This document shows, piece by piece, positions 1 through 64,000 of a DNA stretch of 64,000 nucleotides. The notes beneath the pieces were generated by a model. That model had not been told where the DNA came from. It made no database searches and saw nothing but the letters and a program-made list of their open reading frames with translations. Origin of the DNA: an uncultured Gemmatimonadaceae bacterium (GTDB lineage: Bacteria; Gemmatimonadota; Gemmatimonadetes; Gemmatimonadales; Gemmatimonadaceae); NCBI GenBank assembly GCA_963790305.1, contig CAWBOC010000005.1:736001-800000 (forward strand), written 5' to 3'. Each line of letters opens with the position of its first letter. Within the stretch, counting starts at the first letter, position 1. Both the position numbers and the translations under genes were made by a program.

Positions 1-2841
1 CCGGCCGAGCTGACGCGCCTGGCGGATCCCGGGATCACGCGCCTGCTGCGATCGATCCCTGGCGTCGCCGAAGTTCAGGTCTCGGGAAACGTCGAGCGAG
101 AGCTGACGGTGCAGATCAAGCCCGAGGCGCTGCAATCGGCGGGGATTGGCGTGTCGCAGGTGGTGCAAGCGCTCCAACTGCAGAATCTGGCGGCACCGGT
201 GGGCCGGGTGACCGGTGAGCTCGAGGAGCGCTCGATCCGCCTCAAGGGCCGCCTGGAATCTCCAAGCGAGTTTGCTCAGCTGGTGGTCGCCGAGCGCAAC
301 GGTCAGCTCATCCGTCTCGGCCAGGTCGCCGACGTCTTCGATGGAGTCGAAGAGCAACGTACGGCGGCGATCTACAATGGACGTGAAGCCGTTGGGATCG
401 ACGTCAAGAAATCGAAGGGGTACAGCACGACGACCGTGGGCGATGAGATCCTCGAGCGGATAGACAGCCTCAAGGCGACGTTGCCGGCGGGAACGACGAT
501 CGACGTGGTGAAGAACAGTGGCAACGAGGTGCGCAACTCCGTGCGCAACGTGCAGGAGGCGCTCATCGAGGGCGCGTTGCTGACCGTGCTCGTCGTTTTC
601 CTGTTCCTCAATTCGTGGCGGTCGACGGTCATCACCGGCATCGCGCTGCCGATCTCGGTGCTCGCATCGTTCATCGCGGTGTGGGCGCTCGGATTCCGGC
701 TGGAGACCATGTCGCTACTGGGTCTCTCGCTGGCCATCGGTATTCTGATCGACGACGCGATCGTGGTACGCGAGAACATCGTGCGACACGTCGAGATGGG
801 GAAAGATCACTACACCGCGGCACGCGAGGGCACCGATGAGATCGGGCTCGCCGTTGCCGCGACGACGTTCTCGATCCTGGCGGTGTTCGTGCCGATCGCC
901 TTCATGCCCGGCGTCGGCGGTCAATGGTTCAAGCCGTTCGCGCTCACGATCGCCGCCTCGGTGTTCGTCTCGCTCTTCGTGTCGTTCTCGCTCGATCCGA
1001 TGCTCTCGGCGTACTGGAAGGATCCGCACAAGGAAGAGCACGAGAAGGCGTGGATCACGAAGAAGCTGGACCGCTTCAACGCCTGGTTCAATCGCCGGTC
1101 GCAGGATTACAAGCACGTGATCGCGTGGGCGCTCGACCACCGTCTCCCGGTCGTCGTGATCGCGATCGGCACGTTGTTCGGGGCTTTCGTCCTGCCGGTG
1201 AAGGGGCTCAGCGGGTTGGCGGTCGTGCTATTGGCGCTCGCGGTCGCCGTCGTGGCACTGGTGCGTTTTCGGCCCTGGTATCTGAGACTGGCGAGCATCG
1301 TGGTCGCGATCGCGATCGCGGTGGTCGGCGTGCAGGCCGTGCCCGCGGCGCGGATCGTTGGCGTCGGCTTCTTTCCCGAGGACGACAACGCCGAGCTGAA
1401 CATCAAGGTCGAGACGCCGCCGGGATCGAACCTCGAGTACACGAGGCTCAAGGCCGAAGAGGCCGCGCGTCTCGCCCGCACGCATCCGGAGGTGCGTTAC
1501 ACCTACACCACGCTCGGCGGGGGCACGTCGGGCGCGGTCAATGTCGGCAACATCTACGTCAAGATGGTGCCGAAGGCCGACCGCGACATCAGCGCCGAGA
1601 AGTTCGCGGCGATGCTGCGCGCGGAGACCCAGCGCGTGTCCGGTGCGACGCTGGCCGTCTTCGCCACCGACTGGGCGGGCGGGATGAAGCAGCTGCAGAT
1701 CGAGGTCCGCGGAACCGACCCCGTCGCGGTGAACGCAGCGGCCGAGCGGGTGCTGGCGGAGGTCAAGCAGGTTCCGAACGCGGTGGATATCAGCCTGTCG
1801 AGCAAGGGACAGAAGCCCGAGCTCAACGTCGAGCTGCACCGCGGCGTCGCCGGATCGTTAGGTATCACGGTGGGCCAGGTCGCCCAGGCCTTGCGGCCGG
1901 CATTCGCCGGGATCGACGCCGGCGACTGGGAGGATCCAGGGGGCGAGGTACGGGACGTCGTCGTTCGGCTGGCGCCGGAAGCACGCCGTCGCGCGACGGA
2001 CCTGCGGCAGCTCCCGCTCGTTGTCACGGGGCCCAACGGCGAGCCGACGACGGTGCCGCTGGGGCAGGTGGCGGCCGTCGAGCAGAGCGTCGGGCCGGCG
2101 GTCATCAATCACCTCGATCGCGACCTGGTCGTCAACGTCGAGGCGAACGTCTCCGGCCGGTCGACCGGCGAAGTCATCAACGACATCACCGCACGGATCG
2201 CGACGATTCAGCTTCCCCCAGGGGTGCGGATCACGCAGGGTGGCGACGCGCAACAGCAGGCCGAGGTGTTCGGCGATATCTTCTTCGCCCTCGGCGTCGC
2301 GTTGCTGTTGATGTATCTGATTCTCGTGATGCAGTTCGGCTCGTTCCTGGATCCGCTCGCCATCATGCTGTCGCTGCCGCTGTCGCTCATCGGCGTAATG
2401 CTGGCGCTCGCGATCTCGGGCGGGACGATCAACATCATGAGCCTCATCGGCGTCATTCTGCTGGCGGGCATCGTGGCGAAGAACGCGATTCTGCTGATCG
2501 ATTTCGCGAAGTGGGCGCGTGAGCGGCGTGGGTTGCCGTTGCGCGAGGCGCTGATCGAGGCGGGCGCGATCCGCTTGCGCCCGATTCTCATGACGACCTT
2601 CGCACTCATCGCGGGCATGATCCCGGTGGCGCTGGGCCGCGGCGAGGGAGCGCAGTTCCGCGCGCCGCTCGGAATGGCGGTGATCGGGGGCGTAATCACG
2701 TCGACGCTGCTGACCCTGATCGCGATCCCGACCTTCTACGAGATTCTCGACGAGTGGCGCCAGTCGATCGCGCGAGTGTTCGGCTTCACGCCGAAGCAAA
2801 TGACGGCGGAGATGCCGATCCCGGAGCCAGCCGGGGACTAG
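1..2841 (+). CDS. RND efflux transporter permease subunit (AcrB/AcrD/AcrF family), 5'-truncated by the window edge
   Basis: 910-aa ORF from 109, with the frame open back to base 1. RND motifs GILIDDAIVVRENI, GIVAKNAILLIDF and RLRPILMTT; many TM segments. Confidence 0.95.
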   Translation, partial: PAELTRLADPGITRLLRSIPGVAEVQVSGNVERELTVQIKPEALQSAGIGVSQVVQALQLQNLAAPVGRVTGELEERSIRLKGRLESPSEFAQLVVAERNGQLIRLGQVADVFDGVEEQRTAAIYNGREAVGIDVKKSKGYSTTTVGDEILERIDSLKATLPAGTTIDVVKNSGNEVRNSVRNVQEALIEGALLTVLVVFLFLNSWRSTVITGIALPISVLASFIAVWALGFRLETMSLLGLSLAIGILIDDAIVVRENIVRHVEMGKDHYTAAREGTDEIGLAVAATTFSILAVFVPIAFMPGVGGQWFKPFALTIAASVFVSLFVSFSLDPMLSAYWKDPHKEEHEKAWITKKLDRFNAWFNRRSQDYKHVIAWALDHRLPVVVIAIGTLFGAFVLPVKGLSGLAVVLLALAVAVVALVRFRPWYLRLASIVVAIAIAVVGVQAVPAARIVGVGFFPEDDNAELNIKVETPPGSNLEYTRLKAEEAARLARTHPEVRYTYTTLGGGTSGAVNVGNIYVKMVPKADRDISAEKFAAMLRAETQRVSGATLAVFATDWAGGMKQLQIEVRGTDPVAVNAAAERVLAEVKQVPNAVDISLSSKGQKPELNVELHRGVAGSLGITVGQVAQALRPAFAGIDAGDWEDPGGEVRDVVVRLAPEARRRATDLRQLPLVVTGPNGEPTTVPLGQVAAVEQSVGPAVINHLDRDLVVNVEANVSGRSTGEVINDITARIATIQLPPGVRITQGGDAQQQAEVFGDIFFALGVALLLMYLILVMQFGSFLDPLAIMLSLPLSLIGVMLALAISGGTINIMSLIGVILLAGIVAKNAILLIDFAKWARERRGLPLREALIEAGAIRLRPILMTTFALIAGMIPVALGRGEGAQFRAPLGMAVIGGVITSTLLTLIAIPTFYEILDEWRQSIARVFGFTPKQMTAEMPIPEPAGD

Positions 2842-2843
2842 AG

Positions 2844-2897
2844 CGAATACGGAATGCGGAATGCGGATTCAAGTGTCAGGTCCGCATTCCGCATTCG
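2844..2897. repeat. Palindrome built of GAATGCG heptamers; probable bidirectional terminator
   Basis: GAATGCGGAATGCGGA (2852-2867) is the exact reverse complement of TCCGCATTCCGCATTC (2881-2896). Lies between convergent stop codons. Confidence 0.85.
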
Positions 2898-2898
2898 T

Positions 2899-4530
2899 TC
2901 ATTGTTTCTTGAATCGCAAGTCGCGAACGCGACCGAGAAAAAGGCTCATCTCCGTCACCTTGCCGGCGTCGTCGCGTATGAAGCGGACGATGTCGCCCGT
3001 GGGCACCTCGAACACATCGCGATAGGCGGGGCGCAGCTCGAACGACACCGTCGGGCGCTGTCGCAGATGGAGCTTTCCCTCCTGCTGGGCGATGGTGAAC
3101 GTCGTCGCTGCCTCATCGCTGACGTACGTCCCGGCAAATGCTCGCAGATCGTCGGGTCCCGGCGCGTAGGCTTCGACGGGGAGGAAAAGCAGCGTGTCTC
3201 CGTCCTCCTGAAGCAGTCGCATCGCCCTCGTGCGCCCATCCGGAGCGAGCTCGAAAACGGCCTGTCCACCGTTGGCGTTGCGAAACACGGTCGCGGAGAT
3301 CGGCACCGCCTCCGTGCCACCTTCATCGACGAGCTTGCCATCTCGCACCGAGATCCGCAGCGGCTGCCCGGTGACGGCGTTGCGGTAGAGTCCTGCACGC
3401 GCGTTCAGCACGGCCGGCGCGAGCGTCACCGCGGTGGGTGCGGCGGGGTCCGTCGCCGCCGACCCGAGGTAGAGATCCGCGACCCGGTGCGCCAGCGTGG
3501 CGGCGGGCGCGCCACCGTGATTGCACAGCACGGCGATCGCGAGGCCGTGCTCGGGATATCGCGTAAGAAACGCGCGATATCCCGCCGTCGCGCCACTGTG
3601 GCTCACCTCGGCGACGCCGCGATACCTCGAGACCGAGAGCCCGGCGGCGTATTCGATCTCGCGCCCACTCGTCAGGCGGCCCGGCCGAACCTGCTCGCGC
3701 AACAGCGTCGGTCCGCCGACCTGCCCGCGGTCGAAGTTCGCGCTCCAGCGCAGGAGGTCCTCGACGGTCGTCAGCAGGCCGCCGTTACCGTGGACGTTCT
3801 CGAACGGCATGTTGAGGCGGAAGCCGTTCCGCGTCGGTGCGTAGGCCGTGGCGCGTCCTTTCACGACGCGGGTGTAGTCATCCCTCCATGAGGTGCGCGT
3901 CATGCCGAGGGGCTCGAAGATCTCGGTGCGCGTGAAGTCGGCGAAGGGGCGGCCGCTCACGCGCTGCACGATGATCGCGAGCAGGTTGTAGCCGGTGTTG
4001 CTGTAGAGGTATTCGCTGCCTGGAGGGAAGTTCAGCGAGCGCTGTCGCGTGACGATGTCGAGGACATGGTCGTGCGTGTGCACGCGAGAGCCGCGTGGCC
4101 ACCCCTCGACCGCCGCCACCGTGCCCCAGTCACGCAGCCCGCTCGTGTGATTGAGCATGTGACGAATCGTGAGCGGCGCCCCGTAGTTGGGCAGCTCCGG
4201 AATGTGCTTTCGCACCTGATCATCGACGGACAGCTTGCCCTGCTGCGCGAGCAGCAGGATGGCGGCGGCGGTGAACTGCTTCGCCACCGAGCCCGCCTCG
4301 ATGATCGATTCCGGCGTGAGTGGCACGTCATACTCCAGGTTCGACATGCCATAGGCTTTTGCCAGAACGGTCCGGCCGTGTCGCGATGCCCCGATGGCGC
4401 ATCCGGGGGTCGTGGCGGTGAATCGCGAGAAGACGCTGTCGACCCGCGCCACGGTATCCTGCCGCGGCGGGGTTTGCGCCTGCGCGACGTGACCGGTGAC
4501 GAGAAGCGTTATGAGGAGGCAAAGGCGCAT
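2899..4530 (-). CDS. Secreted serine hydrolase, beta-lactamase class C / D-aminopeptidase-like family
   Basis: Signal peptide MRLCLLITLL; SxxK (SVAK), HTSG and YxN (YSN) motifs. Start placed at ATG 4530. Confidence 0.9.
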   Translation of the reverse strand: MRLCLLITLLVTGHVAQAQTPPRQDTVARVDSVFSRFTATTPGCAIGASRHGRTVLAKAYGMSNLEYDVPLTPESIIEAGSVAKQFTAAAILLLAQQGKLSVDDQVRKHIPELPNYGAPLTIRHMLNHTSGLRDWGTVAAVEGWPRGSRVHTHDHVLDIVTRQRSLNFPPGSEYLYSNTGYNLLAIIVQRVSGRPFADFTRTEIFEPLGMTRTSWRDDYTRVVKGRATAYAPTRNGFRLNMPFENVHGNGGLLTTVEDLLRWSANFDRGQVGGPTLLREQVRPGRLTSGREIEYAAGLSVSRYRGVAEVSHSGATAGYRAFLTRYPEHGLAIAVLCNHGGAPAATLAHRVADLYLGSAATDPAAPTAVTLAPAVLNARAGLYRNAVTGQPLRISVRDGKLVDEGGTEAVPISATVFRNANGGQAVFELAPDGRTRAMRLLQEDGDTLLFLPVEAYAPGPDDLRAFAGTYVSDEAATTFTIAQQEGKLHLRQRPTVSFELRPAYRDVFEVPTGDIVRFIRDDAGKVTEMSLFLGRVRDLRFKKQ

Positions 4531-4537
4531 AACGACT

Positions 4538-5607
4538 CTACTCGATGATGACCTTGGTGATGCGGCCGGTGGGGCCGACCGCCCAGCCCGCGCGCCCGCT
4601 CCGCGAGAATCCCACGCTCCAGTACGCGAGCGTATCGAGCCGGTTCCAGGAAGTCGCGTCGTCGGTGGACCAGTCCATTCCCCCTGGCCCCACCGCAATC
4701 AGCGCCGGTGTCCGCGGGACGTACGCAACGCCATACACCGGCCCCGCCATCGCCGGACGTCCCCCCAGCGTCCACGTGCGGCCCCCGTCGCCGCTGACCG
4801 CCACCCAATCGCCGCGCTCGTTAGGTCTTCCGACGGGACCGCCCATGGCGACGCCGTGCAACGTGTCGCGGAAGGCAATCGTCGCCGCACCCGCACCCTC
4901 GCCGGCTGACAGCGGCGTCAAGAACACGCTCCAGCTTCGCCCGTAGTCGGCCGTGTAGAGAATGCGGGACTCCGAGGGTGCATTGCCGGTGGGGATCCAG
5001 GCGCGGCCGCGTGGGCCGGTGATCACGCAGGTGCCGCTGGCGGCGAATGCGCCCTCTCCAGCCCGTGCTGGTGGGAGGGCATCGTCAGGCACGCGTGTCC
5101 AGGTACGCCCGCCGTCGCTCGTCGTCAGAATGTAGAAGCGCCCGTCCACCGCATCGCTGAAGGCGAGCCCGCGACGCGAGTCCCAGAAGTCGAGGCAATC
5201 AAAGAACCCACGGGGCTCCGCGTTGCGGAACTGCAGTGTCCACGACTGACCGCCGTTGCTCGTGTGGTAGATGCGTGAGCGATCACCATCGCCGGCCGCG
5301 AGCAGCCACGCGGTGCGCTCGTCGAGCGCGTAGACGTCGCGAAACTGAAGCGAATCAGCCTCGGGGACGACCGCCGAGCGCCAACTCTCCCCCCGTCGGT
5401 TGTGATCGCATACGTGCCGCGATGCCCACTCACCCACGCCACTCGCGCGGTCGGCGCACTCACCGCCTGAAGGAGCACGGTCGTTCCGCTGCGCTGCGCG
5501 GCGAGCACGGGTGGGCTGGTTGGCGCGCGGTCGAGCTCTGGCCCCGCCGAGCGGAAGCACGCCGCGACAAGGATCAGCGCTGGAATGCGGAGCAGTGTGG
5601 TATTCAC
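4538..5607 (-). CDS. BNR/Asp-box repeat (WD40/YVTN-like) beta-propeller protein; frameshift near 5390
   Basis: Repeated T/S-x-D-G-G-x-T/S-W Asp boxes. N-terminus is in ORF 5125..5643 and C-terminus in ORF 4538..5560; the frames switch in a C homopolymer. Confidence 0.85.
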
Positions 5608-5629
5608 CGTTTGGGAGTCGGGGTTACCT

Positions 5630-6194
5630 GCATCCAGGTTCAAAGTTGGGACGCGGATTGCGCGGATTCAGCGGATGACGCTGATGGATCAGTGAACGAT
5701 TTGCAATCGGCTCGCAATAACTTGGTGATTTGCCATTGCCCGATCTGAGTATCGTCTCGCATGACGAAAATCCAACTGCTTGAGGAACGGCTCACGCGGT
5801 CCGTTATTGGCGCCTTCTACGAGGTGGACAACACTCTTGGTTTTCGGCTTTCTCGAGCACGTCTATATCATGGCTCTCGAGCGCGAGCTACTCGAACGCG
5901 GGCATCGCGTAGCGCGTGAGGTGAGTACCCATGTGACGTACAAGGGACATGTCCTCGCTGTGCAACGAATCGATATGATCGTCGATGAGCGGCTCATCGT
6001 TGAGACGAAAGCGACATTCGAGACTCCGAAGGCAGCTCACCGGCAGCTCCTCAACTATCTCCGGGCGACGAACCTCGAAGTTGGCCTCTTGCTGCATTTT
6101 GGACTGGAGGCGCAATTCCATCGAGTCATTTCTACGAACAAGCGCAGTATTCCGCATGATCCCCTGAATCAGCGTTTCGTTTAAACCTGGATGC
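5630..6194. mobile_element. Candidate mobile element: GxxExxY gene bounded by terminal inverted repeats with 9-nt periodic subterminal arms
   Basis: Left end GCATCCAGGTTCAAA followed by units ACGCGGATT/GCGCGGATT/CAGCGGATG/ACGCTGATG. Right end TTTAAACCTGGATGC matches the left-end reverse complement at 14/15. Confidence 0.7.
5761..6184 (+). CDS. GxxExxY protein (PD-(D/E)XK nuclease-like); one extra T near 5841-5844
   Basis: MTKIQLLEERLTRSVIGAFYEVDNTLG joins FGFLEHVY (the GxxExxY motif). Downstream: RIDMIVDERLIVETKA (D...ExK), QLLNYL and GLLLHFG. Confidence 0.9.
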
Positions 6195-6215
6195 CTTCGG
6201 CTGTCCGGCGGGCGA

Positions 6216-6413
6216 GCATCCAGGTTCAAAGGTGGGACGCGGATTACGCGGATCTAGCGGATCGCGCCGATTGTTCCTGGCGCATTGAGCACTCCTCTAC
6301 AGCCAAAAAAAACAAGCTCTTTGTCTCGCGCGTGGAAAGCTCTCGTCGGCAGGAGTTATTCGCGTAATCAGCTAAATCCGCGAAATCCGTGTCCCAACTT
6401 TGAACCTGGATGC
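6216..6413. mobile_element. Non-coding MITE-like element with the same termini as the GxxExxY element
   Basis: Starts GCATCCAGGTTCAAAGGTGGGACGCGGATTACGCGGAT and ends ATCCGCGAAATCCGTGTCCCAACTTTGAACCTGGATGC; relatively AT-rich core with no credible ORF. Confidence 0.75.
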
Positions 6414-6489
6414 CAGAATGCCGACCAGCTCGTTGGAAGATGATGCCGACCATACCACAGAACGTCCAGAAACAACGCGCCCGGACTAG

Positions 6490-6726
6490 CTAATCAGCGC
6501 GCGGGGGACGGGTCTGGCGGTTCACCTCAGCCTCGAGGGTGCGCGCGGCGTTTTGCGCGCGGAGGCTGGCCTCGCGGAGCCGCTCCACGGCCACCGCCAA
6601 TCGCTCGAAGGCGACGCGTGCCCGCAACAGCGAGTCGCGCGCCGACAACAGGTCGGCGACCGTTGTGCGCACGTTCGGCGCAAGGAGGGCGTCTACGTCC
6701 TCGGGACGGAGCGGCTCGGTGGGCAT
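6490..6726 (-). CDS. Small hypothetical coiled-coil protein
   Basis: 78-aa ORF downstream of the ABC operon; helical composition. Confidence 0.55.
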   Translation of the reverse strand: MPTEPLRPEDVDALLAPNVRTTVADLLSARDSLLRARVAFERLAVAVERLREASLRAQNAARTLEAEVNRQTRPPRAD

Positions 6727-6771
6727 CGAGGTCAGTGGTCGTGCAACGATCGTGCGCGAACGGGGATCGCG

Positions 6772-7860
6772 CTAGCGCCAGCGGAACAGCGCCAGGGCCG
6801 CCGTGAACCCCACCACTAGCCACGCGCCGAGGATCCCGAGCTCTCCCGCCAGCACGCCCAGCGAGGCCCCTTCCAGCAGCGTCGCGCGGAGCGCATCGGC
6901 GGCGGCCGTGAGCGGAAGCGCCTGAATGAATGGCTGCGCCGCATCCGGGAAATTGGACGCCGAGAAAAAAACGCCGGAGAAGATCCACATCGGGAGCATC
7001 ACCAGATTCATCAATCCCGACGCGCCCTCCATCGTGCGCACGCGCGATGCGACCAGGAGACCGATCGCGCTGAAGGCGAGTGCCGAGATCAACGTCACCG
7101 CGATCAGCGTCCCGGGAGACCCTCGCGCCGGAACACCGAACACCCAAATGCCGAAGCCGAGCAAGCCGCCGACCTCCAGCACCAGCATCGCGAGTCGCGC
7201 CAGAATGAACGAGGCGAGGTATTGCGAGCGCGACATCGGCGTCGCCACGAGACGCTTGAGCAGTTTCTTCCGCCGCGACTCGACGATCGTAAAGCCCACT
7301 CCCCAAATGCCGCTGCCCATCAGGTTCATCGCCAACAGTCCCGGAATCACGAAGTCAATGTATCGCGCGCCTGGCTCGCGCACGTGCCGATCCCGCACCG
7401 TCGCGACATCCTGACGTCCGCCCGCACGTTGTATCGCGTCGTCGACGAGCAGGCGGGCGTTCTGCGCGTCGGGACGCGTGTCGTCGTACCGATACTCGAC
7501 CGTTCGGCCCGCGCGTGGAACCACGAACAGGGCAATGCGCCCGGTCCGCAACGCGTGCATTCCCGCGCTATCATCGAGCGGAACGACGTCGAGCCGGGCA
7601 TCACGCGCCACGGCATCGCTGATCACGCCCGCATGCTCGTCCGACACGAGCACGCCGACCTTCACGACTTCCGGTGCGCGCTGACGAAAGGCGATCCCGA
7701 GCCCCGCCGCGAGCAAGATGGGAAAAATGAAAACCCAGAACACCGCCTCCGGCTCGCGCCAGAACTCCAGGAAGCGCACCATGACGAGCTGGGCGAGCGG
7801 ATGCTCCCGCAGCCCGCTCCGCCGCCGGACGATGGGTGTGGCCGATGCCGGTGCGCTCAT
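6772..7860 (-). CDS. ABC-2 type exporter permease
   Basis: N-terminal TM segment, periplasmic loop, then YIDFVIPG, LKRLVATP and FSGVFF motifs. Confidence 0.92.
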   Translation of the reverse strand: MSAPASATPIVRRRSGLREHPLAQLVMVRFLEFWREPEAVFWVFIFPILLAAGLGIAFRQRAPEVVKVGVLVSDEHAGVISDAVARDARLDVVPLDDSAGMHALRTGRIALFVVPRAGRTVEYRYDDTRPDAQNARLLVDDAIQRAGGRQDVATVRDRHVREPGARYIDFVIPGLLAMNLMGSGIWGVGFTIVESRRKKLLKRLVATPMSRSQYLASFILARLAMLVLEVGGLLGFGIWVFGVPARGSPGTLIAVTLISALAFSAIGLLVASRVRTMEGASGLMNLVMLPMWIFSGVFFSASNFPDAAQPFIQALPLTAAADALRATLLEGASLGVLAGELGILGAWLVVGFTAALALFRWR

Positions 7861-8789
7861 GCCCCCTCGCGCAGATGCCGGCCCGTGAGCGACACGAACA
7901 CATCCTCGAGCGTCGCGGAGTGCGTGCGGAGCTCAGCCAACGTCGCGCCCCGGCGCTCGACTTCGGCGAGGATCGCCGGGAGCGCCACGTGCAGCTCCGC
8001 CACCGTCAGCGACCAGGAGCCATTGTCACCCCGGACGCTGCGCACCCCTTCGAGGCGCGACAGCATGTCGGCGCCGAATGCTCCAGCGCCACCTAACGCG
8101 AATTCGACCACGTGGTCGGCGCCGAGTGACTGGACCAGCGCGCGCGGGGTGCCGAGGGCGATGGCTCGCCCATGATCGACGATGGCGACGCGGTCGCACA
8201 GCCGCTCCGCTTCTTCCATGTAATGAGTCGTCAGCACGATGGTGCGCCCTCCGGCGCGAAGCTCACCGATGAGCTCCCACAGCTGGCGGCGAGCCTGCGG
8301 ATCGAGCCCGGTGGTGGGCTCGTCGAGAAAGAGGAGCTGCGGGTCGCCGACGAGCGCGCACGCGAGTGCGAGCCGTTGCTTTTGTCCCCCGGAGAGCGAC
8401 CCCACCCGCGCGCGCGTTTTTTCCTCGAGCTGCACGAGCGCGATGACCTCTTCGAGCTCACGACCTCGATCGTAGAAGCTTCGAAAGAGGCGCACCGTCT
8501 CCCGGACGGTGAGCTTCTCGCCGAGCTGCGTCTCCTGAAGCTGAATGCCAAGCAGCTGACGAAGCTCGCGCTCATCCGACGACCAGCGTCGCCCCAACAC
8601 CTCGACTTCGCCCGACGTCGGCTCGAGCAGTCCCTCGCAGATCTCGATCGTCGTGGTCTTCCCCGCGCCGTTCGGCCCGAGCAGCCCAAAGCACTCGCCC
8701 GGTCGCACCTCGAGATCGAGCGCTTCCACCGCCACGACATCGCCATAGCGCTTGTGGAGCTGGCGAACGGCGAGGGCGGGCGTCGTCAA
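7857..8789 (-). CDS. ABC transporter ATP-binding protein
   Basis: Walker A GPNGAGKT, signature LSGGQ, Walker B LLFLDEPT. Confidence 0.95.
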   Translation of the reverse strand: MTTPALAVRQLHKRYGDVVAVEALDLEVRPGECFGLLGPNGAGKTTTIEICEGLLEPTSGEVEVLGRRWSSDERELRQLLGIQLQETQLGEKLTVRETVRLFRSFYDRGRELEEVIALVQLEEKTRARVGSLSGGQKQRLALACALVGDPQLLFLDEPTTGLDPQARRQLWELIGELRAGGRTIVLTTHYMEEAERLCDRVAIVDHGRAIALGTPRALVQSLGADHVVEFALGGAGAFGADMLSRLEGVRSVRGDNGSWSLTVAELHVALPAILAEVERRGATLAELRTHSATLEDVFVSLTGRHLREGA

Positions 8790-9100
8790 CGACGCACCCA
8801 GGGCCGGTGTATCACGAACGTCGGTGCCGACGTGGGCGTGGCGTGCGAGGCGGTGACGAGCCTGCGCCGCGCCAGCGCACCCAGCGCGTTCTGCACCGCG
8901 CGCTTCGAGATCCCTGTCCCCTCCGCGATCGTGCGCAGCGGGATCTCGTCGCTCCGAGAGCGTCCGGCGTTCGTGTGACGCCAGAGATACAGGTACACGA
9001 GAAAGGCCGAGGGGCGCCGGTCATGCCCGACGAGATCGGGCATCAGCGTATCGAGGACGTAGGGATCGAGTGCCAGACGGGCTATGGCACTCATTGCCAT
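8786..9100 (-). CDS. Winged helix-turn-helix DNA-binding protein
   Basis: LRTIAEGTGISKRAVQNALGAL HTH. Stop overlaps the ABC ATPase start; start is ATG 9100 or 9094. Confidence 0.75.
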   Translation of the reverse strand: MAMSAIARLALDPYVLDTLMPDLVGHDRRPSAFLVYLYLWRHTNAGRSRSDEIPLRTIAEGTGISKRAVQNALGALARRRLVTASHATPTSAPTFVIHRPWVRR

Positions 9101-9180
9101 GGCACCGCTTGCACGGCTGGACGCGCGCGGCCAGACGACCAAGATTTCCCGCGACCAATCATGCGTGCGAGGAGACCGAC

Positions 9181-9543
9181 ATGATAAAGGGTATCAAATT
9201 CGCCAGCATCCCCGTTCGCGATCAGGATCGCTCGCTTGCGTTCTGGCGCGATCACGTGGGACTGACGGTCGCGACGGACCAACCGATGGGCAAGCAGCGC
9301 TGGATCGAGCTCCGCATCCCGGGCGCCGACACGCGCCTCGTGCTCTTCACCCCCGACGGCCACGAGAATCGCATCGGCACCGACCAGAATGTGGTCTTCT
9401 GGACTGATGATGTCGAGAAGACGTGGAAGGACTTGTCAGCGAAGGGGGTGACGTTCAGCGGTCCTCCGAAGAAGGAGCGGTGGGGAACGTACGCGACCTT
9501 TCACGATCCGGACGGGAATCGCTTCGTGCTGGGGACGAAGTGA
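9181..9543 (+). CDS. VOC family (glyoxalase/bleomycin resistance) protein
   Basis: SD GAGGAG before ATG 9181; IPVRDQDRSLAFW and FHDPDGN motifs. Confidence 0.92.
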   Translation: MIKGIKFASIPVRDQDRSLAFWRDHVGLTVATDQPMGKQRWIELRIPGADTRLVLFTPDGHENRIGTDQNVVFWTDDVEKTWKDLSAKGVTFSGPPKKERWGTYATFHDPDGNRFVLGTK

Positions 9544-9544
9544 C

Positions 9545-9650
9545 AGAGGCGCTAGAGGCGCTAAAGGCGCTAGAGGCGCTGAAGACGAAAACCCTTTAGC
9601 GCCTCTAGCGCCTTTAGCGCCTCTAGCGCCTCTCGCGCCTCTCGCGCCTC
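9545..9650. repeat. Palindrome of 9-nt units (AGAGGCGCT x4, inverted TAGCGCCTC-like x6)
   Basis: Read directly from the sequence; ~15-nt spacer; lies between convergent genes. Confidence 0.92.
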
Positions 9651-10062
9651 AGGTCCTCCACGGCACCTCACCACTCGCGCCGCGATACTCGATGCCCTCG
9701 AGCGCGCCGCCGCCACGCACTTCCCAGGTCGCGCCGCGCCCGCGGGGCGCGCAGCGCAGCTCCGACCCATCCCCGAAGCGAAGCGTGATCTCGCCGGCGC
9801 GCACGATCTCGAGCCACTCCAGCCGGCGCTGAAGCAAGCCAAGCAGGGGCGCGAGTCGCTCTGGCTCGCCGGGATCGATCGCGCGCTCGGAGCCATCGGG
9901 CTCGCGATAGCGGAATGGTGCCGCGATACGCACCTCCGCCGACGCATCGAGCGTCCAGGTCTCGATGCGCATCGCCGAAGGCTCGACGCACAGGCGGGTC
10001 ACCCGGTGCGCGTCGAAGGTCCACCGGTGACGGTCGGCTGATTCCTCGAGCGTCGCCGTCAT
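9649..10062 (-). CDS. Hypothetical protein (resembles DUF6188)
   Basis: 137-aa ORF co-oriented with msrA; GEITLRFGDGSELR..WEV pattern. Confidence 0.65.
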   Translation of the reverse strand: MTATLEESADRHRWTFDAHRVTRLCVEPSAMRIETWTLDASAEVRIAAPFRYREPDGSERAIDPGEPERLAPLLGLLQRRLEWLEIVRAGEITLRFGDGSELRCAPRGRGATWEVRGGGALEGIEYRGASGEVPWRT

Positions 10063-10075
10063 GCGCGACCGCCGC

Positions 10076-10621
10076 TCAGACCGACAGCCGCTCGAAGTGC
10101 ATCTTTCGCAGCTTCGCGATCTTGGGCGCGATCACCGCTTGGCAGTACGGCTGCCTCGAGTTTCGCGCGTAGTAGTCCTGGTGATACGTCTCGGCGGGAT
10201 AGAACTTCGTCAGCGGCTCAATGGTGGTGACGATCGGCTCACGCCAGACGCCGGTTGCCTCGAGCTCCTTGATGGCACGCTCCGCTTCGGCGCGCTGTTC
10301 CTCGTTGTGCGGGAAGATCGCCGACCGATACTGCGTGCCAATGTCAGCGCCCTGGCCATTGAGCTGAGTCGGATCGTGGATCGTGAAGAAGACGTCGAGC
10401 AGGTCACGGTAGCTGATGACGGATGGATCGAACGTCACCTGCGCGACCTCGGCGTGGCCGGTTGCGCCCGTGCACACTTGCTCGTACGTCGGGTTGGGGC
10501 GCGCGCCGCCCGCATATCCCGACTCCACCTTGATCACGCCCTTGAGCAGCCGAAACGCCGCGTCGAGGCACCAGAAGCATCCCCCGGCGAGCGTTGCGAG
10601 GTCGTGTTGGGTCTCGGTCAT
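10076..10621 (-). CDS. msrA: Peptide-methionine (S)-S-oxide reductase
   Basis: GGCFWC active site; GHAE, QYRSAIF and AETYHQDYY motifs. Confidence 0.97.
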
Positions 10622-10630
10622 TCTGGAAGG

Positions 10631-11080
10631 CTAAACGACGTCATACTCCACCGCTACGTCCGGGGTCGCGACCGCGACCGTGCCGTACAGCGGTCACCGC
10701 TTCTTGAATTGCTCGATCAATCCAGCGGCGCGATCGCGGGAAACGCCGGCGAGCGTGAATCGCATGCGCACCGTGTTGAAGAGCGTCACGTCAGGGCGCA
10801 CTGGGCGGCTTCGATCGACGACCGCCTTGATTGTGACCGCAACATCCGGCACTGGCAACGACTGCTCACGCGCGATGACTTGCACGAGCTCGACGCCACA
10901 TGCCGCGACGCCGGAGAGAAACGCCTCCGGTGGCGTGAGCTCTTCACCCGGACAGCCATTCGCGACCGGGCCGTCGATAATGAAGTGATGCGTTCGCGCG
11001 CTGCACATCACGCGCCCGAACGTGGCAGTGGAACGCGCGTCGACCGCGTACTCGCGAGGGGGAGAGGGAGCGGCGGTCAT
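10631..11080 (-). CDS. OsmC/Ohr family peroxiredoxin-like protein; probable selenoprotein (UGA at 10694-10696 read as Sec)
   Basis: TPPEAFLSGVAAC carries the first Cys. The frame continues KKR-UGA-PLYGTVAVATPDVAVEYDVV-UAG, and the UGA occupies the family's C-P position. Confidence 0.85.
10651..10693 (-). promoter_or_regulatory. Putative bacterial SECIS element
   Basis: In the mRNA 3' of the UGA: upper stem GGUCGC/GCGACC with loop GGUC beginning 20 nt after the UGA; lower pairing CCGCU..AC/GUAGCGG. Confidence 0.65.
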
Positions 11081-11431
11081 AGCGTGGTAATGCGGAATCC
11101 AGCTTTGTCCTTGAATTGGCCGGTGACGAGCATGATGAGGTCGACCACCATCCGAGATGCCCAACCCGCCGAGCGTGATGAGCTGGAGAAATCCGGTGAC
11201 GTATTTGCCGACGTAGAAGCGATGCGCGCCGAAGACGCCAAGGAAAAAGCAGAGCAGCCCCGTCGTTAGGGCGCGCTTCTCGCTCGGGGTGTCGCGCATG
11301 GCGAGGGCACTGCTCCGGCTATCGAACTGCTCCACGCCGCAGTACGGACACTCACGCGCGATCGCGGAGATCTCCATGTCGCACGAGCGACATGGCATTG
11401 TTGCGGTGATGGGTGAATGCGGTGAGGTCAC
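11077..11431 (-). CDS. TM2 domain protein with N-terminal zinc ribbon; frameshift near 11154
   Basis: CRSC..CPYCG ribbon; LGVFGAHRFYVGK TM2 motif. Corrected end WMVVDLIMLVTGQFKDKAGFRITTL*, with ATGA overlap onto the OsmC start. The ORF track fuses this gene to OsmC artefactually. Confidence 0.85.
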
Positions 11432-11488
11432 GAATCCTCCGGGAGATGGCCTACCTTAGTGCCGGCGGGACGTGGCCGCAACGCCGCG

Positions 11489-11758
11489 TCAGCGGAGAAA
11501 GCGTTCGGCGAGCTGCTCGAGGCGCTCGTCCTTCTCCTGTCGCGCACGCGCGAGGATGCGCGTGACGTGCGGGTGCAGCCGTGGCTCGCCCCAGCGATAT
11601 CCTGTCGCTTCCTCCGCATCGCCGGTCAGGCCGTCGCGCGCGGCCTCGAGCAAGGCCGCGGCGGCCGCGGCATCGAACTCGGGGTCGTCACGGGCGGGAA
11701 GGGAAAACCGTCGCCGCGGGCCGCCGGAAGCGTCTTCGTTGACGAAAGCGCGCGACAT
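11489..11758 (-). CDS. Small hypothetical protein starting MSRAFVNED
   Basis: 89-aa ORF; N-terminus resembles the MSRAFVKE start of GreA/GreB-related proteins. Confidence 0.65.
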   Translation of the reverse strand: MSRAFVNEDASGGPRRRFSLPARDDPEFDAAAAAALLEAARDGLTGDAEEATGYRWGEPRLHPHVTRILARARQEKDERLEQLAERFLR

Positions 11759-11792
11759 TAGGCGAAAAGGTGCTCGAGCACCTCCTCCTGGT

Positions 11793-12431
11793 TCACACAA
11801 TCTCCTTGGACTCGATGATGCGTACTCCAGCCTGATCCTCGACCGCGGCCCGAACCAATGTGCCCGCCACCGCGCTCGCCTGTACTGGCTGGTACGTCTT
11901 CGGCACTATTCCCGCGAAAAGTTTGCCGATCTGCTCGCCCAGGCGGAACTCCGCGCGCTCGCCCAGCAGCAGCGATGGGCGTACGATCGTCACGCTTCGA
12001 TAGGGCAGCGCGCGGATTGCGTCCTCCACTTCCCCTTTCACTCGGCTGTAGAAAACGCGCGAGCGCGCGCTGGCGCCGAGTGCGCTCACCAGCAGAAAGT
12101 GTCGCGCCCCTTCGCGCAGGCCCAGGCGTGCGGCGGCCAGCGGGTAGTCATGATCGACGCGGCGAAAGCGCGCCTGGCTGCCGGCCTGCTTGATCGTCGT
12201 TCCCAGGGCACAGACGATGTGCGACGCGCGGAAGTGGACGGCCGCGTCGTCGAGGCGCTCGAAGTCGATCACGTGCGTCTCGACGCGCGCCGCCTTCGTG
12301 CCGTGAAGCGGACGTCGCCCAAGCGCAACCACGCGCGAAAACCGAGGCGACTCGGCGAACTGACGCACGCATTCTGAGCCGACCAGACCGGTGGCGCCGA
12401 GAACGAGAACCGAGTGTGGTGTGTCCGCCAT
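11793..12431 (-). CDS. NAD(P)-binding atypical SDR oxidoreductase (YraR/TIP30-like)
   Basis: LGATGLVG, CALGTT, YSRVKGEVE and RPSLLLGER motifs. Confidence 0.9.
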   Translation of the reverse strand: MADTPHSVLVLGATGLVGSECVRQFAESPRFSRVVALGRRPLHGTKAARVETHVIDFERLDDAAVHFRASHIVCALGTTIKQAGSQARFRRVDHDYPLAAARLGLREGARHFLLVSALGASARSRVFYSRVKGEVEDAIRALPYRSVTIVRPSLLLGERAEFRLGEQIGKLFAGIVPKTYQPVQASAVAGTLVRAAVEDQAGVRIIESKEIV

Positions 12432-12441
12432 TTGCGACCCG

Positions 12442-12648
12442 CTACTCAGTCCCCAACGCGCCCACCGACAGGCTGAGATCACGCCGCAGCGCGGCATCGC
12501 CTGAAATGATGTCGCGCCAGGTGATCTCCTGGCCTTTGCGCTTTCCCTTCTCGGTCACTTTGATGCCATCCGGAGAAATCGTGATCGTGTAGCGGACCCC
12601 GTCGAGCTCGAGCTCGCGCTTCATGGGGCGGTCGAGAGCGGTCGTCAT
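12442..12648 (-). CDS. Small hypothetical protein
   Basis: MTTALDRPMKRELELDG..., 68 aa, co-oriented with the downstream genes. Confidence 0.65.
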   Translation of the reverse strand: MTTALDRPMKRELELDGVRYTITISPDGIKVTEKGKRKGQEITWRDIISGDAALRRDLSLSVGALGTE

Positions 12649-12692
12649 GGGAGGTGTGTGTGGGTTGATCGAGGAATTCCGCATATCCAAGG

Positions 12693-12727
12693 CCGCGACT
12701 GCGCAGCTCGCAGTTCGCAGTTCGCGG
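12693..12727. repeat. Degenerate heptamer (CGCAGTT) repeat palindrome
   Basis: CCGCGACTGCG followed by CGCAGCT CGCAGTT CGCAGTT CGCGG, in a divergent intergenic gap. Confidence 0.6.
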
Positions 12728-12778
12728 TCTCCCCCGGGGTGTTGACCCCGCGCTGGACCGGTGCACATTCCCCGGGCG

Positions 12779-13688
12779 ATGGAATCCGACACGCTCCCCG
12801 AACCCAGTCCCGCCCCGCAACGCACGCTCGAGCGACTTCGTGTCGCATTCCAGGGAGAATTCGGAGCCTTTGGTGAGGAGGCGATCCACCTTCTCTGGCG
12901 CGGGGCGGCCGAGCCCATTCCGAAAGCGACCTTCGAGGACGTGATGTCGGCCGCGGAATCTCGCGACGTCGACTACGGCATGCTGCCCATCGAGAGCACG
13001 CTCGTCGGCGGCCTCGATGTCGCGTACGATCTCCTCAGTCTGCACGACGGCCTGAGGATCGTGGCTGAGGTCATCGTGCCGGTGCACCTCTGTCTCCTCG
13101 CGGTGCCGGGCGCGACCATCAAGTCACTGCGCACGCTCGCGAGCCATCCGGTGATGCTCGGCCAATGCTCGCATTTTCTCAGCCGCTATAAGCACATCAC
13201 TCCGCAGCCCGCCTGGGACACCGCCGGTGCAGCGCGCGACGTGCGAGACGCCGGCGATCGCACGCGCGCCGCGGCCGGAACGCGGCGGGCCGCCGAGCGG
13301 TTCGAGCTCGCGGTGCTGATGGACCACATCGAGGATCGGCCCGACAGCCAGAATGCGGTTTCTCGCCGTCGCTCGCGATCCGGCGGCGCTCAAGGAGAAC
13401 ATGCCGGTGCGTACGGCGTTGCTCGCGGTCTTTCCACACGAGGCAGGCGCGCTCGTGTCGGCGCTCGGACCCATGGCCGAGGCGAAGTTCAACATCTCGC
13501 ACCTCGCGTCTCGTCCCACTCGCGAGCCGTGGCGCTACCAATTCTTTCTCGAGTTCGAGCACACTGCCGGTGACCCGCGCGTGGACAATGCCTTGGCCGC
13601 CATTCGTCGAGCGACGGATGAGTTTCGATCGCTCGGCACCTACCCGCGGTGGATGAAGCAGGGGGCGGATCGCACGCCGCGGTGGTAG
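12779..13688 (+). CDS. pheA: Prephenate dehydratase with ACT domain; frameshift near 13350
   Basis: VAFQGEFGAFGE, LPIES, SHP..LGQC, (T)RF motif, and ACT region SRP..WRYQFFLE, LGTYP. Confidence 0.9.
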
Positions 13689-13771
13689 CGCATACTGGCA
13701 GCAAAGAGCCGAGCGCCATATCGTGTGGTGCGTCCGACGCCGGGCGCGACTCATCAGAGACGGGAGGAGTC

Positions 13772-14293
13772 GTGCGTCGCTCTTCAGCCATGGCCATGAC
13801 CGCCCTCGCCCTCGGCGCGGCGACGGCGCTTGCGTGGCCAATCGCGCATCGTCAGGCATCGCAGGGCACCGCCCTCGGGCAGCTCGGGTGGTTCACCGGC
13901 TGCTGGGCCTACACGAGCCCTCGCGTCATCATCGAAGAGCATTGGACGAGCCCGGCGGGCGGCACAATGCTGGGCGTCAGTCGCACCCTGCGGCGGAATC
14001 CCGCCGGCGACAGCACGATCGCGTGGGAGTTCATCCGCCTGTATGAGCGCGGCACCGACCTGGTCTATGCGGCGCAACCGCATAATCAGCCCGCGACCGA
14101 GTTCGTGTCGGAGAAGGTGAGCGACGCGGAGGCGGTCTTCGCGAATCCGGCGCACGACTTCCCGCAGCGAATCATCTATCGAAAAGTGCGCGGCGACTCG
14201 TTGCGTGCTCGTGTCGAGGGAACGCAAAACGGACGGACGCGTGGCAGTGACTTCCCCTACGCGCGTGTCGCTTGCGATTCGTTACGGCGCTGA
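13772..14293 (+). CDS. Secreted protein, DUF6265-like
   Basis: SD GGAGG then GTG; signal peptide; GCW, EEHW and FANPAHDFPQRIIY motifs. Confidence 0.8.
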   Translation: MRRSSAMAMTALALGAATALAWPIAHRQASQGTALGQLGWFTGCWAYTSPRVIIEEHWTSPAGGTMLGVSRTLRRNPAGDSTIAWEFIRLYERGTDLVYAAQPHNQPATEFVSEKVSDAEAVFANPAHDFPQRIIYRKVRGDSLRARVEGTQNGRTRGSDFPYARVACDSLRR

Positions 14294-14305
14294 CGAGCTG
14301 ACACA

Positions 14306-14812
14306 ATGGATCTGCTCGTCGTTCGCCATGGTGCGGCCGAGGACAAGGATGCGTTCGCGCGGACAGGACAGGACGACGATCTGCGGCCACTGACTCCCGG
14401 CGGTCAGAAAGAGATGCGGGAGGTGGCACGCGCCCTTCGGGAGCTCGTGCCGGAGATCGACGCCCTCACGACCAGTCCACTCGTCCGCGCCGTGGAGACC
14501 GCCGAGATCCTCGGCAATGCCTACCGTCGAGAGCCAGTGCCGGTCGAGTGGCTACGGCCCGAGGCGTCATACGAGGACTTCGCGCGGTGGGCGACATCGC
14601 ATCGAGACAAGAAGACGACCGTGATCGTCGGCCACGAGCCGCACCTGAGCGGGCTCGTCAGCTGGCTCACCGCGGGCTCGAAGCGGTCCTTTCTCGAGCT
14701 GAAGAAAGCCGGCGCCTGCCTGCTGGAGATGGAACGGTCGTCGGGTGCCGGATCGAGTACCCTGCTCTGGTCGATGGGCCCGAAGCAGCTGCGCGCCATT
14801 GGGGGGAAGTAG
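14306..14812 (+). CDS. sixA: Phosphohistidine phosphatase SixA family
   Basis: RHG, RPLT, SPLVRAVETA and VGHEP motifs. Confidence 0.9.
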   Translation: MDLLVVRHGAAEDKDAFARTGQDDDLRPLTPGGQKEMREVARALRELVPEIDALTTSPLVRAVETAEILGNAYRREPVPVEWLRPEASYEDFARWATSHRDKKTTVIVGHEPHLSGLVSWLTAGSKRSFLELKKAGACLLEMERSSGAGSSTLLWSMGPKQLRAIGGK

Positions 14813-14930
14813 GCGGGAGCAGGGCGTCGCGACAGAGTCGCACAGCTTCCTTACAACGCGTGCACATGCAATGCGCTCCGGTTCGAGCGGCCTCGCCGTA
14901 TTTTTTCCGACCCGCTCACCGGAGCCTCGA

Positions 14931-16766
14931 GTGCACCTCTCGCTTGCCCTAACGATTGCGACGGTGTGCGCCCTCGCCGCGCCCCTTCGCGCGCAGATCA
15001 CAATGTTCCGCGGCGGGCCGAGCCACACCGGTGAATACCGCACGCGCGGCGTCCCCGCATTCGGCGGCCTTCAGTGGCGAGTACAGACGAATGGCCCGGT
15101 GCGCTCCTCGCCCGTCATTGCCGGATCGACGATTTACATCGGCAGTGGGGACGGAAGCCTTTACGCGGTCAACGCCAACACGGGCGTCGTACGGTGGCGT
15201 CACGCGACGGGAGCCGCCGTCGCCTCGACGCCGGCGGTCGCGAACGGTCTCGTGTTCGTGAACGCCAACGACGGGCGATTCCGCGCCCTCCACGCAGCCG
15301 ATGGACGGTTGGCGTGGTCGTTCGCGACCGGCGCTCCTGTTCCGCTCAAATGGGGCTACGAGAGTGGGGAGATCTACACGTCGTCGCCCGCGATCAATGG
15401 GGCGGTCGTGGTCTTCGGATCGCAGGACGGTCACGTCTATGCGCTCGACGCGCGCAACGGACGGGAGCGCTGGCGCTTTCGCACCGGCGGCCGCGTCTAC
15501 GCCTCGCCGGCGATCGCGGCCGGAACCGTCTACGCCGCCGATCAGGCGGGAAGCGTCTTTGCGCTCTCCCTAACGAGCGGCCGCCAGGTCTGGCGGTTCG
15601 ACACCGAAGGCACCCGCCTCAACTCCGCGGACTGGGGATTCGACCGTACGACGGTGCAGTCATCACCCGCGGTGGCTGGCGGCGCGGTGTACGTGGGCGC
15701 TCGCGATGGATTCCTCTACGCCATCGATCGCGCCACCGGGACGCAACGGTGGCGTCATGATCACAAGGTATCGTGGGTGAACAGCTCGCCGGCGGTGAGC
15801 GGCGGCCTGGTATACGCCGGCACGTCGGATGGCCGCTTCATTCAGGCCGTCGACACCGCCACCGGTGCCGAGCAGTGGCGCGCGAGCGCACAGAGTACGG
15901 TGTGGGCCTCTCCCGCTGTCGATAGCACGCTCGTGTACATCGGCGAGGGCGACGGGACGGTATATGCGCTCGACAAGCGTACGGGGAAAGAAGCGTGGCG
16001 CTATCGCGTGGGGCAACGCGTGTTCTCGTCGCCGCTCGTCCACGATGGGCGCCTCTACTTCGGAAGCGATGACGGTGGCATCTACGCGGTGAACGCGGCA
16101 CGTGCGGAACCTCTGCGCCGCGCCGTCTTCTTCGACTCAGCGGTCATCGGATCGGCCATCGTCAGCAGTGAAGCGCTGCGAAGCTACCTCACGAGGCGCG
16201 GCTACGAGGTGCTCGACACGACCTCGCTCGCCCGATTCCTGAACGAGCGCGTGCGCGACCGTGCGCCGAGCGTGGTAGTGTTCGCCATGGACTATCTGCC
16301 GCGCTCGGTGGCGCCGGTCGCCGCCGATACCGTCCTCTTTCGACGCTACCTCGAGGCGCGCGGCAAGGTCGTGTGGATCGGGACGCCACCACTCCTCTGG
16401 CCACCACCGGACTCAGGGCGACGTACGCTCAAGGGCGTCACTCGTGAGGCGACCGCGAGACTGCTCGGCGTTCGCCACGAGCGCGGCAACTTCGACCTCA
16501 TCGGCGTGTCGAAGGTAACCGCGCAGGCGAAGCAGCTCGGCCTGGCGGATTGGTGGCTCGACAACTGGGGCGCGAATCCGGAAGACGTCACCCACGTGCT
16601 GGCCGAAGACGAGTGGGGCCTCGCCGCCGCCTGGGTGAAGCGCTATGGTGGACCGAGCGGAAGTGGCTTCATACGACTCTATGCCGGGGAGGGAACGCCC
16701 GGCCGTCCGTCGTCGATGATCGCGATCCAGACGGCGGCGGAGGTGTGGCCTCAGGAGCAGAGGTGA
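14931..16766 (+). CDS. Secreted PQQ-binding-like beta-propeller repeat protein with extra C-terminal domain
   Basis: MFRGGPSHTG start and many SSPA..G..DG.LYA....G...W repeats. Start is uncertain (14871 or 14931). Confidence 0.88.
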   Translation: MHLSLALTIATVCALAAPLRAQITMFRGGPSHTGEYRTRGVPAFGGLQWRVQTNGPVRSSPVIAGSTIYIGSGDGSLYAVNANTGVVRWRHATGAAVASTPAVANGLVFVNANDGRFRALHAADGRLAWSFATGAPVPLKWGYESGEIYTSSPAINGAVVVFGSQDGHVYALDARNGRERWRFRTGGRVYASPAIAAGTVYAADQAGSVFALSLTSGRQVWRFDTEGTRLNSADWGFDRTTVQSSPAVAGGAVYVGARDGFLYAIDRATGTQRWRHDHKVSWVNSSPAVSGGLVYAGTSDGRFIQAVDTATGAEQWRASAQSTVWASPAVDSTLVYIGEGDGTVYALDKRTGKEAWRYRVGQRVFSSPLVHDGRLYFGSDDGGIYAVNAARAEPLRRAVFFDSAVIGSAIVSSEALRSYLTRRGYEVLDTTSLARFLNERVRDRAPSVVVFAMDYLPRSVAPVAADTVLFRRYLEARGKVVWIGTPPLLWPPPDSGRRTLKGVTREATARLLGVRHERGNFDLIGVSKVTAQAKQLGLADWWLDNWGANPEDVTHVLAEDEWGLAAAWVKRYGGPSGSGFIRLYAGEGTPGRPSSMIAIQTAAEVWPQEQR

Positions 16767-16768
16767 GT

Positions 16769-16860
16769 GAGGTCGTCGAGGATGTCGAGGTGGTCGAGGC
16801 GAGGCACCGACGTTCCCTCGATCACCTCGATGACCTCGACGACCTCGACGACACCTCGAG
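16769..16860. repeat. 9-nt periodic palindrome, GAGGTCGTC family, copy 1
   Basis: (GAGGTNNTC)n, spacer, (GANNACCTC)n between convergent genes. Confidence 0.88.
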
Positions 16861-16865
16861 CACCC

Positions 16866-17594
16866 TCAGGTGTAAACCACACACCCCCGCTCCCTGAGCT
16901 CGTCCAGCCACGGCGTCTCTCCCAGACCGTTCCACCGCACGTCGAGCTTCTCCAGAGAGTGCAGCCCGCGGATCGCTTCGGGGAGGGAATCGAGCTGATT
17001 CTCGCGCAGGTCGAGGTGCATGAGCTGGCGCATATCGCCGATGGCGTCGGGGAGCGTCGTCAGGCGGTTGCCGCGCAGGCGCAGGTGGGTGACGCGATCG
17101 AGGCTGCGAATCGCGCGCGGCAAGGAGATGAGCGCGTTCCGGCCCAGGTGGAGCACCCGCAGGCTCGTCAGGCGGCCAATGGAATCGGGAAGCTCCTGGA
17201 GTGCGTTTCCGTCGAGGTGAAGCTCGCGCAGCGTCGCCAGCGCACCCATGGAGTACGGGAGAGACTTCAGGCCGTTGTCGTGCGCCCGGAGCTCCACGAG
17301 TGAGCCGAGAGCGCCGATCGTCTCCGGAAGCGCTGTGAGCGCGTTGCCGGCGACGTTGAGATAGGTCAGCGCCTTGAGCTTACCGATCGAGTCGGGCAGA
17401 CGTGCGAGCTTGTTGTTCGAGACGTACAGAAACTCGAGCGCGCGGAGCTCCCCAAGCGCTTCCGGCAGATCCGTCAGCTGATTGTAGCTGAGATCGAGCG
17501 TCGTGAGCTGGCGCTGCGACGTGACGTCGTCAGGCAGCGCGCTCAGCGAGCTGCCGTGCAGGAAGAGCCGTGTCGACTCGAAGTCGGCGGTCAC
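16866..17594 (-). CDS. Leucine-rich repeat protein
   Basis: About nine 23-aa LxxLxLxxNxLxxLPxxIGxL repeats. Confidence 0.93.
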   Translation of the reverse strand: MTADFESTRLFLHGSSLSALPDDVTSQRQLTTLDLSYNQLTDLPEALGELRALEFLYVSNNKLARLPDSIGKLKALTYLNVAGNALTALPETIGALGSLVELRAHDNGLKSLPYSMGALATLRELHLDGNALQELPDSIGRLTSLRVLHLGRNALISLPRAIRSLDRVTHLRLRGNRLTTLPDAIGDMRQLMHLDLRENQLDSLPEAIRGLHSLEKLDVRWNGLGETPWLDELRERGCVVYT

Positions 17595-18253
17595 TCCTCG
17601 TACTCGTCGGACCCCTGGACCCGGATGAACGACTGGATGTCGATCATGTCGCGCGGCTTCAGGTCCCGCACATCATCGCGCACCCTGTTGGCGAACGCCA
17701 GCAGGCTCGCGTAGGTCTTCCACTGTGGACGGGACTCATACTCGAACTCGCATCCATACTCCCGGGCGGCGATCCTGGTGACGTTGGGCTTGAGAAAGAT
17801 GTGCCGGTCGGGTGTCGCGAGGAAGCCGAACACGGTCACGATCGGCCAGGTCAGCACACGGGTCTGCTTGCGTGGAAGCTGGGAGACGACAGTGCACCAC
17901 TGCTCGAACTTCCGCTCTTCGCCTCCCCGGCCGTACAGGAACTCGTAGAGCCCCTCGGCGAACGCACGAGCGCCCGCTGGGGATTTGACGGCATCGCGAA
18001 GGGCCATCTTCTCGAAGGAAAAGAGAAGGTTCGTCCGGGATTCGATCTGGACCGCCCGCGCGGCCACCTCGCTGAAACGCCCCGAGCTCAGCTTGGCGCG
18101 GAAGGCGTTGCGACCAAGCGAGGCTTCCCAGCGCTCGTGCGCTTCCCACTTGTAGTTCCGCTCCCAGTCGAGGTAAGTCTCGTCGTGAAAGCCGTCGGGG
18201 AAGAAGCGCAGGAACTTGCGCCGGCACCGCGTCGCACTCGGCGCTCGCGTCAG
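17591..18253 (-). CDS. Conserved-looking hypothetical protein (start uncertain)
   Basis: Protein-like sequence from CRRKFLRFFPDGF to LKPRDMIDIQSF; abuts both neighbours. Confidence 0.75.
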   Translation of the reverse strand: MTRAPSATRCRRKFLRFFPDGFHDETYLDWERNYKWEAHERWEASLGRNAFRAKLSSGRFSEVAARAVQIESRTNLLFSFEKMALRDAVKSPAGARAFAEGLYEFLYGRGGEERKFEQWCTVVSQLPRKQTRVLTWPIVTVFGFLATPDRHIFLKPNVTRIAAREYGCEFEYESRPQWKTYASLLAFANRVRDDVRDLKPRDMIDIQSFIRVQGSDEYEE

Positions 18254-18729
18254 GGTCGCCTCCCACCGGCGGTGGGGGTCCGCGGAGTCGCGGTGCCTAA
18301 CGTGCCAGGCAATGAGGGCACTTGCCCTCGCGCCGAAGCCCGGGCCAGCCACAGAAGCTGGAGTCGTGTGATGCAGCCTTCGGTGACTATGTAGCGGCCG
18401 ACGTCCCGCGCGGCCAGCATTGTGCCCACGAATCCAAAGCCCAGGGCGACTATTCCGACGCCGGTGAGCGCCAGCGCGGCAGCGACTGCCACGGTCGCGC
18501 CGCCCATCGTCAACGCCGACGAATGATGCCGACGCAGCGGACCGAACTGTGGAATGAATTCCACTCCATCCTCGCCGAGCTTCACCCGCACGCTCGCGAA
18601 TTGCGGAAGCCGCACGCACAGATGATCTCCGTGGGGAACGACGACGTAGCCCATCTCCTCGAGCCCGGCACGAAACTCGGCCAGCTCGGGGACCAGGGTA
18701 GCGGCCGGCACCTGCCCGTCAGGCGTCAT
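18250..18729 (-). CDS. Hypothetical membrane protein
   Basis: 159 aa with two hydrophobic segments. Confidence 0.65.
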   Translation of the reverse strand: MTPDGQVPAATLVPELAEFRAGLEEMGYVVVPHGDHLCVRLPQFASVRVKLGEDGVEFIPQFGPLRRHHSSALTMGGATVAVAAALALTGVGIVALGFGFVGTMLAARDVGRYIVTEGCITRLQLLWLARASARGQVPSLPGTLGTATPRTPTAGGRRP

Positions 18730-18821
18730 GCGTCAAGGTTGCGGATGGCATACCGGCGGCGCCATGGCGCTGGCGTCCTCGGCGATGATCGCAAAGAGTA
18801 CATAGAGCGTGCCGTGGCAGC

Positions 18822-18910
18822 CGAGGTAATCGAGGTCGTCGAGGACGTCGAGGTGATCAAGGTGAAGTCGCATCGATTACATGGACATCCTCGACGACCT
18901 CGGTCACCTC
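18822..18910. repeat. 9-nt periodic palindrome, GAGGTCGTC family, copy 2
   Basis: CGAGGTAAT CGAGGTCGT CGAGGACGT CGAGGTGAT ... GACATCCTC GACGACCTC GGTCACCTC. Confidence 0.85.
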
Positions 18911-18931
18911 TTCATTAACTGTGGAGGAAGC

Positions 18932-19411
18932 ATGGCGCTAACCCTCGAGTCATCCGTCTTCACGCAAGGCTCGGCGATCCCTCGCCGCTACACCTGTGAT
19001 GACAAGGACCTTTCACCGCCACTCCGGTGGTCCGGGGCTCCCGACAAGACGCGAAGCTTTGCGCTCATCGTCGACGATCCCGACGCGCCCGATCCGGCGG
19101 CGCCACAGCGGGTGTATGTGCACTGGGTGCTCTACGATCTTCCACCCTCCGTCACGAGCATCGAGGAGGACGGAGAGGGGCACGCGGTGAAGGCGGGCGC
19201 GCGGCAGGGCAAGAACGACTGGTCCCGCACCGGCTACGGCGGTCCGTGCCCGCCCATCGGTCGCCACCGCTACTTCTTCAAGCTCTACGCGCTCGACACG
19301 ATGCTGGGGGACCTCGGAAATCCGACGAAGAAAGATCTGGAGAAGGCGATGAAGGGCCACATTCTCGGCCAGGCCGAGCTCATGGGGACGTACCAGCGCG
19401 GCGAAGCCTGA
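18932..19411 (+). CDS. YbhB/YbcL (PEBP/Raf kinase inhibitor-like) protein
   Basis: SD GGAGG; DDPDAP, HWVLY, GYGGPCPP and HRYFFKLYALD motifs. Confidence 0.93.
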   Translation: MALTLESSVFTQGSAIPRRYTCDDKDLSPPLRWSGAPDKTRSFALIVDDPDAPDPAAPQRVYVHWVLYDLPPSVTSIEEDGEGHAVKAGARQGKNDWSRTGYGGPCPPIGRHRYFFKLYALDTMLGDLGNPTKKDLEKAMKGHILGQAELMGTYQRGEA

Positions 19412-19417
19412 GCGTGC

Positions 19418-19876
19418 CTATTCCAACGGCGCGACCGAGCGCAGCCGCTCGAGAAATCGCTCAGGCTGCTGCGGTGTGAGCATGACGCTGTAGCCGTTGC
19501 GCGTCGGCACGTACACGGTGCGACTCGTCTCGGTGAGATAGACGAGCGCCTTCTCACCGTTGCGGAGACGAAACCAGCCTGCGCGATAGCCGGGAAGGGC
19601 CGTCCCCATCGTGCGCCATCGCGGCTGAAGGTCAGGCGAATTCGCCAGATCGACAATGCGTGCCGCACCTCCGCGCATTGAATCGGCCGGAATCATCCGG
19701 CCGTACAGGTCGCCTCGCAGGCGAAGCCCGTCGTCCGACAGCTCGAACCGGCTGCCGCGGGCGCCGCGTACTGTCGCCAGCAATACTGTCGCGGCGATCA
19801 GCAGGATTACGACAATGACAGCGAAAAACACCCACAGCCCTCGCGACGGCCCCGGAACGATGGCGAAGGATTCCAT
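19418..19876 (-). CDS. Bacterial PH domain membrane protein
   Basis: One TM segment, then RTMGTALPGYRAGWFRLRNGEKA. Confidence 0.8.
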   Translation of the reverse strand: MESFAIVPGPSRGLWVFFAVIVVILLIAATVLLATVRGARGSRFELSDDGLRLRGDLYGRMIPADSMRGGAARIVDLANSPDLQPRWRTMGTALPGYRAGWFRLRNGEKALVYLTETSRTVYVPTRNGYSVMLTPQQPERFLERLRSVAPLE

Positions 19877-19888
19877 GAAGCGGCTGGC

Positions 19889-20089
19889 TCAGTCGCCCTC
19901 GGGAATGACGAGCCAGAGAATGATGTAGACGATCGTTCCCGGGAAGGCGGCCGAGAGGATCGACGCGACCACGAAGATAACGCGCGCGAGCGTCGGATCG
20001 ACCGACCAGTATTCCGCGAGACCGCCGACGACTCCGGCGATCATGCGATTCGAGCGGGAGCGACGCAGCGGCTTTCGCATCTCGACCAT
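19889..20089 (-). CDS. PspC domain protein
   Basis: LRRSRSNRMIAGVVGGLAEY and YIILWLVIP motifs. Confidence 0.9.
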   Translation of the reverse strand: MVEMRKPLRRSRSNRMIAGVVGGLAEYWSVDPTLARVIFVVASILSAAFPGTIVYIILWLVIPEGD

Positions 20090-20154
20090 CGCGTGCCTCC
20101 AATAGGGTCTACATCAACTTCGAGGGACGCTCCGTCAATGTCCAGAGATGGTGC

Positions 20155-20616
20155 TCACCCTTCCCACGTGACGGCGTCTCCGACACGAATCGCCGCGCCT
20201 TGCAGCACTTGCGCGAATGCACCGCCGCCCCACTCAGGTGATAACGCCCTCCGCAACCCGGGAAGTACCTCTTCCATTCGCTCGCACGGTGTGGTCTCGC
20301 CGCCGATGACGACGAGCGCCTGGCCAATGCGGAGGATGCGCCCTCGCGTGTTGGCGAGTGCTATTCCGCCGAGGAGCAGGTTCGCGCGGCGCGAGGAGGG
20401 ATCCGCGTCTCCGTGAAGCTGATTCATGACGCGCTCCCACGTCTCGCGCTCGATCAGCGTGACCTGTCGTCGTCGGCTGCGGTCGACGTTTCCTACCAGG
20501 CCTCGACCTTCGACGAGCTGCGCCTCTTCGACGGCGTCCATGACGCCACGGTGAGCGCGCTTGATCCAGATCGCCTCGAGCTGACCAGGCGCATCTTCGC
20601 GCTGGTGCACACTCAC
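20155..20616 (-). CDS. MOSC domain protein
   Basis: RQVTLI, RRANLL, PCERM and IRVGD motifs. Confidence 0.88.
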
Positions 20617-21107
20617 CCTTTCCAGCCCTCATCCGCGGTGGGTCCGTACATCCCGGGAAGCGGGACGTCGAGCAGACGGAGATACACCGTGAGCTGTCCG
20701 CGATGATGGATGAGATGATTGATGTGCGATCGCACCACCGTTCCCCGCGGCGCCGAAAACAGAACCTGCTCGCCGTGCTTCAGCGACCAGCTGACGTCGA
20801 AATCCTTGTCCTTGGCCGAGGCGAGCGCTTCACGTGCTTCGCGCACGTGCTGATCGAATTGCGAGAGCAGCGTGTCCGTCTTCTCGAACGAGTAGCCGGC
20901 CGATTTCGAGAGGTCGATCTCGGTGCCGCGCACCGTCCTCGTCAGCCATCCCGGCATGATCGAGACGAGCTGCGCGAGGTGGCCGAGCGGAAATGACTTG
21001 GGATGCGGCTTCCACTGTCCCTTGTCCGATGGGACGCGCTCGAGGAGGCGCCGCGTAGATGCCATTTCCAGGTCGAATTCAGGGAGCAGCGATTGGCCAA
21101 TGCTCAT
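20613..21107 (-). CDS. DinB family protein
   Basis: WKPHPKS and [29 protein letters not shown] motifs; start MSIGQ. Confidence 0.9.
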
Positions 21108-21254
21108 TGAGGCGAGATTGCTCGGGTCAAGAAGGGCGGACTCAACGGCTTTCGCGGAATCTACGACCAGTGGCGACCTCGCGCAGGCGACGGAGCATGG
21201 GCGATTCGGCACCGGGATTGCTCTTCCGGGAGGCGAATTCCGCGAGGAGAACAT

Positions 21255-21857
21255 ATGGTGAAGCACCGGACGGTTCTCGGGACGGCAATGGCCTGTTTGC
21301 TCATGACGAGCGCGGCATGCAGCCAGCTCGGCAGCATTCTCGAGGGCGTCGGCGGCGCCGGCTCGCCGCAAGGCGGCAGCCAGCTGAGTGGATATGTCGA
21401 AGGTGTCGACACGCGAACGCAGCAGATCGCGATTCAAACGTCGGGCGGACAGCGCGTGATGCTGCTGTTCGACAATCAAACCGCGGTCGTCTACCAGAAT
21501 CAGAGCTACCCGGTTACGTCGCTCGAGCGGGGCGATCAGGTGACGGCGCGCGTGCAGAGCACGAGTGGCGGTGCGTACTACACCGATCTGATTCAGGTCG
21601 ACCAGTCGGTGTCGAGCAGCGGGTCGAGCTCGGGATCGGGCAACGTGCAGTCGCTTCAGGGCGTTGTTGGGCAGATCGACAGAACGAACGGAGCATTTCG
21701 TCTGGACGGCAACAACGCGTCGGTGATCGTATCCATGCCGTACAACCCTCGCCAATCGGACGTCAACCGGTTCAACAGTCTGCGCGTGGGTGATCAGGTG
21801 CGCTTCTACGGCGTGTTCCTCAACAATTCGCGCGTAGAGCTTCGTCAGTTCTATTAG
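21255..21857 (+). CDS. Lipoprotein with two OB-fold-like repeats (DUF5666-like)
   Basis: SD GAGGAG; lipobox-like SAAC; duplicated G.V..VD...L..GDQV units. Confidence 0.75.
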   Translation: MVKHRTVLGTAMACLLMTSAACSQLGSILEGVGGAGSPQGGSQLSGYVEGVDTRTQQIAIQTSGGQRVMLLFDNQTAVVYQNQSYPVTSLERGDQVTARVQSTSGGAYYTDLIQVDQSVSSSGSSSGSGNVQSLQGVVGQIDRTNGAFRLDGNNASVIVSMPYNPRQSDVNRFNSLRVGDQVRFYGVFLNNSRVELRQFY

Positions 21858-21983
21858 GCACTACGTGATCGGCGGCGGGAGCTACGTCACACGACGTATG
21901 TTTCCGCCGGCCGGTCGGTCCTACCCTGGGCTTCCCCGCACGACGCAGCGCATTCGCTGCTGTCCCCGAGCCCAGAGGTCACC

Positions 21984-23117
21984 ATGTCCCGCACTCGCTA
22001 CCTCCTCGCCGTCATCGCGGCCGGGACTTTCGCATCGGCGTGCGACAGTCTCTCACCGACTGGCATCGGCGGTCCGTACTTCAAGTCCGAAAACGGGGAC
22101 GGAGCCGGCCAGTTTCTGACGCTGATGACGCAGAACACGTTGCACGGCACGCAGATCGGCATTGTTCTCAGCGCGCCGGCGGCGCAGGTCCCGCTCGCGG
22201 TTGGCCGCGCCTACGCGCTCGTCCCAACTTCGGAACCCGCCGATCGGATGAGCCGGATCGCCGATCAGATCGCGGTATCCAGGCCGGATGTCGTCGGCTT
22301 GCAAGAGGCGGTGAAGTGGCTGGCGCAGAGGCCGGGTGACTTCCTCGTTGGAAACCCCGTTCCCGCGACGACCGTGGAGTTCGACCTCGTCGAGCTCATC
22401 GTCGATGCGTTACGCGCCCGCGGCGCGGACTACCGCGTGGCGATCATCGTCGACAACACCGACATCGAGCTCCCCGGTCTGCCGCCGAACACCCTGCCGC
22501 TGCCGCAGAACTTCTTCGACGTGCGGCTCGTGGACCGTGTGGCGATCCTCGTGAGGAGCGACGTCGAGTTCTGGAATGCGCAAGGCGGAAACTACGACGC
22601 CGGCCTCCAGCTGCAGATTGGCCCGGTGCAGAGGAAATTTCTGCGCGGGTGGGCGTCCATCGACCTGAAGATCCACGGTCGCACGGTTCGGTTCCTGACG
22701 ACGCACCTCGAGACGCAGGACGCGCCACCGGTGCAGGTCGCGCAGGCGAACGAGCTGCTCGCGATCGTCGAGCGATCGCCACTCCCCGTGGTCATGGCCG
22801 GCGACTTCAACTCGGCCGCCAACGCATCGGCGCCGGCGAGCACGAAGACGGCCACCTATGGGACGCTACTCTCCGCCGGCTTCCAGGATGCATGGACGGA
22901 TGCCTATCCCGGCGATGAAGGTCTCACCTGCTGCCACGATGCATCGCTCGTAAACCCTGTCGTGAGCTTCGATCAGCGACTCGACCTCGTTCTCACGCGC
23001 GGGTTTGGTACCAACGGCGAGGGAGCGGTCGTCTTCGAGGAGCTGCGTGATTTCGCCGTGACGAACCGATGGCCGTCCGACCACGCGGGCCTCTTGATGG
23101 CGGTGCGGCTGCCGTAG
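21984..23117 (+). CDS. Endonuclease/exonuclease/phosphatase family lipoprotein
   Basis: MTQN, DVVGLQE, THLE, GDFN and WPSDH motifs; lipobox ASAC. Confidence 0.9.
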   Translation: MSRTRYLLAVIAAGTFASACDSLSPTGIGGPYFKSENGDGAGQFLTLMTQNTLHGTQIGIVLSAPAAQVPLAVGRAYALVPTSEPADRMSRIADQIAVSRPDVVGLQEAVKWLAQRPGDFLVGNPVPATTVEFDLVELIVDALRARGADYRVAIIVDNTDIELPGLPPNTLPLPQNFFDVRLVDRVAILVRSDVEFWNAQGGNYDAGLQLQIGPVQRKFLRGWASIDLKIHGRTVRFLTTHLETQDAPPVQVAQANELLAIVERSPLPVVMAGDFNSAANASAPASTKTATYGTLLSAGFQDAWTDAYPGDEGLTCCHDASLVNPVVSFDQRLDLVLTRGFGTNGEGAVVFEELRDFAVTNRWPSDHAGLLMAVRLP

Positions 23118-23125
23118 ACCCGAGG

Positions 23126-25076
23126 CTACTGCCTCACGATTCTCCACACCTGTGTGCCGGCGACCATGTAGAGCTCGCCGGCACCATCGCGCCCGAACGA
23201 CACCGTGCCTGGAAGCGTGACGCCCACCCAGGCGCGGTGCTCGGTCGCTGCGCCGCCGGCGGTCGATCGAAAGCTGCGCAGCCATCCCCGGCAGTAGTCG
23301 GCGTAGAGGTAGTGACCGGTGAGCTCGGGGATGGCGGTCCCACGGTATACGTATCCGCCGGTGACGGAGCAGCCGTCCGAGTGGAGATACTGATGCGCCG
23401 GAAGGGTGAGCTGCCCGGTCGGATTGCAGCTCGAGGTCGGATTGTAGCAGGCAGTGCCTTCCATGAGACGCCAGCCGTAGTTGAGTCCGGCAGCGTTCGT
23501 GGGTGACACGTTGATCTCCTCGCGCGTATCCTGCCCGACGTCGCCGATGTACAGCAGCTCGGCCGGTGCATCGAACGAGAAGCGCCACGGGTTGCGAAGG
23601 CCCGAGGCCCAGATCTCCGGCCGCGTGCCTGGGCGGTTGACGAAGGGATTATCGGGCGGCACGACGTACGGCGCCGTGCGAACGTCAATGCGAAGCACCT
23701 TGCCGAGCAGCGTCCCCGAGTTCTGTGCGTTGTTTTGAGGATCGCCGCAGCAGCCTCCATCGCCGGGAGCGACGTAGAGCATGCCGTCGGGTCCGAACGC
23801 GATGAGCCCGCCATGGTGATTCTCGCCCCGATGAAGGAACGCGATTACGGTTCCCGCGGTCACGCCGGCGACGTCGCTTCCCGGCGTCGAGCTGAACCGC
23901 TCGACGACCATGTCGCCGAGCAGGTCTACGTAGTAGACGTAGAACGTTCCGGTGACGTCGTAGGCCGGATCGAACGCCATGCTCAGCATGCCGCGCTCGC
24001 CGGTGAAGTTGACGCGGCTCCGGATGTCGAGAAACGGGGTTGCCAGCAGCGCGCCATTCTTGATGATGCGGATGCGCCCGTTGCGTTCGACGACGAACTG
24101 TCGCTCGTCGCCGTCGGGAGCGGCGAGAAAGACTGGCGCCGTGAATCCTTCGGCGACGAGCTCGACGGCGAGCTCCAGTGGCGTGCTTCCATACGCCACG
24201 GTGGCGGCGGTCTCGACGCCGTCGGCGATGACGACCGTTTGACTCGCCGTGGCCGGAGCGTGCGTCGTCAGGTTGCTGCCCACCGTGTCGGCGGTGACGG
24301 TGTACGTTCCGGCCTCGAGATGCTCGAGCGTCGCCGACGCGGTGACGGTTCGCGCAAATCCGTTGGGGCCGGTGACCGAGACCGATCCGCTGGTGCCGGA
24401 TGGCAAGCCGGAGATCGTTAGGTTCAGGGTCGCGCTTCCCGACCCGTAGTCGACGGTCGCTGCGGTGGGGACTGCCGATGCGGTGAGGGACAGCACCTGG
24501 GAGAGAGGCGCCGGCCGATACGTCTTCCCGGCGGCCTGTACCTCACTCGACGTAATGGTGTAGACGCCCGGCGCGAGCAGGTCGATCTGCTGGCTTGCGG
24601 TGACCATCCGCGTGTAACCGCCGGGGCCATTCACGGTGATGTTCCCGGGTGTGCCCACCGGAAGGCCAAGCACGGTGAGCGCAAGTCGTGCCGTGCTGAT
24701 CGCGTAGGTGATCGGGGTAGCGGTCGCGAGCGCTGCCGACGTGACGACGACCGTCTGCGTCGCTGGCGTCGCCGTATAGCGGACGGTGCCACCGGTGGTC
24801 ACGTCCGCCGCCGGTGATGGTGTACGATCCGGGGTCCAACCCCGCGAGCTCCCGCGAGGAGCCCGTGAGGAACTGGAACCCGCCGGGGCCGGCGATCGTC
24901 ACCGCGGCAGATGCGCCCGCTGGAAGACCGGTGATCGTGACGGCGAGTCTGCCCGCCCCAGGCCCCGTGGACCCGCCCTCCCCGCACGCCGTGACGGCGG
25001 CGATCAGGCCCACCACGGCCGTTAGGCGGGCACCCCTCTGTCGCCATGCGCGCCGGTCAGATATGCTTCTCGACAT
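23126..25076 (-). CDS. PQQ-dependent sugar dehydrogenase (GSDH family) lipoprotein with three N-terminal Ig-like repeats; frameshift near 24805
   Basis: ERGMLSMAFDP, HHGG..FGPDGMLY and GLRNPWRFSFD motifs; repeated GLP.G....VTGP.G units; lipobox VTAC. Start approximate. Confidence 0.85.
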
Positions 25077-25091
25077 CCTCTGAACTCTCAC

Positions 25092-25361
25092 ATGTCCGGT
25101 TACGACGATTTCGAGCCTAACGGCGACTCCGATCTCGAAGCCGATCTCGACGATGAGTTTCCTCTCGGCGACGGCACGGTCGACACCGAGGCCACCGTGG
25201 TCTGCCCCTACTGCGCGGAGGTCGTCGCGATCGCGCTCGATCCCGGCAGCGGAGCGGTCCAGGAGTACATCGAGGACTGCGCGGTGTGCTGCCAGCCCTG
25301 GACGGTCCTCGTAAGCTACCACGATGGGTTGGCGGAGGTGGAGGTGCGAGCGCTGGAGTAG
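25092..25361 (+). CDS. CPXCG motif-containing cysteine-rich protein
   Basis: CPYC...QEYIEDCAVCCQP. Confidence 0.88.
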   Translation: MSGYDDFEPNGDSDLEADLDDEFPLGDGTVDTEATVVCPYCAEVVAIALDPGSGAVQEYIEDCAVCCQPWTVLVSYHDGLAEVEVRALE

Positions 25362-25387
25362 CTCGTTCCGGCGCGAGCTTCTTGAAA

Positions 25388-25536
25388 AAAGCGGTCGCAC
25401 AGAGACACACAGAGACATGGCACAGAGACTCACAGAGGAGCTGCACACGGCAACATGCCTTGGAAAAGCTTTTGCCGTTGACGTTCCTCGGTGTGTCTCT
25501 GTGCCATGTCTCTGTGTGTCTCTGTGCCACCGCTTT
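25388..25536. repeat. Long palindrome built of CACAGAGAC units
   Basis: AAAGCGGTCGCACAGAGACACACAGAGACATGGCACAGAGAC... is inverted as ...GTCTCTGTGCCATGTCTCTGTGTGTCTCTGTGCCACCGCTTT; inner stem ACGGCAA/TTGCCGT. Confidence 0.92.
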
Positions 25537-25627
25537 ACGCCTCGTTGCGTGATGAGCTAGATGGCCGGCGACTTCACTCCCGCTCCGCCAGCTCCATTAT
25601 TGACATCAGCCCTCCCGGAGGAACCCC

Positions 25628-26636
25628 ATGTCCGTCCGCGTCTGTCTCGCGCTTGTGGTGCTGGTATCCCCCGCCGGTGCCCAGCAGGAAGCTCGCCCTC
25701 TCCGCCCCGTCGCGACCTACTCCATCGTCGCCCGCGATTCCGTGACCGGGGAGATGGGCGTCGCCGTGCAATCCCACTGGTTTTCCGTTGGTGCGCTCGT
25801 GTCGTGGGCGGAGGCCGGCGTTGGCGCGGTCGCTACGCAATCGTTCGTCGACCCCCGCTACGGCCCGCTCGGCATTCGAGCTCATGCGGCTCGGCCGCTC
25901 CGCCCCGGAGGCATTGCGGGCGCTCGTCGGCAGCGACGCCGATTCCGCCGTTAGGCAGGTGGCGATGATCGATGCCCAGGGTCGCGTCGCCGCGTTCACG
26001 GGGAAGAGGGCGATCCGAGCCGCGGGCCAGCACGTCGGTGCTCAATACTCGGTGCAGGCGAACCTGATGGAGAAGCCCAGCGTGTGGCCCGCGATGGCGC
26101 GCGCGTTCGAGACCACCAGGGGCGATCTCGCGGAACGGCTGCTCGCGGCGCTCGAGGCGGCGGAGCGCGAAGGGGGCGACATTCGCGGTCGTCAGTCGGC
26201 GGCGATACTCATCGTGGGTCCGACCAGCACCGGTCGTCCCTGGAGCGATCGCCGGTTCGATCTGCGCGTCGAAGATCATGCCGCGCCGGTTACGGAGCTG
26301 CGGCGCCTCGTCACCCTGGCGCGCGTCTACCAGAAGCTCAACGAGGGCGACGAGTGGGTGACGAAGAACGACATGCCGAAAGCGGTGCAGGCCTATGGGG
26401 CGGCTACCAGCATCCTGCCCGATGCTGCCACGAATGGCGAAGCGGTCTTCTGGACCGGGATCAGCCTCGCCAGTGCCAAGCGCGTCGACGACGCGATTCC
26501 GTACCTTCGCCGCGCGCACGCCGCGGATGCACGGTGGGCCGAGCTCGTGACCCGACTCCCCGAGGTTGGGCTCCTCCCCAACGACAGCGCGCTCGTCAGG
26601 CGGCTCGTGACCGAGATGAAGCGCCCGGCACGATGA
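25628..26636 (+). CDS. DUF1028 (Ntn-hydrolase-like) protein with C-terminal TPR-like region; frameshift near 25871
   Basis: [27 protein letters not shown] and DLRVEDH motifs. Confidence 0.88.
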
Positions 26637-26861
26637 TCACGCGGCCGGCGGTGGTGGCACCAGCGAAATCTCGCCGTCGACGTGAAACTCCTTCAGCACG
26701 CCGGGGATGGTGAGCGTGGCGCGAACCGGTAGGACCTCCGTTCCCCGCAGGGCCCCGGTCGCGAGCGCGCTCTCGACGGCGGTTTCGATCTCGCGTTGTG
26801 CCGTCACGCCAAAGCGCTTGAGGAACTTCCGAAGCTCGAGGTTGAAGACGTCAGGGTCCAC
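26637..26861 (-). CDS. Small conserved protein (DUF6494-like)
   Basis: FNLELRKFLKRFGVTAQREIE; SD GGAGG upstream. Confidence 0.75.
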   Translation of the reverse strand: MDPDVFNLELRKFLKRFGVTAQREIETAVESALATGALRGTEVLPVRATLTIPGVLKEFHVDGEISLVPPPPAA

Positions 26862-26885
26862 GGGTGTCCTCCATGTCGTCGCGCC

Positions 26886-27590
26886 TCACTTCTGCGCGGG
26901 CGTTAGCTCGAGCATGCGAAAGGCCCGATCGGTGATTTGACCGTTGCTCGCGCGCTTGGCCTCGAAGTAGAGCAGGGTCCGATTGTTCGCTTCCAGCTTC
27001 CCCAGGACGAAGCTGGCCGCGACGCCGTTGCCGGTCGCCTCGTCGACATCGGTGAGCTTCCATTGCGATCCGGTCCACCGTCCGGTGACCCGCTGGTCGT
27101 CGTTCGCCTCGACGAGGCTGAAGTCGCCCAGCTGGCCGAACTTCGTGCGCACCACGCGCGCGACCGTGTCGATCTCGACACCGTTCACTTCGGGGAACGC
27201 CGTTCCGCCCTCGAGACGCCACCCGTTAGGTATCGTCGCCACCCGAAGCGTGCCTGTCCCGCCGCGCTGAACGACGAGGGTTTCGGCCAGCGATAGCATT
27301 TCCTTGTACTCGGCCTCCGAAATACCCATCCGCGCATCGTACGCCATGGGCTGTCCTTCCGGCGTCGCCTGCGCGTGTGCTCTGAACCACTCGGTGTTGG
27401 CGCGAGCGGCCGCCTGAATCCGCGTCGCGAGCTCCGTGAAACGCGGCGGCGCCCCCACCTCGAGCACTGTGACCTCCACCGGACCGACGGAAAGCAGCTC
27501 GCGAAACGCAACCGTACGCGTCTGTGCGGAACCGAGCGAAGCCGCGACGACGAACAGCGCGGAGTGCAGTGTGATGGCGAGACCTCGCAT
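26886..27590 (-). CDS. Hypothetical secreted protein
   Basis: SD GGAGG; signal peptide MRGLAITLHSALFVVAASLGSA. Confidence 0.75.
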   Translation of the reverse strand: MRGLAITLHSALFVVAASLGSAQTRTVAFRELLSVGPVEVTVLEVGAPPRFTELATRIQAAARANTEWFRAHAQATPEGQPMAYDARMGISEAEYKEMLSLAETLVVQRGGTGTLRVATIPNGWRLEGGTAFPEVNGVEIDTVARVVRTKFGQLGDFSLVEANDDQRVTGRWTGSQWKLTDVDEATGNGVAASFVLGKLEANNRTLLYFEAKRASNGQITDRAFRMLELTPAQK

Positions 27591-27612
27591 GGCGACCTCC
27601 GTGGTAAGTGCG

Positions 27613-28023
27613 CTACACGACGCGATCGGCAGACTGACGCAGCCGCGCCGCGAGGATCTGCACGCGCTCGTTGAGATGTGGATGCGCGACGAGATTGAAA
27701 TGGGTGAGGACTTTGGCGTCGGTGATGTCCCGATCGGCGGCGAGCTCATCGGCGATCGCGCGCGCGAGCTTCGGCCATTCCTTGATCCCAATCGGACCAG
27801 GCGGCCAGCCGTGGTTCCGCGCGTGCACCCAGCCGTCCCAGAACGTGAGCGCAATGTGCAGCCGCCCGAGCTCCGGCGCCGTCCCGCGTGGGAATCGGTG
27901 CTCGAGCGCGTCGAAGCGGCGGCCGACCGCGTCGTACTGCTCCGCGTCATGTGCCGTGGCGTCCTGACGGAGCTGCGTCACGAGCGCGTCGCGCGCTTCC
28001 TGATAGGTCATCATCGAAGCCAT
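27613..28023 (-). CDS. Hypothetical protein
   Basis: 136-aa ORF with protein-like composition (LTFWDGWVHARNHGW). Confidence 0.7.
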   Translation of the reverse strand: MASMMTYQEARDALVTQLRQDATAHDAEQYDAVGRRFDALEHRFPRGTAPELGRLHIALTFWDGWVHARNHGWPPGPIGIKEWPKLARAIADELAADRDITDAKVLTHFNLVAHPHLNERVQILAARLRQSADRVV

Positions 28024-28126
28024 CGCGCGCCGCCAGGAAAAGGGCCCTCGACCCGTCGCTCAGGTAGAACAAAGCGGCCGCCGGGCATTCCCTCAAGTAT
28101 ACAGCCCCAGTCAGCTACATTTCATT

Positions 28127-29416
28127 GTGCCCTTTGGATCATTCAAGCTCCACCCCGATCTCCTGCGAGGGGTGAAAGAGCTCGGCTTCGTTCGTCCGAC
28201 GCCCATTCAGGCGGACGCCATTCCACCGGCGATCGCCGGCCGCGACGTATTGGCGTGCGCAATGACCGGAAGCGGCAAGACCGCTGCCTTCCTGCTCCCT
28301 GTTCTCAACCGGCTCCTCACGCGGCCGCGGGGCGCTACGCGCGCGCTGGTCGTGACTCCCACGCGCGAGCTGGCGGCGCAGGTGCTCAAGGAGCTCGAGG
28401 ATCTCGCCGTCCACACCCCACTCACGGCGGCGGCAATATTCGGCGGCGTTGGAATGGGGCCGCAGGAGCATGCCTTCCGCAGCGGCGTCGACGTGCTCGT
28501 CGCTACTCCGGGACGACTGCTCGATCATCTCACGCGGCCGTACGCGAAGCTGGACCGCATCGAGTTCCTCGTCCTGGATGAAGCCGACCGAATGCTCGAC
28601 ATGGGCTTCCTCCCCGACATCCGGCGGTTGCTCCGATATCTGCCCCGCAAGCGGCAGACGCTCTTCTTCAGCGCGACAATGCCGGATCCGATCCGCATCC
28701 TTACCCAGGAGATGTTGCACAATCCTGCGACGATCAATCTCGATCGCAAGGCAGCGCCCGCGGTTGGCATCACCCAGGCGGTCTACCCGGTGGCGCAAGA
28801 GCTGAAGTCGCGCCTTCTGCACGAGCTCCTTCGGCGCGGCATCATGCGCGAAGCGCTGGTGTTCACCCGAACGAAGCACCGCGCGAACCGGCTGTGGGAG
28901 TTTCTCGGCAAGCAAGGGATCTCGGTAGCGCGCATCCACGGCAACCGCTCGCAAGGTCAGCGCACCGAGGCGCTCGATGGGTTCAAGAACGGTCGTTACC
29001 GCGTGCTGGTCGCCACCGATATCGCGGCGCGCGGGATCGATGTCGAAGCGTTGGGGCACGTCGTCAACTTCGACGTCCCCGCCGCCGCCGAGGACTACAT
29101 CCACCGCGTTGGCCGTACCGCGCGCGCCGAGCTGACGGGCGAGGCGTTCACGTTGGCGTCGCCGGATGAGGCCAATGAGCTGCGCTCGATCGAGCGTGCC
29201 ATCGGGAAACCGCTGCTCCGCGTGACACTTCCTGATTTCGACTATGACGCCAAGCCCACCGCAAAGCTCGAGGTTCCGCGAGGCGAGCGCATTGCTGAAA
29301 TTCGCGCGCGGCGCAATGCGGAGCGTGCGCGGTCGAAGGCGAAAGCGGAACGCGCGGTAGTGGCGCCGGCCGCCGGATCATCTCCTCGCGGGCGACGTCG
29401 GCGTCGGCCGCGCTAG
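28127..29416 (+). CDS. DEAD-box RNA helicase (RhlE-like)
   Basis: Q motif, TGSGKT, PTRELA, DEAD, SAT and HRVGRTAR motifs. Confidence 0.96.
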   Translation: MPFGSFKLHPDLLRGVKELGFVRPTPIQADAIPPAIAGRDVLACAMTGSGKTAAFLLPVLNRLLTRPRGATRALVVTPTRELAAQVLKELEDLAVHTPLTAAAIFGGVGMGPQEHAFRSGVDVLVATPGRLLDHLTRPYAKLDRIEFLVLDEADRMLDMGFLPDIRRLLRYLPRKRQTLFFSATMPDPIRILTQEMLHNPATINLDRKAAPAVGITQAVYPVAQELKSRLLHELLRRGIMREALVFTRTKHRANRLWEFLGKQGISVARIHGNRSQGQRTEALDGFKNGRYRVLVATDIAARGIDVEALGHVVNFDVPAAAEDYIHRVGRTARAELTGEAFTLASPDEANELRSIERAIGKPLLRVTLPDFDYDAKPTAKLEVPRGERIAEIRARRNAERARSKAKAERAVVAPAAGSSPRGRRRRRPR

Positions 29417-30093
29417 TCGAAGATCAAGCGCGCAACGTCGGTCTCGAGATTCCAATAGATGATCGCGAGCGCCGTCAGGTCGAACGCGGCGTGAGCCCAC
29501 ATCAGCATCCATAGGCGGCCGGTGATCGCGTAGATCGTTCCGAACACCAGGCCGACGACCACTCCCTGTTGCACGCCGGGGATCCCCTGCTCGAGATAGT
29601 GGGCCAGACCGAAGGACGTCGCGGTGAGCAGCACGATCGCCGCCTTTGCGCCGCGGCCATGTCCGAAAAGCCTTCCTAGCCGCTCGAACAGATATCCCCG
29701 GAATACGGTTTCCTCGCCCCAGCCCGCCCCGACCGTGACGGCGAAGATCATTCCGGGGAGCGCCGCCGTATTTCCGACGAGGTAGTGGTACGCCTGATTG
29801 ATCGGATCGGCGCCGAGCAGTGGCATCACGACCGCCTTCATCAGGAGCTTGAGCGCGGCGCCGAAAACGAGCCCGACGACCGCGTCGCCGATCCAGCTCC
29901 TGGGGCGAACGTATCCGATGTCGCCCCATGGCGTGCGCGACAGATGGACCCACGCCAGCACCAGAACGGCGCTGAGCGGAGCCACGACCAGGTTCCCGGC
30001 GAGGATGGCGAGAATCGCGAGGATTCCGACCGGTCCGAATCCCCGAAGGCGGGCGGCGGCGGCATCGTCGGCCGACGCGCTCACGTCATGCAA
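29413..30093 (-). CDS. CPBP (CAAX/Abi) intramembrane metalloprotease
   Basis: EETVFRG, FGLAH and HAAFD motifs; start approximate. Confidence 0.9.
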   Translation of the reverse strand: MHDVSASADDAAAARLRGFGPVGILAILAILAGNLVVAPLSAVLVLAWVHLSRTPWGDIGYVRPRSWIGDAVVGLVFGAALKLLMKAVVMPLLGADPINQAYHYLVGNTAALPGMIFAVTVGAGWGEETVFRGYLFERLGRLFGHGRGAKAAIVLLTATSFGLAHYLEQGIPGVQQGVVVGLVFGTIYAITGRLWMLMWAHAAFDLTALAIIYWNLETDVARLIFD

Positions 30094-30186
30094 TGCTCAT
30101 GGATTGATAATCCAACCATCAGCAGCGCCTAATCCGAAGCCCGTAAGATTGCGTCGTGGAACGAGACCCTTCCAAGGGGGCAGAAG

Positions 30187-30348
30187 ATGCGGCCGAAGCT
30201 TGCACGCATTCTGGTGGCCGTAGTGGCGGTCTTTCTTTTCTACATCATTCTGCGGTCGTCCACGACCCCGAGGCCATCGACCGCCGAGGTTCCGCAGGAC
30301 ACCATGTGCTTCGCGTCGCGCATCGGGCTGCCGTGCAATCCTGACTAA
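30187..30348 (+). CDS. 53-aa membrane-anchored or secreted peptide with C-terminal Cys pair (absent from the ORF track)
   Basis: MRPKLARILVAVVAVFLFYIILRSSTTPRPSTAEVPQDTMCFASRIGLPCNPD*; purine-rich AAGGGGG upstream; fills an intergenic gap. Confidence 0.6.
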   Translation: MRPKLARILVAVVAVFLFYIILRSSTTPRPSTAEVPQDTMCFASRIGLPCNPD

Positions 30349-30725
30349 ATGGGCCGCCGGCGCACGCGGATCGCGCGCAGGGCGGCCGCGACCAGCAGGG
30401 CGATGACCAGGTAAATGGCGACATCGGCGAGAAAGCCACTCAGGTGAAAAAGATCCTCGCCGAGCAGGGCACCAACGAGCGACGCAGCATTGCCGACCGA
30501 GATGCCGTGGTAGTCCGAGATGTAGGGCACGGGGAATCCCAGCACGAGCATCGGGCGGGCGCAAGAGGCGGGGACGGGGGGACAGTCCCAGTCCTGCACT
30601 TCGAGGCGTGTCCCCTGCACGGCGCTGGACGCGAGCGTCAAAGCAACGGCAACGGCCAGTAACGCCACGAACCGTCCGACGCGGCGCATCGCTCGCCGCC
30701 TCGCGTCGTGATTCTGGTGGGACAT
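30345..30725 (-). CDS. Hypothetical membrane protein
   Basis: N- and C-terminal TM segments; GFPVPYI. Confidence 0.65.
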   Translation of the reverse strand: MSHQNHDARRRAMRRVGRFVALLAVAVALTLASSAVQGTRLEVQDWDCPPVPASCARPMLVLGFPVPYISDYHGISVGNAASLVGALLGEDLFHLSGFLADVAIYLVIALLVAAALRAIRVRRRPI

Positions 30726-30753
30726 TCGGCTCTGCTCATCCTCCGGGGAATCG

Positions 30754-31320
30754 TCACCCGTCGTTAGGTGGGAAGCATGGGTGCTCTCTGATGCGCAGCA
30801 CCTGCGCGCGGTGCCGGTCGAGATGAAATCTCAGGAACTCGAGTCGCTGGTGGGCGTCGAGCGGGCCAGAGATCGGGTGGGGATACACGATCGCCGTCAG
30901 CCCGGTTCCCTGCGACTCCGCCAACCTGAGCTCCTTCGCGAGCGCCTCGAGCAAGGGCTGACAGCTTCGCAGCGCCGCGGCCCAGAACGCGACCGGTCCA
31001 CCCCATCGCGGAGCCGCGATCGGCGGCACCTGCTCGCGGTCCTTCCACGTCGATCCAATGACCTCTTCGATCGGCCGCCCCCGGTGCACTGGATCGCCGG
31101 TCCACACTGGACGGCCCGCACGAATCCCCTCGAGCGCCCGCCAAATCCCGTTGATGCCGACGTGCTCGGCGAGCGTGATGTGCTCGACGTTCTCGGTGAT
31201 CGACCACGCGCCGGACTCGGGCCGGAACTCCGCCTGGTCGGCCGACGGCGTGCCCACCGCGTCGAGGAATCGCTCGCGCGCCGCTGCGACATCGCGCAGG
31301 AGACGATCGATCTCACTCAT
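30754..31320 (-). CDS. DinB family protein
   Basis: WSITENVEH, HPISGPLD and HLDRHRAQ motifs. Confidence 0.85.
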   Translation of the reverse strand: MSEIDRLLRDVAAARERFLDAVGTPSADQAEFRPESGAWSITENVEHITLAEHVGINGIWRALEGIRAGRPVWTGDPVHRGRPIEEVIGSTWKDREQVPPIAAPRWGGPVAFWAAALRSCQPLLEALAKELRLAESQGTGLTAIVYPHPISGPLDAHQRLEFLRFHLDRHRAQVLRIREHPCFPPNDG

Positions 31321-31442
31321 ACGATCTCCCGGCTAAAGGATCTCGCCTCGCGCATCGAGGAACGGCTATATAGCTATATGATCATACGGCCTGCCAGAGA
31401 CGCGCCGGACGATCGAACCCCGTGCCGGATGGAGGATCGGGT

Positions 31443-33617
31443 ATGATGACGAAGCGACCATTGCATTTCGCCCTCGCTGCACTGGGCTGCGCCATCCTCG
31501 TGGCCGCGAGCTTCCCGGGATCGGCGGATCGCGATCCGTCGGATGCACGCGTTACCGCGGCAGAGAACGACATCGCGGGCGTCGTCACCGGTCCCAAGGG
31601 GCCAGAGGCCGGAGTTTGGGTGATCGCCGAGACGTCGGACCTGCCGACGAAGTTCGTCAAAATCGTCGTCACCGATGATCGCGGACGGTACGTCATCCCC
31701 GAGCTTCCCAAGGCGAACTACAGCGTCTGGGTGCGCGGCTATGGGCTGGTCGATTCGCCGAAGCATCGCGCTGCTCCGGGCGCCACGCTCAATCTGACTG
31801 CCGTGGTCGCGCCGGATGCGCGCGCGGCCGCCGAGTACTATCCGGCTGGCTACTGGTACTCGCTGATGCGTATTCCCGACAAGAGCGAGTTCCCCGGGAC
31901 GGGACCCGACGGCAACGGCATCTCGCCTAACGTGACGAGCCAGGCGCAGTGGCTGCGGAGCGTGAAGTCGGGCGGCTGCCTGGCCTGCCACCAGCTGGGC
32001 AACAAGGCGACCCGCGAGTTTCCGCCATCACTCGGGAAGCACTCTACCTCCCTCGCGGCGTGGGACTACCGCATTCAGTCCGGCCAGGCCGGGCGCGGAA
32101 TGAGCAGCGCAGTCGACAACCTCGGACGGCAGCGTGCCCTGGCGATGTTCGCCGATTGGACCGACCGCATCGCGAAGGGCGAAGTACCGAGCACGGCGCC
32201 GCGCCGGCCACAGGGCGTGGAGCGGAACGTCGTCATCACGCAGTGGGATTGGGCTGACCCGAAGTCCTATCTCCATGACGTCGTCTCGACCGATCGGCGG
32301 AAGCCGACCGTGAACCCCAACGGCGCGCTCTATGGTGCGCTCGAGTTGAGCGCGGATTACCTCCCGGTGCTCGACCCGGTGCGTCACATCGCGTCCCGCG
32401 TCCCGCTCACCGTTCGCGATCCGAGCACGCCGGCGACGAACCCATCGATGCCGCACCGTTCCCCGTATTGGGGCGATGAAGTGCTCTGGACCAGCAAGAA
32501 CAACGTGCACAATCCGATGCTCGACGAGCGCGGTCGTGTCTGGATCACATCGGCGGTGCGCGCTCCCGACAACCCGCCGTTCTGCACGGCAGGATCGACC
32601 CATCCGTCGGCGAAGCTCTTTCCGGTCGCGCGCGCAAGTCGCCATCTGGCGGTCTACGATCCGAAAACGAAAGAGCTCAAGCACATCAGCACCTGCTTCG
32701 GCACGCACCATCTGATGTTCGCCGAGGATGCGAACAACACGCTGTGGACGAGCGGAGGCGGGCCGGTCGTCGGCTGGTTGAACACGAAGCTCTACGACGA
32801 AACGGGAGATGAGGAGCGCTCGCAGGGCTGGACGGCGCTCGTCATCGACGCCAACGGCAACGGCAGGCGCGACGAGTACGTCGAGCCGGATGCGCCGCTC
32901 GATCCGACCAAGGACAAGCGCATCGCCGCCGGCCTCTATGCGGTGGCGCCGGCGTCCGATGGGTCGGTGTGGGGATCGTCGTTAGGCTTCCCCGGCTCGA
33001 TCATTCGCTTGAATCCCGGCGCGAACCCGCCGGCAACGGCGCTCGCCGAGATCTATGAGCTGCCGTGGAACAACCCTAAGGCCACCGTTCAAGGCTTCTC
33101 CCCGCGCGGGATGGACATCGACCGCAACGGCGTCGTCTGGGCAGCGCTCGCGAGCGGGCACCTTGCCAGCTTCGATCGGCGCAAGTGCACGGGACCGTTG
33201 AACGGTCCGACCGCGACAGGGCAGCACTGCCCGGAAGGATGGACGTTCTACAGGGAGCCGTTGCCGCAGATGCAAGGCGTAACTGATCCCGGGAGCGCCG
33301 AGGCGAGCTATTACACCTGGGTCGATCAGTTCAACACGTTCGGGTTAGGCGCGAACATCCCGATTAACACCGGCAATCTGTCAGAAGGGCTGCTGGTACT
33401 GAAGGACGGGCAATGGATCATTCTGCGCGTTCCGTATCCACTCGGCTTTTTCACCAAGTGGCTGGATGGGCGCATCGACAATCCGGCCACGGGGTGGAAG
33501 GGTCGTGGGCTGTGGGCGACCATCAGCACGCGCGCACCGTTCCATATGGAGGGTGGCAAGGGAACGACGAGTAAGGTCATGAAGTTCCAGCTGCGACCTG
33601 ATCCGCTCGCCAGGTAG
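31443..33617 (+). CDS. Secreted protein: carboxypeptidase-regulatory-like domain, c-type heme motif and Vgb/NHL-like beta-propeller
   Basis: Signal peptide; VTDDRGRYVIPELP..YSVWVRGYGLVDS; CLACH at 31977-31991; propeller-like D..G.VW repeats. Confidence 0.8.
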   Translation: MMTKRPLHFALAALGCAILVAASFPGSADRDPSDARVTAAENDIAGVVTGPKGPEAGVWVIAETSDLPTKFVKIVVTDDRGRYVIPELPKANYSVWVRGYGLVDSPKHRAAPGATLNLTAVVAPDARAAAEYYPAGYWYSLMRIPDKSEFPGTGPDGNGISPNVTSQAQWLRSVKSGGCLACHQLGNKATREFPPSLGKHSTSLAAWDYRIQSGQAGRGMSSAVDNLGRQRALAMFADWTDRIAKGEVPSTAPRRPQGVERNVVITQWDWADPKSYLHDVVSTDRRKPTVNPNGALYGALELSADYLPVLDPVRHIASRVPLTVRDPSTPATNPSMPHRSPYWGDEVLWTSKNNVHNPMLDERGRVWITSAVRAPDNPPFCTAGSTHPSAKLFPVARASRHLAVYDPKTKELKHISTCFGTHHLMFAEDANNTLWTSGGGPVVGWLNTKLYDETGDEERSQGWTALVIDANGNGRRDEYVEPDAPLDPTKDKRIAAGLYAVAPASDGSVWGSSLGFPGSIIRLNPGANPPATALAEIYELPWNNPKATVQGFSPRGMDIDRNGVVWAALASGHLASFDRRKCTGPLNGPTATGQHCPEGWTFYREPLPQMQGVTDPGSAEASYYTWVDQFNTFGLGANIPINTGNLSEGLLVLKDGQWIILRVPYPLGFFTKWLDGRIDNPATGWKGRGLWATISTRAPFHMEGGKGTTSKVMKFQLRPDPLAR

Positions 33618-33632
33618 GGCACCGCGCGACGC

Positions 33633-34277
33633 GTGCCCCATCCCCGGTCACAGCTCGCCGAGGAGTTCGGCGAGATCGACATCTATCTGTTCGACCAGCT
33701 CCTGCGCGCCCGGATCATACCGGGGATGACGGTGCTGGACGCGGGCTGCGGCCACGGTCGTAACCTCGTCTATCTGATGAGGAACGGGTACGAGGTGATG
33801 GGAGTCGACGAGGACCGCGCCGCGATCGACGCGGTGCGACGTCACGCCGCGGAGTTGGCTCCGCATCTACCGCCGCAGAACTTCCGCGTCGAGCCGATCG
33901 AGCACATGAGCTTGGCCGATGCGGTCGTCGACGTCGTCATTGGCAACGCCGTGCTTCACTTTGCGCGCGATGAACCGCACTTCGCTGCCATGCTCAACGA
34001 GATGTGGCGTGTCCTGCGGCCCGGTGGAATGCTGTTCTGCCGCCTTGCGTCGACGATTGGCATGGAAGGCCGCTTCCGTCACATATCCGGCCGCCGGTTT
34101 CAGCTTCTGGACGGCTCGGAGCGCTTTCTCGTCGACGAACCAATGCTCATGGACGCGACCGTGCGCCTTGGAGGTGACCTGCTCGATCCGCTGAAGACGA
34201 CCGTCGTGCAGAATCTGCGCTGCATGACGACGTGGGTCGCGCGAAAACGGCCCACCGCGAAGAGAGCGGGGGCGTGA
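33633..34277 (+). CDS. Class I SAM-dependent methyltransferase
   Basis: VLDAGCGHGRN and RVLRPGG motifs. Confidence 0.9.
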   Translation: MPHPRSQLAEEFGEIDIYLFDQLLRARIIPGMTVLDAGCGHGRNLVYLMRNGYEVMGVDEDRAAIDAVRRHAAELAPHLPPQNFRVEPIEHMSLADAVVDVVIGNAVLHFARDEPHFAAMLNEMWRVLRPGGMLFCRLASTIGMEGRFRHISGRRFQLLDGSERFLVDEPMLMDATVRLGGDLLDPLKTTVVQNLRCMTTWVARKRPTAKRAGA

Positions 34278-34287
34278 CCGTATCTTC

Positions 34288-35346
34288 GTGACACTCCTGA
34301 TCTACGGCTCCACCGGCTACACCGGGCGCCTCATCGTTGCGGAAGCGCTCGCGCGCGGGCTACGCCCGATACTTGCCGGCCGCAACGCCGAGACCGTGCG
34401 AGTCCACGCCCAGTCGCTGGGCCTGGAGTGGCACGCGGCGAGGATCGATGATCCCACTGCGCTGGATGCCGCCCTCACGAACGCCGCCGTCGTGCTGCAT
34501 TGCGCGGGGCCCTTTGCGCACACCTGGCGCGCGATGTCCGATGCCTGCCTGCGCCGGCGTGCACATTATCTCGACATCACCGGAGAGATCGCGGTATTCG
34601 AGGGACTTGCCCGACGCGACGCCGAGGCGCGAGCGGCCGGAATCATGCTACTCCCCGGTGTGGGCTTCGATGTGGTGCCTTCAGACTGTCTGGCAGCGCA
34701 TCTCGCCCGCCGATTGCCTAACGCCGAGAGGCTCTCCCTCGCGTTTCGCGCGGTCGGTGGGGCTTCACGTGGAACCCTCACCACGATGGTCGAGAACCTC
34801 GGATCACCAGGCGCGATACGACGCGACGGGAAGATCGTCGCGGTACCACAGGCGTGGCGTACGCGCCGGATCGACTTCGGTGACGGCAAGCTACGAGACG
34901 CGACCACGATCCCGTGGGGCGACGTGTCCACGGCGTTTCACAGCACGGGCATTCCCGCCATCGAGGTATACGTCAGCATGCGGCCAGCGCTCCGCCGCGC
35001 CGCCATCGCCTCGCGCTGGCTCGGCCCCGTGCTCCGCAGTGGCATCGTCCGTCGCGTGCTCACCGCGTGGGTGCGCCGCGGCGCACCAGGCCCGAGCGAT
35101 GGAGACCGCCAGCGGGGTGCGAGTCTACTCTGGGGAGAAGCGACGGCGGCGACCGGTGAACGTGTGCAATCCAGGCTCCGCGGAGCGAGCGGTTACGTCC
35201 TGACCGCGCAAGCCGCCGTGCACCTCGCGGCGAAAGCGCTGGCAGGAGAAGCTCCTTCGGGATTTCAGACGCCTTCTCGAGCGTATGGGCCGGATGTGAT
35301 CCTGGAGATACCCGGCGTCACGCGCACCGACGTCACGCCCGCCTAA
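34288..35346 (+). CDS. Saccharopine dehydrogenase family oxidoreductase
   Basis: YGSTGYTG, HCAGPF, YLDITGE and GFDVVPSD motifs. Confidence 0.92.
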   Translation: MTLLIYGSTGYTGRLIVAEALARGLRPILAGRNAETVRVHAQSLGLEWHAARIDDPTALDAALTNAAVVLHCAGPFAHTWRAMSDACLRRRAHYLDITGEIAVFEGLARRDAEARAAGIMLLPGVGFDVVPSDCLAAHLARRLPNAERLSLAFRAVGGASRGTLTTMVENLGSPGAIRRDGKIVAVPQAWRTRRIDFGDGKLRDATTIPWGDVSTAFHSTGIPAIEVYVSMRPALRRAAIASRWLGPVLRSGIVRRVLTAWVRRGAPGPSDGDRQRGASLLWGEATAATGERVQSRLRGASGYVLTAQAAVHLAAKALAGEAPSGFQTPSRAYGPDVILEIPGVTRTDVTPA

Positions 35347-35725
35347 CGTCGGCTTCGTCCCCGGAAGCTGCGGGCGGGTGCCCGAGGGCGGTTCCGAGCA
35401 GGGTCGCCGCGTATGCCGCGGCGACTAGGAGCGCGAGCAAACCCACGTTGCGATGCGGAGGCAGCGCCGCGTACGCGTGGAATACGATTGCGGCGACGGC
35501 TGCGCCGACGGCGAGCCGACGTGCGCTCCGGTGCTGGCGCCAGAGGGAGAGAGCTGCCAGCGCGATGAGCAGGCTCACCGTCGTGCCAACCAGGCCAATG
35601 ATCAGTGGCTGGACTTCTCCGCCGCGAATGCCGCGAACGAGAAGCTCATCTACCGCGCCGAAGCCGAGGAAAATCGCCACGAGAATGCCGAGGGCGACGA
35701 CCGCGCCGCGCAACATGACCGTCAT
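35333..35725 (-). CDS. Hypothetical 4-TM membrane protein
   Basis: SD GGAGG; four hydrophobic segments. Confidence 0.7.
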   Translation of the reverse strand: MTVMLRGAVVALGILVAIFLGFGAVDELLVRGIRGGEVQPLIIGLVGTTVSLLIALAALSLWRQHRSARRLAVGAAVAAIVFHAYAALPPHRNVGLLALLVAAAYAATLLGTALGHPPAASGDEADVRRA

Positions 35726-35876
35726 TTGCGCCTCCAGAGTGAGCGTGTGCAGTATGGACAAGGCGATGGAGCTGTGACCATAGCGAGCAGTGGCCGCGCG
35801 CGCATGAAAGAAGCGTGAGTGCGGCGTGAAGATTCCATTACAGCCGGACGTCATCTACTTACGCGGTGGCAAAACG

Positions 35877-37200
35877 ATGGCGAAGGAAGAGCCAGCCGAG
35901 GTCCTGTCGATCGAGGGTCACGACGTCCGGATAACCAATCCGGACAAGCCGTACTTCACGCGAGCGGTCAAGCTCTCGAAGCTGGAGCTGGTGCAGTACT
36001 ATCTCTCGGTCGCCCCGGGTGCGGTCGCCGGCATCCGCGATCGCCCCCTCGTGCTCAAGCGCTATGTGAATGGCGCCGAACGCGAGCCGTTCTACCAGAA
36101 GCGAGCGCCTGAGAGCCGGCCGGCATGGCTGAAGACGGTCACACTCTCGTTTCCTTCCGGGCGCACCGCCGAGGAGATCGTCGTCGACAATGCCGCGGGT
36201 CTCGCGTGGGTCGTGAATCTGGGATGCATCGAGCTGCACCCGCACGCTGTACGGGCGACCGATCTCGATCACCCCAATGAGCTGCGCATCGACCTCGATC
36301 CGGGCCCGGGCGTCGAGTGGAACGACGTGCGGCGCGTCGCGATCGAGGCGAAGACGCTCCTGGAGGAAGTGGGACTGCGTGGGTGGCCCAAGACGAGCGG
36401 CTCGCGGGGGATGCACATCAACGTCCGCATCCATCAACGGTGGACGTTTACCGAAGTCCGCCGTGCCGCGCTGGCGTTCTCACGGGAGATCGAGCGACGT
36501 GCTCCGGCGCTGGCGACGTCGAAATGGTGGAAGGAGGAGCGCCGGGGCGTCTTTCTCGATTACAACCAGAACGCCAAGGATCGGACGACCTGCTCCGCGT
36601 ACTCCGTGCGTCCGCTTCCCGATACGCGCGTCTCGGCGCCGCTGCACTGGGAAGAGGTCCCGGAGTGTGAGCCCGCCGACTTCACGGTGCTCACGATGCC
36701 CGCGCGCCTAACCGCGATGGGGGACCCGCATAGCGCGATGGACGAGCATCCCGGATCGCTCGAGGGGTTGCTCGAGCTGGCGGAGCGCGACGAGGCCGCC
36801 GGCCTGGGTGACGCGCCCTGGCCGCCGCATTTCCGCAAGAATGGAAGGAGAAGGGGCGCGTGTTGCCCCCTCTCGCGCAAAGGGCGCGCGCAAGGCAGCG
36901 AAGAAAACGCCGGCCAAGCCGCGAGCGAAAATGCCGTTGATCGTCGTCGCGAATTCCACGGACAAGGAAGCCGCGCTGGCCGGGCTCGAGCGATGGAAGG
37001 CCAAGCATCCCGAGGCCGCATCTCACCTGGCGACCGATGATGTGTTGGTCGATTCCATGAGAGGACGGTCGTCGACGTGGACGCGCATTCGGGTGAACCT
37101 GCGCCACGTTCCGGAGGAGATCAGGCCGGCGCAGGAGACGCCTGACCCGGACGACGACCCGACGCGCGCGTGGAGGGAGGCGCGTCGTCCCCGCTCATGA
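35877..37200 (+). CDS. LigD-type primase/polymerase domain protein with C-terminal extension; frameshift near 36840
   Basis: TNPDK, FYQKRAP, ELRIDLDP, KTSGSRGMH, DYNQN and YSVRP motifs; continues in ORF 36808..37200. Confidence 0.9.
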
Positions 37201-37206
37201 CGGCCC

Positions 37207-37353
37207 GCAACGGCAACGGCAACAGCTTTCTTAACGCAGAGGTCGCAGAGGATGCAGAGGAGATTCAACTGCTAAGGCTTTTCCAAAAAGCCTTGTGTTG
37301 AAGTTCCTCTGCGTCCTCTGCGTCCTCTGCGTTCAAAAAGCCGTTGCCGTTGC
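37207..37353. repeat. Compound palindrome with GCAACG hexamer and CGCAGAGGA nonamer arms
   Basis: GCAACGGCAACGGCAAC..AACGCAGAGGTCGCAGAGGATGCAGAGG is inverted as CCTCTGCGTCCTCTGCGTCCTCTGCGTT..CCGTTGCCGTTGC; between convergent genes. Confidence 0.92.
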
Positions 37354-37363
37354 ACCGGTTCCA

Positions 37364-38449
37364 TTACCTCGGCGCAAAGATCTCGGACAGCTCGTGCGGC
37401 GGCACGACCTCCAGCTGCTCGTACGTGCAGTCGGTAGGCTTCTTGTCTGTCCGCCATCGCCGAAACTGCGCGGTGTGTCGGAAACGGTCGCCTTGCATGT
37501 GGTCGTACGCGACCTGAACGACCAGCTCCGGCCGCAGCGGCTCCCATGACAAATCCTTCCCCTGACTCCAACGGCTCGTCGCCCCCGGCCGCCGGTGCAT
37601 CTCGGCTTCCTCGGGAGACTGATGCTCCGCCCACCCGCGCCACGGATGATTCTCGAGGGCATTTTCGCGGAATGGCTCGAGAAACTGCACCAGCTCGAGA
37701 CGCTTCGCATCGGTGAAGCTCGCGCACACGCCGACATGCTCGAGACTGCCAGTGTCACTGTAGAGACCCAGCAACAACGACCCGACCGAGGTCTTCTGGC
37801 CGCGCTTGTGCCACCGAAACCCGGCGACGACGCAGTCGCATTCCCGCTCATGCTTCACCTTCAGCATGACACGCTTGTTCGGTTCGTAGAGCCCGGTCTG
37901 GAGCTTCGCGATCACCCCGTCGAGGCCCGCGCCCTCGAACCGCCGAAACCAGTCTGCAGCGATCCCACGATCGCGCGTCGCCGGCGTGAGATGAATCGGC
38001 GGCGCGGCGTCACCGAGCAGTGACTCGAGCCGGGTGCGTCGCTCGACGAACGGAGTGCTCCGCAGATCGCGGTCGCCTTCGCAGAGCAGATCGAAGAACA
38101 CGACCGACGCGGGGATCTCACAGGAGAGCAGCTTCACTCGCGATGCCGCGGGATGCAGTCGCAGCTGCAGCGAATCGAAGTCGAGACCGCCGTCGCGCGC
38201 GATGACGAGCTCGCCATCGAGCGCGCACTGCGTCGGTAGGTGCGCCTTCAGCGGATCGACGAGCTCAGGGAAATAACGATTGAGCGGCTTCTCATCGCGA
38301 CTCTGGATGAAGACCTCGTCGCCATCGCGGAAGATGAGCGTCCGGAAGCCGTCCCACTTGGGCTCGAAGATCCATCCTTCGCCGGGCGGTAGCTCGCTGA
38401 CACGCTTGGCGAGCATGGGCAGAACCGGCGGATTGACCGGAAGCTGCAT
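37364..38449 (-). CDS. ATP-dependent DNA ligase (LigC-like)
   Basis: PMLAK, EPKWDGFR (KxDG), LDGE, GLDGVIAK and RFRH motifs. Confidence 0.93.
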   Translation of the reverse strand: MQLPVNPPVLPMLAKRVSELPPGEGWIFEPKWDGFRTLIFRDGDEVFIQSRDEKPLNRYFPELVDPLKAHLPTQCALDGELVIARDGGLDFDSLQLRLHPAASRVKLLSCEIPASVVFFDLLCEGDRDLRSTPFVERRTRLESLLGDAAPPIHLTPATRDRGIAADWFRRFEGAGLDGVIAKLQTGLYEPNKRVMLKVKHERECDCVVAGFRWHKRGQKTSVGSLLLGLYSDTGSLEHVGVCASFTDAKRLELVQFLEPFRENALENHPWRGWAEHQSPEEAEMHRRPGATSRWSQGKDLSWEPLRPELVVQVAYDHMQGDRFRHTAQFRRWRTDKKPTDCTYEQLEVVPPHELSEIFAPR

Positions 38450-38451
38450 GC

Positions 38452-38944
38452 CTACCGCAGCAACTTTTCGTAGCGCCAGATCTCCAGCGGAAATGCGCCG
38501 CTCGATGCTTCCGCCTGGTAGGCCTCGGCTCCTGCGCGCCGCCACCCGCGCTTTTCGTAGAATCGCGCGGCTCGCTCGTTTCCAATCGCGCACGCGAGCC
38601 ACGCGGTCTCGACGCCAGACGCGGCCAGCTGTTCTTCGGCATCGTCAATCAGAACCGCCGCTGCACCCGAGCCCCGTGAGCGCGCCGCCACGTAGAGCTG
38701 ATAGAGCTCATCGCCCTTGATCATGGAGAAACCCACCGGCCCTGCATCATCGCGAATGACACGCACAGTCGGGAGCGCCGATCGAATCCTCTCTCGGAAG
38801 CTCTCCAGGGTACGCTGTCGAGCAAGCTCGGCTGGCAGAATGGGTGCGTGCGCGTCATGCCAGCCCTCATGCCAGATGCTGGCGAGCCGATCGAATGTCC
38901 GCTTCCACGGCATCGCTCACACTCATACTGTCGGTCACACTCAT
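38452..38944 (-). CDS. GNAT family N-acetyltransferase; probable frameshift near 38895
   Basis: QLYV..RGSG and NERAARFYEKRGW motifs. N-terminus MSVTDSMSVSDAVEADI is in the adjacent frame and overlaps the upstream stop (ATGA). Confidence 0.85.
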
Positions 38945-40281
38945 ACGGTCGGTGTCCAGTTAGGCGCGTAGTCCCGCTGCCAGTGCTTCATCGCGGCCTG
39001 GTCACCGACGATACGTCCGGACTTCGGGTCCGTCTGCAACTTGCGGCCGGTGTACTGCGCAATGTTTCCCAGATGGCAGAGCAGAATACTCTTCGCGACC
39101 TCAGAGACGGGCGATCGTAGCACTTCTCCCGTTCGCACGGCGGCGGCGAAGTTCTCAATGTGCGCGCTCGTCTGCGCATCGTTGCCGGCGAAGTCGAGAC
39201 CGTCAGTGATCACCGCCTCGTGCACCTCGCGAACAACCGACCCCTTTACGTCATACTGGACGTAGCCGGCACGGTCGAGCACGATCGATCCCTCCGTTCC
39301 GAGCACCTGCGTCCCGCGCCCGCGGCCGAGGGTCTGAGAGCCGTTACAGCTCTGCCCCTGCCAGGTGATGGTCCTTCCATCGTCGAACTCGAACACCGCT
39401 TCCTGCGTATCGGTGAACTCCCAGTCATCATCGAAGTGAAAGCGACCGCCGGCTGACGCGACCCGCGTCGGATAGTCGACGCCCAGCGCCCACCGAGCGA
39501 CGTCGATCTCATGCGTGCCGTTGTTACAGATCTCGCCCGTACCCCAGCGCCGGAACCAGTGCCAGTTGTAATGCACGACGTTGTCGCGGTAGGGCGTCCG
39601 CGGCGCCGGGCCCTGCCACAGCTCATAGTCCAGGTGGGACGGCTTCGGCACCGCTTTGCCGCGCCCAATGGTGCCGCGCGTGTTGGCATACCACGCACGC
39701 GCGAGATACGGACGGCCAATGACCCCGTCACGAATCGCCTGAATGGCCTCGATCGATCGCACGCCGGAGCGCTGCTGGTTGCCGACCTGTACGACTCGCG
39801 AGTACTTCCGCTGAGCGGCAACCAGTAGCTCCAGCTCGCGCGCGTTGTGACTGGCGGGCTTCTCGACGTAGACGTGCTTTCCCGCCTTGAGCGCCAGAAT
39901 CGCCGCTGGGGCGTGCCAGTGATCGGGGACGGCGATCACGAGCGCGTCGACATTCGTGTCGTCGAGCGCGCGTCGGAAATCGCTGATGGCCTTGGGTGAC
40001 CTGGCAGCATCCTGCTGGAGCTCGCCCTGCGCCTTGGCGAGGACGACGGCGTCGACATCGCAGAGGTAGGCGACCTCGGTGTTCTGCGAGCGCATGAAGT
40101 TGCGCGCGAGCACCATCCCTCGCCCATTCAGCCCCATGACCGCGACGACCACCTTCTCGCTCGGCGATCCTCGGAAGTAGAGTGCCGGCGATGGAACGTG
40201 AGTCGCGGTCACCAGGCCGAGTCCCGCGAGCGATGTGTCGCGGAGGAACTCTCGGCGATCGAGGGTCGGCTTCCTGGTCAT
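38941..40281 (-). CDS. Tat-exported Gfo/Idh/MocA family oxidoreductase
   Basis: DRREFL Tat signal; GLNGRG, PDHWH and YVEKP motifs. Confidence 0.93.
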   Translation of the reverse strand: MTRKPTLDRREFLRDTSLAGLGLVTATHVPSPALYFRGSPSEKVVVAVMGLNGRGMVLARNFMRSQNTEVAYLCDVDAVVLAKAQGELQQDAARSPKAISDFRRALDDTNVDALVIAVPDHWHAPAAILALKAGKHVYVEKPASHNARELELLVAAQRKYSRVVQVGNQQRSGVRSIEAIQAIRDGVIGRPYLARAWYANTRGTIGRGKAVPKPSHLDYELWQGPAPRTPYRDNVVHYNWHWFRRWGTGEICNNGTHEIDVARWALGVDYPTRVASAGGRFHFDDDWEFTDTQEAVFEFDDGRTITWQGQSCNGSQTLGRGRGTQVLGTEGSIVLDRAGYVQYDVKGSVVREVHEAVITDGLDFAGNDAQTSAHIENFAAAVRTGEVLRSPVSEVAKSILLCHLGNIAQYTGRKLQTDPKSGRIVGDQAAMKHWQRDYAPNWTPTV

Positions 40282-40304
40282 GCGGTGTGCCTCCTCGTTG
40301 TGCG

Positions 40305-41078
40305 CTAGCGCGAGGCGTCGTTCAGCTCGCGAATCCTGATGCGTCGAAAATGGACCTCGTCGCCGTGGTCCTGGAGGACGATGTGGCCACGACGACGCTC
40401 GGCGAATGCGGGAATCGGTTTGTACTTGCTCTTGTGAAGCAGCGAGTCCAGTCGAGGCGTGCCGAGGTCGAACTCCACGATCTTCACGCCGTTGAGCCAA
40501 TGCTCGCCGTGATTCCCGCGGAGGAGAATGCGGGCGCTGTTCCACTCGCCCACCGGATGCAGTCGCTTCGCTGCGCCTGGCTCGATGACGTCGTACAGCG
40601 AGCCCGACCGGTGGCTCGCGATCTTGTTGTCAGGATGCAAGACATCATCGAGCACCTGGTACTCGAAGCCGAGGGCGGCGTGATTCGACGCGTGCTTCAA
40701 CGACAGCTCCTCTGAGACGTTGTATTTCACGCCGCTGTTCGCTCCGGGCGTCACGCGCCACTCGAACGCGAGCTCGAAGTCGCGAAAGGATTCAATCGTC
40801 ATCAGGTCGCCACCCGCTGCCGGCTGCCCGTCAGCTTGCCGCTGCACTGTGGCGGTCGGAGTCTTCACGATCGCCCCGTCAATGACGCGCCAATGTGCGC
40901 TCGGCACGCTGTCGTAGCCGAGGCCGCGCCATCCATTCAGCGACGTCCCATCGAAGAGAAGCCGCCAGCCTGCCGCGCGTTCGGCCGCGGTGAGCTCGTT
41001 GGAACTCTGCGCCGCGGCCAGTCCAACGATTGTGTAGCTGGCTGCCGCGAGCGCGATACGAGCGAGACAGATACGCAT
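40305..41078 (-). CDS. DUF1080 (3-keto-disaccharide hydrolase-like) secreted protein
   Basis: GWRLLFDG, NSGVKY, GEWN and LQDHG..V.FR.I.IREL motifs. Confidence 0.92.
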   Translation of the reverse strand: MRICLARIALAAASYTIVGLAAAQSSNELTAAERAAGWRLLFDGTSLNGWRGLGYDSVPSAHWRVIDGAIVKTPTATVQRQADGQPAAGGDLMTIESFRDFELAFEWRVTPGANSGVKYNVSEELSLKHASNHAALGFEYQVLDDVLHPDNKIASHRSGSLYDVIEPGAAKRLHPVGEWNSARILLRGNHGEHWLNGVKIVEFDLGTPRLDSLLHKSKYKPIPAFAERRRGHIVLQDHGDEVHFRRIRIRELNDASR

Positions 41079-41209
41079 AGTCGGATTCTACTACTTGCGC
41101 CGTTTTGTCGCGAGAACTCCCTGGATGCCCGCCGCGAGGGAAGCAGACAGTGGCGCAATCGTGCCAGCCGCGGTACATGTAGGCAGTCCATTTCCTGTCC
41201 GGTCACGAG

Positions 41210-42826
41210 ATGAAAGTGCTCACAGTTGCCGCCCTGATTGCGGCAATGCTGTTTCCCGCGAGCGACGCGCGCGCACAGCCCACGCAGCAACACGATTTGG
41301 GAACGGTCGAGTTCGCCGTCTCCTGCTCGCCCGGGGCGCAAACGCAGTTCAATCGCGCCGTCGCGCTGCTGCACCACATGACGTACCCGCAGGCGCGCGA
41401 GGCCTTTCAGCAGGTAACCAAGGTCGATCCAACATGTGCGATGGCGCATTGGGGCATCGCCATGACGCTCTTTCAGCCGCTCTGGCCCACGCGGCCAGGT
41501 CCCGCCGAGCTTCAGCGTGGATGGCAAGAGGTTCAGGCCGCCGCGAAACTCGGACCTCCCACGGAGCGAGAGCGCCTGTTCGTGGAGAGCGCGGCGGCCT
41601 TCTTCCAAACCGGCTCGCTCGACTATTGGCAGCGGATTCGCCAATGGGAAGAAGCGATGGCGAAGGCATATCGTGCGTTCCCGCAGGATCCCAATGCGAC
41701 CGCGTTCTATGCGCTGGCGCACCTGGCCGCGGCCCCCGCCGACGCAGGTGCTCGCGCCCACTACGATCGCGCCGCGGAGCTGTTGCTCCCCGTCCACGAG
41801 AGGAACCCGGATCATCCGGGCGCGATGCACTACCTGGTTCATGCGAATGATGCCGTCGGGCGCGAGCGGGAATCACCTGCCATCGTGCGCAAGTACGACG
41901 CGTCGGCTCCGCAGAATCCCCACGCGCTCCACATGCCGACGCACATCTTCGTCCGCCTCGGCGACTGGGACGGCGTGATTCGCGGCAACCTCCGGGCGGC
42001 GGAGGCCGCGCTCGCGCATCCGGCCGGAGACGAAGGGCAATTCGTGTGGGACGAGTTTCCTCATGCAATCGAATACGCCGTATACGCGTATCTCCAGCAG
42101 GGCGCCAATGAGCTCGCCGCCACGCAGGTGAAGCGACTGGTCACAACAGCCCGCCTCGAGCCGACGTTCAAGACGGCGTTCCATCTCGCGTCCACCCAGG
42201 CTCGGTACGCGCTCGAGCGGCATGCCTGGCGCGAGGCGGTGTCGTTGCAGCCGCGAGAGCCCGCGGCATTGAGCTGGGATCGCTTCAAGTGGCCGGAGGC
42301 AGTGACCTGGTTTGCGCGCGGTCTCGGGGCGGTCCATCTCCGTGAGAGTGCCGTCGCGCAAACGGCCGCTCAGCGCCTGACAGAGCTCGAGACGACCGCC
42401 GGCACGAGCGGCGAGGTCCTGTTCGCCCGGCACATCCGCGTCCTTCGTCTGGCGGTGGACGCGTGGCGCGCCCACGCCGTGCAGCAGCGCGATTCGAGCG
42501 TGAAGCTGATGCGCGAGGCCGTGGCCCTCGAGGAGTCGACGCCAAAGCACGCCGTCACTCCGGGTCCGACGTTGCCGGCATCCGAGCTGCTCGGAGATCT
42601 TCTGCTGGCGCAGGCGCGCCCAGCGGAGGCCCTCGTTGCCTACCAGCGTTCGTTGAGCCTCTATCCGCGACGGTTCAACAGCCTGCTCGGCGTCGCGCGA
42701 GCCGCGCGTGCGTCAGGGAACCGAGCGCTCGCCCGGACTGCCTACGAGGAGCTGCTCGTCGTCGCCGGGAAAAGCACGCGGCACGCCGCGCTCCAGGAGG
42801 CGCGCGCGTTCGTCAGGGCGCGTTGA
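41210..42826 (+). CDS. Secreted tetratricopeptide-repeat protein
   Basis: Signal peptide; DPTCAMAHWGIAM, HPGAMHYLVHA and HALHMPTHIF motifs. Confidence 0.85.
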   Translation: MKVLTVAALIAAMLFPASDARAQPTQQHDLGTVEFAVSCSPGAQTQFNRAVALLHHMTYPQAREAFQQVTKVDPTCAMAHWGIAMTLFQPLWPTRPGPAELQRGWQEVQAAAKLGPPTERERLFVESAAAFFQTGSLDYWQRIRQWEEAMAKAYRAFPQDPNATAFYALAHLAAAPADAGARAHYDRAAELLLPVHERNPDHPGAMHYLVHANDAVGRERESPAIVRKYDASAPQNPHALHMPTHIFVRLGDWDGVIRGNLRAAEAALAHPAGDEGQFVWDEFPHAIEYAVYAYLQQGANELAATQVKRLVTTARLEPTFKTAFHLASTQARYALERHAWREAVSLQPREPAALSWDRFKWPEAVTWFARGLGAVHLRESAVAQTAAQRLTELETTAGTSGEVLFARHIRVLRLAVDAWRAHAVQQRDSSVKLMREAVALEESTPKHAVTPGPTLPASELLGDLLLAQARPAEALVAYQRSLSLYPRRFNSLLGVARAARASGNRALARTAYEELLVVAGKSTRHAALQEARAFVRAR

Positions 42827-42834
42827 GACCTGCC

Positions 42835-43420
42835 TTACGAGTCGCGCTGTCGCCACAGCCTCGGAATCAGCCGGCCGGTGCGCGCTTCGTAGGCCTCGTA
42901 CGGTGCGCCGAACTTGGCGCGGAGCATCGCCTCTTCCTCCGGCAACCCCTTCGATGATTCCTGCGACGAGCAAGGGCCATAGCGCGAGCAGGATCCAATT
43001 CAGCGTGCCAAGCGCCGCGCCAAGCCAGAGGGCCAACGCCCCCGAGTACATCGGGTGGCGCATCCACTGAAACGGACCGTGGGTGATCAACACGTGGTCC
43101 GGCAGGATCGCCAGTCCGGGAATGAGCTGGCGACCGAGGGTTCGTACCGTCCACGCCACGACGCTCACCGCATAGAGGCTTAGCGCGACTCCGAGCACGC
43201 GAAGAATCGGTTGCTCGATCGCCATTCTGCCGATCCCGGACAGAATGATCAGCGGGGGAACCAGCCACGCAACGAGGGCCCCGACTTCCGGGAGCGGCCC
43301 AATCTGCCGCTCGAACGCCGGTCGCTCACGACGAATGCGCGCGACGGTGCTCAAGAAGCCCACAATGTCGAGCGCATAGAGGGCGAGGAACCACAGGCGG
43401 AGCGCGCGATCCACTGTCAT
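42835..43420 (-). CDS. Isoprenylcysteine carboxyl methyltransferase (ICMT/PEMT) family; frameshift near 42948
   Basis: GPFQWMRHPMY; corrected end EEEAMLRAKFGAPYEAYEARTGRLIP. Confidence 0.87.
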
Positions 43421-43471
43421 AGACCTCTGCTTTGGCCTAACGGCCGGTCACCTGTTCGCGTGACATCGCGT

Positions 43472-44170
43472 TCAACTCACTCGGGCTGAGAACAGCGCGG
43501 CGCAGCCCACGACCGTGATGGAGACGTCCCGAAAGCGCTGAGTCAGCGCGTGGTGTAACCCTTCGAAATCATCGTGCTCGTTGGAGAAAATACCTCGCTT
43601 GTTGTAAACACCCATCAAGCGCGTCGCCAACCAGGTTCGGGAAACACCGCCCTGCAGCAATGTCGCCCCGAACAGAACGCCATTCGAATTCAGGAGCGGC
43701 CTGAGATGATCGAACGCGACGGCCTTTGACTCGATGGAGCCTGGAAGGCAGTGAAGCAGATAATTGATTCCGACAGAATCGAATCGCGCGGAGGTCAGGG
43801 AAATGGGCTCGAGGACGTTCCGCCGATAGGTCTCGGGTTGGTATCGCGCGATTCGTCGAGACGCATACTCCAGCGCGTTGGGATTGAGGTCCATCAACGC
43901 GATGCGCGGCGTGGACAATGGAAAACGGACGCGATCGAGGAAGTACCCGGTGCCTACCCCGACGTCCAGATGATTCGCCGTGATGTGGCTGTCGTAATGC
44001 GCTTCGAGGTGCCGAGTTGGACATTTCCAGACAAAGCGATTCGAGATGCGCAGCACCAGGAAATCGTAGAGCGCAAGCAACCGTGTCGAATAGATCGCCT
44101 GTCCCGCGACGACCTGCTCCGCATGTGAGCGCGCGGGGGCGCGACCCCGGCGGCCGGCACGTACCGTCAT
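43472..44170 (-). CDS. Class I SAM-dependent methyltransferase
   Basis: HLDVGVGTG, MDLNPNAL and YLLHCLPG motifs; appears lower in GC than neighbours. Confidence 0.9.
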   Translation of the reverse strand: MTVRAGRRGRAPARSHAEQVVAGQAIYSTRLLALYDFLVLRISNRFVWKCPTRHLEAHYDSHITANHLDVGVGTGYFLDRVRFPLSTPRIALMDLNPNALEYASRRIARYQPETYRRNVLEPISLTSARFDSVGINYLLHCLPGSIESKAVAFDHLRPLLNSNGVLFGATLLQGGVSRTWLATRLMGVYNKRGIFSNEHDDFEGLHHALTQRFRDVSITVVGCAALFSARVS

Positions 44171-44383
44171 CGATGAATCGTCGGGTCTACGCATAACGCC
44201 CATGCGCCGTTAGGCCAAGCGGCAGTGCGACATGTCGTGGGAATGTCGTGATGCGGTGGCCCACGCGCAACTGAACCTCCGGCCGCTGCCACGGGTCAAT
44301 CCGGGCCCCGAAACTTCTGAAGTGGCCTCGTCGTAAAGGGCGGGGCCATACCCGGCCCTCGGATTTCACCCCTTCCGTCTGTC

Positions 44384-45325
44384 ATGCGTACGAGAACCTA
44401 TCCGGACGAGACACCGCGCCCGCGCGCTCCTGCTCTGCTCCTCCTCATGATGGCCGGCATGGCGCTCGCCGGATGTCACCCCGGAAACGCGGACGCAAAA
44501 CAGCTCCGCGGCGCCTGCGATGAGGGAGATGTCGCGGCATGCAACCAGTTCGCGGTCAAGCTCCAGAAGGGAGAGTACGTCCTCCAGGACGACAAGCGAG
44601 CCGCCGAGCTGTTCGAGAAGGCCTGCGCGGGCGGCGTCGGGGACGGGTGCGCCAGCGTCGGAGTCTCCTACCTGCGCGGCCAGGGCGTCAAACGCGATTC
44701 AGCGCGTGCCCTCACGTTCTTTCAACAGGGCTGCGATCGCGGAGGGATGGATGGCTGCGCTCGCCTCGGCCTCGAGTACCAGCGGGGCGCAGGGGTCACC
44801 AAGGATCCCGTACGTGCGGCCACGCTCTTTCAAAAGGCATGCGATGGCGGAAACGTCACTGGATGCGCCCGCCTCGGCACCCTCTACGCCAGCGGCGAAG
44901 GCGTTAGGCAGGACTTCGCCAGGGCCGCAGACCTCCTGACGCGATCGTGTAACGCTGACGTAGCCGTCGGGTGTCTTGGGCTCGGCCGCTTGCATGCGAC
45001 GGGTGGCGGTGTCGCCCGAAACGACTCCGCCGCCGCGGCCCTGTTCGACGAAGCATGCAAGGGCAGGGAGGTCGACGGCTGCTTCGCGCGAGCGGTCGTG
45101 TTGCAGGCTGGCCTCGGCGTCAAGCAGAACCTCGAGGAGGCCGCGGATCTATACCGCGAGGCCTGCGAGGACCGACACGGCGAGGCGTGCTTCCGTCTCG
45201 CCGGGATGTACGACACCGGCGCCGGCGTGTACCGCCAGCCTGAGCGCGCCACACGCTTGCGTGGTCGCGCCTGCGATCACGGCTACACGGCGGCGTGCGA
45301 GAAGCCGAAGGCGGCGGCGAGCTGA
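44384..45325 (+). CDS. Sel1-like (Cys-rich, Hcp-type) repeat lipoprotein
   Basis: Lipobox LAGC; about seven 36-aa A...F.KAC..G...GC..LG..Y..G.GV repeats. Confidence 0.92.
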   Translation: MRTRTYPDETPRPRAPALLLLMMAGMALAGCHPGNADAKQLRGACDEGDVAACNQFAVKLQKGEYVLQDDKRAAELFEKACAGGVGDGCASVGVSYLRGQGVKRDSARALTFFQQGCDRGGMDGCARLGLEYQRGAGVTKDPVRAATLFQKACDGGNVTGCARLGTLYASGEGVRQDFARAADLLTRSCNADVAVGCLGLGRLHATGGGVARNDSAAAALFDEACKGREVDGCFARAVVLQAGLGVKQNLEEAADLYREACEDRHGEACFRLAGMYDTGAGVYRQPERATRLRGRACDHGYTAACEKPKAAAS

Positions 45326-46263
45326 TGGCGACCGGAGAAGCGCTGCTCGCCGTCGAGCGCCTGACGAAGCATTACGGCAACGTCGTCGCGCTCAACGACG
45401 TCAGCTTCACCATCACCGACGGCATCACCGGCATCCTCGGCGAGAACGGCGCGGGGAAGAGCACGGCCATCAAGATCTTCCTCGGGCTGCTGCGGCCGAC
45501 GTCGGGTACCGCGACCGTGCTCGGCCAGAACGCGTCGCGAGAGCATCGCGCGTGCGCGCGCGGCTCGGCTACATGCCCGAGCACGACTGTCTGCCGAGCC
45601 AGGTGAGCGCCGCCGAGTTCCTGACTCACATGGCGGAGGTGAGCGGCCTGCCGCCGGCCATGGCGCGAACGCGCGCCGCCGACACGCTGCGCCACGTCGG
45701 GCTGTTCGAGGAGCGGTACCGCGCGATCGGCGGCTACTCGACCGGCATGAAGCAGCGCGTCAAGCTCGGCCAGGCGCTGGTGCACGATCCCGCGTTCGTC
45801 TTCCTCGACGAGCCGACCGCGGGACTCGACCCTGCCGGCCGCGAGGAGATGCTGACGCTGATCCGGAAGACGCACCGCGAGTTCGGCATCAGCGTCCTGT
45901 TCTCCTCGCACCTGATGGCCGACGTCGAGCGCACCTGCGACCGCATCATCGTCCTGCAGGGCGGCCGGCTGGTGCAGTCGGGCGAGGTCGGACAGTTCAC
46001 GAAGGAGACCGAGACGGTCTTCATCGAGGTCGACACCAACCGTGAGGGGCTCGTGGCCGCGCTCGAAGCGGCGCGGCGTCGTGGTGACCGTCGACGGCAG
46101 CGGCCTGACGATCGAAGGTCCCGACGAATCGGTCTACGACCACGTGCGGGACGCGCTGGTCGAGGCCGAGGCGCCGCTGCGGCGGATGGCGCCGCGCCGG
46201 CGCGCGCTGACCGAGCTGTTCGAGCGCGAGTCCGACACCGCATACACGAACGGAGCTGCATGA
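45325..46263 (+). CDS. ABC transporter ATP-binding protein; multiple indels
   Basis: GENGAGKS, YSTGMKQR and FLDEPT motifs spread across frames. Confidence 0.88.
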
Positions 46264-47209
46264 CAGCCGAAGCGACTGCACAGGCGGAGGTCCACTCGAC
46301 GCAGTCCGCGAGCGGCACCGTCTTCGACATCGGATACCAGAGCTACACCGGCGCGCGCGAAGGCCGGGGCCGATCGCGGCGCGCGGTCTTCAAGGACGGA
46401 GTTCGCACCGCGCTGGGGTTCGGCCGCGGCGCGCGCGCCAAGATCCTTCCCTGGTTCTTCATCGGCGTGCTGGCGGCGATCGCCCTCGTCATGGCGATCA
46501 TTGCGGGCGCCGCCGAGCGGCTGGGCGGACCGGGCACGGCGGAGCGGCTGAACCTGCCGTCGCATTCCGACTTCTACGGGATCGCGTCGATCATCCTGTT
46601 CGTGTTCGCGGCGGTCGTTGGGCCGGAGCTGCTGTGCCGCGACCGGCGCGAGGGCGTGATCAACCTGTATCTCGTGCGGCCGCTCACCGGCTCCGACTAC
46701 ATCGTCGTCGCGGTGGGCGGCGTTCCTCGTCGTGATGCTGGCGGCGGCATGGCTTCCGCAGATCATTCTCTTCCTCGGCCTCTCGATGGGCGACCCGGTG
46801 CCGATGGCAGTATCTGCGCAAGCACTGGCTCGACGTCCCGAGGTTTCTCGCCGCCGGCGTCGGCGATGGCGGCGTACGCGACGACGCTGGCGCTGCTCAC
46901 CGCCTCGTTCACGACGCGGCGCGCGTACGCGTCGGTGTTCCTCGTCGGACTGTTCGTGATCACGGCGCCGTTCACGATCGGCCTCGCGCAGGAGATCGGC
47001 GGCAAGGCCGGGCAATGGATCTCGATGTTCAACCTCACGAACATTCCCGGTGCACGTGAACGACGTGATCTTCGGCGAGGTCAGCGAGATCACCGAGGAC
47101 GCGCCGGCCCGCGCGCTTCGGGTCGGCGGTGCTGGTGAGCTGGTACTTCATCTGGACGCTCGTGCCGGCCGCCATTCTGTGGTGGCGCTACCGGAGGCTG
47201 ACGCCATGA
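46260..47209 (+). CDS. ABC transporter permease; multiple indels
   Basis: VFDIGYQSYTG and DRREGVINLYLVRPL motifs; TM segments. Confidence 0.8.
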
Positions 47210-48142
47210 TCGCGACGCCATCCGCCGTCATCCGGGTCGACGGCGTCTCCCGCTGGTTCGGGAGCGTCGTCGCCGTGAGCGACGTGTCGCTTCGACGTGA
47301 TGCCCGGCATCACCGGGCTGCTCGGGCCTAACGGCGCCGGGCAAGACGACGCTGCTCCGCATGATGACCGGCCTCGCCGCCACCTCGACGCGGAACGGTC
47401 ACCGTGTTCGGCGAGCCGGTGCGCGACAACCCGCCGCTCTACCGGCGAATCGGCGTCATGTCGGAGCACGAGACGGTCTACGGCTTCATGAAGGGCCGCG
47501 AGTTCGTGCGCATGATGGGGCGGCTGCGCGGCGTCGACGACCTGGAGCGCGCGGTGGACCGCGCGATCGCGCTCGTCGACCTCGCCGATGCGCAGCACCG
47601 CGCCGATGGACACCTACTCGCGCGGCATGCGGCAGCGGATGCGGCTCGCCGCGACGCTGGTGCACGATCCGGAGATCCTCATTCTCGACGAGCCGCTCAA
47701 CGGCGCCGACCCGCGACAGCGCGTGCACTTCAAGCAGCTGCTCCAGCAGCTCGCCGCGGAGGGCCGGACGATCGTGCTCTCCTCGCACATCCTGGAGGAG
47801 GTCGAGCAGCTGGCGGACACCGTGCTGCTCATCGTGAACGGCAAGCTGGCGGCGTCCGGCGGCTTCCGCGCCATCCGCGCCGCGCTCAACCAGCGGCCGT
47901 ACCACGTGCGCGTGATCTGCGACGCGCCGCGCACGGCTGGCCGCGGCGGTCGTCAGGCTCCGACTCGGTCGATGCGGTGCACGTCGACCCCGACGGCGCG
48001 GTGCGTCGTCCTGAGCCGGAACGTGCTCGATCTCCAGATCGAGCTGCCCCGGCTCGCGCAGTCGGCGTGGATCAGCCTCCGCCGGGTGGAGCCGCTGGAC
48101 GACTCGCTGGAGAGCGTCTTCGGCTACCTGGTGGAGCGCTAG
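47206..48142 (+). CDS. Second ABC transporter ATP-binding protein; multiple indels
   Basis: GPNGAG(K), YSRGMRQR, ILDEPL and SSH motifs. Confidence 0.85.
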
Positions 48143-48144
48143 CG

Positions 48145-48862
48145 ATGGGCTCCGTCTATCGCCTGACGCTGCGCCAGCTGTCCGGCCGCTGGCGCCTCGT
48201 CGATCATGACGGTGCTGGCGGCGATGCCGGTGATCATCGCCGTGCTGATGCTGCGGTCCGACAGCGCGCCCTCGGTCGGGGAGTTCGAGACCGTGGTCCT
48301 GAGCGCGATGCTGGCCGGCTCGATCGCGCCGCTCGTCGTGCTCGCGATCGCGGCCGCCGCGTTCGCCAACGAGATCGAGGACCGGACGCTGGCCAATCTG
48401 ACGCTCTCGCCGATTCCGCGGTGGCAGATCGCGGTGCCCAAGCTCCTGGCGGCGATCACGATCGCGGCGCCGTTCATCGCGGTGAGCGCGCTTCCTGACC
48501 AGCCACGTGGCGTTCCTCGGCGACGCGAGGGCGACCGTCGCCGTCACCGTCTCGGCCGTCGTCGGCGTCGCGCTGTACGCGTCGGCCTTCGTGTGGCTCG
48601 GCCTCGTCACCACGCAGGCGATCGGCATCGGGCTGCTCTACATCGTGCTCTGGGAGGGATTCTTCTCCGGGTTCGTGTCGGGCGTGCGGCTGCTGAGCAT
48701 CCGCCACTATGCGATCGCGCTGATGCACGGACTGGACGAGCGCCGGTTCGCCGCGGGCAATCACCTGAGCCTCAGCGTCGCGATCATCATGTCGGTGCTG
48801 GTGTTCGGCGGGTTCCTGCTGCTCGTCGATTCGGCGGCTGCGCCGGATGGACGTGCCGTTAG
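48145..48862 (+). CDS. Second ABC transporter permease; multiple indels
   Basis: EIEDRTLANLTLSPIPRWQI and GLLYIVLWEG motifs; TM segments. Confidence 0.8.
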
Positions 48863-48866
48863 GGCG

Positions 48867-48956
48867 AAGGTGATCGAGGTCGTCAGGATGCTCGAGGTGC
48901 TCGAGGAGAGGCACGGCGTTGCCCTCGAGCACCTCGAGCACCTGGACCTCGACCAC
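48867..48956. repeat. 9-nt periodic palindrome, GAGGTCGTC family, copy 3
   Basis: AAGGTGATC GAGGTCGTC ... GAGGTGCTC GAGGAGAGGCACGGCGTTGCCCTC GAGCACCTC GAGCACCT... Confidence 0.85.
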
Positions 48957-50300
48957 TGCAACCTCCCACCGCAGCCGTCGACCGAACTCGCGGCGCAAAA
49001 ACCACATCGCCAGCGTGAGCTGCACCAGCACTGTCGCTACGGACAGATACCAGATCCATCGCAGCTGAAAGTCGGGCAGTCGCGCGAGCATCAGCGCGAA
49101 GAGCGACAGCAGTCCAATACGCACGCCCGACGCGACCAGCGAAGGAATGGTGTTCCCCATCGCCTGGAACATGCTCGACGCGACGAAGATCAAACCGGAC
49201 GCGACGAAGTTCCACGAGATGATACGGAGATACTCGGAGCCCACGGCGATCACGGCGGGATCCGTCGAGAACGCCGCCACCATGGACGCGGAAGCGATCT
49301 GGCACGCGATGGCAAAGAGTACCATGGCACCCGCCGCCATCGACGCTGCGTCGCGGAAGGTGCGCGTCACGCGGTCGGCGTGTCGCGCTCCGAAGTTCTG
49401 TCCTGCCACAGGTGCAACGGAGAATCCCAACGCGACGACCGGCATGAATCCAGCCTGGATGATTCGCATCCCGATGCCGAATCCGGCTTGCGCCGCGGCG
49501 CCGAACGGACGCGAAATGGAGTACACGATCGCCAGGTAGACGGCGGTGATGCCGAACTCGAAGCCTGCCGGAAGTCCGATCCCGAGCATCCGCTTCCACA
49601 GGTCGAGTCGCGGGCGCCAATCACGAAGCTCGAACCGCAGGTAGGCGTCGCGAGGAAGGAAGTACGTCGCCAGCCATACGATGCCGACCACGATGGCGAT
49701 GAGCGAAGAGATCGCGGCGCCCGCGACGCCGAGTGGGCGACCCGTTCCCCAGCCGAAGATGAGGAAGGGGGCCAGAATCATGTTGAGAACCACGGTGGCG
49801 CTGGAAACCACCATCCCCGGCTTGAAGTTCCCCACCGCGCGAAGCGCCGACCCCATCGCGACGAGCGCGAACTGAAGCGCCATCGCCGGGATGAACCAGA
49901 GCAGGTACTCGGCGGCGAGCGCGGCAGTCGTCGCGTCGGCGCTCATCGCTCGCGCGTACGGCCACCGCACCGCCATCCCGACGATGAGGAACGCAACCCC
50001 GGTGACCATCGCCAGCACCTGCGACTGGTTGAACAGGAGAAGCGCCTGCTCGTGATCCTTGCGACCGGTTGCATGCGACACGACTGCCGTGGTGCCGACG
50101 CCGAGCATCTGCGTCAACGCGAGGACGATGAAGGTGAGGTTGCCGGCGATACCGACCCCGGCCACCGCCTCCGTCCCCAAACGGCCAACCCAGTACAGGT
50201 CGATCAGGAAGTAGAGCGTCTGAAAGACCATGGTCACGAGCATGAAGCTCGTGGCCTTCAGCAAGTGGCGCGTGATGGGGCCGGTGGTGAGATCCTGCAT
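48957..50300 (-). CDS. MATE family efflux transporter (3' end uncertain; frame runs through the repeat to 48474)
   Basis: MQDLTTGPI, DLYWVGRLG, GQNFGA; about 12 TM segments. Confidence 0.9.
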
Positions 50301-50309
50301 GGAGGTCGG

Positions 50310-51728
50310 CTAAGAGAGTCGCGGAGGGTTCGGGAGTATCGTCTCATCGACGCCGAACGGCCATCGCTGCGTTTTCCACGACCAGATCAGGAAGACGGCG
50401 CACCCCAGGCCGAGAACGCCCAGACCGAACACGATGACCCTGAGCTGCGTCGTGACGAAAAGGAAGAGCCAGCCGACCAACGCGACCAGAGCGGGCAGCG
50501 GATAGAGCCACATTCGGTACGGGCGCGGCATGTCGGGCGCGCGACGCCGCAGCAGGATCAACCCGAACACCTGTCCCATGAACTGCACGAGAATGCGAGT
50601 GACGATCAGCGCGTCGATGACCGTGCCTAACGAAAAGAACCCGGCGACGATCGAAAGCGCTCCCAGCACCAGCAGCGAGACGTACGGGAACGCCTTTGTC
50701 GGATGCAGCTTGCCGAACGGTCGGAAGAAGTAGCCGCTCTTCGCCGCCGCGAAGGGGATGCGCGAGTACCCCAGGAGCAGCGCGAACACCGACCCGAAGG
50801 CGGTCCACAGGATCAGCAGCGTGAAGATCGTCGCCACACGGTTGCCATAGATCCTCTCCATGAAGACCGAGACGATGAAATTCGACTCCGGGTGCGCGGA
50901 CGCCGGCACGAATTCGCGCCACGGAATCACCCCGATGATCGAGAGATTGATGCCGATGTAGATCGCCGCGACGGCCGCGGTGCTGATGAGAATCGATCGG
51001 GGGATGACGCGGCCCGGGTCGCGCACCTCGTCACCGATGTAGCACACATCGTAGTAACCGAGGTAGTCGTAGATGCCGACGCGTGCCGCCGCGCCGAGTC
51101 CGAGAAAGAAGCCCAGCGAGAAGTTGAACGCGCCCGGCGGGAAGTCGAACGCGATGCGTGGATTGAAGTTCATGGCGCCGGTAACGATCACCGCGAGTAC
51201 GGTGATCAGCGTGCCGACCCACAGCGAGATCGTAATCTTGGCGATCGAGTGAATCTGCCGGTACAGCAGGGCGATGTTCACCAATCCGACCGCGACGATG
51301 AGCACGATTCCTTCGGTACGCGTGAGTCCCTTCCACAGATACGTCGCGTACGAGGCGAAGCCAATGTACCCGGACGCGATCTCCAGCGGGCCGCTGAGCA
51401 GGAACTGCCAGACGAAGAGGAACGCCATCAGCCGGCCGAACCGCGCCGGGCCGAACGCCTCGCGCAGATAGTGGAAGGATCCCCCCGATCCGGGCATCGC
51501 TGCACCCAGCTCGCTCCACACCATCCCGTCGCAGATCACGATGACCAGCGCGACGATCCACCCGAGCAGGGCCTGCGGACCGCCGAGCGCCGACATGAGC
51601 AGCGGAATCGTGATAAAAGGCCCCGCGCCGAGCATGTTCGTCATGTTCAGCGCCGTCGCCGGCAGGAGGCTGAACCGGCGGTGGAGCTGTGGCTGGTCGA
51701 CTGGGGCTTTCGTAGGTTCCATTACCAT
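50310..51728 (-). CDS. APC family amino acid permease
   Basis: GAGPF, ELGAAMPGSGG, EVRDP..IPRSI and RPYRMWLYP motifs. Confidence 0.93.
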   Translation of the reverse strand: MVMEPTKAPVDQPQLHRRFSLLPATALNMTNMLGAGPFITIPLLMSALGGPQALLGWIVALVIVICDGMVWSELGAAMPGSGGSFHYLREAFGPARFGRLMAFLFVWQFLLSGPLEIASGYIGFASYATYLWKGLTRTEGIVLIVAVGLVNIALLYRQIHSIAKITISLWVGTLITVLAVIVTGAMNFNPRIAFDFPPGAFNFSLGFFLGLGAAARVGIYDYLGYYDVCYIGDEVRDPGRVIPRSILISTAAVAAIYIGINLSIIGVIPWREFVPASAHPESNFIVSVFMERIYGNRVATIFTLLILWTAFGSVFALLLGYSRIPFAAAKSGYFFRPFGKLHPTKAFPYVSLLVLGALSIVAGFFSLGTVIDALIVTRILVQFMGQVFGLILLRRRAPDMPRPYRMWLYPLPALVALVGWLFLFVTTQLRVIVFGLGVLGLGCAVFLIWSWKTQRWPFGVDETILPNPPRLS

Positions 51729-51750
51729 TTCCCCCTCATCGTCCGAGTCT

Positions 51751-52531
51751 ATGCGCGCATTCCTTCACCGACCTGTCGCAGCAGCTGCGCTACTTCTCGT
51801 TTCGAGCGCTGCATGGGGTCAATCCAGTCGTCCGCTGTTGGCGGTGTTCGCTCATCCCGACGACGAGCGTGTCATCGGCCCGCTGTTGTCGCGCCTGTCG
51901 CGAGAAGGACGCGAGGTCCATCTCGTCATTGCCACCGATGGCTCCAAGGGCGTTCGCGATCATGCCGGCATTCCCGCCGGCCCGGCGCTGGCTGCTGCCC
52001 GGAAGCTGGAGGCAGAATGTGCAGCGAAACGGCTGGGTGTGCGACAGCTACACCTGCTCGGCCTGGAGGATGGGGGGCTCGCTTCGTTCGCCAACCTGGC
52101 GCGGCTACGCACTGAGCTGGAGAAGATCATCGGGGGCGTTCAGCCGGAGGCGATCTTCACCTTTGGGCCTGAAGGAGGTACCGGCCATCCCGGATCACCG
52201 TCTCGTGGGGAACGTCGTGACGCAGATCGTGCAGAGCGACGATCGTCACCGAACGGTAGATCTGCTGTATGCGTCCCTTCCCACGGAGCGCCTTCGCAGC
52301 GCACCCCCGTCGTCGCCCGGCGTCAACGGGGTCGCCGAAGATCTATTGACCGTTCGCGTGCCGGTGGAGAATCGGGATGTTGTCGCTGGGCAGGAATCGT
52401 TCGCCTGTCACCGGACGCAGTACACGTCGCCGGAGATGGCCGCGATCAACCGAACGTTGGCGCACGTGTGGAATGGAGTCGCCTACCTTCGCCCGTGGAA
52501 CGGGACTAAGCCGCGGGCAACGATACCGTAA
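51751..52531 (+). CDS. PIG-L family deacetylase, secreted; frameshift near 52190
   Basis: AHPDDE, GHPDH (split by the indel) and CHRTQY motifs. Confidence 0.88.
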
Positions 52532-53630
52532 AGATCGAGCCTTCGGCGACGACGCTGTGAACGGCAATGTCACCACCCATCGCGCGCGCCAGCTCGCGGC
52601 TGATGGCCAATCCCAGCCCCATCCCCTTTTGCTTTCTAGCGTCGATCTCGCGATTCACCTGCACGAACGGCTCGAAGATCTGTGACAACAGCTCGGCCGG
52701 AATACCACGTCCGGTGTCGGCAATGGCGATGAGAACGCGCTGACCGTCCGTCGACCAGCGCACCGAGACCTTGCCACCCAATGGTGTGAATTTCGACGCG
52801 TTGCCGAGCAGGTTGAGCAGAATCTGCTGCAGCCGGTCGGGATCCGCGCACACCGCCAGCCCCGCCGGCCCCGGCTCTCGCATGTACGCGATATCGGCGT
52901 TCTGGAACTGCGGTGCGACAATCGCTTCGGCACGCGAGAGCACGCTTTCGATCGTCACGTTCTCGCGCGACACCGTGAGAGCGCCCGCCTCGGCCCTCGC
53001 GAACGTGAGGATGTCGTCCAGCAAACCGAGCAGGAAATGGCTCACTTCCTTGATGCGCCGGAGATCCTGCGCCTGAACGTCGTTGACCTCGCCACGCACG
53101 CCGAGCAGCAGGAGATCCGCGTACCCTGAAATGGCGCCAAGCGGCGTGCGCAAGTCGTGGGACACCATGGAGAGGAAACGCATCTTGGCCGCATTGGCGC
53201 CCTCGGCTGCTTTCTTCGCGAGCAACAGCTCCTGCTCGTACTTCTGGCGCTCGTGAATGCGGAGCATCACGCAATCAATGCGCACCGTCCCGTCCACTTC
53301 GGTGCGAGCCGCATTCGCGAGGACGTGAACCGCGGCTCCGGATTGGGCTCGCAGAGTGAAATAGATCTCCTCGGCGCGTCCGTGCAGCTTGATCAGCGGG
53401 AAGAAATGTGTCTGATAGAAGATGCGGGCCGGGATGGTGAGGATCTTCTCGAATGATTGCCCGACGAGCTCGCGCGCATCGAGGCCGAGCAAATGCCCCA
53501 GCCTCGCGTTGGCGTAGACGATGATGCCGTCGTCGCCGAAGGACACGAAGCTGGCCGGCGCCCGGTCGAGCAGGTCCGACGTGACCGTGTGCGGGACACC
53601 AGCTTCGTCAAGCAGCGCGGGCTTTCCCAC
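52506..53630 (-). CDS. PAS-domain sensor histidine kinase (RsbP-type PAS)
   Basis: [23 protein letters not shown] coiled coil, [20 protein letters not shown] and GLGLAIS. Confidence 0.93.
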
Positions 53631-54429
53631 TCAGGTATTCCTTCATTTCGCGGATCGTTTCCTCGGGATGGCTCATGTGCGGACAGTGGCCGGTGGCGCT
53701 CATCACGCGCAAGGTACTGAGGGGTAAATGGCGATGGAGGTACTCGCCTACCTCGGGCGGAGCGATGATATCCGCCGAGCACTGAAGGATCAGCGAGGGA
53801 ATGGTGACGTCGACGAGGTCCTGGCGATTGTCGGAGAGGAACGTCACCTCGGCGAATCGACGCGCGATGACCGGGTCGGTCGAACAGAAGCTCTCCGCCA
53901 GCTCACCCGCCAGCTCGGGGCGATCGGGGTTTGCCATGATGGCTGGCGCGAGATAGTTCGCCCACCCAATGTAATTCTTCTCCATCGTCTCGAGAAGCCC
54001 GTCAATGTCGGCGCGGTCGAATCCGCCGACGTAATCGGCATCATTGATGTAGCGCGGTGACGGCCCAATGAGGACGAGCTGTGCGAAGCGATTCGGCTCA
54101 CGCTTGGCCGCGAGCACCGCAACAATGCCACTGACCGAATGGCCGACGACGATCGCATCTCGCAAGTCGAGAGCGCGACACACGTCGAGCAAGTCGTCGG
54201 CATATCCGCCGAGCGTGCCGTATCGCGTACGGTCGTACGCGCGCAGGTCGGAATGGCCTGAGCCGACGTAATCGAACAGCACGATGCGGTAGTCGTTCTC
54301 GAATGCGGGCGTGATGAATCGCCACATGTTCTGATCGCACCCGAAGCCGTGGGCAAAGACCATGGGCTGGCTTCCTCGCCCGAAGACCTTCACGTTGTTG
54401 CGTCGCAGTACATCGACAGCCATGTGCAC
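53608..54429 (-). CDS. rsbQ: RsbQ-like alpha/beta hydrolase (KAI2/D14-related)
   Basis: [32 protein letters not shown] and GHCPH motifs. Confidence 0.92.
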
Positions 54430-54589
54430 CTTGTTGTGCGGGTCAAGTGTGGGGTTGGTAGAGGAGCATGGACTGGACCACTGGTCGTGCTCCTGGCGCC
54501 CCAGGGGGCAGCCAAGTGCGGTCGAGCCTCTCGCGCGCGGCGTCCCGCCTGTATGTTGGGGCCGTCTCCTCCGGGAGGCGATTCATCGA

Positions 54590-56009
54590 ATGCGGTTCTG
54601 GGCGTTAGTGTGGGTGGTGGTGATGGTTGGCATGGCTGGGGCGCAGGCACCGGACGGCTCGGGCCACCGTGAGCGGGGTGGTCTATGACAGCATTGCGCG
54701 AGCCCCGCTCGCCGGCGCGGTGGTGCAGCTGGTCGCCGCCGAAACCCGCACGCCGGTTCAGCGGCACGGCGCTCTCCGACTCGCTAGGCAGTTTTACGAT
54801 CGGCGACGTCCCCGCCGGGCGATACATGCTGGGGTTCTTGCACCCGCATGCTCGACTCGCTCGGCATGGAGCCGCGTGCTGCGTGAGGTGAACATTGTCG
54901 GGCTCGTTCCGGTGCGCGCCGATCTCGCCATCCCGTCGCCAGCTCGCCTACGCGCCGCGATCTGCGGTCCACGATCGGTCGCGGATTCCGGAGCAATGGT
55001 CATCGGTCTGGTTCGCGATGCGCGGGACCACGCCGCGGCCGCCAAAGTTGGGGTGACCGGCATGTGGGTCGAGTTTGCCCTCACGGGCGGTCGACTCGAG
55101 CGTCGAGATGCCCACGGCTCGTCGCCACGACGGCAGCGAACGGCTGGTTTGCCATGTGCAACTTACCTGGTGCGGGGACGATTGCGCTCATGGCGAGTCG
55201 TGGCGCGGACAGCACGGACTTGATCGAGGTGGAAGTGCCGCCGGAGCGGTTGTTGAGACGCGACCTGTACATTGGGCCCGCGCGCATCGTCGGCGACACG
55301 CAGCCAACCGACACGATCGCACGAGTCGGTCGTCGGCGTGTCGGAGACGGGCGTCTCTCCGGCGTCGTCGTCACCGCCATCGGTGGCAGACCGCTTGCGG
55401 AAGCGCAGGTGAGGATTCGCGACGGGCCGGAGACACGCGCAAACGAGCGGGGTGAATGGACACTCGCCGGCGCGCCGATCGGAACGCGGATGCTCGAGGT
55501 TCGGGCGGTCGGCTATTACCCGGAGTATCGACCGGTGGATGTCGTGACAGGAGCAGCGCCGGTCCGCAGTGCGCTTTCCACAGATGAAAGCGGTGCTCGA
55601 CACGGTGCGGGTCATGGCGGAGCGCATGAGCAACCGGAACATGGTCGAGTTCAACGAGCGGCGGCGTGGCGGTCTCGGCCGATACCTGACAGCCGAGGAC
55701 GTCGAGCGCCGGCAGCCGATCGTCACGTCGGATCTCTTCCGTAACATGGCGGGCCTTCGACTCGAGCGGAGCGACATCGGCGACACCCAGCTGCTGATGC
55801 GCGGCACCTTCGAGGAAACGTGCGTGCCAAGCGTGTACATCGATGGGCGCTTCATGAGGGATCTCAGCGCCGACGACATCGACAGCTGGGTGAAGCCCCG
55901 CGAGATCGCGGGCATGGAGATTTACGTGGGGCCTCACGTGCCTGCGCAATTCAACACGGGCCTCGCCGGCGGTAGGTGCTGCCGGTGGGCAGAGCTGCGG
56001 CGCATGTGA
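54590..56009 (+). CDS. Secreted carboxypeptidase-regulatory-like repeat protein with TonB plug-like C-terminus; multiple indels
   Basis: Signal peptide; SGVVYDS..PLAGAVV, LEVRAVGY, LDTVRV, C.PSVYIDG and IAGMEIY motifs across frames. Confidence 0.75.
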
Positions 56010-56025
56010 TCTGGTCGAAAGCCAC

Positions 56026-56554
56026 CTACGGGCGATCACCCGCCAGTTGACGCCCCGACTGGACCTCGATCCATCGGCCGTTGGCAAGGACAACCGACGT
56101 CTCGATCTGCCGCGCGGGGATCGACCAGTAGGTGCGGAGCAGGCGATCCTTGTCGTCGCTCGCGACGACGGTGAATCCATTTCGACGATAGAACTCGATC
56201 GCCCACGAAGCGGCCGCCCACGTCCCGATCAGAAGCGGCTTGTCGACGAGGCTCTCCACGTATCGCAGCAGGTGCGTTCCGACGCCGCTGCGCTGAGTGG
56301 TCGGTGCGACGTATGCGTGGCGGATCAAGGCGACATCGCCCTTGTCCTGGACCCCCATGACGCCTAACAAGCGTCCGTCTTGCTCCGCGACCCAGAAGAC
56401 GACGCCCGCAGCCATCTCGTCGCATCAGCTCATCGGGCGACATGTAGGGCTCGTGCCACCGGTCGGCCGGTATCACTCCGCGGTAGGCATGCGCCGCGTC
56501 GTTGATGATCGCCAGAATCGCGGAGAAGTCGGCTTCTTCGCCTTGTCGAATCAC
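56026..56554 (-). CDS. GNAT family N-acetyltransferase; frameshift near 56418
   Basis: IRHAYV..QRSGVG and AIEFYRRNGF motifs. Confidence 0.87.
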
Positions 56555-56567
56555 TATCTCGTACTGT

Positions 56568-56861
56568 CTAGTGCGGGGTGATCACCCGCTCCTGCCGCCC
56601 GGGTAGATTCGCCGCCGCCCCACGCTCGGCCATCAGCTTCGCGATGAAGCGATTCGCTTCCGACATGCGCTCTACTTCGAGGGCCGTCGATTCGACCGTC
56701 GCCTCAATGCGCTCGAGGCGCTCCTGCAGCGCTTCGAGCGCGATGGGAACGCGTCGTTCGTGCCTGAGCTCGAGAAGCCGGCGGAGGAACCGCAGGGAGC
56801 TGACGAAGGCGATCGTGCCGAACAAGAGCATCCAGACCTGAAGGAACACGCTGTCAGACAT
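56568..56861 (-). CDS. Small TM plus coiled-coil hypothetical protein
   Basis: RLERIEATVESTALEVERMSEANRF...VITPH; SD GGAG. Confidence 0.75.
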   Translation of the reverse strand: MSDSVFLQVWMLLFGTIAFVSSLRFLRRLLELRHERRVPIALEALQERLERIEATVESTALEVERMSEANRFIAKLMAERGAAANLPGRQERVITPH

Positions 56862-56951
56862 GCGGGTCTCCGCGAAGATGGCGATGAGCGTCCCTGTCAC
56901 CACTCGTACGCGACGACGGGCGTGAAGTTTCGGGGAGGGGGGGGGGTCGAC

Positions 56952-57631
56952 CTAACGCTTTAACGGTGGGACCGATGACGAAGGCAACACCGGGAGCGCG
57001 CGCCGCGACGAGCGGCGCAAGCGTGCCACCCTGGCTATGGCCATGCAGCCGATGCGTCGAGCGTCGATGCGTGGCTCACTACGCAGTCGCGCAACCGCGG
57101 CGGCGCCGTCGGCAGCGAGGTCCTCGAGCGCGGCCCTGCGCCAGTCTCCAGTCGAACCGCCGACGCCACGCTGTCGAAGATCAACGCCGCGAGCCGCGAC
57201 GCGAGCTGAGCCGCGAGAAAGCGTGACGCCCACCGGCCCCGCACCGGAGCCGTGCAGGAACACGACGGCCGGAACCGAGCTCCCTGTTCGGGGAAGAACG
57301 AGGGTGCCCGCCAGCGTCACGGGGCCGTGGCGACAGCGACGTCGCGCTCCTCGAACGTCGAGCCTCGGGTCGACGTGCGGGAAAGGCGAATCGCCCACCC
57401 GGTGCTCTCCTTCAGCGCGCCCGTAGGGAATCACCCGAGCCTGCCGGTGATACGGCCGCGTCCGGTCACCGCGGAGCGCCACGCACGTCGCAGCAACCGC
57501 GGAGCTGCACGTCGTTGAACGGAATCCCACTGACCCGCAAACGATCGGCGCCGAACGTGGCGGCATGGCGGCCAGTGCTCGCGTCGTACTTCACGTCGAG
57601 CGTGACGAGCAGGAGCGGCTAACAGCAACCA
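56952..57631 (-). pseudogene. Fragmented alpha/beta hydrolase remnant
   Basis: VTLAGTLVLP..PAVVFLHGSG, RGVGGSTGDW and GHSQGG in different frames; truncated shortly after the nucleophile motif. Confidence 0.65.
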
Positions 57632-57661
57632 TGCCAGCTGGGGGGCCGCATTGGCTCCCTG

Positions 57662-58618
57662 CTAAAGGGCCTTCCGAGCGAGCTCGTGCGCCGTCGTCAG
57701 CGCGGCGTCGGCTGCAACCGAGACATCGGGCTTCACGCCTACGCGCTCCCAGTTGGTCTTCGTGACTGGATTGATGGCACGGCCCGTGGGGACGAAGATG
57801 GTCAGCCCGTGCGGCAGCGGCGCTGGCCCGCCGGGATTTGCTCCGCCCCCCGTCGTCTCGCCGACGATCGTAGCGCGCTTTCGCGTCTGCAGGTTGTACG
57901 CGAACTCCTCAGCGCCGGAGAACGTTCGCGCGCTGGTCAGCACGTAGACCGGCTTGTCCGGGCCAAATTTCCTCCCCTCGACGCGCGGGTCCGTGTAGAA
58001 GTGGTCGGTGCGGTCGGCGGGTCGGAAGTAGAGCGAGTTGAGGTGCACCGGCTCCTCGCCGAACAGGTAGCTCGTGACGAGAGCGACCATGTGAGGCGAG
58101 CCGCCGCCGTTCGCTCGAATATCCACGATCAACGCCTTCGCATTCGCCGCCGCGCTCATGATGTTGGCGGTCTCCTCGCGCACGGCGTCGGGCGGGAATC
58201 CAAAGCTCAGGATCTCGATGTAGGCGACATCGCCTTCGAGGCGCTCGGCGCGGCCGAAGGCAGATCCCTCTCGCCGCGAAGGGCCAGTGGGACCATCCGG
58301 ACGGCCTTGGGCGCCGACCCGCACCCGCAGGTGCTTATCGTGGCTGATGGCCTGAAGCTGCCGCGTCAGCATTTCGGCGAAAGACGCGGGGTCAGTCACC
58401 GTGTCGTACTCGGCGCGGCCGGCTCGTGCACGCAGGTCCGTGTTCATCTGTGCCGCGACGTCGGGGAAGACGTAGCGACGGTCGAGCAGACTCGCGATCG
58501 CTTCGAGGATTGTCGCGCGCTTCTCCGCGTTCAACGTCGCACCACCCTGCTGCGCGGCGGCGCCGGTCGTCGCGGCGAATAAAAGGACAAGCGCAGAAAT
58601 GAGTGCTCGACATGCCAT
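57662..58618 (-). CDS. S41 family peptidase
   Basis: DIRANGGG, TFSGAEEFAY, GETTGGGA and GVKPD motifs. Confidence 0.92.
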   Translation of the reverse strand: MACRALISALVLLFAATTGAAAQQGGATLNAEKRATILEAIASLLDRRYVFPDVAAQMNTDLRARAGRAEYDTVTDPASFAEMLTRQLQAISHDKHLRVRVGAQGRPDGPTGPSRREGSAFGRAERLEGDVAYIEILSFGFPPDAVREETANIMSAAANAKALIVDIRANGGGSPHMVALVTSYLFGEEPVHLNSLYFRPADRTDHFYTDPRVEGRKFGPDKPVYVLTSARTFSGAEEFAYNLQTRKRATIVGETTGGGANPGGPAPLPHGLTIFVPTGRAINPVTKTNWERVGVKPDVSVAADAALTTAHELARKAL

Positions 58619-58711
58619 TGGCGACGATCTCCATGGGACAGTTCGGATTGGCGTTGTGCCATAGTAATTGGATGCACGACCCGCCGCGGAAGGTTGCAGG
58701 ACAGGTCCAAA

Positions 58712-59995
58712 TCACGGCACACTCGTGGCGCCATCTGGACCCGTATCGGCCTCTCCGCTCCCTCGCGGGACGAAGAGCACGGTCACGAACGCGAGCGCCG
58801 TGTAGCCCGCCATGAGAAGAAAGAGAGCACGGTAGCCGTCGAAAAGATCGAAGATGCGTCCGTTCAGCGGATCGCCGATCGCGCCGCCAAGCGCCATGCA
58901 GAGCAGGAAGAGCGACGCGAGGACGCCTCGACAATGTCGCGGGACGGGCTCGACGAAGAGCGGATATGCGTTCACCATCGGGAACGTCCAACTGGCGGAC
59001 GCCAGCGCCAGCAGCGGGACGGCCTGCGTGATGCGCGTGACGCGGTCGAGCGCGAGCAGACAGACGGCCATCAACACGAAGCCGACGAGCATGGCGCTGC
59101 GCCGTCCGATACGGACGCCGATCACACCGGCTGGCAGGGCGCCGATCACACCACCGACGGCCCATGCGATGAAGCCGATGGTGACGTCCTCCGGCCGAAC
59201 GCCGAAGCGCTCGGTGCCGTGCAGCGCGAACCACGTCGTGAAGGTCTGGAAGGTGAGCTGCAGCAGAAGCGCAGCGAGAAAGATCGGCCGCATCCCGGGC
59301 CATGCGCCGCGAACGGCCGACCACACCGCCTCGGCGAGCGAATGAAACGTCACGTCCGCCGAGCGCGAATTCGAAGACGCCCGTTCGCGTACCCCAAGTG
59401 CGAACAGAATGCCGATGCCGAGAATGGTGGCGGCGGCGACCAGGAACGCCGTACGCATGCCGAGCATCCGGCCCAGCATGAGAAATACAATGGCACCGAC
59501 GCACATCTGAAACGTGACGGAGCCGGTCGCCAACGAGCGATACCGGGACGGCACGAGATCGGCGACGAGCGCCTGAAACGGTGGGCGCTGCAGATTGATC
59601 CCGGTGTGCAGAAGGACGAGTGCACCGATCAGGACGGGAAGGCCTAACGCGGCAGACGCGGGCAGCACGGCCATCCCGAGCGCCGAGAGCAGGAAGGCGA
59701 TGAGGACGAGCGGCAACCGTCCACGTCCGCGCGCGGCCGCGCGATCGGAGGCGGGGCCTGCCAACGGCACGAGGAGGAGCAGGAGCACGTTGTCGATGGC
59801 CATGATCGCGCCGATCAGGGTGCGCTGGTCGCCGAGCGCGTCGCGGACGAGTGGGGGAATGAACGTGCTGAGCAGCGGTCCGGTGACACCGAAGAACAGG
59901 CCGCCGAGGCCGATGAGGGCGAGTGCGCCGTAGGGCGCGCGCGCAGTTCGACGAACGCCTATCGCCTGTGCGGTCGGGGCATCAAGTCCAGTCAT
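58712..59995 (-). CDS. MFS transporter
   Basis: About 12 TM segments; GPASDR..GRGRLP and ALVADLVP motifs. Confidence 0.9.
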   Translation of the reverse strand: MTGLDAPTAQAIGVRRTARAPYGALALIGLGGLFFGVTGPLLSTFIPPLVRDALGDQRTLIGAIMAIDNVLLLLLVPLAGPASDRAAARGRGRLPLVLIAFLLSALGMAVLPASAALGLPVLIGALVLLHTGINLQRPPFQALVADLVPSRYRSLATGSVTFQMCVGAIVFLMLGRMLGMRTAFLVAAATILGIGILFALGVRERASSNSRSADVTFHSLAEAVWSAVRGAWPGMRPIFLAALLLQLTFQTFTTWFALHGTERFGVRPEDVTIGFIAWAVGGVIGALPAGVIGVRIGRRSAMLVGFVLMAVCLLALDRVTRITQAVPLLALASASWTFPMVNAYPLFVEPVPRHCRGVLASLFLLCMALGGAIGDPLNGRIFDLFDGYRALFLLMAGYTALAFVTVLFVPRGSGEADTGPDGATSVP

Positions 59996-60039
59996 CTATC
60001 TTTTCGCTCTTGTTACTTCAGGAAGGCCCTCATCGGCCG

Positions 60040-61471
60040 CTATTGTGCGTACCGGAGGATGTCGTACACGTACTTCACTCCGAACCCAATGTTCTCCACG
60101 CTCACGCGCTCGTCATTCCCGTGCACGCCACGCTGGCTGTCCGCGGACTCCACCTTGAACGGATCCAGCCCGTACGTGATGATGCCTAACTTCCGATACG
60201 TCGGCCGGTCGGTCGCGCCCGTCAGCATGTAGGTCGTCACCAGCGCGCTGGGATCGCGCTCCCGGGACGCGCGCTCGATCGCCCGGAACAGCTCCGTGTC
60301 GACCGGATTCTCCAGCGGCGTCTTCGGCGCCAGCAGCGTCTGCCAGTGCACCGAGGTGTCGTTCACCACCGCCTTCAGCACCCGCAGCACCGAATCGGGA
60401 TTCTGATCGGGCAGGAGCCGAATGTCGACGTCCGCCGTCGCCTCGGCCGGAATCACGTTCGTCTTGTTCGACCCCTGTATCACCGTCAGCGAGATCGTGT
60501 TGCGCAGGATCGCGTTCCAGTACACGTCATTCAGCAGCCATGCGCGGGCACGCGGAATCGTGATCGCTCGCCGCACGTTGGCCAGCCAGGTTCGCTGCTC
60601 GCCGGTGTATGCGCGGGAGATGTCGCGAAAGTACTTGTCGACCCCTGGCGTGACGTGCAGCGGCGTTTCGTACGTCCCGAGCTTGTTGAGCGCGCGGATG
60701 AGCTTGGGCACGGGATTGTGCTTCGTCGGCCGCGAGCCATGCGATGGAATGCCACGGACCGTTAGGCGTTGCCAGAAGGTGCGCTTCTCCGCCACGCTCA
60801 CGCCGTAGTACTGGAGCTTCCCATCGACGATCGGGTTGTCACCGCCTTCGGTGATGACGTACTCCACGTCGCGCAGCAGGTCCGGATGATTGTCGACGAA
60901 GGCGATCGCGCCCGTGGAGCCGAGCTCTTCATCCGGGTTCGCGATGAAGACAATGTCGCGCGTGAGCGGCACGCCGCTGCGCTTGAGCGCAATCATCGCC
61001 ATGAGAATGCGCGATTCCCTCGCCCTTCATGTCGAGCGCGCCACGCCCGTACAGGAAACCATCCTTGATCTCGCCGCTGTACGGGGGGACGGTCCAATAG
61101 CGCTCGTCGGCCGGAACGACGTCGATGTGATGCACCAGCGCGATCGCCTTCTTTCCGCCGGTTCCCTTGAGGCGGGTGTACAGATTGGGGCGACGGGGGC
61201 CAAGCGAGTTGGCAGCCGTGTCGAAGAGCTGAACCTCGAACCCTTCCCGCTCGAGGATCGCCTTGAGAAAGAGCGCGCCCTCGACCTCGTTTCCCGGCGG
61301 ATTGGCGGTATTCAGCTTCATGTAGTCAGCCAGGATGCGCACCGTCTCGTCGCGGATCGTGTTCCAGTCGACGGGACGCACGGGCTCGGGGGCTGCCGCC
61401 TGCGCGAGCGGGGCGGAGCCGGGGGCGAGCACGAAAAGAAGCGCAGTAAGCGCGCGAATGAGCCGGTTCAT
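60040..61471 (-). CDS. M20/M25/M40 family metallo-hydrolase, secreted; frameshift near 61005
   Basis: HIDVVPA, GRGALDMKG, DEE, HGS and HGNDERV motifs. Confidence 0.92.
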
Positions 61472-61609
61472 GGGTCCAGGTGTCCAGGAGGGGGAGATTT
61501 CGCTTGGAATCGACTGGGAGGGGTGAACCAATGCAAGGGAAGGGGACTCGTGAAACCGGTCCTGGGGGAGGGGCGTAGGCTCCCATAGCCCTCTCTTCAG
61601 TCGGTCACC

Positions 61610-63949
61610 ATGCTTCACGCCCTCCCGTTCGCTCTCGCGGCTGCGCTCAGCTTCCAGCAGGTCGAGACGCAGACCGCCTCATCCCGCGACTCCGCGGAAG
61701 CGGTGCGCGATTCCGTTCGCCAGGTTCGGCGCGAGCGACGCAAGCAGGAAGGGTCGAGCGTCCTTCGCGCCCGCAAGTCGCGGATCCCGCTCACCGCGGA
61801 GCTGCTCGCCAACGCGTATCGCGACGCGAGCGCTCGCGACATTGTCTCGCGCGCGCGCTTTGCGCGGCTGGAGCAGGACTCGTCGCTCATCGCCTACGAC
61901 GCGCGCACGCTCCAGCGCATCTCCGCCAAGCTCGGCCTCCGTGCCATGGGCCGCGAGCGCCTCGTCTTCCGCACCGAGAGCGCCACGCGCGTTCGCTGGC
62001 ATCGCGAGAGCGGCGCGTGGATCGATGTCGAAGGGACGCGCACCGCGATTCCCGTCGCATTCCCGGGTGCGAAGGCCATGGCGGGGATGCTCGAGATGAG
62101 TCCCGTTCCCTACTTCCCTGGACGCGAAGGGCTGTTGCGATTCACGGGCATGGAGAACGTGACCGACGATGAGGGGCTGTTCGTCCACCCGCTCGCCGAG
62201 GGCGCCGAGTCGTACTACCGCTACGAGACTGGCGACACCATCTCGTACTCTCTGCCCGGCGGTCGAACCATTCGCATCGTCGAGATCAACGTCCGCGCGC
62301 GCGAGCCCGCCTTCGACCTGATTCTCGGCTCTCTCTGGTTCGACATCGGCACCTCGCAGATCGTGCGCGCCGCGTATCGGCCCGCGGCTCCTTTCGACAT
62401 CAAGCGGTTCGTGGAAGAAGAGGAAGGGAAAGAGGAGTTCGACGATGTCCCGCGCGCGATCCGTCCGCTGATCTTCCCGATGGTCGCCACCCTCGAGGCG
62501 TTCACCATCGAGTACGGATTGCATCAGGGGCGCTGGTGGCTGCCGCGACTTCAGTCGGTCACCGGCCGTGTGCAGGTGGGCGTGATGCGCTCCCCGTTCG
62601 AAATCCTCGAAACGTTCAGCTACGCCAGCGTCAATGGCGCCGAGCGAATGCCGCTCGTCGTGGTCGATACGATGGAGCCGCGCCCGAAGACCGACGTCCA
62701 GATCAACGTCGGCCCCGGAGAGAAGCACGATCACGTCGACAACGGCTTTGGTGACTGTGCCCCAGGTGATACGCTCACGCGCACCGAGCTGCGCTACAAC
62801 AAGACGGTGCCGGTCGCCATTCGCATCCCGTGCGATACGGTGGCCCTCGCGGCATCGCCAGCGCTCCCTCGTTCGATCTTCGATCCTTCGGATGAGCTAT
62901 TCGGCGCGAACGAGCGCAAGGAGCTCGAGGGCGAGCTCACCTGGGATCTGCAGCCCGAATGGTCACCGCGTGAAATCGGCTTCAGCATCCTCGAGCGTGG
63001 AATGCTGCGGTACAACCGCGTCGAGGGATTGTCCGCCGGCGGATCCATCTCGCAGGAGCTGGGCGCTGGAATGTCGTGGCAGGCGACTGGGCGCATCGGG
63101 CACGCTGATCTCGAGCCGAACGCCGACCTTCGCATCACGCGCGGGGACGCGGTCCGCGGCATCTCGCTCGGCGCCTATCGACGCCTGGCGGTGGTCGACG
63201 ACTGGGGCGCCCCGTTAGGCCTCGGCAACTCCGTCAACGCGCTGCTCTTTGGCCGCGACGAAGGCTTCTATTACCGCACCGCCGGACTCGAGCTCACCGG
63301 TGTGAACGGCCCGTTCGAGTGGCGGCTCTTCGGCGAGCGACAGCGCAACGCCCCGGTGGAGACGCAATTCTCGCTGCCGCACGCGATCAACGGTCTGCGC
63401 TTTCGCGAGAATGTCGTCGCGACGCGGGCCGACCTCGCCGGCGCGAGTGTGCGCGTTCCCTTCTCGTTCGGGCTCGATCCCCAGGCGCTGCGCCTCAGCG
63501 GCGCTGTGCGCGTCGAGGGCGCCACGGGTGATCTGGAGTTTGGGCGCGGCGCGGTGGACCTGACAATGACGCGTGCACTGCCCGGGCGCCTGGCGGGCGC
63601 GCTCACGATGAGCGGAGGGACGACGGCTGGCGACGTGCCCCCGCAGCGGCTCTGGTACCTCGGCGGCACGCACACGGTGCGGGGGCACTCGATCGGAACG
63701 AGCGCAGGCGACGCCTTCTGGCTCGGCCGCGCCGAGGTGTCGACCGATCGCCTGACCTTCCGCCCGGTGGTCTTTTTCGATGCGGGATGGGCTGGCTCGC
63801 GCGACGACTGGGCCCACCCCGGCAAGCCGATGCTCGGCGCCGGACTCGGCTGGTCGGTCCTCGAGGGTCTGGTTCGATTCGACTTGGCGAAGGGGATCAG
63901 GCCGAATAGAGGGCTGAGGGCGTCGTTCTATCTGGACGCCAATTTCTAA
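61610..63949 (+). CDS. Outer-membrane beta-barrel protein (Omp85/BamA-like C-terminus)
   Basis: Signal peptide; RYNRVEGLS, LGGTHTVRG, FFDAGW; C-terminal Phe. Confidence 0.75.
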   Translation: MLHALPFALAAALSFQQVETQTASSRDSAEAVRDSVRQVRRERRKQEGSSVLRARKSRIPLTAELLANAYRDASARDIVSRARFARLEQDSSLIAYDARTLQRISAKLGLRAMGRERLVFRTESATRVRWHRESGAWIDVEGTRTAIPVAFPGAKAMAGMLEMSPVPYFPGREGLLRFTGMENVTDDEGLFVHPLAEGAESYYRYETGDTISYSLPGGRTIRIVEINVRAREPAFDLILGSLWFDIGTSQIVRAAYRPAAPFDIKRFVEEEEGKEEFDDVPRAIRPLIFPMVATLEAFTIEYGLHQGRWWLPRLQSVTGRVQVGVMRSPFEILETFSYASVNGAERMPLVVVDTMEPRPKTDVQINVGPGEKHDHVDNGFGDCAPGDTLTRTELRYNKTVPVAIRIPCDTVALAASPALPRSIFDPSDELFGANERKELEGELTWDLQPEWSPREIGFSILERGMLRYNRVEGLSAGGSISQELGAGMSWQATGRIGHADLEPNADLRITRGDAVRGISLGAYRRLAVVDDWGAPLGLGNSVNALLFGRDEGFYYRTAGLELTGVNGPFEWRLFGERQRNAPVETQFSLPHAINGLRFRENVVATRADLAGASVRVPFSFGLDPQALRLSGAVRVEGATGDLEFGRGAVDLTMTRALPGRLAGALTMSGGTTAGDVPPQRLWYLGGTHTVRGHSIGTSAGDAFWLGRAEVSTDRLTFRPVVFFDAGWAGSRDDWAHPGKPMLGAGLGWSVLEGLVRFDLAKGIRPNRGLRASFYLDANF

Positions 63950-63950
63950 G

Positions 63951-64000
63951 GGTGTCGAGGTCGTCGAGGTAGTCCAGGTGATCGAGGTGAAGTCGCCTCG
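63951..64000. repeat. Left arm of GAGGTCGTC-family palindrome, copy 4 (cut by window end)
   Basis: TCGAGGTCGTCGAGGTAGTCCAGGTGATCGAGGTGAAGTCGCCTCG; GGTGAAGTCGC is shared with copy 2. Confidence 0.8.

Follow-up and report, generated by a model that had tools for sequence, protein, structure and literature searches.

A GxxExxY gene enclosed by inverted repeats, possibly dead, is resident at one site of a Gemmatimonadaceae genus, and a gene-less hairpin joined it later. We present here an analysis of this locus, which lies in a window of 64,000 nucleotides from the 4.3-Mb, 94% complete genome of an uncultured soil bacterium (G000) and is one of ten gene-repeat pairs in that genome. Architecture, residence, selection, turnover, association and fold are given below as direct results. 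A resident gene that stays fixed while hairpins turn over suggests an undescribed partnership of enzyme and repeat, and we infer, at about even odds, that the nuclease-like GxxExxY protein mobilises the hairpins.

The features of the locus are listed in Table 1. The terminal 15-mer occurs exactly at 5630-5644 (+), 6216-6230 (+) and 6399-6413 (-) and with one mismatch at 6180-6194 (-), four matches where 0.03 are expected; the initial annotation had all four positions right but did not mention the mismatch at 6180-6194. As it described, these ends delimit two units 21 bp apart, the second 198 bp long and gene-less, and the arms inside them have a 9-nt period. An intact arm consists of four 9-nt units; the right arm of unit 1, already noted as degenerate, is shortened and decayed. 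Of all pairings of ends, 5630 with 6413, the outer pair, matches best (90% over 52 nt), and relatives free of unit 2 have a cassette whose own right arm matches that of unit 2. Tandem hairpin units with 20- to 38-bp spacers recur in congeners as in the window (L273, L277, L278 and L281). The TANNNT hexamer, a possible leaderless promoter signature, keeps identical spacing to the ATG in 6 of 6 aligned orthologues and in only 18 of 71 metagenome homologues. A sigma-70 scan at the locus found no promoter, and an Rfam search to E 1 gave no match.

Table 1. Coordinates of features at the GxxExxY locus (positions in the window)
Feature	Position	Strand	Remark
Flanking gene, context	4541-5560	-	Frameshifted at 5388 in the G000 assembly
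Terminal 15-mer, left end of gene cassette	5630-5644	+	Exact; shared at the site by G001, G002, G004, G007 and G008
Left arm, four 9-nt units with CGGAT core, facing the gene	5650-5685	+	
TANNNT hexamer, 5 nt upstream of the ATG, possible leaderless promoter	5750-5755	+	Candidate
GxxExxY gene (TIGR04256 / PF13366), frameshifted in the G000 assembly	5761-6184	+	Stop codon within the right 15-mer
T run, one base longer than in orthologues (the frameshift)	5841-5844	+	Real or assembly error
Decayed right arm of unit 1: 15-mer with one mismatch and three units	6150-6194	-	
21-bp spacer between units 1 and 2	6195-6215	.	8-mer in common with one congener tandem spacer
Unit 2, gene-less polar F1 hairpin: A-type half, then B-like half	6216-6413	.	
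Flanking small ORF, context	6490-6726	-	Kept in relatives; marks the site

The gene's TAA (6182-6184) does lie inside the right 15-mer, as first annotated; what that annotation missed is a frameshift of the GxxExxY gene in this assembly. The frame from the ATG at 5761 ends early and the TIGR04256 match (positions 20-114) continues in the next frame, because the run at 5841-5844 holds one T more than in all aligned orthologues (five congeners and three metagenome orthologues). The C-terminal piece scores 87 bits against TIGR04256 (112 bits for the G004 orthologue; cut-off, 35), and the window gene scores 87 bits against PF13366 (cut-off, 22). The break falls inside the GxxExxY motif, and the frame is intact in G001, G002, G004, G007 and the metagenome loci L187 to L190. 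Over 56 kb aligned between G000 and G004, frame-breaking indels number seven in G000, about one per 8 kb, and none in G004; six of the seven are extra bases, and the break at 5388 in the neighbouring gene is missing from a 98% identical contig. A prephenate-dehydratase-like gene at 12761-13573 of the window is apparently split over two frames. No near-identical contig or run spans the break in the GxxExxY gene, and two contigs identical to the window stop short of it, at 5814 and 5826. The sequencing-run search listed no RNA run and reached a best DNA share of 0.20; no excision joint of either unit was seen in reads, only other copies of the F1 hairpin family (see below) mapping across 5675-6275. 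A recently dead gene and an intact one behind a sequencing error seem to us about equally probable. The four intact orthologues give dN/dS ratios of 0.05-0.14, indicating purifying selection. Because dS of the cassette gene is about twice that of the neighbouring permease, allele replacement of the resident gene may have occurred.

The intact G004 orthologue (model pLDDT, 89) models as a Cas4-like PD-(D/E)XK nuclease fold with a conserved D-ExK site, in agreement with the fold initially proposed. Across 99 sequences G27, G29, E32, Y35, D71 and R121 are invariant, and E42, E81, K83, Q95 and Y99 are kept at 90% or more; we take these residues to be a PD-(D/E)XK site and the Cas4/RecB QxxxY motif. 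The best Foldseek match was Cas4 SSO0001 (4ic1; E 3e-4, TM 0.53), followed by MGME1 and phage exonucleases. VIA-align gave Cas4 a Z of 8.2 over 104 residues, and as BpuSI, Cas4 and others tie at Z ~8, the comparison identifies a fold and not a function. Matches to Cas4 profiles were weak, and a sequence search found no solved structure. The protein is like Cas4 (SSO0001, 4ic1) and RecB-like nucleases in its fold and its E...D-ExK...QxxxY pattern; unlike Cas4, it has only ~125-135 residues, the G004 orthologue contains no cysteine and therefore no Fe-S cluster, and no cas genes occur in the neighbourhood read. In the accessible part of PMC3424549 the function of PF13366 (PDDEXK_3) is given as 'Unknown', and in that of PMC8934634 GxxExxY is used as the name of a cas4-like gene.

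Eight congeners were compared at the site; G005 breaks off at a contig end, hence seven are informative, and five of these keep the gene there. The cassette is intact and without unit 2 in G001, G002 and G007; G008 has it without unit 2 and with a broken gene; in G004 an intact gene and unit 2 are fused; all that G006 has is an empty hairpin, an F1 variant first taken for a separate family; and G003 has a single decayed arm. The metagenome contigs L188 and L189 carry the cassette alone, with a right arm that matches the right arm of unit 2 in the window, L187 is fused at a breakpoint different from that of G004, and in L190 the cassette is inverted while its neighbours are unchanged. Six arrangements of the site occur in relatives: the cassette by itself, inverted, with a hairpin or fused; a hairpin without the cassette; and a decayed arm. 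Most simply, an old cassette received unit 2 at its right-hand end in the common ancestor of G000, G004 and L187, after which the junction palindrome was deleted twice. All homologues of at least 74% identity are at this site, and the 92 F1-clade loci are spread over 44 neighbourhoods, or 23 when only the 50 loci that have both flanks are counted. The cassette does move, though infrequently, and unit 1 is not a recent jumper. The initial annotation had raised the reading of unit 1 as an autonomous element, with an empty site at 5629/6414 to be sought in relatives. This reading finds no support: no clean empty site was seen among the congeners and metagenome contigs, and the gene-bearing unit is single-copy and at the same site across the genus. 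In G002 (L027), G007 (L028), G006 (L030) and G001 (L031) the cassette is separated from its left neighbour by a radical SAM gene; G000, G003, G004 and G008 are without this gene, and its loss ends near the left arm.

Unit 2 belongs to a genome-wide family, which we call F1. The proposed search of the genome for the 15-mer shows that empty copies abound and that the gene-bearing unit is single-copy: G000 contains 40 exact 15-mers (53 with at most one mismatch) and 22 paired, gene-less units of 175-225 bp that are 67-95% alike, plus halves and minis, and unit 2 is one of the 22 paired ~198-bp hairpins. It had been presented as an empty sister of unit 1, a relationship that its interior contradicts: this shows no resemblance to unit 1, with a best local score of 18. 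Unit 2 is therefore an F1 member that landed here and not a deleted unit 1. It folds as a single long hairpin (z -9.4 as DNA, -9.8 as RNA). F1 units are polar, 18 of the 22 joining a B-type half to an A- or C-type half, four having one half untyped and none being B-B; they are therefore copied whole. By our own rough gene calls they lie at a median of 34 nt after a stop codon. They show no excess of clustering with other families in G000 (6/22 versus 132/600 random intergenic points). Duplications of the terminal motif occur just outside 4 of 53 ends, versus 0.18 expected, and also in G001, G002, G006 and G007. Two mini elements (G000:C9:684479-684516 and C5:634850-634883) consist of two fused ends and are possible footprints of interior excision, and a 472-bp F1 copy in G002 (L280, on C133) has other periodic hairpins nested in its loop.

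Two 1.47-kb F1 copies contain transposase ORFs, and these, with the terminal inverted repeats, are what would recommend reading unit 2 as a MITE that depends on a DDE transposase, for instance that of the IS inside them. The IS, however, is a 1269-bp element with its own ends and 3-bp duplication that sits in the hairpin loop and is missing from the G004 orthologue of the F1 copy; presumably, from its motifs, it is of the IS3 family. F1 ends have no target-site duplication, as initially noted: direct matches in the 40-nt flanks of the 22 copies average 4.8 nt, versus 5.0 in shuffled sequence. A DDE partner is largely refuted, since the only transposase between F1 ends has ends of its own and is a passenger, and we find this reading scarcely credible. 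Unit 2 does resemble a MITE with an autonomous DDE IS in being short, gene-less, bounded by terminal inverted repeats and copied whole; unlike such a pair, it has neither a target-site duplication nor a DDE partner sharing the ends, the interior is not derived from the gene-bearing unit, and that unit is not multicopy. The two interrupted copies (G000:C12:2440-3911 and C7:4640-6112) share flanks and are probably one locus assembled twice.

Hairpins turn over between relatives. Six of the 12 F1 sites of G004 are common to G000, five are without F1 in G000 and one is unalignable; empty copies thus differ between relatives, which supports the initial annotation in this respect. At one G004 site F1 sits inside a 7-mer hairpin whose G000 counterpart is free of F1. 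A second family, F2, has 16 sites in G004 and G008, of which 13 are scorable: five are shared, five hold a different family in G000, two are nearly empty there and one has an extra gene. These comparisons are at ~85-90% identity, with junctions too diverged to read a mechanism and no clean insertion junction. Four G004 sites (L063, L069, L072 and L075) carry a composite of 7-mer hairpin, short inner hairpin and F1 that looks as if it had spread as one unit. An outer motif with a consensus near CGCAACGAGCC lies ~15 nt outside most F2 ends and remains in hairpin-free alleles (L084, L095), where it is either target or remnant; it is only scattered at F1 ends, and the F1 termini were therefore kept as placed. 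The window holds further hairpins: a gene-less one at 9546-9650 with TAGAGGCGC 9-mer arms, directly after a stop codon, whose word also forms the arms of a four-helix-bundle gene at G000:C9:787730; a GAATGCG hairpin at 2845-2896, straight after the stop codon of an efflux pump gene; a GTCGAG hairpin at 16775-16849; and a member of a third family, F3, at 37232-37334.

Could hairpins change in this way with no dedicated enzyme, by replication slippage, template switching and gene conversion, the gene being a bystander? Departures in F2 arms are paired within copies (204/387 versus 62 shuffled), a co-variation that points to arm-to-arm copying; duplicated ends often come with short microhomology, and the junction palindrome was deleted twice. 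Against such passive drift, F1 polarity means copying of whole units, and gene and repeat are strongly associated (see below). We regard it as very improbable.

The arms might instead act as RNA stems like those of 23S rRNA intervening sequences (IVS), cut by RNase III or ending or stabilising transcripts, with a protein that binds or cuts RNA and with spread as a secondary matter. Several features suit this: hairpins lie close after stop codons and are overrepresented where genes converge (F2, 17/35; F1, 6/22; background, 277/2037), a placement that would suit a role in DNA equally well, unit 2 folds strongly as RNA, and the accessible part of PMC4990558 describes for the Coxiella IVS tandem heptamers, a four-helix-bundle ORF and excision by RNase III. 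On the transcribed strand, however, mismatches show no excess of G-T over A-C (31:30 in F1, 8:17 in F2), the cassette occurs in both orientations at its site, and there is no Rfam match. F1 arms are as alike between copies as within them (0.79 versus 0.80), which means that their sequence, not their pairing, is conserved. Together the mismatch counts, the equal likeness and the two orientations favour reading F1 arms, from sequence, as putative protein-binding sites in DNA rather than RNA, and leave the RNA reading distinctly improbable. With the Coxiella S23p IVS, as far as the accessible part of PMC4990558 describes it, the locus shares a small ORF enclosed by terminal inverted repeats that contain tandem heptamers, and the S23p family is present in the four-helix-bundle cassettes of G000. 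Unlike the IVS, the window locus lies between protein genes, encodes GxxExxY and not S23p, has many gene-less copies and bears no RNA-strand signature.

GxxExxY genes and arm families go together. G000 has four such genes, each beside its own hairpin family, with 22 (F1), 35 (F2), 16 (F3) and 5 (F4) paired units; the F3 gene is truncated upstream by a contig start. CRCRRAK describes most arm units, with a period of 9 or, in some cases, of 8 or 10, and heptamer doublets number 191 genome-wide at period 9 versus 21-34 at periods 7 and 11-15. As the initial annotation anticipated for the flanks of other GxxExxY genes, most have arms: inverted arms occur at 38 of 59 intact loci in relatives and the phylum (2 broken loci omitted; 37/58 without the unpublished G015), versus 2 of 106 shifted controls, and, among 80 metagenome loci, at 53 of the 66 whose flanks were complete, the other 14 being too short, versus 0 of 80 controls. 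Arms also flank the GxxExxY genes of Bacteroides and Sphingomonas plasmid records; in the Fusobacteria and Treponema plasmid records they were below threshold (5/8 records examined). Among 151 genomes of the phylum, in which kin are non-independent, at least five heptamer triplets occur in 27/55 gene-bearing versus 2/96 gene-less genomes, and at least ten in 19 versus 2. Two gene-less genomes with 13 and 16 triplets are exceptions, as are 14 of the 55 gene-bearing genomes, which have none of the pattern. Congeners with an intact gene at the window's site have 38, 28, 21 and 15 F1 ends, and those in which it is broken or gone have 7, 7 and 0; G005, with the site unassembled, has 27, and G000 has the most, 52, despite a gene that reads as broken. 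The protein tree places every labelled GAT-ending locus, six in number, in a single clade (100/96) of 11 rows, 5 of them unlabelled. Within the genus, paralogues form separate groups, each with its own arms, and arm class agrees with protein clade, a match that is partly trivial given the linkage of gene and arms. One paralogue (G001, G003, G004) was at first considered armless, until an empty hairpin was found directly behind it. On Gemmatirosa plasmid 1 (L289) complete hairpins, built on a different unit of 11 nt, stand on either side of a GxxExxY gene. One search returned 6,901 GxxExxY homologues; the gene was found in 8 of 72,556 plasmid records and at two loci in viral contigs, a scan of genome contigs yielded one locus, and the phages searched gave no match.

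The same layout occurs with a second, unrelated fold. G000 carries six four-helix-bundle genes (TIGR02436), each in periodic arms of a different 7- or 9-nt word with gene-less hairpins of its own; both arms are visible in five, and the downstream arm in the sixth. In relatives, inverted arms flank 27 of the 29 best-scoring four-helix-bundle loci, a larger share than for GxxExxY, and 0 of 52 controls. We know of no nuclease fold among four-helix-bundle proteins. With the four GxxExxY genes they make up ten gene-repeat pairs, two folds and ten arm families, and because the layout is common to both kinds of gene it does not by itself make the nuclease the mobiliser. A literature search for TIGR02436 by that name found nothing. 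In the accessible part of PMC4990558 the family is a pentameric ring with no function assigned. A screen of 1,949 predicted small genes for further armed genes gave 10 matches, mostly ordinary genes between two hairpins, and missed most known cassettes, so that it does not argue against further ones.

Ten small genes of two folds with ten arm families in one genome could also mean that the genes for GxxExxY and for four-helix-bundle proteins can stand in for one another, as arm binders or as passengers, and that a shared host or mobile enzyme, unnamed or an integron integrase, moves all families. Families do swap at the same site (5/13 scorable F2 sites), F1 nests inside a 7-mer family, and an integron integrase above the curated cut-off is present and could act in trans (G000:C9:694984-695919, L267; several short ORFs follow). 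An outside mobiliser is nevertheless unlikely in our estimate: GxxExxY keeps residues of catalytic type, and repeat abundance tracks the GxxExxY gene and not clade alone. What we take to be attC cores (RYYYAAC / GTTRRRY) were found at both ends of 0/22 F1, 0/35 F2 and 0/16 F3 units, and no catalogued hairpin lies within ~13 kb before or 29 kb after intI. Neither a Y1 transposase (PF01797) nor a reverse transcriptase was found in the 94% complete G000 genome.

The reading that we prefer, a two-part system like REPIN/RAYT in which the resident enzyme is not an HUH transposase, is in our judgement evenly balanced between right and wrong. Several copies of the Cas4-like protein would bind the heptamer array and cut in or close to the terminal motif, and whole hairpin units would then be copied to new intergenic sites by the repair or replication machinery of the host. 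New units would often enter into or beside an older hairpin, including the cassette's own right arm, which would be how unit 2 arrived, and the gene cassette itself would move only over long times. More tentatively, with doubt outweighing confidence, we propose a distinct class of mobile DNA in which small resident proteins read the arrays of tandem words in hairpin arms and copy the hairpins. A Cas4-like nuclease would serve the 9-nt CRCRRAK families and four-helix-bundle rings the others, and no DDE, HUH, recombinase or reverse transcriptase enzyme would take part. 

The comparison with RAYT/REP made at the outset fits: the gene is single-copy and resident, gene-less inverted doublets, including tandem clusters, occupy extragenic space, and F1 ends are fewer in congeners whose gene is broken or gone. 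In REPIN-RAYT systems a single-copy, vertically kept gene adjoins repeats whose population shrinks on gene loss, according to the accessible parts of PMC3116915 and bioRxiv 10.1101/2021.07.10.451892. Unlike those systems, the window enzyme is PD-(D/E)XK and not HUH/Y1, its arms are direct tandem heptamer arrays with a terminal motif that pair arm to arm and not short palindromes, and its gene is enclosed by inward arms with the stop codon in the right one. On enzyme and arm structure, the window system is therefore no member of REPIN-RAYT. Dispersed intergenic tandem heptamers, GGGAATC in Xanthomonas and GGGGA(C/T)T in Nostoc, are described in the accessible part of PMC4692102, with 70-75 inverted pairs per Xanthomonas genome. 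They differ from the window arms in period (7 versus 9), and no partner gene is proposed for them in that part; the words 'transposase', 'nuclease' and 'four helix' are absent from its main text. No literature linking a GxxExxY gene to these repeats was found in a search of main texts that reached a minority of subscription journals.

GxxExxY / PDDEXK_3 is a large family of unknown function, for which the arms are a candidate substrate; with paralogue-arm pairing as a control of specificity, that function becomes directly testable. A 125-residue nuclease with retargetable word specificity would be of practical interest. Were the proposed class real, ten pairs of this kind would coexist in G000, each using a DNA word of its own and competing with the rest for the same slots after stop codons. 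If GxxExxY drives the hairpins, evolution has reached REPIN-like persistence by way of an enzyme that is no relative of the HUH transposases; heptamer repeats that so far lack an explanation, and the intervening sequences of rRNA, may then be outlying members of a single family.
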